Position numbers and translations under genes: made by a program
Notes under the pieces: generated by a model
The model's database searches: none
Told to the model about the DNA's origin: nothing
The model's input: only the letters and a program-made list of their open reading frames with translations
In this document: positions 1-27,405 of the stretch, one piece after another
How the letters are laid out: each line of letters begins with the position of its first letter
Position numbering within the stretch: position 1 is the stretch's first letter
From: Bacteroidales bacterium
GTDB lineage: Bacteria > Bacteroidota > Bacteroidia > Bacteroidales > WCHB1-69
Length of the DNA stretch: 27,405 bases
Assembly: GCA_028683685.1 (NCBI GenBank)
Contig: JAQUHH010000001.1
Location: forward strand, 1-27,405
Reading direction: 5' to 3'

Positions 1-518
1 GTTGGTCGTTTCCAAGCCAATACCGAATAATAAAAAGCCACCATCATCATACTTGCAAACGGAATATCTTTGGTATTAAAAAAGGAATGAGCATAAAAAA
101 CGGGCATCAAAATCCACAATAAAAATGAAAAGACTGCCAATAACTTATTATTAAACAACAATTTAACCAATAAAAAACAAAACAGACCACCAAGAATGAA
201 GAAAAAATGAGAAACCAAATGTCGAACTAAAAAAATCTCTCTAAAACTGTCTGCATTTGCAACTTTTTCAGCAACTAGCAGAAACAGTTCGAAGGCAGGA
301 CCATAATCACGGTCTTTGTATGTTAATAAAACATCACTTTTCCCTAAAACATATTCAGCATTAACCAAACCAATTTCACGCTGATTGGCTTCATCCCATG
401 AAATACCGTATGAATCATAAACATTTATAGCCACCAAAAGTGAAAATGCCACCAAAAGCACTGGCAAAATGCCAACATTCATAAACCAAGAAAAAACGAG
501 TGCAATTATTTTTTTCAA
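1..518 (-). CDS. GT-C fold membrane glycosyltransferase (GT39/ArnT-PMT-like), runs off the window start
   Basis: Manual translation, open from TTG at 518 (alternative ATG at 482) to the edge: KKIIALVFSWFMNVGILPVLLVAFSLLVAINVYDSYGISWDE...DYGPAFE...RHL...HSFFNTKDIPF. Hydrophobic segments plus the acidic WDE loop motif of GT-C enzymes. Not in the ORF track, probably because there is no stop in the window. Confidence 0.75.
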   Translation of the reverse strand, partial: MKKIIALVFSWFMNVGILPVLLVAFSLLVAINVYDSYGISWDEANQREIGLVNAEYVLGKSDVLLTYKDRDYGPAFELFLLVAEKVANADSFREIFLVRHLVSHFFFILGGLFCFLLVKLLFNNKLLAVFSFLLWILMPVFYAHSFFNTKDIPFASMMMVAFYYSVLAWKRP

Positions 519-546
519 AATCAGAATTTGGAAAAAGTTATTCAAG

Positions 547-554
547 CAAAACTA
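547..554 (-). promoter_or_regulatory. Bacteroidota -7 promoter box (TAGTTTTG) for the GT-C gene
   Basis: Matches TAnnTTTG on the minus strand about 30 nt upstream of the TTG start; divergent from the dapD promoter. Confidence 0.55.
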
Positions 555-584
555 CAAAAAAGTTGAATGGAATCTCAAAAAGAG

Positions 585-592
585 TAAATTTG
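585..592 (+). promoter_or_regulatory. Bacteroidota -7 promoter box (TAAATTTG) for dapD
   Basis: TAnnTTTG with a TTG at 563-565 (19-nt spacer), 30 nt before the ATG at 623. Confidence 0.65.
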
Positions 593-622
593 TCATTCAA
601 TACGAACGAAGTTTATATCAAA

Positions 623-1444
623 ATGAGAAAAATAGAATTACAGAAAATAGTTGAAAAAATTTGGGAAAACAGGGCATTGTTAGAATCAGATGATAACAAA
701 AAAGCCATTGAAGAAGTTGTTTCGATGTTGGATTCTGGGGAATTGAGAGTAGCTGAAAAAATTGAAGACAATTGGGTTATCAACGATTGGGTTAAAAAAG
801 CAGTAATTTTATATTTTCCTATTCGGAAGATGGAGACGATTGAAGTTGGACCATTTGAATTTCATGATAAAATCCCCTTAAAAACCAAGTATGCAGAAAA
901 AGGGATTAGAGTGGTGCCACATGCCATTGCACGTCACGGTTCTTACATTTCAAAGGGGGTAATTTTGATGCCATCGTATGTCAACATTGGAGCCTATATC
1001 GACAGCGACACCATGATTGATACATGGGCAACGGTGGGTTCGTGTGCACAAATTGGCAAAGGCGTTCATTTAAGCGGAGGCGTTGGCATTGGCGGAGTTT
1101 TAGAACCAGTCCAAGCCGCTCCCGTTATTATCGAAGATGGCTGTTTTATTGGTTCGCGTTGCATCGTAGTAGAAGGCGTCCACATTGAAAAAGAAGCCGT
1201 TTTGGGGGCCAATGTGGTCATTACATCTTCCACTAAAATTTTGGATGTAAGTCAAGCCGAAATAAAAGAATACAAAGGATTTATTCCCGAACGTTCGGTT
1301 GTCATTCCTGGAACAATACCCAAAGAATTTCCAGCCGGAACATTTCAAGTTCCATGTGCGTTAATTATTGGAAAAAGAAAGGCCTCTACCGATTTAAAAA
1401 CCTCCTTGAATGACGCGCTAAGAGACTATCAACTAAGCGTATAG
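623..1444 (+). CDS. dapD: 2,3,4,5-tetrahydropyridine-2,6-dicarboxylate N-succinyltransferase
   Basis: WVKKAVILYF, HDKIPLK, RVVPHAIARHGSYI, MPSYVNIGAY, TWATVGSCAQIG, HLSGGVGIGGVLEP hexapeptide motifs. Start moved from ORF-track 500 to ATG 623 because the promoter box lies at 585-592. Confidence 0.95.
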   Translation: MRKIELQKIVEKIWENRALLESDDNKKAIEEVVSMLDSGELRVAEKIEDNWVINDWVKKAVILYFPIRKMETIEVGPFEFHDKIPLKTKYAEKGIRVVPHAIARHGSYISKGVILMPSYVNIGAYIDSDTMIDTWATVGSCAQIGKGVHLSGGVGIGGVLEPVQAAPVIIEDGCFIGSRCIVVEGVHIEKEAVLGANVVITSSTKILDVSQAEIKEYKGFIPERSVVIPGTIPKEFPAGTFQVPCALIIGKRKASTDLKTSLNDALRDYQLSV

Positions 1445-1632
1445 AGATCAAGATAAGCATTCAAGAGAAAGTTCAGAAAGTAAAAAGCAAACAATGACAA
1501 CAAATAAATAAATTTTATCAACAAAACGATTTTAATACTTCATGCGTTACTCGAAATAAAAATCCTAATTTAAAGTTTTATAAAAAAATTGTGATGCTTT
1601 CGTTTTTAATCATTTAAGTAAAAAAAAAAACG

Positions 1633-1640
1633 TACGTTTG
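1633..1640 (+). promoter_or_regulatory. -7 promoter box (TACGTTTG) preceded by an A11 tract (1620-1630)
   Basis: TAnnTTTG consensus about 31 nt upstream of ATG 1672. Confidence 0.6.
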
Positions 1641-1671
1641 CAGTCCATTTTTTAAACAAGCAGTCCTCATT

Positions 1672-2304
1672 ATGATTCGATTTATCTACATATTGATAAT
1701 CAGCGTTCTACTTTTGGCATCCTGTTCAAAAGTAGAGAAATCATATTATGAAAATGGACAAATAAAATCGGAAGTTAGATACAAAAACAAAAAACGAGAC
1801 GGAAACTCTATTTGGTATCACCCAAATGGTCAAATCCAGATGGAGGCAAATTATAGCAATGACGTTTTAGATGGTAAACTTGAACGTTTTTTTCACAATG
1901 GCAGTTTGCAACTTATGGAAAATTACAAGGAAGGTATTTTGCATGGCGAAAAAAAGAGCTGGGACAACAAAGGTCATTTAACCTACTTTGCAAACTACGA
2001 AAACGGCAAATTACAAGGGAAATACAATGTTTATTATCCCGATGAATATATCCAGATTGAAGGGAACTATAATCAAGATAATTATCATGGGAAATGGATT
2101 TATTATTCCATTAGCGGACAAATTGTAGGAGAAGGCGAGTTTAAAAATGGAAATGGCACCCAAAATGAATATGATTTTAATGGAAGCATCAAAAAAACAA
2201 CAAAGTACAAAGACAACTTAAAAGAAGGTTTTGAGTATATTTTCAACAATAAAGGCGATACAATTACAACAAACGAATATCAAAAAGGAGAGTTAATTAA
2301 TTAA
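1672..2304 (+). CDS. MORN-variant repeat (YwqK-like) lipoprotein
   Basis: Lipobox LLASC (Cys18); repeated Y/W-Y/H-x-N-G-Q/K...Y-x-N/D-G-x-L-x-G units (YYENGQI, WYHPNGQI, FFHNGSL, YYSISGQI). Confidence 0.8.
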   Translation: MIRFIYILIISVLLLASCSKVEKSYYENGQIKSEVRYKNKKRDGNSIWYHPNGQIQMEANYSNDVLDGKLERFFHNGSLQLMENYKEGILHGEKKSWDNKGHLTYFANYENGKLQGKYNVYYPDEYIQIEGNYNQDNYHGKWIYYSISGQIVGEGEFKNGNGTQNEYDFNGSIKKTTKYKDNLKEGFEYIFNNKGDTITTNEYQKGELIN

Positions 2305-2362
2305 TTAACACCACATTCTAAATAAAAATTATATATTGAACAAAATTTCAAATAATCTGAAC

Positions 2363-3295
2363 ATGGTAAAAACTGAACTAACTGATAATGAGTACGAAAA
2401 ACTGGCATCACAAGGCATAATTAGCCTTTATCAGTTTATCAATCAAACGTTTAACATCACCGATGCAAAAACGGCTCACAATGAGCCTGAAAACAATGAA
2501 GAAATCCTTACTCAGTTTTCAGGCATTGATGACGCCATGGGTGCTTTAATTCCCGGAAATTTATACTGCGTTGCTGTGAAACCTGGCAAAGGGAAAACGG
2601 CGTTCTTACTCTCGTTGGCAAAAAACATTGCCATCAAAGATTCGCATCCCATTGCTATTTTCTCTCCCGAACGCTCTTCTTCAAAACTTATCCAAAGAAT
2701 TATTGAAAGCGAAACAGCTTCCTCTTTTTCCAAGGTTGTAAGTGATTATGCAGAACAGCTTTCAGACGAAAAAACAAATGAGCTTATTAACCGTATGAGA
2801 GAATCATCTTTTTTTATCGACGATTCAAGCATACTCTCTCCAGAAGAAATTGAAGAAAAAACTCTTTTATTAAAAGAAAACTTCAATGTTAAAGTCATCT
2901 TTATTGACAACATTGAATTGTATGCTCAACATATTCAAAATCTTGAAAAAAACTCTGAAGAGCACGATAAATTAATGGGAAAATTAAAACAAATTGCCAC
3001 TAAGCTAAACATTCCCATCGTCGCTTTTTCTCAAATATCAAATTCTAAATTTTTAAACGATCCATCGGCAGAACCTGGTTTGGAAAACATTCCTCCTTTT
3101 ATCACCGAACATTGTGATTCTATTATGGTGCTTCACCGCCCATCGGTCATTCAATTTAACAAACCGAAACACGAAGAGTGGGAAGGACATGCAAAAGTTT
3201 TTATTGTTCGCCATTCTAAAAAAGTAGAAAAAACAAGTATTCGTTTGAAATACATTGAAAAAACAGATAGTTTCACCAATGAAGATCCCCAATAG
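2363..3295 (+). CDS. DnaB-like helicase, C-terminal (RecA-fold) domain only, degenerate
   Basis: AVKPGKGKTAFLLSLA (cf. DnaB AARPGMGKTAF), IFSPERS (cf. FSLEMS), IFIDNIEL (cf. IIDYLQL), LKQIATKLNIPIVAFSQ, DSIMVLHRP. About 310 aa with no DnaB N-terminal domain. Start at ATG 2363 preferred over TTG 2336. Confidence 0.75.
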   Translation: MVKTELTDNEYEKLASQGIISLYQFINQTFNITDAKTAHNEPENNEEILTQFSGIDDAMGALIPGNLYCVAVKPGKGKTAFLLSLAKNIAIKDSHPIAIFSPERSSSKLIQRIIESETASSFSKVVSDYAEQLSDEKTNELINRMRESSFFIDDSSILSPEEIEEKTLLLKENFNVKVIFIDNIELYAQHIQNLEKNSEEHDKLMGKLKQIATKLNIPIVAFSQISNSKFLNDPSAEPGLENIPPFITEHCDSIMVLHRPSVIQFNKPKHEEWEGHAKVFIVRHSKKVEKTSIRLKYIEKTDSFTNEDPQ

Positions 3296-3824
3296 AACAG
3301 AACTGAACGAAGATTTCTTCATACAACAAGCCCATACCATTGGCATGCACATGATGACAGCTGCCGAAACGGCTCCTACTGGAAGAGGACGTAATACTCT
3401 AAAAATGTGCCTTTTGCAAAAAGAAGAGAAAGACAATATTGCCAAAGAAATGATTCGCATGGCTGAGAATGGGCATCCCCAATTTTTTTTTCGTGATGCC
3501 GAAAACATTCTTCAAGCTCATGCCCTACTCATTATGGGCTCGAGCATTGACCCGCTCGGATTGCCCAATTGCAAATTTTGCGGCTTTGATTCCTGTGAAG
3601 AAAAAAACACGTACAGCAATACTCCCTGCTCTTTCAATTCGGTTGATTTAGGCATCGCCTTAGGCTCAGCAGTTTCTACCTCGGCTCTTTTAAAAGCCGA
3701 TACTCGAATTATGTATTCTGTTGGAAAAGCAGCTCAGTTCCTTAAAATCTTAGGGGAAGATGTGAAAATTGCATTTGGAATTCCAATTAGTATCAGTTCA
3801 AAAAGTCCGTTCTTCGACCGATAG
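3279..3824 (+). CDS. DUF2148-like ferredoxin-domain / nitroreductase-fold protein
   Basis: TAPTGRG, CKFCGFDSC...PC cysteine cluster, DLGIALGSAV, DTRIMYSVGKAA, GIPISISSKSPFFDR. ATG 3279 overlaps the DnaB-like gene end by 17 nt. Confidence 0.75.
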   Translation: MKIPNRTELNEDFFIQQAHTIGMHMMTAAETAPTGRGRNTLKMCLLQKEEKDNIAKEMIRMAENGHPQFFFRDAENILQAHALLIMGSSIDPLGLPNCKFCGFDSCEEKNTYSNTPCSFNSVDLGIALGSAVSTSALLKADTRIMYSVGKAAQFLKILGEDVKIAFGIPISISSKSPFFDR

Positions 3825-3825
3825 T

Positions 3826-3883
3826 TTAGTCTTCCCCCGACTGTTTAGCGTCGCAAAACAGTCGAGAAACGATTAAAGACTAA
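3826..3883 (+). terminator. Nested stem-loop after the DUF2148-like gene, possible terminator
   Basis: Inner stem CGACTGTTT (3838-3846)/AAACAGTCG (3856-3864); outer stem TTAGTCTT (3826-3833)/AAGACTAA (3876-3883). No clean U-tract. Confidence 0.45.
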
Positions 3884-3955
3884 TTGATTATTTCCTAAAA
3901 AAAGCAAATAATCAATAAACCTATGCAAAAAACCGAATTTAACCATAAAAAAAGG

Positions 3956-3963
3956 TAATTTTG
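3956..3963 (+). promoter_or_regulatory. -7 promoter box (TAATTTTG) for the ruvX-def cluster
   Basis: TAnnTTTG 14 nt upstream of ATG 3978. Confidence 0.6.
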
Positions 3964-3977
3964 CAAAAAAAGATTGT

Positions 3978-4394
3978 ATGGGTCGCATTATGGCAATTGA
4001 TTATGGACAAAAAAGAGTGGGTATCGCTGTTACCGATGAGTTGCAGATATTTGCCACCGCTTTGGAGACCGTTGCTGCTCACGATATTTTTACTTTTCTG
4101 AAAAAATATTTCGCCCAAAACAAAGTTGACATTGTAGTTATTGGCGAACCCAAACAGATGAATAATACCAAATCTGATGCCGCTCGATTTATTGATCCTT
4201 TCGTTACTAAAATCAAAAAAGAATTTCCCGACATGCCCATTGAGCGATACGATGAGCGTTTTACTTCAAAAATGGCATTTCAAACGATGATTGATTCGGG
4301 AATTGGTCGCGAAAAAAGAAAAAACAAAGCATTGGTCGACAGCATTAGTGCAACCCTCATATTGCAATCTTATTTAGAATCAAAAAACCATTAA
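3978..4394 (+). CDS. ruvX: RuvX/YqgF resolvase-like nuclease (pre-16S rRNA processing)
   Basis: IMAIDYGQKRVGIAVTD, VVIGEP, DERFTS, VDSISATLILQSYL. Confidence 0.95.
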   Translation: MGRIMAIDYGQKRVGIAVTDELQIFATALETVAAHDIFTFLKKYFAQNKVDIVVIGEPKQMNNTKSDAARFIDPFVTKIKKEFPDMPIERYDERFTSKMAFQTMIDSGIGREKRKNKALVDSISATLILQSYLESKNH

Positions 4395-4407
4395 ATTTTA
4401 ATACAAA

Positions 4408-4965
4408 ATGATATTACCAATTGTTGCATACGGACATCCCACCTTGAAAAAAAAGGCGCAAAACATTAGCAAGGATTATCCAAATTTATCAGAACTTATT
4501 GAAAACATGTGGGAAACCATGGGTCAATCCAGCGGAGTTGGATTAGCAGCCCCACAAGTAAATCTTTCCATTCGTCTTTTTGTGATTGACGCAACGCATT
4601 ATCTGGAAGAAGAAGAATCGGACATAAAAACGTTCAAGAAAATCTTCATAAATGCCGAAATTACTGAAGAAGAGGGCGAAGAATGGTCCTTTAACGAAGG
4701 ATGCTTGAGTGTTCCTGAAATCCGTGAAGACGTACTCAGAAAACCCAATATCACCATCCGCTATTTGGATGAAAACTTTGTAGAACACACCGAAAAATAC
4801 GACGGTGTAATTGCTAGAATTATACAGCATGAATACGACCATTTGGAAGGAAAACTATTTGTAGACCGCATCAATTCACTTCGTAGAATATTATTAAAGC
4901 GCAAATTAAATGAAATTACGAAAGGCATCGTAAATGTAAATTATAAAATGATTTTTCCAAAATAA
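4408..4965 (+). CDS. def: Peptide deformylase
   Basis: GVGLAAPQV, EGCLS and QHEYDHL motifs all present. Confidence 0.97.
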   Translation: MILPIVAYGHPTLKKKAQNISKDYPNLSELIENMWETMGQSSGVGLAAPQVNLSIRLFVIDATHYLEEEESDIKTFKKIFINAEITEEEGEEWSFNEGCLSVPEIREDVLRKPNITIRYLDENFVEHTEKYDGVIARIIQHEYDHLEGKLFVDRINSLRRILLKRKLNEITKGIVNVNYKMIFPK

Positions 4966-4985
4966 ACAATTTAAATCCATTCAAC

Positions 4986-5525
4986 ATGAAAAAAGTATTT
5001 GTAATTATTGCTATTAGCTCCCTTTTATTAGGAATTTCTTGCACAAAAAAAGCCAATCTGAAAGAAGAAATCGCACAGCTCGAAAAAGAACTTTACGACA
5101 CTACCAACACAAAAGTGGACGAGAAAACAGCACTCTTATTGGTGGATAAATATATTGCTTATGCCGACGAAAACAAGGAAGACACACTCAGTCCCGTGTA
5201 TCTTTTTAAAGGGGGAGAAATTTGCATGAATATTAAAAAAGGGGACAAAGCCATTGAACTGTTTAACAGAGTAATAGAAGATTACCCAAATTATAACAAA
5301 GCCGCCGAAACTCTTTTCTTATTGGCATTTACATACGAAAATGTAGAAAACGACATCATCGTTGCCAAAGACAAATACGAACAATTTCTCTTCAAATATC
5401 CCAATCATGAATTGACTGAACAAGTGGAACTTATACTAAAATATTTAGGGAAAACCCCCGAAGAAATTGTGGCCGAATTTGAAGCTAATCTTACGAACGA
5501 AAATGAAGTTGTAGCTGAGAAATAG
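4986..5525 (+). CDS. TPR-repeat lipoprotein
   Basis: Lipobox LGISC (Cys19); TPR-like helices (YLFKGGEI...AIELFNRVIEDYP; TLFLLAFTYEN...YEQFLFKYPNH). Confidence 0.75.
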   Translation: MKKVFVIIAISSLLLGISCTKKANLKEEIAQLEKELYDTTNTKVDEKTALLLVDKYIAYADENKEDTLSPVYLFKGGEICMNIKKGDKAIELFNRVIEDYPNYNKAAETLFLLAFTYENVENDIIVAKDKYEQFLFKYPNHELTEQVELILKYLGKTPEEIVAEFEANLTNENEVVAEK

Positions 5526-5565
5526 ACATTCCTTTTATTCTAATTTTTAACACAAAAACGAATCC

Positions 5566-6153
5566 ATGCAAATTATCATCGAATATTTTCAAAATCACAT
5601 TTTAGAATCTGTGGCAGCATTTTTCGGCTTACTTTATCTACTTTTGGCAGCCCGAGAAAATTATCTTTGCTGGATTTCAGGCATGATCAATGTGTTGATA
5701 TTTGCTTGGATTTTTTATCATGAACAGATTTTTGCAAATATGTTTTTGCAAATAATCTATTTTATCATCAGTATTTATGGCTTCTACGCATGGGTTACCA
5801 AGAAAAAAGGACATGAGGCAGTCATCACCAAAATGGATGCTTCTTTTCGAAGTTTGGTGGTCATCATGATTATAAGTATGACCGCAGTAACTTATTTAAT
5901 TTTACAACAAACAAGTTCAAACATGCTCTTTGCAGACGCTCTTACTGCTGCTGCAGGCATTATGGCTACATGGATGCAAGCACGAAAATACATCGAAAAC
6001 TGGCTTATTTGGATTCCCACCGATATGCTACTTACCTATCTTTTCTTCTCGCATGGGCTGTATATCACCGCAAGTCTTTTTGCCATTTATACCATTATCG
6101 CCATTTACGCATATTTTAACTGGAATCGTAAACTAAGAAAAGTCTCGAAGTGA
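5566..6153 (+). CDS. pnuC: Nicotinamide riboside transporter PnuC
   Basis: LAARENYLCW, QIIYFIISIYGFYAW, DALTAAAGIMATWMQARKYIENWLIW, AIYAYFNW. Confidence 0.9.
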   Translation: MQIIIEYFQNHILESVAAFFGLLYLLLAARENYLCWISGMINVLIFAWIFYHEQIFANMFLQIIYFIISIYGFYAWVTKKKGHEAVITKMDASFRSLVVIMIISMTAVTYLILQQTSSNMLFADALTAAAGIMATWMQARKYIENWLIWIPTDMLLTYLFFSHGLYITASLFAIYTIIAIYAYFNWNRKLRKVSK

Positions 6154-6677
6154 TAAAAATTGCCATTACAGGTCCCGAATCTACCGGAAAAACAAGTCTT
6201 GCTCAAGATTTAGCAAAAGAATTTGACACCCTTTGCACTTCCGAATTTGCTCGAAATTATTTGGATGAAATCAATCGTCCTTATGAATTTGAAGACATTG
6301 AAATCATTGCCAAAAACCAACGAAAACGTGAAGATGACTTACTCCTTAAAGCAAATAAAATATTATTTTGCGATACAGATATTTTAGTCACCAAAATTTG
6401 GAGCGAATTTGTATTCAAAAAATGCAGTCCATGGATAAATCAAGAATTTGAAGCAAACGACTATAATTTATATCTGCTTTGCGACATTGATATTGTTTGG
6501 GAATACGACCCACAACGCGAACATCCTCACAAAAGACAAGAACTTTTCGACATTTATAAAAACACCTTAGAGGCTCACAAATTTCCCTACATAATTGTGA
6601 ATGGAACGGGAAATCAACGAACTCAAAATGCAATTAAAGCCATTCAAAAGCATTATTCAGTGGTACCGTCATTATGA
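6150..6677 (+). CDS. nadR: NadR-type ribosylnicotinamide kinase / AAA_28 ATPase (kinase domain only)
   Basis: IAITGPESTGKT Walker A, EFARNYL, LFCDTD, YLLCDIDIVWEYDPQRE. GTG start overlaps the pnuC stop (GTGA). No N-terminal HTH or NMNAT domain. Confidence 0.8.
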   Translation: MIKIAITGPESTGKTSLAQDLAKEFDTLCTSEFARNYLDEINRPYEFEDIEIIAKNQRKREDDLLLKANKILFCDTDILVTKIWSEFVFKKCSPWINQEFEANDYNLYLLCDIDIVWEYDPQREHPHKRQELFDIYKNTLEAHKFPYIIVNGTGNQRTQNAIKAIQKHYSVVPSL

Positions 6678-8731
6678 AAGAAAATTTGAAATTAAGCATC
6701 ATTCCTTTCATTACCCTTTCATTGTGTTGCTTTTTCGCATTGATTCTTCAAAACTCATATCAAATTGATCCTGATTATGTATTTCTATTAAATGGACTAA
6801 ATGTTTACCATGGTCATTTTCAAGATATTATCCATGTTGATCACCCTGGCACTCCCTTGCAATTACTTATCGGACTTCTACTTTCAATAATCGCATTTTT
6901 TCGAAATGCACCCGATGTTGCAAGCGATGTTCTACTCCATCCAAATACGTATATTAAAACAATAATTGTTTTAATTGCTTTTTCCCAAACAATGGTTCTA
7001 TTCTTTATTGGAAAAGCATATTACAAACATCGTAAAAACCTACTGCAAACACTGATTTTACAATCTGCCATTCTCATTTCTACTACGGTTATCTTTTTTT
7101 ACATGAAGATTTTTACAGAAACCTTAATTCCGCTGGGTGTTCTTTTATTAATTCTCATTCTGATAAAAAAAATCGATTACAAAATTAATGACCTAACATA
7201 CAGCATTTTAGCAGGAATAATTATCGGTTTATTCATTGCTACAAAAATCACCTTTGCTCCTCTTTTCTTTTTAGCCATAATAATGCTTGACAAATATCGC
7301 AATATTGCTGTATTTTTAAGTATTACGGCAATAAGCTTTGTTATAGGCGTACTTCCAGTAATTGAGCGAATAAGCTATTTTCAAAAGTTTGCTCTTAATG
7401 TCGCTACTCGCGATGGTGTATATGGCTCTGGAAAAATAGAAATTTTTAATCCAGCAAGCTTTTTCAGAAATATGGCTGAACTACTTTCTACTGAATGGGC
7501 ATTTACTATTATTTTCATATTTGCAATTATAACACTGATTATCAATATCTTTAAACATAAAAAGAAGTTCTTTAAAGACAAAGAGAGAAAATTACTTTTG
7601 GCCATTACTACGAGCTTGCTGGTACAATTAATCATGGTTTCAAAAAATGGCGGAATGAGATACATGGCTCCTTCGCTGCTGCTGCTCTCTTTTGCTATGG
7701 TTTTAATAATCCAACATTTTCCTTTAAGGAAACAGTACTCAGTCGCCTTTATTTTGGTTATTTCGATGTTTGTTCTTCAAAGCCATACAAATGCAATTAA
7801 ATATAACTTTAAAGTGACGAAGCATCAAAAATCGATGCAAGCTTTTATCCAAAATAATATTCAAAAAGAGGATGCTGTTTTAATTGTTACGGATGAATCG
7901 TGGATTGGCAGTCCTTTTCAGGAACATTCCATTATGTTTGGCAAGATTTACTGTGCTCGAGAGGGATTCAAATACAATAAAATGCTCAATGAGCTTTATC
8001 CCAAAAGGTATTTTTGGGCGCACAACAAAGAACAGTATGCAAGTTGGGATGCGAACCAAATGCCAGAATTACTGCTCGAAAAACACGGCGATAATTTTTT
8101 TATTTATTTACAATATGCAAATACAGATTTGCATGATAGAGTAATTCAAGATTTCTTAAATTCAAATAAAAATGATTCCAATAAGATTTTTATCAAAAAG
8201 ATTTTTAATGATCCATTTCTAAAAGAGAAAATTTATCAAATAAAATCCCAAAACAGAACGAAAATACTTCCCCAACAAGATTTCTTTTGTGATTTTGAAG
8301 AAAATGCAACAGATGATTACTCTAAATTGATCACAAACATAGATTCTATTTTCATTCGTGATGGCGAATACAAAACCGACTACACTGCTTTTGGTGGAAA
8401 GCATTCGTTGAGTATTTCAGCAGAAAGAAAATACGGATTACCGATTGCACTAGAAAACATAAAACTGCATAATTTTATTAAAGTAGAACTAAAATGCAAA
8501 CGCAACTCTCCTAACTCAGAATTTTTAATGATTGCCAAAAATGCTCATCCTGAAGATGGATTTTTTGCATTTATCAGCAGTGCTTCAACCATTGAAAATG
8601 ACGAATGGGAAACGCTGACTTTCACCTATCGAATTGTAAACCAACCCAAAGAAGGTCTACTGGATATTTATTTTTGGAACAATAGTAAAAAAGATATTTT
8701 CGTGGATGATTTTAGAATTAAAATCTACTAA
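6674..8731 (+). CDS. Multi-pass GT-C-like membrane protein with C-terminal soluble carbohydrate-binding-like domain
   Basis: Many TM segments in about the first 370 aa, early loop DPDYVFLLNG...DHPGTP. C-terminal DFEEN...AFGGKHSL...WETLTFTY...IYFWN...FVDDFRI resembles a galactose-binding/CBM jelly roll. ATGA overlap with the nadR stop. Confidence 0.5.
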   Translation: MKENLKLSIIPFITLSLCCFFALILQNSYQIDPDYVFLLNGLNVYHGHFQDIIHVDHPGTPLQLLIGLLLSIIAFFRNAPDVASDVLLHPNTYIKTIIVLIAFSQTMVLFFIGKAYYKHRKNLLQTLILQSAILISTTVIFFYMKIFTETLIPLGVLLLILILIKKIDYKINDLTYSILAGIIIGLFIATKITFAPLFFLAIIMLDKYRNIAVFLSITAISFVIGVLPVIERISYFQKFALNVATRDGVYGSGKIEIFNPASFFRNMAELLSTEWAFTIIFIFAIITLIINIFKHKKKFFKDKERKLLLAITTSLLVQLIMVSKNGGMRYMAPSLLLLSFAMVLIIQHFPLRKQYSVAFILVISMFVLQSHTNAIKYNFKVTKHQKSMQAFIQNNIQKEDAVLIVTDESWIGSPFQEHSIMFGKIYCAREGFKYNKMLNELYPKRYFWAHNKEQYASWDANQMPELLLEKHGDNFFIYLQYANTDLHDRVIQDFLNSNKNDSNKIFIKKIFNDPFLKEKIYQIKSQNRTKILPQQDFFCDFEENATDDYSKLITNIDSIFIRDGEYKTDYTAFGGKHSLSISAERKYGLPIALENIKLHNFIKVELKCKRNSPNSEFLMIAKNAHPEDGFFAFISSASTIENDEWETLTFTYRIVNQPKEGLLDIYFWNNSKKDIFVDDFRIKIY

Positions 8732-8797
8732 GAAAAGACATCTGACACAGATGCTGTAGGTTTAAACCCTCATTAAACTTTTTCATCAGCAAAACTA

Positions 8798-10015
8798 CTA
8801 CCAGCCCATAAAAAAGCCTGCTAAACCTACAATCAAACCCACAAAAACATTGATTGCTTTAACCAATAAAAAGCCTCTTTTGGTTTCGGCCAGCAATGGC
8901 AAACCGCCATGTCCATCCTGCACAATTGAATTTGCTAAAAGAATGCTGAAAGGAACAACTCCATTCAAAAACAATAAAATGATAACATAATGGGGACCAG
9001 ATTCGGGGATAATTCCAATAATCAGAGCAATAAATAATAAATACAACAAAGCATATTGGTGAGAATCTACCCACGCCTGAACATCGATAAAAAGAAATAA
9101 AATCCCAATCAGCAACAAGGCTCCAAACGTCCATAAAAAGACTTTTAAAAAGTGTTTTTTTATGACATGATTCCATAAATGCTCTTCCACAAAATGGCTA
9201 TTGACACTAAACAAAATAAAGAGCAAAATCAAAGCTGCCAATACAAACATGATTGTTTCGGCATTCGGACCATGACCATGCTCATGCAAGTGCTCGTCTG
9301 AATGCTCATGAATCACTTCGGAATGAGAATCAATATCTTCGGAATGAGTATGTGTATGATCTGTTAAATTTGCTTCATGATTGCACTCATCGGTATGTTC
9401 ATGATGATGAACTTCGGTCTGCGGATGATGATTCTGATCCACAAAACCATCATGAGAATGCCCCAAAACTCCAGTTAATTGGCCAACAACATAAAAAGAA
9501 GCAACCAATATCAGCACCACTCTTTTCCAAGAAACGGACTTAGGACTTACTACTTCGGACAAATGAACATGCTTGCATTCATGCTCTTTATGGACTTCAA
9601 AAGTAAGATCTTTTTTAATGTAAGGATGCTTGTTTTTTGCAAAAAAATCAACCACAAAACCAGTAAAAACGGCAATTATAAATAGTATCAGCGACATCCA
9701 AAGAGTTGTTATAGGCATCAGCGACATCATAAAAAAGGCTTCATCGCCAAAAGTCGCAATAAAGGTTGCTACAATGGCTCCAATGGTCACCATTCGGTGC
9801 GTATACAGCGAAACCACCGCAAATGCTCCCAAACATCCGGGAATAAGTCCCATCAAGGCTGCAATAAAGATTTGAAGAGAAGGATGTTTTTCCAAAAAAC
9901 CAGACCATGCACCCCGTGTTTTTACATTTACATACTCAATAATCATCATCAACATCAACACCAGAATGGTGATGTTTAAAGCACTTGTCAGAATCGATAC
10001 AATGTCAAGTTTCAT
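8798..10015 (-). CDS. Putative metal (manganese-type, DUF2899/ArsP-like) transporter with His-rich loop
   Basis: MMMIIEY, LMGLIPGCLGAF, ATFGDEAF, GIIPESGPH, NSIVQDGHGGLPLLA two-repeat architecture; His-rich central loop. Confidence 0.75.
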   Translation of the reverse strand: MKLDIVSILTSALNITILVLMLMMIIEYVNVKTRGAWSGFLEKHPSLQIFIAALMGLIPGCLGAFAVVSLYTHRMVTIGAIVATFIATFGDEAFFMMSLMPITTLWMSLILFIIAVFTGFVVDFFAKNKHPYIKKDLTFEVHKEHECKHVHLSEVVSPKSVSWKRVVLILVASFYVVGQLTGVLGHSHDGFVDQNHHPQTEVHHHEHTDECNHEANLTDHTHTHSEDIDSHSEVIHEHSDEHLHEHGHGPNAETIMFVLAALILLFILFSVNSHFVEEHLWNHVIKKHFLKVFLWTFGALLLIGILFLFIDVQAWVDSHQYALLYLLFIALIIGIIPESGPHYVIILLFLNGVVPFSILLANSIVQDGHGGLPLLAETKRGFLLVKAINVFVGLIVGLAGFFMGW

Positions 10016-10016
10016 A

Positions 10017-10637
10017 CTATTTTACGCTTAATTGTTCAAAATCAACTCGATTTATTAAGGAACGACCCAAGGTCACTTCATCAGCATATTCCAATTCATC
10101 GCCAACGGCTATTCCACGAGCAATAATACTTACATGAACATTCGATGACTCCATATTTTTATAAATGTAATAATTGGTGGTATCTCCTTCGATGGTGGTG
10201 GGCAGCGCCAATACAACCTCCTGAATATCCATATTTTGAATTCTTTCAAACAAGGATTTAAAATTCAAGTCATCGGGTCCCACTCCGTCCATGGGGGAAA
10301 TAATTCCACCCAAAACATGGTAAACACCACGGTATTGACGCGTGTTTTCAATGGCAATAATATCGCGGATATCCTGCACAACACAAACAATACTTTTATC
10401 CCTGCGGGAATCTTGGCATATCGGACATATTTCAGTGTCTGAAATATTATGACAAAGTTTGCAAAAATAAATATCATTTTTAAGCGAAACAAAAGCCTTG
10501 ACAAAATCATCCATTTCGTCATTGCTGTATTTCAAAATGCTTAATGCTAAACGCAAAGCCGTACGTTTACCAATTCCAGGCAAGCGACTAATCTCATTTA
10601 CAGCATTTTGCAATATTTTTGAAGAAAGTGTATTCAT
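10017..10637 (-). CDS. recR: Recombination mediator RecR
   Basis: LPGIGKRTALRL HhH, C4 zinc finger CKLCHNISDTEICPIC, Toprim YHVLGGIISPMDG...TIEGDTT...IARGIAVGDELEYAD. Confidence 0.97.
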   Translation of the reverse strand: MNTLSSKILQNAVNEISRLPGIGKRTALRLALSILKYSNDEMDDFVKAFVSLKNDIYFCKLCHNISDTEICPICQDSRRDKSIVCVVQDIRDIIAIENTRQYRGVYHVLGGIISPMDGVGPDDLNFKSLFERIQNMDIQEVVLALPTTIEGDTTNYYIYKNMESSNVHVSIIARGIAVGDELEYADEVTLGRSLINRVDFEQLSVK

Positions 10638-10697
10638 ATAAACAAATAGTTGTTCAATATTTTTTTAGTTCAAAAAGTTCAACTTCGAAAAAACAAC

Positions 10698-10725
10698 TAA
10701 GTTTGCTTTTTGTTTTGCAAATTTA
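10698..10725. promoter_or_regulatory. Back-to-back -7 boxes: TAAGTTTG (+, 10698-10705, symporter) and TAAATTTG (-, 10718-10725, recR)
   Basis: Both match TAnnTTTG within the 105-nt divergent gap; the boxes face each other, so the transcripts would overlap at their 5' ends. Confidence 0.5.
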
Positions 10726-10742
10726 CCAAATAAATTAAGCCA

Positions 10743-12197
10743 ATGACGCAACAATTAATTTTATGGAGTTTTGTTTTCTACACAGCCTTAATATTTTTCA
10801 TTTCATGGTTGTCATCCAGAAAAGCAACCAACCAAACATATTTTATCGGAAACCGCCAAAGCCCTTGGTTTGTAGTAGCTTATGGCATGATTGGAGCTTC
10901 TTTATCGGGCGTTACTTTTATGTCGGTTCCCGGCTGGGTGGGCGAACGATCTTTTTCGTACATGATGCTTGTATTTGGATATCTGATCGGATATTTTGTC
11001 ATTGGCAGTGTTTTGTTGCCCCTTTATTATCGCCTGCAACTTACTTCCATTTATACCTATCTAAAAGAAAGATTTGGTTTTTGGTCGCATAAAACCGGCT
11101 CTGCTTTTTTTCTACTCTCGCGAAGCATCGGATCTGCATTTCGCATGTATTTGGTAATAAACGTTTTGCAAATTTTCTTATTTGATTCATGGGGCGTAAA
11201 TTTTGCCATGACCACCTTTATTTTTATTACTTTAATTCTATTATACACATTTAAAGGAGGAGTAAAAACCATCATTTGGACCGATACACTCCAAACTACC
11301 TTTATGATTGCCGCCCTTATCATTACCATAGTGATGATAAAAAACAGCCTTGGAACGAGCTTTACACAGTTGATTAGCGATGTTTTTGACAGCAAATATT
11401 CACAAATGATTTTTACCGAATGGCAAGATAAAAGATGCTGGTGGAAACAAATCTTGGGCGGTACTTTTATTGCCATTTCCATGACCGGTTTAGATCAAGA
11501 AATGATGCAAAAAAACATCAGTTGCAAAAACCTTAGAGATGCTCAAAAAAACATGTTCACCTTTAGCATTATTTTAGTATTTGTCAATCTTCTGTTTCTG
11601 ATTTTAGGTGCCGTATTGTTTATGTACAGCCATCATATAGGATTTGACCTAAACAGCATGAAAACGCCAGACGACCTTTTCCCCACTATTGCTTTCCAAC
11701 ATTTAGGACCCATCGCAACCACCGTATTCCTTTTAGGTTTGATTTCGGCGTCCTACTCCAGTGCAGATGGAACTCTCACGGCCTTGACCACTTCTTTTAG
11801 CTTTGATATTCTCGAACTTGATAAAAACGAAAAAATTGATGAACGAAGAAAAAAGACCATCCGTCATATTATCCACATCTTGTTTGCCCTGCTTTTAGGC
11901 GGATTAATTATCTTTTTCAAAACCATCAACAATGAAAGCGTCATTTCGCAAATTTTCACTATTGCCTCCTACACTTACGGACCACTTTTGGGATTATTTG
12001 CATTTGGTCTTTTTACCAAAAGACGAACCAAAGACATCGCGGTTCCTTTTATTGCCGTTCTGTCGCCCCTTATCTGCTATCTATTAAGCACTTACTCCAC
12101 ACAGCTTTTCAATGGATATCAGTTTGATTTTGAATTACTGATGATAAACGGCGCCTTGACATTCTTGATGTTACTGGCATTTAGTAAGAAAAAGTAA
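10743..12197 (+). CDS. Sodium:solute symporter (SSS family), substrate unknown
   Basis: YFIGNRQSPW, GASLSGVTFMSVPG, GGVKTIIWTDTLQ, GLDQEMMQK, SSADGTLTALTTS; many TM segments. Confidence 0.9.
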   Translation: MTQQLILWSFVFYTALIFFISWLSSRKATNQTYFIGNRQSPWFVVAYGMIGASLSGVTFMSVPGWVGERSFSYMMLVFGYLIGYFVIGSVLLPLYYRLQLTSIYTYLKERFGFWSHKTGSAFFLLSRSIGSAFRMYLVINVLQIFLFDSWGVNFAMTTFIFITLILLYTFKGGVKTIIWTDTLQTTFMIAALIITIVMIKNSLGTSFTQLISDVFDSKYSQMIFTEWQDKRCWWKQILGGTFIAISMTGLDQEMMQKNISCKNLRDAQKNMFTFSIILVFVNLLFLILGAVLFMYSHHIGFDLNSMKTPDDLFPTIAFQHLGPIATTVFLLGLISASYSSADGTLTALTTSFSFDILELDKNEKIDERRKKTIRHIIHILFALLLGGLIIFFKTINNESVISQIFTIASYTYGPLLGLFAFGLFTKRRTKDIAVPFIAVLSPLICYLLSTYSTQLFNGYQFDFELLMINGALTFLMLLAFSKKK

Positions 12198-12261
12198 CTG
12201 AGTAAACAAGTGACTAAGTGACTGAGTAACTCAGGCGTGAGCACCCCGTTACCCAGTTACT
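12194..12261 (+). repeat. Octamer tandem array (5 units GTRACYRR-like) plus inverted copy forming a hairpin
   Basis: GTAACTGA GTAAACAA GTGACTAA GTGACTGA GTAACTCA (12194-12233), then GTTACCCAGTTACT (12248-12261), the reverse complement of AGTAACTGGGTAAC. Confidence 0.8.
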
Positions 12262-12340
12262 GTTTCCAGCTTTGCGACAAAAAAAATAATTCATACTTTT
12301 TTGTCAATAAAAATTAAGTATTTTTACAAAAACATTTATT

Positions 12341-15300
12341 ATGAGTTTTACGGTTTATAAAGCTTCTGCAGGTTCTGGTAAAACCTTTAGTTTGGCTAAA
12401 GAATACATCAAAATTACGCTGCAAAACCCTGATGATTTTCGACATATTTTAGCCATTACTTTTACCAATAAGGCGGCAAATGAAATGAAATCACGCATTA
12501 TCGAGTACCTCGCTGATTTTGCAAGCGACGATCCAAATGCTCCTGGGAAAAAAAGTTTACTTCCAGAAATCCTTAAAGAGACAAATTTATCCGAAAGTGA
12601 AGTCATTAGCCGCTCTTCCGTGATACTTAAAAACATCCTCTACAAATATGCCGATTTTTCGGTGATGACCATCGATAGCTTTTTTCAAAAAATAATTCGC
12701 TCTTTTTCACATGACCTTCATATTCCCATTAATTTTAAATTGGAAATGAATCTGGATGAAATTGTAGCTCAAGTGGTGGACAACCTCATTGACAAAGTGG
12801 GGGAAGACAAAGCCATATATGAGATTCTAATTCAATATATTAACAAACTTACAGAAGATAAAAAAAGCTGGCATATCGAGAAAAACCTAGGTGATTTTTC
12901 CAAAGAAATTTTTTCGGAAACCGCTTATCAACATCTAAAAACATTGGATGGTTACGATGTTGACGATTTTATTGAAATCATTAAAAACTTAAGAAATGAT
13001 TCCAATGTCATTTCAAAAGAAATTGTCGAAATAAGTGCAAAGACTATCCAAATTATTCAGCAACAAAACATTGGTCTCGAAGACTTTTACGGAAAAACAA
13101 GAGGCATTGGGGCCTGGCTTCTCAAAATTCAAGATGGACATAAAGAAGTCTCTAATGCAGTATTGAAAGCCATTAAAGATGATGTTTGGTTTTCTAAAAC
13201 TGGATATCTTCCGCATTTTGACATTATTAAAGAAGAAGTTACCTTAAAAATAACAAAGATTGTTCAAGACATTCGGGATTATAATGACATAAAAAGAATT
13301 AGCAAAGACATTTATGCTTTGGCATTGGTAAATCAAATCAAAAATGTAATTTTTCAAATAAAAGATCAGGAAAATCTATTTTTTATTTCCGAAACCAATT
13401 TTGTTTTGGCAGATGTACTTCTAAATCAGCCTACTCCATTTATTTACGAACGAATTGGGGAACGCTATTTTCATTACTTTATCGATGAATTTCAAGACAC
13501 TTCAAAACTCCAATGGAACAATATGATTCCTTTGATTTTAGAAGCCATTTCAGGACTTCACAATCAAAAACCAGGTTCGGCCATAATTTTTGGCGATCCA
13601 AAACAATCCATTTACCGCTTTAGAGGGGGCGATTTTATGCAGTTTATCAATTTGCCAAAGGTGAAAACGGAAAACGATGAACTTATGGATATTGCTGCCA
13701 ACAATTTGATTTCTGCAGATTTTCGCACACAGAATCTCGACACAAATCACCGCTCAAAAATGCAAATTATCGACTTTAACAACAAACTTTTTGACAGTAT
13801 AAAATGCTATATCCCCGAATATTCTAAGCTTTACGAAGATCATGAACAGAAGTTTAAAAATGAAAAAGAAGATGGTATTGTGGATATTAGCATCATCAAC
13901 AAAGAGAAAAAATCAGATGCCGAATATCTAGCAATGGTCTACGAGCGCATCTTGGAAATTATCAACAAAGCAAAAGAGGAAAATTATCAATTAAAAGACA
14001 TTGCCATTTTAGGTCGCGAAAAAAAAATACTTAGAAATATTGCAAGCGTTTTAAACCACCATAATATCCCCATTATTTCGTCCGACTCTTTGCAATTGGA
14101 CTCTTCTCCTGTGGTGAGATTTTTGAAAAACATGATTCATCTTCATAAATCAACCAACGACCAAATAATTAATGCAGGCATTATTAATTATTTGTCGGAT
14201 CAAAATCCAAGCATTAATTTTGAAGAATCACTCTCTTATTCAAAAGATTACCACAGCTTGTTGGATTTTTTCAAAAAATATAATTTTGATGTTAAGTCAG
14301 ATATTTGGGCACAACTCAATATTTATGATTTATGCGAAGAGATGATTCGCACATTTATCGATTCTGAGCATGTAGACGCCTATTTAATGGGCTTTATTGA
14401 TGTTGTCTACAAATACCATATCGATGGCGAATCAGAAGCAGCATTCAGTGAATGGTGGAACGAAAACAAAGAAAAACATTCCATTGCAGTACCCGAAGGA
14501 ATTGATGGAATAAAAATATTGACGATTCACGCTGCCAAAGGCTTGCAATTTCCAATTGTAATTACTCCATTTAGCTCCTTTCGAAGAAAACTTTCTGAAA
14601 TTTGGATTTCAGCAGAGGAAATGAGCGAAGAAATTCCTTCATATAAACTTCCAAGTGCCCGAATTAAAGACTCTTCAGCATCCGAAGACAGTCGCTTTTT
14701 TAAAAAAATTTCCGAAGAACACACTTTGTCCACTGTGGATGAAATAAACGCTGCGTATGTTGCCCTCACACGTGCTGTGAATCGGCTCTATATCATACTT
14801 CCAACACCCAGTGAAAGTGCTTTAAAAAAAGAAGATTACCAATTTGAAAAAGTAATGTCGAGTTTTGTGAAAAACAATAATTTTACAGAAACAATATTTG
14901 ATAATTACACCAATTACAGCGTCGGATACGAAGAAGTAAGGGATGCAGAAAATAACCTAGAAATTGAAAACAACAATAATTTTTCAAATTTTATTTCCAA
15001 AAAATGGTATGATTCTGTGGTTCAGATTCCTAAGAAAATCGAATCAGAAGCCATTGAATGGGGTAGTTTATTTCACTATACCATGCAACATATTGTACAC
15101 TTGAAAGATATGGAAAATGCCATTGAAAGAACACGTTTACACTATATTTTAGACGATGATGTTTGCAAAAAACTATCAGAATTGGTGGTACAAACCTGCG
15201 AAAACCCAATGCTTAAGGATTATTTCAAGGAAGGGATAAAAGTCTACAACGAAAAATCAATTATGGACAGCAGCGGCGAAATTTTCCGTCCTGACCGCCT

Positions 15301-15475
15301 AATTATAGATAAAAATAGAGCTGTAATTATCGATTTCAAAACTGGAATCCCCAAAGAGATCCACCAAGAACAAGTTTTAAATTACAAAAACCTACTTCTG
15401 GAAACTGGAATCGAAGAAATTCGAAGCTTTGTTGTTTACGTAAATGATGATAAAACAGAAGCTGTGGAATATTGA
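12341..15475 (+). CDS. UvrD-family helicase with C-terminal RecB-type nuclease (AddA/RecB-like)
   Basis: ASAGSGKT, AITFTNKAANEM, IDEFQDTS, GDPKQSIYRFRG, TNHRS, LTIHAAKGLQF, YVALTRA; C-terminal RPDRL...IIDFKTG...QVLNY PD-(D/E)xK motif. Confidence 0.9.
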   Translation: MSFTVYKASAGSGKTFSLAKEYIKITLQNPDDFRHILAITFTNKAANEMKSRIIEYLADFASDDPNAPGKKSLLPEILKETNLSESEVISRSSVILKNILYKYADFSVMTIDSFFQKIIRSFSHDLHIPINFKLEMNLDEIVAQVVDNLIDKVGEDKAIYEILIQYINKLTEDKKSWHIEKNLGDFSKEIFSETAYQHLKTLDGYDVDDFIEIIKNLRNDSNVISKEIVEISAKTIQIIQQQNIGLEDFYGKTRGIGAWLLKIQDGHKEVSNAVLKAIKDDVWFSKTGYLPHFDIIKEEVTLKITKIVQDIRDYNDIKRISKDIYALALVNQIKNVIFQIKDQENLFFISETNFVLADVLLNQPTPFIYERIGERYFHYFIDEFQDTSKLQWNNMIPLILEAISGLHNQKPGSAIIFGDPKQSIYRFRGGDFMQFINLPKVKTENDELMDIAANNLISADFRTQNLDTNHRSKMQIIDFNNKLFDSIKCYIPEYSKLYEDHEQKFKNEKEDGIVDISIINKEKKSDAEYLAMVYERILEIINKAKEENYQLKDIAILGREKKILRNIASVLNHHNIPIISSDSLQLDSSPVVRFLKNMIHLHKSTNDQIINAGIINYLSDQNPSINFEESLSYSKDYHSLLDFFKKYNFDVKSDIWAQLNIYDLCEEMIRTFIDSEHVDAYLMGFIDVVYKYHIDGESEAAFSEWWNENKEKHSIAVPEGIDGIKILTIHAAKGLQFPIVITPFSSFRRKLSEIWISAEEMSEEIPSYKLPSARIKDSSASEDSRFFKKISEEHTLSTVDEINAAYVALTRAVNRLYIILPTPSESALKKEDYQFEKVMSSFVKNNNFTETIFDNYTNYSVGYEEVRDAENNLEIENNNNFSNFISKKWYDSVVQIPKKIESEAIEWGSLFHYTMQHIVHLKDMENAIERTRLHYILDDDVCKKLSELVVQTCENPMLKDYFKEGIKVYNEKSIMDSSGEIFRPDRLIIDKNRAVIIDFKTGIPKEIHQEQVLNYKNLLLETGIEEIRSFVVYVNDDKTEAVEY

Positions 15476-15482
15476 AAAAAAA

Positions 15483-15543
15483 GTGACTGAGTAACTGGGT
15501 GACCAGGTGACCAAGTGATTGAAAATTGAAAATCAAAAATCAT
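15483..15543 (+). repeat. Octamer array (5 units) followed by 3 AAATYRA-type heptamers
   Basis: GTGACTGA GTAACTGG GTGACCAG GTGACCAA GTGATTGA (15483-15522), then AAATTGA AAATCAA AAATCAT (15523-15543). Confidence 0.8.
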
Positions 15544-15545
15544 AC

Positions 15546-15692
15546 ACCGTTCACTGATCACAGATTACAGATCACAGATTACTGATCACAGATTACTGAA
15601 TACCGATTACCGATCACAGATTACTGATTACAGATTACTGATCACAGATTACTGATCACCGATTACCGATCACAGATTACCAATTACCATCC
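15546..15692. repeat. Heptamer tandem array, 21 units (ACHGATY on +; GTRATCD on -)
   Basis: Units read directly, e.g. ACTGATC ACAGATT ACAGATC ACAGATT ACTGATC...; 147 bp, ending 6 nt from the stop of the deiminase gene. Confidence 0.95.
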
Positions 15693-15698
15693 ACCTGC

Positions 15699-17435
15699 TT
15701 ACGGCATAGCCACAATACGATGTACACTTATTCCATTTTTCGTTTCAATTTTTACAAAATAGACTCCTTGTTGAAGTTCTTTTGCATTGAAAAAAAGTCG
15801 TTGCATTCCTTCGTTTAAAATTCCATTGTAAACATCCATTACTTTCTTTCCTTGCAAATCAAATAGAGCCACAGAAGTCGCTTCGGGATGAATTAGGTGC
15901 ATTTCGATGCAGGTAATTGCAGAAGCTGGATTGGGAAAAACTCGGTCTACAACAACGTTTTCCATACTTATTCCGGTAGTATTCAAAATCTTAAATCTCC
16001 AATATCCATGAGGGGCAGTAATGGGTCTGTTTATGTTTTTTCCTGAATTTGCTTCCGCATGAATGTAATAAAAAACATTATTTCCAGCTACCTGAGCAGG
16101 AATAGCAGCGGTCCAAATATGATTCTGAGCATCGCTCAAAACCATGGGGACTGGCAGATAAGCTTGATTTGTATCGATGGTATAAAACAATTGAGCAGAC
16201 GCAATTTCCGAAATATGACGAATTATCGCATTTACTGCATAGCCATTTTGATCATCATACGTATCTGAAAGTGCCTTGTGCGAAATCAGCAGAGGCTCTT
16301 TTACCCCAATATTATTGGTAATGCAATGAATGGCACCGCTGGCAGATATTGGATCTGGATCGCAATTGATCGGTACAATATTGTATCCTGGCAAAGCTTC
16401 ACTATAAATCCGAAATGCCGTAGTGTCATATTTTTTATAATAACTTGGATAAATAAAGCTTTTATTGATAAAAACTCCATTTGTATATGTTCTATAGTAA
16501 CTTCCATTGCTGGGCCATGAATTTCCTGCTTGATTTGGAAGCATGGGAATTCGCACAATTTTATAAGGTGTTCCGAAAACAGAGAGATGATTGTTTAACA
16601 AATAAAGCAAATTGGCTTCTATTTGCGGACCGTCAGAAATGCCACTGGGATAATCCCCCAACAACAAAGTTTCTTCATCCAACAATTTCATATGCATGTC
16701 GATATGATGAATTCCATCATGAGGCAAAACTTCAAATTTCACATACCTATCAACTCCCATAAATGATTTCATAATGGTATCAATCTCACTTTCCGTATGA
16801 CTGTATTGGACATTTTCGTCTAAAATTAATTTGGATGAAAAAGCAGTACCAAAACCATCAAACATTAAATTACCTCCGGTATGGGTCAAACGATACGGAT
16901 TTTGAGTCATGGCATACAAAGGCAAATTCAAATATTCTGCATGCACCGATGGAATAACGTCATCCAGCGGACGCGGACGATTGTAAATCCAATCGATTAA
17001 ATAAAGAGAATCCACATCTTCCTTGTACACGCTATACGAGCCATAGTCACGAATCCATACCGAATTAGAAGAAGTAATAATGTATTTCACATTGTCATTT
17101 GAAGTAATTCCCTGTGCTAATAAATAATTTTTAACGGTAGTTGAATCGGTACAATTAATCAAAACCTTACACTCGTTTTGAGCATGACGAATAATTTCTG
17201 CCAGCACCGATTGATAAGTACGCCAAGTAACAGAAATGGCTTCCAACTCTTCCCATTCCGCCATGGCTCTAACAGCAGAAGCGGGCGGATACGCCATCGA
17301 TTTCTGACTCGTCGGGGGCTGATAAAATGGCATTATTTCACGCTCCGCTGGCGTTAGCCCTTTGGGCAATTCCTGTGCATTAAGAATGCAAAAAGCAAAA
17401 AGAAATACCGTTGCAAAAAGGAATGTTTTTTTCAT
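15699..17435 (-). CDS. Agmatine deiminase / Porphyromonas-type peptidylarginine deiminase family protein with T9SS C-terminal domain
   Basis: Signal peptide; AEWEE, WIRDYG, TGGN, HHIDMH, GAIHCIT (catalytic Cys); C-terminal VFPNPAS...LFDLQGKKV...GVYFVKI T9SS type A sorting domain. Confidence 0.88.
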   Translation of the reverse strand: MKKTFLFATVFLFAFCILNAQELPKGLTPAEREIMPFYQPPTSQKSMAYPPASAVRAMAEWEELEAISVTWRTYQSVLAEIIRHAQNECKVLINCTDSTTVKNYLLAQGITSNDNVKYIITSSNSVWIRDYGSYSVYKEDVDSLYLIDWIYNRPRPLDDVIPSVHAEYLNLPLYAMTQNPYRLTHTGGNLMFDGFGTAFSSKLILDENVQYSHTESEIDTIMKSFMGVDRYVKFEVLPHDGIHHIDMHMKLLDEETLLLGDYPSGISDGPQIEANLLYLLNNHLSVFGTPYKIVRIPMLPNQAGNSWPSNGSYYRTYTNGVFINKSFIYPSYYKKYDTTAFRIYSEALPGYNIVPINCDPDPISASGAIHCITNNIGVKEPLLISHKALSDTYDDQNGYAVNAIIRHISEIASAQLFYTIDTNQAYLPVPMVLSDAQNHIWTAAIPAQVAGNNVFYYIHAEANSGKNINRPITAPHGYWRFKILNTTGISMENVVVDRVFPNPASAITCIEMHLIHPEATSVALFDLQGKKVMDVYNGILNEGMQRLFFNAKELQQGVYFVKIETKNGISVHRIVAMP

Positions 17436-17451
17436 GGGTGTATTTTTTTTT

Positions 17452-17459
17452 CAAAAGTA
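17452..17459 (-). promoter_or_regulatory. -7 promoter box (TACTTTTG) for the deiminase gene, preceded by an A10 tract
   Basis: TAnnTTTG on the minus strand 16 nt upstream of ATG 17435. Confidence 0.6.
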
Positions 17460-17508
17460 AGTTTTTTTTTTAAAACTATTTTAAAAAAAATAAGAACGTA
17501 TTTGTGGA

Positions 17509-17527
17509 ACTCAGTTACCCAGTTACT
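17509..17527 (-). repeat. Short octamer array copy downstream of the SNF2 gene
   Basis: Minus strand reads A GTAACTGG GTAACTGA GT; it shares the exact 14-mer GTTACCCAGTTACT (17514-17527) with 12248-12261. Confidence 0.7.
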
Positions 17528-17542
17528 ATCTTTCCCCTCCTC

Positions 17543-20425
17543 TTAGCTCAATAAATATTTCACATCTTCTTTGCTCAAATTCTTAACAAATCCATCATCG
17601 GTGGTTATCAATGATTCAAAAAGTTTGATTTTTTCACTTTGCAATTCCAAAATTTTTTCTTCAATGCTGTCTTTGGTGATAAATTTATAGACAAAAACAT
17701 TTTTTTTCTGACCGATGCGATGAGCTCTGTCATAGGCTTGAGCCTCCGCTGCCGGATTCCACCACGGATCGAGCAAGAAAACATATTCAGCTTGAGTAAG
17801 ATTTAAACCCAAACCTCCTGCTTTTAGCGAAAGCAGAAAAATCTTAAAATCATCATTGTTTTGAAAACGATCCACTTCCGCTTGCCTATCTTTGGTTTGT
17901 CCATCTAAATAACAAAACGGGATAGATTCCTTTTTCAGATGACTTACAAAAAGCTGCAAATGCTTTACAAAACTACTAAAAACCAATACTTTATTACCCG
18001 ACTCTATCAACAATTGCAACATTTCGATGACCATGCTAAATTTGCCCGAAGAATCTTCAAAAGTTGTGTCAAAAAGCTTTGGATGATTCGCTATTTGTCG
18101 CATTCGCAAAAGTCCTTCCAGTAAATTAAATTTAAAATTACCCTCCGGTTCATCTCCACTTTTTAAAATCGACTGCCTAATTTCATTTTTTACACTTTTA
18201 TATATTTCGGATTGCTCCGGTGTCATTTCACAATAATTGGTTGAAATTATTTTTTCTGGCAAATCCTTGGCAACCAATGTTTTCAATCGTCTCAAAACAA
18301 AAGGTCGGATAATTCTGCTCAACAATTGCATCCGCTCAGCAGTATTAAAAGTATTTAGAAAATGCGAAAGTGGACCGAAAATATTACGATTTACAAAGTG
18401 CATCTGACTCCATAAATCCACTACCGAATTCTCAACCGGGGTTCCGGTCAAAGTTAGATAATGATTTGCCCTTACCATCATGCTGGCTCGATGAATGCCA
18501 GATTGTGGATTTTTTATGTATTGTGCTTCATCTAAAATAAAATGAGAAAAAACCAAATCTTCAAACATCAAAATGTCTTCTCTCAAAATGGCATAAGAAG
18601 TAATAACAGTATCATTTTCAAAAAAAATGCTGGGATCTGTCGTCCTTTTGTAGCCCGAATGCGTATATATTTTCAGTTGTGGACAAAAATGAGCCGCTTC
18701 CCGTTTCCAATTTTCCAACAAGGACTTTGGCACCACCAATAAACTGGTTTGCTTTTTTTGCTCCTTCATTTTCTGCAACAAACATAAAGTCTGTATTGTT
18801 TTCCCCAACCCCATATCATCTGCCAAGCAGCCACCTAGGGACATTTCGCTTAAAAACATCAACCAATTGTAGCCCGTTTTTTGATACGGTCGCAAAATTC
18901 CCACAAAACCATTTGGCAATTCATATTCAGGAATTTCGTTGACTTCCATCAAAGCCATCAATTTTTTATTCAAATCAAACTTTAAAACACCCTTTTCTTG
19001 CATCTCTTCCAACAACACAAAATGATGCTTGGGCGTAAGCACTTTTTTATCCTGAAAGACACTGTAATTTCCCAAAATCGAATACTCTTCAATCCAAGCT
19101 GCGGGAAATTTTGCAAATTCTCCATTGGGCAGACGAATTTCAGAGCGTTTTTTCACAATTAAAGCGATAATATCCTTTAAATCAAACGTATATTCCCCAA
19201 ATTTCACGCTGCCTTTCAATTCAAACCAATCAATTCCTTCTTCTACATCTACCTGAATGCTGGAAGTTCCGATAAAATAATTTTTTTCATGTCGAACTCC
19301 TTCTTTTCTACGAATCTCTATCCCCATCTTTTCCAGCAATTTATAGTTGATATTCAACCATTCAATGCCTTCGTCAAATGATAATACTTGAAAAGTCAGG
19401 GAAAAACTCATTCCCATCGACTTCAAGTCTTTTACAATGCTTTTTTCAAACTCCATATCGCGTTCAACACGATAAAAGATGAGTTTTTGATTATCTGTTT
19501 CCCTGAAAACAAATTTGGTATTCTGTCCGATTTGATACGGATACTTATCGTATTCAAAAATCAAATTAAATCGCAATTTCAAATCAACATCCTCAGAATT
19601 ATCTTCATCAAACAGATTCATTTGTTGCGATTTCATTTCGCTCGTTACTGCCAAAACAATATTTGGTTTTGTTTCGATATCTACAATTGAAAAACCATTG
19701 GCAATCACTTTTTTGGTTCGCATTAAGAGCGGCTCCACAAAAAGTTCAAAATAACTATCCACCGAAGAATTCGATATTTCCAGGGTTTCTTTGCTAAAAT
19801 AAGGCAATAAATTGGTTCCTAAAACATCTTCATCAAATTCAAAAATACTGTTTTTTCGAAGAATTCGAGCCGGCATTGTGGACAATAAAACCGAGTGAAA
19901 AAGATTTAATTTTTTATTTTCATAAACTACATCCAAAAAGTATCGAATGCCTTCATCATGTCTATCAAAATGATAAAAAACATCTGGTTTCCCTTCTTCT
20001 ATCGATAAAGGTTTCCACATAGCAGGATTATCGCCATTCCATAAATAGATATTTTGTCCATCCAACTGTTTGTAAAACTTATCCAAAGACTGATTTATAA
20101 TGCTTTTTAGATATTCTCTCATTTGCAAAACTTTTCTATCTTTCGTTTTATGAACAAAATATTTTCCTGAAAAAGCCGACCACTTTTGAGCATTTTTGTC
20201 ATCTAATTTTTTAATAATTGTTTCGGGTTCCAATTGAATGCAATATTTCAACAGAGCCCTTTCAACAAGAGACAAATCAGATTCGTAATTCTGCTTATTT
20301 CTGGAATAAATCAAAGAATAGCGCAAATCAATCATCCCATCGGTATAACTAACCAATACGAGATGAGGAATGATTCCCAAATTCTCAACATCTTTCAATA
20401 AAACAGCAATTTTTTTTTCCGTCAT
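17543..20425 (-). CDS. SNF2-family (DEAD/DEAH box) helicase/ATPase
   Basis: LRPYQKTG, LADDMGLGKTIQ, ILDEAQYIKN, LTGTPVEN, VLVFSSF, LDGQT, LSLKAGGLGLNLT, DPWWNPAAEAQAYDRAHRIGQ. No SWIM zinc finger seen in the N-terminus. Confidence 0.93.
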   Translation of the reverse strand: MTEKKIAVLLKDVENLGIIPHLVLVSYTDGMIDLRYSLIYSRNKQNYESDLSLVERALLKYCIQLEPETIIKKLDDKNAQKWSAFSGKYFVHKTKDRKVLQMREYLKSIINQSLDKFYKQLDGQNIYLWNGDNPAMWKPLSIEEGKPDVFYHFDRHDEGIRYFLDVVYENKKLNLFHSVLLSTMPARILRKNSIFEFDEDVLGTNLLPYFSKETLEISNSSVDSYFELFVEPLLMRTKKVIANGFSIVDIETKPNIVLAVTSEMKSQQMNLFDEDNSEDVDLKLRFNLIFEYDKYPYQIGQNTKFVFRETDNQKLIFYRVERDMEFEKSIVKDLKSMGMSFSLTFQVLSFDEGIEWLNINYKLLEKMGIEIRRKEGVRHEKNYFIGTSSIQVDVEEGIDWFELKGSVKFGEYTFDLKDIIALIVKKRSEIRLPNGEFAKFPAAWIEEYSILGNYSVFQDKKVLTPKHHFVLLEEMQEKGVLKFDLNKKLMALMEVNEIPEYELPNGFVGILRPYQKTGYNWLMFLSEMSLGGCLADDMGLGKTIQTLCLLQKMKEQKKQTSLLVVPKSLLENWKREAAHFCPQLKIYTHSGYKRTTDPSIFFENDTVITSYAILREDILMFEDLVFSHFILDEAQYIKNPQSGIHRASMMVRANHYLTLTGTPVENSVVDLWSQMHFVNRNIFGPLSHFLNTFNTAERMQLLSRIIRPFVLRRLKTLVAKDLPEKIISTNYCEMTPEQSEIYKSVKNEIRQSILKSGDEPEGNFKFNLLEGLLRMRQIANHPKLFDTTFEDSSGKFSMVIEMLQLLIESGNKVLVFSSFVKHLQLFVSHLKKESIPFCYLDGQTKDRQAEVDRFQNNDDFKIFLLSLKAGGLGLNLTQAEYVFLLDPWWNPAAEAQAYDRAHRIGQKKNVFVYKFITKDSIEEKILELQSEKIKLFESLITTDDGFVKNLSKEDVKYLLS

Positions 20426-20503
20426 AAAATCAAAAAAATCTAATTAGCACCAAAGAAGTACATATTTAAAAAACAACAATGTTTAATTTAAAACTACAAT
20501 CAC

Positions 20504-20511
20504 CAAAGTTA
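20504..20511 (-). promoter_or_regulatory. -7 promoter box (TAACTTTG), probable SNF2 promoter
   Basis: TAnnTTTG on the minus strand about 78 nt upstream of ATG 20425. Confidence 0.45.
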
Positions 20512-20692
20512 CAAGTTTTTCAAAAATAAAATGCAAGAAGATGAAATTTATTTAAGAGAGGATATAATCATTCCATCCTTCGGGATTAAAAACTCAGCAT
20601 TAAGCTACTTTTAACTGTTGGGCATAGCGATGCACTGAGTCCCGATTCTCAGAATAAACTGCGTCGAACCTGTCGAAATACCGAATCTGCCG

Positions 20693-20716
20693 TCAGGCAC
20701 TTGGTTACCCGGTCAA
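20693..20716 (-). repeat. Degenerate octamer array copy
   Basis: Minus strand TTGACCGG GTAACCAA GTGCCTGA, each unit within about one mismatch of GTRACYRR. Confidence 0.4.
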
Positions 20717-20838
20717 CATTTAACTACGTTGATCTAAAAACTAGCTTTTTGCTGACACTAATTACAAAATAAAGAAGTTGGATTAAAACAATTTGCGAAT
20801 GTTTTTTGTTTACTCGTTATGAGGTTTATATTATTTAG

Positions 20839-20846
20839 TAATTTTG
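20839..20846 (+). promoter_or_regulatory. -7 promoter box (TAATTTTG) for the TA operon
   Basis: TAnnTTTG 12 nt upstream of ATG 20859. Confidence 0.6.
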
Positions 20847-20858
20847 TAAAAAAGCAAC

Positions 20859-21080
20859 ATGAATATACACGCTAAAAAACATCAATTGATCGAATGGATT
20901 ACGAATATTAGCGATGCTTATTTGATTGAAAAGCTGATTGAAATTGCTGAAAAAACAGATTGCTTAAACGAAATTAGCAATGCTGAAATAGAATCCATCC
21001 AGAGAGGACTAAAAGACATTAAGGAAAATCGTATTCTTGATCACTCTGATGTTAGAGAAAAGTATGAAAAGTATATCTAA
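20859..21080 (+). CDS. Putative type II antitoxin
   Basis: 73 aa, acidic C-terminal half (EISNAEIESIQRGLKDIKENRILDHSDVREKY), overlapping the downstream RelE/ParE-like gene by 17 nt. Confidence 0.75.
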   Translation: MNIHAKKHQLIEWITNISDAYLIEKLIEIAEKTDCLNEISNAEIESIQRGLKDIKENRILDHSDVREKYEKYI

Positions 21081-21360
21081 AGTCGTTTGGACTCGAGAAG
21101 CATTTGATTGTCTAGAGGAAATCATTGCTTATTTAGAAGAAAATTGGTCTGAGAAGGAAATTAAATAGTTTGTAATAAAACTTGAGAAGCAAATTTCTAT
21201 TATTAAAAATCAACCGTACTCGTTTCCAAAGTCTTATTATATTAAAGCTCGAAAATCAGTTCTATCCAAACATTCAACAATTTATTACAACATCTTCGGG
21301 GATGTAATTTATATTATTACAATTTTTGACAACAGACAGAACCCCAAAAACTTAAAATAG
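21064..21360 (+). pseudogene. RelE/ParE-family toxin interrupted by one in-frame TAG (21166-21168)
   Basis: Manual translation MKSISKVVWTREAFDCLEEIIAYLEENWSEKEIK*FVIKLEKQISIIKNQPYSFPKS...ARKSVLSKHSTIYYNIFGDVIYIITIFDNRQNPKNLK*. 99 codons; VVWT...I..YL...WS and IYY...IITIFDNRQNP match the RelE/ParE pattern. Confidence 0.85.
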
Positions 21361-21535
21361 TTTTTTTTATTCAATAGAGGGTTTTAGAAATCATTTTATT
21401 TTAGGTGGAAAAGAGTTTTAAAACCGCAATTTACTTACGTAAATAAGATGTACTGAGCCAATTGAAATAAGGATTTTAAAAACTGATTTCAACCACAAAA
21501 GCTGTTTTTGGAAGTCCCAATTGGCAAAAAAACAG

Positions 21536-21543
21536 TATATTTG
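21536..21543 (+). promoter_or_regulatory. -7 promoter box (TATATTTG) for tgt
   Basis: TAnnTTTG 18 nt upstream of ATG 21562. Confidence 0.65.
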
Positions 21544-21561
21544 CCGATTATTTAAGAACCT

Positions 21562-22692
21562 ATGAAGTTTTCCATAACTAAAAATGATGAGAAGAGCAAT
21601 GCCAGAGCTGGACTGCTGGAAACGGATCACGGCACAATCGAAACTCCGATTTTCATGCCCGTTGGCACGGTGGGTTCTGTAAAAGGAATTCACGCCCGCG
21701 ACTTGCACGAAGACATCAAAGCAGAAATTATTTTAGGCAATACCTATCATTTATATCTTCGTCCTGGAATTGACATTATTGAACAAGCTGGGGGAATTCA
21801 AAAGTTTAATGCTTGGAACGGTCCTATGCTTACCGATAGTGGTGGGTTTCAGGTATTTTCATTGGCTCATCGAAGAAAAATCACGCCTGAGGGCGTTCTT
21901 TTTCAATCTCATATTGATGGTTCAAAACACATGTTTACTCCCGAAAAAGTGATGGATATCCAACGCATTATTGGCGCAGATATTATCATGGCTTTTGACG
22001 AATGTCCTCCCTATCCTTGCGACTATAAATATGCACGCAACTCCATGGAAATCACCCATAAATGGCTGGATAGATGCTGTACACATTTCGATAATACAGA
22101 GCCTAAATATGGCTACAATCAAACTCTTTTCCCCATTGTACAAGGCAGTGTTTATAAAGATTTACGCAAGGAATCTGCCGAAAAAATCGCTTCTCTAAAT
22201 CGCGAAGGCAATGCTATTGGCGGCGTTTCCGTAGGGGAACCCATCGACTTAATGTACGAAATGACAGAAATTGCATGTTCCATTCTTCCAAAAGATAAAC
22301 CCAGATACCTTATGGGCGTTGGAACTCCTGCCAATATTCTGGATTGCATCGAAATGGGAATCGATATGTTTGACTGCGTAATGCCAACCCGAAATGGAAG
22401 AAATGGCACTATTTTTACCCGAAATGGAATTATGAATATGAAAAATGAAAAGTGGAAAAATGATTTTTCAGTTCTGGATTCCGAAAGCGATCTTTTTGCC
22501 GATCAACAATATACCAAAGCCTTCCTCCGACATCTTTTTACAGCTCACGAACAACTGGGTGGAATGATTGGAAGCATCCATAATCTGCACTTCTATCTTT
22601 GGCTTGTAAAAGAAGCCAGAAAACATATTATGGAAGGAGATTTTACAACTTGGAAAAGCAATATTCTTCCAAAAGTATCACAACGCATTTAA
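21562..22692 (+). CDS. tgt: tRNA-guanine transglycosylase (queuine tRNA-ribosyltransferase)
   Basis: TPIFMPVGT, GNTYHL, LTDSGGFQVFSL, DIIMAFDEC, IVQG, PRYLMGVG, DMFDCVMPTRNGRNG, HNLHFY. Confidence 0.97.
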   Translation: MKFSITKNDEKSNARAGLLETDHGTIETPIFMPVGTVGSVKGIHARDLHEDIKAEIILGNTYHLYLRPGIDIIEQAGGIQKFNAWNGPMLTDSGGFQVFSLAHRRKITPEGVLFQSHIDGSKHMFTPEKVMDIQRIIGADIIMAFDECPPYPCDYKYARNSMEITHKWLDRCCTHFDNTEPKYGYNQTLFPIVQGSVYKDLRKESAEKIASLNREGNAIGGVSVGEPIDLMYEMTEIACSILPKDKPRYLMGVGTPANILDCIEMGIDMFDCVMPTRNGRNGTIFTRNGIMNMKNEKWKNDFSVLDSESDLFADQQYTKAFLRHLFTAHEQLGGMIGSIHNLHFYLWLVKEARKHIMEGDFTTWKSNILPKVSQRI

Positions 22693-22717
22693 AACCAACA
22701 TGATAAGAAAGTAGAAT

Positions 22718-23800
22718 ATGAAACTAAAAAAGATTGACATTTACATTATCAAGAAGTTTTTATTTACTTTCTTCTATGCAATTTCTTTGCTTATTACCAT
22801 TGTTATTATTTTCGATATTTCGGAAAACATACAAGATTTTATTGATAAAAAAGCACCCGTTGGTGCTATTTTGTTTGAATATTACCTGAATTTTATTCCT
22901 TATTTTGTAAATCTATTTAGTCCGCTTTTTACTTTTATAGCCGTTATCTTTTTCACCTCCAAACTTGCTGGAAACAGCGAGATTATTGCCATTCTCAGCA
23001 GTGGAATATCATACAAGAGATTGCTTGTTCCCTACATCGTTTCTTCTATTGTACTTGCACTTATGTCTTTTTATTTGACCAACTTTTTGATTCCTCACAC
23101 CAATCAAAACATGCAAGATTTTAAAGACACCTACATCAGTAAAAGGATACGAAACAAAGGACGCGATATGCATGTAAAAATTGGACCCAATAGTTTTGTT
23201 TATTTAGAACAATGGGACAACGATAACCGGATGGGGTTCAATTTTACGTATGAAAATATGAGCTTTGATGAAATGAACTATAAGATTGTTGCTCAATCTA
23301 TTACATGGGACAGCACCAGTCAGGTTTGGACGCTTAATAATTATGTAAAACGACATGCTTACAAACTGAATGAGCATTATGAAACCGGCATTAAAATGGA
23401 TACCGTGATGAATATTACGCCCAATGATTTTGTAGTGATTCGAGATGAAATGGAAACCATGAATTACAAAGAGTTGCGCGATCACATTAAAAATGAGTAT
23501 TCCAAAGGTTCCGACAATGTCAAGTTTTATGAAGTGGAAAAACATCGGCGAATTGCCTTCCCTTTTGCAACGGTCATTCTTACCATCATTGGCTTTGCCG
23601 TAGCGGGCAGAAAAAGCAGACAAGGAATGGGATCCCACTTACTTGTTGGACTATTAATTAGTTTTTCATATATCCTATTTATGCAAATCACCACTGTTTT
23701 TGCAACCTATGGCAACCTTTCCCCCATTATTGCCGTGTGGATTCCAAATGTTCTGTACTTGGGAATAAGTATTTTGTTGGTCTATAAAGCTCCAAAATAA
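22718..23800 (+). CDS. LptF/LptG family LPS export permease
   Basis: IDIYIIKKFL, FFTSKLAGNSEIIAILSSGISY, RRIAFPFA...GRKSRQG, AVWIPN; directly follows tgt. Confidence 0.9.
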   Translation: MKLKKIDIYIIKKFLFTFFYAISLLITIVIIFDISENIQDFIDKKAPVGAILFEYYLNFIPYFVNLFSPLFTFIAVIFFTSKLAGNSEIIAILSSGISYKRLLVPYIVSSIVLALMSFYLTNFLIPHTNQNMQDFKDTYISKRIRNKGRDMHVKIGPNSFVYLEQWDNDNRMGFNFTYENMSFDEMNYKIVAQSITWDSTSQVWTLNNYVKRHAYKLNEHYETGIKMDTVMNITPNDFVVIRDEMETMNYKELRDHIKNEYSKGSDNVKFYEVEKHRRIAFPFATVILTIIGFAVAGRKSRQGMGSHLLVGLLISFSYILFMQITTVFATYGNLSPIIAVWIPNVLYLGISILLVYKAPK

Positions 23801-23815
23801 TATTTTTTTATATAT

Positions 23816-23834
23816 TGGAAGAGCAGACCTTCCA
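23816..23834. terminator. Short hairpin between convergent genes
   Basis: TGGAAG-agcagac-CTTCCA, 6-bp stem with no good U-tract. Confidence 0.3.
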
Positions 23835-23836
23835 GC

Positions 23837-24961
23837 TTATTTGCGCTCAAGCAATTTCAAAATCAGCTTCGCTCCTCTTTCATTATCAAACAATTTCATC
23901 TCCTCCTTACGAATTGCTAAATCTTCTGCGGAAAAACTGCGATCAAAACACAAATTTATTTCTTTAATAACTTCCGAAACAGAATCCATTTCCACTTTCC
24001 GAACTGATTTTTCAATTCCAGAACCTGCCAACATAAAAGAATTGCAGATACAAAAACGTCCCTGAGACAGAGCATACAACAACTTTAACTTCAATCCTGT
24101 TGCTTGTTCTGTAAATAATAAATGGAGCTGTGCATTGGAAATTAATTGCCTCATCTCCTCGTCACTTGGATTTGAAATTAGAGTCACATTGTTTGCCGTT
24201 TTTGCAGCTTCATATAAGGTCTGATTCGGATTATTTCCGGCAATAATCAATGGGACATCAATATCCGTAAATATGTTTTTGATGATCCAAAGTGCAATAT
24301 TATAATTTTCGGGAACCATCAAATTTCCATGATACAAAACATAATCACCTTTGCCGAGTTGAGAAAAAACGCCATTATTTGCATGAAAAGGCATCACTAA
24401 TTGAGTTGGATATTTCTTCGAAAAGTAAGCAGCGTCTTTCTCCGAAATAGCCAAAATCAAATCGGCATGCTTTAATATTTTCTCATATCTTTTTAATTTC
24501 CATGATTCTACCCAAAAATAGAACTTTTTTGTCCAAGAAGTCGTTCTTTTTCCCAATTCGAAATAATAATCATGTTCAACATTATGTGCTCGAACTATTT
24601 TAAGTCTATTTTTCAATCGATCATCTGATAAAAAAGCACAAGCGTGCAAACCTTCAAATAAAATCGGAACATTATCCTTTAAAAGATTATTTATCAAGTC
24701 ATTAGACTGTCTCGTTTTGACAATGTAAGGCAAAAAGGACAATTGATATTTAAAACCACACGTACGCGGATAATAGCTCACTTTGGACGTATATTTTCCC
24801 AATTCCAAAGACTCTGCACGTCCGTATTGATAGCAATGCAAATGGATATTTAAACCTGCTTCATGAAGTTTTTTTAATTTATAAAAAACATCAATCACTC
24901 CACCGTAATTCGCTGGAAAAGGAACATTAAATGAAATGATATGCAAATCAATTTCAGACAT
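23837..24961 (-). CDS. GT-B glycosyltransferase (GT4-like)
   Basis: HIISFNVPFPANYGGVIDVFY, ILFEGLH, RAHNVEHDYY, YHGNL, GLKLKLLYAL; overlaps the upstream GT by 8 nt. Confidence 0.8.
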   Translation of the reverse strand: MSEIDLHIISFNVPFPANYGGVIDVFYKLKKLHEAGLNIHLHCYQYGRAESLELGKYTSKVSYYPRTCGFKYQLSFLPYIVKTRQSNDLINNLLKDNVPILFEGLHACAFLSDDRLKNRLKIVRAHNVEHDYYFELGKRTTSWTKKFYFWVESWKLKRYEKILKHADLILAISEKDAAYFSKKYPTQLVMPFHANNGVFSQLGKGDYVLYHGNLMVPENYNIALWIIKNIFTDIDVPLIIAGNNPNQTLYEAAKTANNVTLISNPSDEEMRQLISNAQLHLLFTEQATGLKLKLLYALSQGRFCICNSFMLAGSGIEKSVRKVEMDSVSEVIKEINLCFDRSFSAEDLAIRKEEMKLFDNERGAKLILKLLERK

Positions 24962-26069
24962 ACTCTTTTACAATTTCGTTTAATTTTTGTTGTTCGTTTT
25001 CCCAATTCAAATCCAGAGATGTTTTTTTGCAATTGGCTTTATATTTCAGCCTTAAATTTGGATTATTTCTCAAATCATTTACTGCCTTGGCAATCGATTC
25101 AGGTTGAACATTTTTAATGACAATTCCCACTTCAAAATCCAATATTATTTTTGCAACTTCAGGTAAATCCGATCCTAAAACAGGGATTCCAGCATGGATA
25201 TAATCAAATAACTTGTTGGGCAAACTGTATGTATAATTGATACTCAATGGTTTATCTAATGTCAAACCCATATCTGAGAGAGCAGTATATTGCATCATTT
25301 TTTCATAGGGCAAAACGCCTAAAAACCGAACTTTAGATTCCAAATGAAGCTCTTTTACCAAAGCTTTCAAATCGTCAATAACATCGCCTCTACCAATGAT
25401 CAACAACAAGGCATTTTCTATAAAATTCATGGATGCAATCGCCTCTTCATAGCCTCTATCAACATTAATTCCAGCTCCTTGCATCACCATTATAAATGCA
25501 TCTTCGGGCAATCCAAAGTCAGCACGTAGCAGATTATCAGACACTTGCTTACGAGTCGGAATATTTCGGACAACCCTGATTTTTTTCTTATAAAATTCTG
25601 AATACAATTTTGCAATCGAATCATTTACGGTAATAAAATGGTCAACATGAGGAAAACTAAACTTTTCGATGTTTTTCCAAACCCATTTTACCAAGGTTTT
25701 ATTTTGAATTTCGGGCACTCCCAAAAAGAATTCATGGCTGTCGTAAATCAATGGTTTTCTGCGAATGATAGAAACCAAGGCTAAAGCGCCCAAAGTATCC
25801 AAATCATTAGCAAATAGAACCTCTATTTTTTTTCGGAATAATAAGAAAAAAAACAGACGAACATTGTATAAAAAATAAAACAAAGGACCTTTATTGATCC
25901 AAAAACGGAAACGTCTGATTTGATAATCTCTTTCCAAAGGCTTGCTACTTGACAACAATCGCCCTATTAGAACTACCTGAAATCCAGCATTTTGCCAAAC
26001 AGAACATGTGCGAGCGACTCGTTGGTCAGTAGATAAATCATTAATAACTGAGATATAAATGGTTTTCAA
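24954..26069 (-). CDS. Glycosyltransferase family 4
   Basis: SVINDLSTDQRV, ANDLDTL, YDSHE, SLPNKLFDYIHAGIPVLGSD. TTG start at 26069 preferred (ORF track extends to 26096). Confidence 0.85.
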   Translation of the reverse strand: MKTIYISVINDLSTDQRVARTCSVWQNAGFQVVLIGRLLSSSKPLERDYQIRRFRFWINKGPLFYFLYNVRLFFFLLFRKKIEVLFANDLDTLGALALVSIIRRKPLIYDSHEFFLGVPEIQNKTLVKWVWKNIEKFSFPHVDHFITVNDSIAKLYSEFYKKKIRVVRNIPTRKQVSDNLLRADFGLPEDAFIMVMQGAGINVDRGYEEAIASMNFIENALLLIIGRGDVIDDLKALVKELHLESKVRFLGVLPYEKMMQYTALSDMGLTLDKPLSINYTYSLPNKLFDYIHAGIPVLGSDLPEVAKIILDFEVGIVIKNVQPESIAKAVNDLRNNPNLRLKYKANCKKTSLDLNWENEQQKLNEIVKEYV

Positions 26070-26122
26070 ATCGCTGCATTTTACATTGAAGAACAATAAA
26101 AAGACAAAAAAAGTATCCTATT

Positions 26123-27337
26123 CTATTCCTGAATATGAAGATTATGTCCCATTTTATCTTGTTTTGTTTTTAAATATTTCTTATTGAATTTATTGGGTTC
26201 AATAATCATCGGAACCGTATCTACAATTTCGATTCCATGTCCAGACAAACCGACTCGTTTGGTTGGATTATTGGTAATCAAACGGATTTTGCATGCGTTT
26301 AACATTCTCAAAATCTGAGCTCCCACTCCATAATCTCTTTCATCAGCTTTGAAACCAAGTTCAATATTGGCTTCAATTGTATCCCGTCCAAGCTCTTGAA
26401 GATGGTAGGCTTTTAGCTTGTTTACCAAGCCAATCCCTCTGCCCTCTTGCATCATATACAAAACAATTCCTTTTCCTTCGGCTTCTACCATGCGCATCGA
26501 TTCGTGAAGTTGATCTCCGCAATCGCATTTGCAGGAACCAAAAATATCGCCAGTAGCACAGGAAGAGTGAACTCTAACCAGAATGTCTTCTCCTTCTTCC
26601 CATTCGCCTTTGGTCAATGCTAAATGAACTACTTCGTTGTCGATTTGACGGAAAGCAGACAATTTGAAATGTCCAAATTCAGTAGGCATATCCACTGTTT
26701 CTTCTTGAACAACCAAAGATTCTGTTTTTAATCGATATTTGATTAAATCTTTGATGGTAATAACTTTCATGTCAAATTTTTCAGCAATTTGCATTAAATC
26801 AGGCAAACGAGCCATGGATCCGTCTTCATTCATCACTTCTACGATCACACCAGAAGGATAAAACCCTGCCATCTTTGCAATATCTAAAGAGGCTTCTGTG
26901 TGTCCGGCACGGCGTAAAACGCCACCACTCACCGACCGAAGAGGAAAAATGTGTCCAGGGCGACCCAAATCGCTTGGTTTTGTATCTTTATCAACGAGTG
27001 CTTTAATGGTCATTGCTCTGTCAAAGGCAGAAATACCGGTGGTACAGCCATTGCCAAGCAAATCCACAGAAACCGTAAATTGAGTTTCATGGGTAGACGT
27101 ATTATCTAATACCATCATTGGTATTTGCAATTCATTTAGACGCTCTCCCGATATAGAAGTACACACCAAACCTCTTCCATGGGTAACCATAAAGTTAACC
27201 TTCTCGGTTGTTATAAGTTCCGACGCTGTTACAAAATCACCTTCATTTTCACGATCTTCATCATCTACAACAATGATAATCTTGCCCTGACGAATGTCTT
27301 CAATGGCCTCTTCAATAGTATTTATTCTTGCTTTCAT
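26123..27337 (-). CDS. ribBA: Bifunctional 3,4-dihydroxy-2-butanone-4-phosphate synthase / GTP cyclohydrolase II
   Basis: [27 protein letters not shown]; [44 protein letters not shown]. Confidence 0.97.
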
Positions 27338-27362
27338 TTCTTAGGAAACTTGATATTTTGTA

Positions 27363-27370
27363 CAAAAGTA
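27363..27370 (-). promoter_or_regulatory. -7 promoter box (TACTTTTG) for ribBA
   Basis: TAnnTTTG on the minus strand 25 nt upstream of ATG 27337. Confidence 0.6.
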
Positions 27371-27405
27371 CGACTATTTAAAAGAAAACAAAAAAATATC
27401 TCTTT

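Follow-up and report, generated by a model that had tools for sequence, protein, structure and literature searches.

DnaB, the replicative helicase, is commonly regarded as an essential motor with one purpose. The ring is held together by its linker helix, which docks on the C-terminal domain of the adjacent subunit, and its RESG loop grips single-stranded DNA. In the DnaB of Geobacillus stearothermophilus (Bst), R420 and K418 complete the ATP site of the neighbouring subunit (structure 4esv). RecA-fold P-loop proteins outside the ancestral DNA-motor role are also known. KaiC (an autokinase of the RecA/DnaB superfamily), RadA/Sms and the archaeal RadB/Rad51 paralogues serve as nucleotide-dependent switches or accessory factors. 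Some helicases of mobile elements have the DnaB-type C-terminal domain only.

We analysed a 27,405-nt stretch of a Bacteroidales genome (hereafter the window, meaning the whole stretch), which encodes a so far uncharacterised variant of the DnaB/RecA superfamily and, next to it, a conserved partner of redox type. In contrast to offshoots of the KaiC, RadA or RadB type, the protein is clearly DnaB-derived by sequence, and no autokinase or recombination context was seen. Phages and plasmids encode DnaB_C-only helicases of similar size and single-domain architecture (PHROG 243 type; the G40P ATPase domain, 3bh0, was a structural match). The context of the protein described here is instead chromosomal and housekeeping, and its motor residues are lost. 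Our literature search found no paper on this family and no relevant work on DnaB paralogues, pseudohelicases or degenerate arginine fingers. For the descriptive part of this work (domains, motifs, selection, monophyly, range and gene pairing) our confidence is high, and for the mechanism it is modest.

Domains and motifs of the paralogue

The reading frame of the paralogue is open on the forward strand from a TTG at 2336 to 3295 (319 codons). The start was set at the ATG at 2363, the position at which the orthologues also begin, giving a protein of 310 aa (2363–3295). The Pfam DnaB_C profile (PF03796, gathering threshold 27 bits) matched it along its full length, over profile positions 2–255 of 255, with 128.4 bits and E = 4e-37. 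The same Pfam search gave no match of the protein to the N-terminal primase-binding domain of DnaB (PF00772). The best NCBIfam model was the DnaB equivalog TIGR00665 at model positions 136–433, which correspond to the linker helix and the C-terminal domain; the score of 132.7 bits is far below the curated cut-off of 385.25 bits. KaiC and RadA models of Pfam and NCBIfam scored far lower, below their own cut-offs. The earlier note had described a DnaB paralogue with the C-terminal domain only, and the comparison of C-terminal and N-terminal profiles bore this out.

The family profile aligned with residues 148–441 of Bst DnaB (2r6a/4esv), linker helix included, at E = 4e-61. An AlphaFold2 model was built from an alignment of 40 family members (pLDDT 87.4, pTM 0.89). 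When this model was searched with Foldseek, the best PDB matches were all DnaB chains (2r6a, 2q6t, 4esv, 6kza and others). The linker helix and the RecA-like C-terminal fold are thus common to the paralogue and replicative DnaB, and the N-terminal domain is missing from the paralogue.

The motifs were compared with those of Bst DnaB (2r6a/4esv) and of the DnaB of the same genome, and residue states were counted over 65 family representatives below 70% identity. Residues of the nucleotide site were kept. Walker A is PGKGKT in the paralogue, and its GKT was present in 65/65 representatives. The catalytic Glu (Bst E241) lies in FSPERS instead of the canonical FSLEMS and was found in 63/65; the Walker B Asp (Bst D320), in FIDNIEL instead of IDYLQL, was found in all 65. 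The Gln sensor (Bst Q362) was retained in 55 of the 65. Where DnaB has its second trans-acting residue (Bst K418), a basic residue persists: Arg283 in the paralogue, and Lys or Arg in 56/65 representatives. R112 and R259 of the paralogue are conserved and shared with DnaB as well.

The ssDNA-binding loop and the arginine finger, by contrast, are lost. In motif H3 the SQ of SQLNR is kept and its Arg is lost. The LRESGAIEQDAD loop of DnaB has become NIPPFITEHCD, which is two residues shorter. At the position of the ssDNA-binding loop (Bst R381-E382-S-G384), all representatives printed (25 of the 65) had no R, E or G and were two residues shorter. KHRNG has become RHSKK. The arginine-finger column (Bst R420, KxRNG), counted over 147 family sequences, holds Ser285 in the paralogue, and Arg in only four of the 147.

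Other residues are specific to the family. R104, directly after the catalytic Glu (SPER versus SLEM), was found in 65/65 representatives; E185, within Walker B (DxxE versus DYLQ), in 61/65; and Q28, in the linker helix, in 52/65. In the alignment of 40 family members, 21 columns were invariant. In one clade (e.g., L112 and L113), FSGRRPS stands at the catalytic-Glu motif and the Glu itself is gone, with all other features retained, the DUF2148 neighbour included. Hydrolysis therefore cannot be universal in the family.

Both alignments agreed with the list of motif changes given in the earlier note, which had called the catalytic motifs eroded. That description goes too far, since the cis-acting residues of the nucleotide site are near-invariant and R104 and E185 are newly invariant. 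Strong constraint acts on the cis half of this site, and the family has been re-specialised rather than eroded.

Family range, replicative DnaB and selection

The paralogue family comprised 40 clusters at 90% identity and about 50 at 50%, with identities down to 28%, all of them 282–314 aa long. In a FastTree phylogeny of 180 sequences, the family formed one side of a branch with SH-like support of 99, with 129 other, mostly canonical DnaB sequences on the other side. The phylogeny, one of the checks that the earlier note had proposed, thus placed the family in a clade of its own. This branch was the longest internal branch of the tree, and no sister group could be named among the other DnaB sequences.

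Among 301 genomes, an even sample of the order, a short copy assignable to the family was found in at least 17, from about 10 of 148 family-level groups. Whole genera were consistent (e.g., 3/3 genomes of genus g71 and 2/2 of g123). A species-level scan, with one genome per GTDB species, gave 80 loci, all from uncultured MAGs and none from a named isolate. One peptide pattern served to select this set, in which related sediment MAGs predominate. Most titles named Bacteroidales, and some named Lentimicrobiaceae, Prolixibacteraceae or Marinilabilia sp.; a few read only Bacteroidota/Bacteroidetes, Bacteroidia or Sphingobacteriia. The isolate names suggest that many of the loci come from sediment samples.

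An exhaustive profile search found no form fused to DUF2148, the domain of the downstream neighbour, and the matches at family level were all 282–314 aa long. The only longer match was P0062, a 573-aa protein of the representative library, which proved to carry two DnaB_C domains in tandem (together 497 bits) and was rejected as a fusion of the paralogue with DUF2148. P0062 has no N-terminal domain, and the catalytic-Glu and arginine-finger columns are not conserved in the stretch that aligned with the family profile.

The genome that holds the window is a 76%-complete MAG of 347 contigs. A search for a canonical dnaB elsewhere in it found a two-domain gene of 517 aa on contig C157, the sole PF00772 match of the genome, and dciA lies on contig C147. 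All 41 relatives searched had a canonical DnaB (about 460–545 aa), and 11 of them had the paralogue of about 300 aa, including 4/4 genomes of the genus. The paralogue is thus non-essential and patchily distributed. With the N-terminal domain, the ssDNA loop and the arginine finger lost, it does not qualify as a replicative helicase and would not translocate on DNA. The view of the earlier note that this is not the replicative helicase was confirmed by the genome's own dnaB and dciA and by the presence of the paralogue in only 11/41 relatives. The label "replicative DNA helicase", which is present in source names, is wrong for the family proteins of about 300 aa.

Selection was estimated against the 95%-identical orthologue of G003. 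With dN of 0.025 and dS of 0.203, dN/dS was 0.12, within the range of the neighbouring genes. Each of the four genomes of the genus had an intact frame of about 300 aa, as did more than 100 others. The earlier note had named a sole dnaB in the genome, a dN/dS near 1 and frameshifted orthologues as results that would speak against its view. The genome has another dnaB, dN/dS is low and the orthologues are intact. In a single case among the 80 loci (L086, 2875–3402), the frame was only 175 aa long, yet the tblastn match continued to residue 306; this short frame is a frameshift or an assembly error.

The DUF2148 partner and the gene neighbourhood

The gene directly downstream of the paralogue, which had gone unnoticed in the earlier note, encodes a DUF2148 protein of 181 aa on the same strand (3279–3824). 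Its ATG sits 17 nt inside the 3' end of the paralogue. The PF09918 match reached 92.6 bits against a gathering threshold of 25. The AlphaFold2 model of the protein had a pLDDT of 90.8, and Foldseek assigned it to the nitroreductase/FMN-oxidoreductase fold (3gfa, 4xom, 5yak and 3kwk; probability 1.00, TM about 0.55–0.62), with IYD also among the matches. Identity with solved nitroreductases was only 11–17%, and Pfam and NCBIfam searches gave no sequence match to the nitroreductase family. The PF09918-matched model superposes on 3gfa, 4xom and IYD, whereas an inserted C-x2-C-x4-C-x10-C motif belongs to DUF2148 and is not shared with the solved nitroreductases. The four Cys of this motif were invariant in the alignment of DUF2148 proteins from these loci. 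Structure and literature searches found no solved structure of and no paper on DUF2148.

In 76 of the 80 species-level loci, DUF2148 was the next gene after the paralogue and on its strand. The gaps between the two genes ranged from −125 to +415 nt, with 73 of them within −65 to +176 nt. Two of the four loci without a downstream DUF2148 gene stop at a contig edge. Part of the synteny in these 80 loci may reflect shared ancestry rather than selection. Among the 41 relatives, DUF2148 was present in 10/11 paralogue-positive and 3/30 paralogue-negative genomes, a contrast that overstates independence, since the relatives are akin to each other. Six paralogue-positive genomes that are 93–100% complete (G081, G249, G125, G216, G056 and G196) had no DUF2148, and neither had G015 (98% complete), another paralogue-positive genome. 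At least six genomes (G005, G012, G076, G084, G185 and G212) carried DUF2148 away from the paralogue. Because of these near-complete genomes without DUF2148 and of the others with an unlinked copy, the pairing is facultative, although the association is strong. DUF2148 as an obligatory partner was rejected on the six nearly complete genomes.

Upstream of the paralogue, on the same strand, lies a gene for a MORN_2-repeat protein (1672–2304; Pfam MORN_2, E = 1e-19) with a lipoprotein-type signal, LLASC. A MORN_2 gene was upstream of the paralogue on the same strand in 8/10 loci of close relatives but in only 9/80 species-level loci. This synteny is lineage-specific, and the MORN lipoprotein was downgraded as a core partner. 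In genome G033 (L116, contig C219, 2271–3715), a MORN gene and DUF2148 adjoin with a gap of 254 nt, with no paralogue between them or elsewhere in the genome. This arrangement looks like a deletion of the paralogue from the MORN–paralogue–DUF2148 triad.

Transcript signals were searched in the window. A Bacteroidetes-type −7 promoter-like motif, TAnnTTTG (TACGTTTG), was found at 1633–1640 on the forward strand, 32 nt upstream of the MORN start. The next copies after it on this strand lie inside the MORN gene (1709–1716) and, further on, only at 3956 before ruvX. Across the window the motif occurred 54 times against 40 expected from shuffles, a weak enrichment. Copies just upstream of gene starts were those at 1633, 3956, 10698, 20839 and 21536. 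Directly 3' of the DUF2148 stop codon, an imperfect 26-nt inverted repeat (3825–3877, forward strand) is a candidate transcript end, and a second hairpin follows at 3883–3916. The repeat has no T-run behind it, and its role as a terminator is putative. A scan of the window for sigma-70-type promoters and terminators was uninformative. These features suggest, weakly to modestly, that MORN, paralogue and DUF2148 may be carried on a single three-gene transcript at about 1672–3824. An antisense frame of 151 aa (3053–3508, reverse strand) spans the junction of the paralogue and DUF2148. Its sole similarity was to the same antisense stretch in one relative, and it is most likely not a gene.

The gene order in the window was dapD, MORN_2 lipoprotein, paralogue, DUF2148, ruvX and def, followed downstream by pnuC, an AAA_28 protein, an SSF transporter, a UvrD-like helicase, an SNF2 helicase, tgt and ribBA. 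Genes of phages, plasmids or defence systems were absent from the 27,405 nt, and PADLOC defence-system models gave zero matches for the paralogue, the DUF2148 protein and the MORN protein. The chromosomal, non-mobile context described in the earlier note was therefore upheld by the housekeeping neighbours. Two other features of the window were recorded. The gene for a PnuC-type NMN transporter overlaps that for the AAA_28 (NadR-kinase-like) protein by 4 nt (5566–6677, forward strand); they are a compact NMN-salvage pair. A protein with a Porphyromonas-type peptidyl-arginine deiminase domain and a T9SS C-terminal sorting domain is encoded at 15699–17435 on the reverse strand.

Across the 80 loci, recurrent neighbours were Redoxin/Tpx (43 loci, at position +2), DnaK (47), an ECF sigma factor (44) and a MerR-B12 (CarH-like) regulator (50). 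A SiaC-family phosphoprotein gene was directly upstream (position −1) on the same strand in 34/80. A large clade of sediment Bacteroidales (L043–L111, e.g., L064, L077 and L091) carries SiaC, Redoxin, DnaK, MerR-B12 and ECF sigma genes around the pair. In G056, one of the genomes without DUF2148, Redoxin immediately follows the paralogue. In G076 (L120, contig C42, 2924–5192, reverse strand), genes for a TrxR-like protein (Pyr_redox_2), DUF2148 and Redoxin/Tpx stand in a row, apart from the paralogue of that genome, and this row ties DUF2148 itself to thiol-peroxide genes. No linkage of the paralogue to dnaB, dciA, dnaG, dnaA or other replication genes was found in about 100 loci examined. The common theme of the neighbourhood, on this circumstantial evidence, is thiol/peroxide and general stress, not replication.

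Proposed role and alternative readings

Our preferred reading is that the paralogue is a functional, vertically inherited offshoot of DnaB specific to Bacteroidales, reduced to the linker helix plus the RecA-like domain. It would bind nucleotide, probably form rings and, without translocating, act with DUF2148 as a switch or scaffold in a redox or stress module. Taken as one claim, we give this reading an even chance of being right. With the linker kept, the RESG loop lost and the trans site half kept, the protein would be an oligomer-forming nucleotide binder that does not translocate on DNA. It probably still binds nucleotide and may still hydrolyse it, judging from the kept P-loop, Walker B Asp, catalytic Glu, Gln sensor and K418 equivalent. 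Residual ATPase activity through a Lys/Arg finger is plausible by analogy with RecA. The retained linker helix suggests a DnaB-like oligomer assembly. Translocation on DNA would not be expected, given that the ssDNA loop, the arginine finger and the primase-binding N-terminal domain are gone.

The paralogue is usually encoded, and probably transcribed, together with DUF2148, and the two proteins may act jointly in a thiol/peroxide-stress module, as a switch, scaffold or chaperone that depends on nucleotide. The nucleotide state of the paralogue could be read by the DUF2148 redox protein or could act on it; one option is that the paralogue is a chaperone for cofactor loading. We infer that the paralogue oligomerises, turns over ATP, binds DUF2148 physically and is linked to redox stress.

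A different, unlikely reading is that the paralogue regulates or poisons DnaB by inserting into hexamers, capping them or titrating the loader DciA through its linker helix and the docking surface of its C-terminal domain. Replication would then slow down or stop, and DUF2148 might exert redox control over the process. Both the linker helix and the C-terminal fold of DnaB are indeed retained, every paralogue-positive genome checked also had a canonical DnaB, and DciA is encoded in the window's genome. Loss of the DNA loop and the arginine finger is also the expected look of a non-productive subunit. Against this, none of the about 100 loci showed linkage to replication genes, and the long branch of the family with its own invariant residues, including Q28 of the linker, suggests an interface of its own. 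The earlier note had suggested a nucleotide-binding regulator or a dominant-negative subunit of DnaB hexamers; so far this is unsupported, as these loci lack replication-gene linkage and the conserved partner is a redox-type protein.

Equally doubtful is that the paralogue is a KaiC-like signalling ATPase or autokinase that acts on the SiaC-family phosphoprotein and feeds a partner-switch or ECF-sigma stress pathway, an idea prompted by the gene order of one clade. The SiaC-family gene directly upstream in 34/80 loci and adjoining the paralogue in G081, the ECF sigma gene nearby in 44/80 and a weak match to the KaiC profile of Pfam (PF06745, E = 0.0035) point this way. The KaiC score, however, was 17.2 bits against a gathering threshold of 26.6. 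The gap between SiaC and the paralogue was about 260 nt in the two loci measured (L043 and L064), and the window's own locus has no SiaC.

The pair might also be a redox-gated replication brake. The four-Cys DUF2148 would sense oxidants in these anaerobic bacteria, and the paralogue would cap or enter DnaB rings or sequester DciA, halting forks until the stress clears. We regard this as quite improbable; if true, replication would be subject to a helicase-mimic checkpoint for which no bacterial precedent has been described.

It is highly improbable that the paralogue works as an active helicase encoded by a phage, a plasmid or an integrated element. The PHROG search did match DnaB-like families at E = 1e-26 to 1e-27, all of them generic DnaB-like helicases, and the protein atlas search returned only generic DnaB_C clusters, with the look-alike clusters largely viral. 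Cellular DnaB models nevertheless scored better, and PADLOC found nothing. The reading is contradicted by the housekeeping neighbours at every locus examined and by the loss of the DNA-binding loop and the arginine finger, and whole genera carry the paralogue. A decaying duplicate or pseudogene without function, to which several departed helicase motifs, the patchy distribution and the shortened 175-aa frame of L086 might point, is effectively refuted by the dN/dS of 0.12 and intact orthologues, with full-length frames persisting down to 28% identity, 21 invariant columns across 40 members and a gain of family-specific invariant residues.

Through the paralogue, DUF2148 gains its first strong genomic partner and a testable thiol/peroxide-stress context. 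The paralogue has shed the DNA-handling parts of DnaB, kept the nucleotide site and become fixed next to a redox-type protein in many uncultured, anaerobic Bacteroidales. It shows how, in nature, a domain of a replicative helicase can be put to a new use, probably as a switch.

Follow-up and report, generated by a model that had tools for sequence, protein, structure and literature searches.

Tandem repeats of seven or eight nucleotides in bacterial intergenic regions have been known since 1990 and, to our knowledge, have no accepted function. STRR (short tandemly repeated repetitive heptamers), described by Mazel et al. in 1990 and cited in PMC4692102, are reportedly multi-family 7-nt tandem repeats of unknown function in intergenic spacers of heterocystous cyanobacteria. 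The REP and BIME sequences of enterobacteria are palindromic intergenic elements that cluster behind genes and seldom occur in divergent spacers; they are transcribed as part of 3' UTRs. A REP consists of one imperfect palindrome, and RAYT transposases mobilize it. S23p, the 23S-rRNA-IVS protein, is a four-helix-bundle protein related to Avd, a nucleic-acid-binding protein of diversity-generating retroelements.

Direct repeats of the heptamer TAACTGA were found in marine Beggiatoaceae, some Cyanobacteria, and five Bacteroidetes (MacGregor 2015, PMC4679880). In the forward orientation, TAACTGA repeats stop all frames, which restricts their overlap with ORF ends, and in BOGUAY most sets are located just upstream of start codons (PMC4679880). 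The heptamers GGGAATC in Xanthomonas and GGGGA(C/T)T in Nostoc PCC 7120, when downstream of ORFs, are mostly at distances of 0-50 bp to the stop codon and on the coding strand, with some overlapping the stop; tandem inverted arrangements exist, and there is relative conservation of position between Xanthomonas species (Rehm 2015, PMC4692102). The IVS in the Coxiella 23S rRNA carries variable tandem heptamers, the first of which is the site of RNase III cleavage (PMC4990558).

Here, we show that repeat arrays in a 27,405-nt stretch of a Bacteroidales genome (hereafter, the window) are a further instance of this still unexplained class of bacterial intergenic hepta- and octanucleotide repeats. 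As in STRR-like repeats, they form a multi-locus head-to-tail family with units of 7-8 nt, are nearly all intergenic, and change copy number by whole units. The octamer GTAACTGA is G followed by TAACTGA, and the family GTRACYRR comprises this octamer and its transition variants. The arrays share with TAACTGA repeats the intergenic location and a patchy phylogenetic distribution, and in Bacteroidetes long TAACTGA arrays are mingled with other heptamers. However, the TAACTGA period is 7, whereas the octamers have a period of 8 with transition variants, and unlike the BOGUAY sets they follow a sharp rule at stop codons, with none seen at starts. The Xanthomonas and Nostoc heptamers are similar in that the G-rich strand is the sense strand near the stop and in their tandem inverted arrangements, but they form G-quadruplexes, to which the units here are not prone, and the Xanthomonas heptamers show relative positional conservation between species, whereas sister species mostly lack the arrays described here. 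STRR belong to another phylum and lack the 8-nt period, but the reverse complement of STRR2 (TTGGTCA), TGACCAA, is contained in the unit GTGACCAA. REP/BIME likewise include palindromic elements behind genes that are rare in divergent spacers; here, by contrast, the arrays are tandem and no RAYT was found in the 76% complete assembly. In the Coxiella IVS and S23p cassettes, the S23p ORF lies within complementary arms, and in our genome (G000) S23p lies between two GTRACYRR modules; the window arrays, however, are linked to such cassettes through shared modules only.

Arrays in the window and across the genome

Four arrays of GTRACYRR octamers or GTRATCN heptamers begin 0-16 nt past stop codons in the window. 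Pfam agrees with the labels of all four associated genes (SSF symporter, UvrD-type helicase, PAD_porph deiminase, SNF2).

10743-12197, plus strand: sodium:solute symporter gene (ORF list; Pfam SSF, 92.9 bits)
12194-12233, plus strand: array A1, five octamer units GTRACYRR, unit 2 degenerate; arm of a palindromic module
12230-12242, minus strand: central motif GCTCACGCCTGAG, a small GC hairpin
12245-12260, minus strand: inverted arm GTAACTGG GTAACGGG, pairing with A1
12341-15475, plus strand: UvrD-type helicase gene (ORF list; Pfam), whose stop TGA (15473-15475) is followed by an A-run and A2
15483-15522, plus strand: array A2, five octamer units, with AAAAAAA immediately 5'
15518-15533, plus strand: mini-array of 2.3 copies of ATTGAAA (TRF), amid A2 and A3
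15544-15692, minus strand: array A3, about 21 heptamer units GTRATCN with higher-order periods of 14 and 56 nt, length-polymorphic
15699-17435, minus strand: Porphyromonas-type peptidyl-arginine deiminase gene with a T9SS sorting tail (ORF list; Pfam PAD_porph), A3 behind its stop
17511-17526, minus strand: array A4, two octamer units, GTAACTGG GTAACTGA
17543-20425, minus strand: SNF2-family helicase gene (ORF list; Pfam SNF2), A4 16 nt behind its stop

On the plus strand, the units of A1 are, in order, GTAACTGA GTAAACAA GTGACTAA GTGACTGA GTAACTCA, and those of A2 are GTGACTGA GTAACTGG GTGACCAG GTGACCAA GTGATTGA. The initial annotation, which described the arrays as stop-codon ladders, was confirmed in what it observed. 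TRA occupies unit positions 2-4 in all five units of A1, all five of A2, and both of A4; the sense-strand stops fall in all three frames (3, 2, and 3 per frame in A1; 2, 3, and 2 in A2; 6, 7, and 6 in A3); and the first A1 octamer carries the stop codon of the symporter ORF, TAA at 12195-12197. The 7- and 8-nt periods share the GTRA start. In A3, GT(A/G)A opens 19 of 22 units in the best phase on the minus strand. The first base of A2 is 7 nt past its stop codon; A3 is offset from the stop at 15699-15701 by between 6 nt (degenerate units counted) and 18 nt (TRF boundary), and A4 lies 16 nt past the stop at 17543-17545. None of the four arrays adjoins an S23p gene, and none is located in rRNA.

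That arrays at gene ends are real was confirmed by the four sequences and by their frequency across the genome, which is far beyond chance. GTRAC recurs at 8-nt spacing in 51 arrays, compared to about 4 at other spacings (0-11 at spacings 5-15); the double spacing of 16 gave 48, and spacing 7 gave 6 and was not enriched. The octamer pattern matched 68 times and its reversed control had 0 matches. A TRF scan detected 47 merged GTRACYRR arrays, 45 of which are intergenic, i.e., outside called genes, and arrays are up to 18 units long. The MAG is fragmented (347 contigs, 76% complete), and repeats often break contigs; nevertheless, chance low-complexity sequence or an assembly artifact has practically no likelihood as an explanation, being refuted by the spacing excess, the reversed control, and the presence of the window region in contigs from 14 independent studies, with length differences of whole units. 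The more gene 3' ends bound a spacer, the higher its array density, which climbs from 0.04 per kb in divergent to 0.16 in tandem and 0.43 in convergent spacers. Further repeat families in the same genome have the units GAAAGTT, GATTGAG, and GGACAGGT.

Orientation relative to stop codons

The arrays had been described as strand-oriented relative to the upstream gene. This holds near stop codons, whereas more than 25 nt from a stop array orientation is random, and about half of all arrays are far from stops, in either orientation. Among stop-proximal arrays of two Bacteroidota genomes pooled, G exceeded C on the sense strand in a ratio of 24:1. When only arrays at most 25 nt from the stop were counted, the mRNA strand was the G-rich, C-poor one in a ratio of 22:1 (p=6e-6). 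Genes were called with a home-made ORF scorer, which gives exact stops and approximate starts, and some small genes are possibly spurious; this was offset by repeating the count with well-supported genes only, which yielded the same polarity (24:0), as did arrays with the stop outside the array (11:0). The polarity was replicated in the genome G393, where the G-rich strand was the sense strand in 9 of 9 arrays, in loci from other phyla (11:0), and in a further count (15 to 4). At gene 5' ends, no significant orientation rule was detected (2:6 within 25 nt, with starts being approximate), and there was no general GC skew behind stops. In approximately half of the stop-proximal arrays, the repeats overlap with the end of the ORF and themselves supply the stop.

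These counts show that G/C asymmetry, and not stop codons, is oriented to the upstream gene, an effect confined to about 25 nt from the stop. Stop-free arrays share the polarity, such as GGACTGGT at C108:362 and the array at 80746 in G393, although non-ladder arrays obeying the rule are few (about 7 in the two genomes and 4 in other phyla). TRA, proposed as a stop-preserving core, is no better conserved than the remainder of the octamer, one of the two outcomes that the initial annotation had named as refuting it: T2, R3, and A4 are at 100, 100, and 99% (TRA, 99%), G1 at 98%, C5 at 96%, and Y6, R7, and R8 at 97, 100, and 96%. The purine/pyrimidine class is kept at all eight positions, and the A/G toggle at position 3, which had been read as stop-preserving, is one of four positions varying by transitions only.

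The initial annotation suggested as possible functions a translational insulator or readthrough guard, a binding site for a termination or RNA-processing factor, and the footprint of a repeat-adding mechanism. Arrays kept for stopping ribosomes in three frames behind a gene would account for the sense-strand ladder in all four window arrays, for the stop supplied by about half of the stop-proximal arrays, and for a polarity span that, by our own estimate, resembles the distance before any chance stop in an AT-rich spacer. In the sister species G003, moreover, which has a degenerate A1 copy, the symporter stop is CAA and the ORF continues for 8 codons to an in-array TAA, and an array may therefore give some benefit as a backup stop. 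However, the probability that a random 7- or 8-mer of this base composition stops all frames on a given strand is 0.47-0.52, and stop content predicts orientation poorly: the 27 stop-proximal arrays of the two genomes comprise 10 with a ladder on the sense strand only, 3 on the antisense strand only, 7 on both, and 7 on neither, i.e., 17/27 sense ladders where about 0.5 would be expected by chance, while the ratio for G over C is 24:1. Non-ladder arrays are co-oriented, and by our own reading, not a claim of PMC4692102, the Xanthomonas and Nostoc units GGGAATC and GGGGAYT hold no stop codons. One in-frame stop would be enough, yet arrays run to 18 units; the same genes in sister species lack arrays; and from general population-genetic reasoning, selection on rare readthrough would be very weak. 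The ladder as core purpose is not supported, the guard is the least likely of the three functions suggested earlier and is in our estimate very improbable, and the G/C asymmetry speaks against labelling such arrays translational insulators.

On balance, we lean toward the explanation that the arrays are slippage-prone intergenic hepta- and octanucleotide repeats of the class that includes cyanobacterial STRR, TAACTGA, and the Xanthomonas/Nostoc heptamers, with the ladder as a by-product and a remaining polarity that would act on the 3' UTR. The ladder would be a side effect of the C-poor strand, which is rich in stop codons because stop codons contain no C. Where an array overlaps the ORF end, the opposite orientation would lengthen the protein and would then be lost. 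The remaining polarity, seen in stop-free arrays and in those located 1-25 nt beyond the stop, most likely acts on the putative transcribed 3' UTR. G-rich, C-poor RNA immediately behind the terminating ribosome might be tolerated or used, for instance, by serving as a protein-binding platform, by forming one arm of an RNase-III-type stem, or by acting as a GC-skewed tract for pausing or termination, and our guess is that the C-rich, G-poor (Rho-loading-like) orientation is selected against. Since the polarity is limited to about 25 nt past the stop, the search narrows to processes at the very start of the 3' UTR, with the terminating ribosome, Rho loading, R-loops, and 3'-end processing as candidates. 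This DNA is contained in 20 sequencing runs, none of them recorded as RNA; one small-share run labelled metatranscriptomic is probably DNA.

Palindromic modules and S23p genes

The arrays are parts of composite intergenic elements, in which an A-run is followed by the array and a mini-hairpin (G(T/C)GCTCACGCCTGAG or GTGCCTGACGGCAG). In many cases, an inverted second arm is present and creates a long hairpin. The motif GCTCACGCCTGAG has 10 copies in the genome, compared to 0.5 expected, and each is directly preceded by a G-rich array. In the window, A1 and its inverted arm form a hairpin at 12194-12262 (-25.3 kcal/mol, z -3) with a tail of only UGUUUCC where an intrinsic (Rho-independent) terminator would have its U-tract; a terminator consensus scan gave no match at any of the four window arrays, and A2 and A4 are without an inverted partner. 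The shared module of array, GCTCACGCCTGAG, and inverted array was found at 10 sites, two of which flank S23p. This S23p gene (PF05635; C238:1663-1977, 133 bits) has GTRACYRR palindromic modules on both sides.

One alternative places the function in RNA: the arrays would be multivalent sites for a single-strand RNA-binding protein or, where they form inverted pairs, RNase III stems, that would set mRNA 3' ends or stability. This is consistent with a polarity that is strand-specific relative to transcription, with the conserved GTRAC core and the preserved purine/pyrimidine class at the remaining positions, with the stable hairpins of inverted arms, and with the RNase III cleavage of the Coxiella heptamers (PMC4990558). 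S23p could be a partner, a candidate suggested by the S23p genes in both G000 and G393 that are bracketed by shared modules; these modules provide a concrete protein candidate. However, many different units obey one polarity, and therefore a single sequence-specific partner is unlikely; orthologous genes lack conserved arrays, and the arrays far from stops occur in either orientation. We regard RNA-level sites as a somewhat unlikely explanation.

Another alternative is a spreading element, in which a mobile palindromic cassette (S23p or similar) would insert preferentially at gene ends, the arrays would be its solo arms or derivatives, and the polarity would result from biased insertion and not from selection. 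The distribution is indeed patchy, with 68 octamer pattern matches in G000 versus 0-3 in 30 relatives and arrays of at least 4 units in 2 of 401 genomes of the phylum. The 10 sites of the shared module, the occurrence of arrays within 150 nt of 9 of 17 S23p loci, and a 23-nt indel in G003 (23-24-nt difference) that takes out the module center and one arm point in the same direction. Against this, no RAYT, transposase, or reverse transcriptase was linked to the arrays in the 76% complete assembly, where RVT_1 was not found and the sole PF01797 (Y1_Tnp) match is a domain within a methylase-like ORF of >838 aa; no target-site duplications were seen; and octamers are not more abundant where S23p genes are more numerous, since G002 has 7 S23p genes yet only 3 octamer pattern matches. 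Insertion by such an element appears distinctly unlikely to us. It is tempting to speculate, although we consider it unlikely, that a widespread S23p (Avd-like) cassette has the arrays as its non-autonomous arms and that the polarity marks a conserved cross-phylum RNA or R-loop mechanism at 3' ends that accepts any unit sequence. If true, this might involve, for example, GC-skewed termination, insulation of convergent transcription, or processing by S23p/RNase III.

Variation among strains and sister species

The arrays are expanded in this species and nearly missing from sister species. No array follows the stop of the deiminase orthologs in G001 and G002, and in G003 the A4 site holds a different repeat element. 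Among strains, copy number varies by whole units, in multiples of 7 in the heptamer array. For the window alone, the practical value of the arrays is small, as strain-variable markers and a source of contig breaks. In the wastewater strain X9, A2 is unchanged and A4 (at 17513) is longer, and in the X9 run contig A3 is shorter by 84 nt (12 x 7), with 15552 joined to 15637.

Four stop-proximal arrays and their repeat family

Four arrays (A1 to A4) lie directly past stop codons, as described in the initial annotation, and the first unit of A1 does contain the symporter stop.

12194-12233, + strand: A1, five GTRACYRR octamers; symporter stop TAA (12195-12197) within the first unit
12230-12242: window copy of the hairpin motif GC[TG][CT]A[CA]GCCTGA
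15483-15522, + strand: A2, five octamers; helicase stop 7 nt upstream
15544-15692, - strand: A3, about 21 GTRATCN heptamers, 6-18 nt past the deiminase stop; GT[AG]A start in 19 of 22 units
17511-17526, - strand: A4, two octamers; SNF2 stop 16 nt upstream

A1, A2, and A3 close all three frames on the strand of their gene. The convergent spacer 15476-15698 (223 nt) is built wholly of repeat modules, and the G-rich strand of each half is on the side of its own gene. A3 (15544-15687) also has a higher-order organisation, with periods of 14 nt (TRF score 200) and 56 nt (225), and contains several GATC/TGATCA sites. The first bases past the deiminase stop, GCAGGTGGATGG, are similar to the GGGCAGGT/GGACAGGT octamer family of contigs C108 and C311. 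The assembly holding the window (G000) belongs to Bacteroidota, comprises 2.4 Mb with 34% GC and is 76% complete; the organism is common in metagenomes from manure, compost, wastewater, and landfill, and one window gene carries a T9SS sorting domain. Among the 20 sequencing runs containing this DNA, none is recorded as RNA.

The repeat family is beyond chance, whereas the stop ladder, i.e., stop codons in all three frames on a strand, is not. Genome-wide, GTRAC occurs at 8-nt spacing in 51 arrays, compared with 0-11 at spacings 5-15, and the pattern yielded 68 matches versus none for a backwards-read control. Merging left 47 octamer arrays, of which 45 are intergenic. For a random 7- or 8-mer of this composition, the probability of closing all three frames on a given strand is 0.47-0.52. 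The unit logo, based on 113 units from 30 TRF-defined arrays (G98 T100 R100 A99 C96 Y97 R100 R96), has four fixed positions (G, T, A, and C) and four that toggle strictly by transitions. The stop-keeping A/G toggle is one among these four, and G1 and C5, unneeded by any stop, are as fixed as T2 and A4. Thus, TRA (unit positions 2-4), proposed earlier as the conserved part of the unit, is no more conserved per position than the remainder, which is one of the outcomes that the initial annotation had named as counting against its reading.

Strand polarity close to stop codons

Taken together, the 47 octamer arrays show no orientation bias, and spacers between genes of the same direction hold about 10 co-oriented versus 13 anti-oriented arrays. 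Within about 25 nt of a stop codon, polarity is strict, the G-rich, C-poor array strand being the mRNA strand of the upstream gene. We pooled all non-trivial 7/8-mer arrays of G000 with those of a 190-kb contig from an unrelated Bacteroidota genome (G393) that bears many GTRACYRR arrays. Located -12 to +25 nt from a stop, 24 pooled arrays had G>C on the gene's strand and one had C>G. By distance to the gene 3' end, the ratio was 22:1 up to 25 nt (p=6e-6); farther away it was 5:10 (26-100 nt) and 9:8 (101-300 nt). Gene 5' ends followed no orientation rule (2:6 within 25 nt, start calls being approximate). The previously reported orientation of arrays to their upstream gene holds close to stops, but not for the arrays at large.

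Polarity persists with strong genes (24:0 for upstream genes of at least 450 nt with a good coding score) and beyond the stop, at d>0 (11:0 for arrays beginning only after it). For other phyla, where we took loci with GC<0.5, ORFs of at least 150 aa and distances of 1-25 nt, the ratio was 11:0 (15 versus 4 in an earlier count). An ORF-calling artefact hiding anti-oriented arrays in ORF ends was rejected, with only 2 weak candidates (C92 and C119) versus about 29 co-oriented arrays. A general GC skew past stops was rejected as the source of polarity, as this skew is only about 0.00-0.08 over 785 gene ends. Orientation by replication strand was likewise rejected, since array orientation changes with that of the local gene within 5.3 kb (12194-17526), where cumulative GC skew is monotonic.

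An all-frame ladder was absent from 7 of the 27 stop-proximal arrays and present on both strands of another 7; 10 had it on the sense strand only and 3 on the antisense strand only. Sense ladders (17/27) are thus indistinguishable from chance (about 0.5), compared with 24:1 for G>C. A few ladder-free arrays keep the polarity, among them G393:80746 and C108:362, GGACTGGT (35 G, 9 C). GGGAATC heptamers in Xanthomonas and GGGGAYT heptamers in Nostoc were reported to favour the coding strand near stops in the same way (PMC4692102), and by our own reading these units contain no stop codon. None of the stop codons includes a C, so they are overrepresented on C-poor strands, and the ladder is best interpreted as a by-product of strand composition. 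A functional role of the ladder, envisaged initially as a translational insulator or readthrough guard, is unsupported: sense ladders occur at about the chance rate, the few ladder-free arrays keep the polarity, and TRA is not extra-conserved.

Of the stop-proximal arrays, about half reach into the end of the ORF and provide its stop. There, the opposite orientation, open in all frames, would result in a longer protein, a point previously raised for TAACTGA repeats (MacGregor 2015, PMC4679880). We infer that selection against ORF extension may account for polarity at these arrays; the remaining polarity probably reflects what the very start of the 3' UTR tolerates or uses. In the sister species G003, CAA replaces the symporter TAA, and the ORF is 8 codons longer, ending at an in-frame TAA inside a degenerate array (G003:C11, locus L161); this locus also lacks 23 nt of the A1 module, comprising its centre plus inverted arm.

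Composite palindromic modules and the S23p cassette

We show here that the arrays vary by slippage and form modules of composite palindromic elements; they are enriched behind genes and have modules in common with an S23p (23S-rRNA-IVS protein) cassette. Typically, an A-run leads into the array and a small GC hairpin motif (GTGCCTGACGGCAG or G[TC]GCTCACGCCTGAG) comes after it, and these ends are common to different unit families. The GC[TG][CT]A[CA]GCCTGA motif occurs in 10 copies versus 0.5 expected, always directly past a G-rich array. Together with this motif and an inverted arm (12245-12260), A1 constitutes a palindromic module with a folding energy of -25.3 kcal/mol (z -3), which is probably not a canonical terminator; Rfam gave no family match within the window.

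With 11 and 18 units, the largest two modules of the genome flank a PF05635 (S23p) gene, C238:1663-1977(-). In its locus, C238:1470-2231 (L198), a palindromic module composed of a GTRACYRR array, GCGCTCACGCCTGAGTAAATTGAG, and an inverted array occurs twice in direct orientation, once on either side of the gene. In six genomes, 7/8-mer arrays lay no more than 150 nt from 9/17 S23p loci, among them the GTGACTAG arms in G393. Strain-variable heptamers have been reported at the RNase III site of the Coxiella IVS (PMC4990558).

Mobilisation of the RAYT/IS200 type was rejected, the sole Y1_Tnp match being one domain of a large ORF that resembles a methylase. This ORF, C159:1-2514 (locus L160), is a single open frame of >838 aa across the whole contig, with the Y1_Tnp (IS200-like, PF01797) domain (52 bits) in an apparent N6-adenine methylase or type IIG restriction enzyme. 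No transposase or RAYT was found, nor was a reverse transcriptase in this 76%-complete assembly. XisH/XisI, whose co-occurrence was suggested by MacGregor 2015, gave 0 matches, but control genomes also gave 0.

A second recurrent intergenic element of about 40 nt, TTCCGAATTGCAAAAATCTTCGATTTTGTGACAATTCGAG, is present on G000 contigs C53, C152, C192, C311, C321, and C46; it folds into a hairpin (stem CGAATTG/CAATTCG) and is frequently located immediately past an octamer array. Outside the window, contigs of G000 carry about 19-25 copies of a CRISPR-like repeat, GTTTCAATTCCAGAATGGTGTGATTAAA; no other non-trivial 12-mer family in the assembly is as frequent.

Distribution and relation to known repeats

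The density of array-bearing spacers follows the number of bounding 3' ends, falling from 0.43 per kb in convergent to 0.16 in tandem and 0.04 in divergent spacers. In a wastewater strain, A3 is shorter by exactly 12 heptamers (84 nt) and A4 is longer. At the G003 site orthologous to 17490-17545 (A4), the TTCCGAATTGCAAAAATCTTCGATTTTGTGACAATTCGAG element, a different repeat, is present instead. The orthologous deiminase genes of two further sister species (G001 and G002) have no array, and same-genus genomes contain 0-3 pattern matches versus 68 in G000. Among 401 sampled Bacteroidota genomes, arrays of at least 4 units were found only in G000 and G393. These observations indicate lineage-specific expansions, as also reported for TAACTGA repeats (MacGregor 2015, PMC4679880). 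A pattern scan across GTDB detected GTRACYRR in many phyla, at >119 loci. The idea of a specially widespread octamer was rejected, considering 2/401 Bacteroidota genomes versus 5 with the backwards control; each genome expands its own units.

The arrays belong to a known, unexplained repeat class, with STRR and S23p/IVS cassettes among the closest known repeats and REP/BIME as an analogue. TAACTGA repeats share the core of the octamers but have a period of 7 and, in BOGUAY, are located mostly at gene starts; the heptamers of Rehm (PMC4692102) have the same polarity as the arrays described here.
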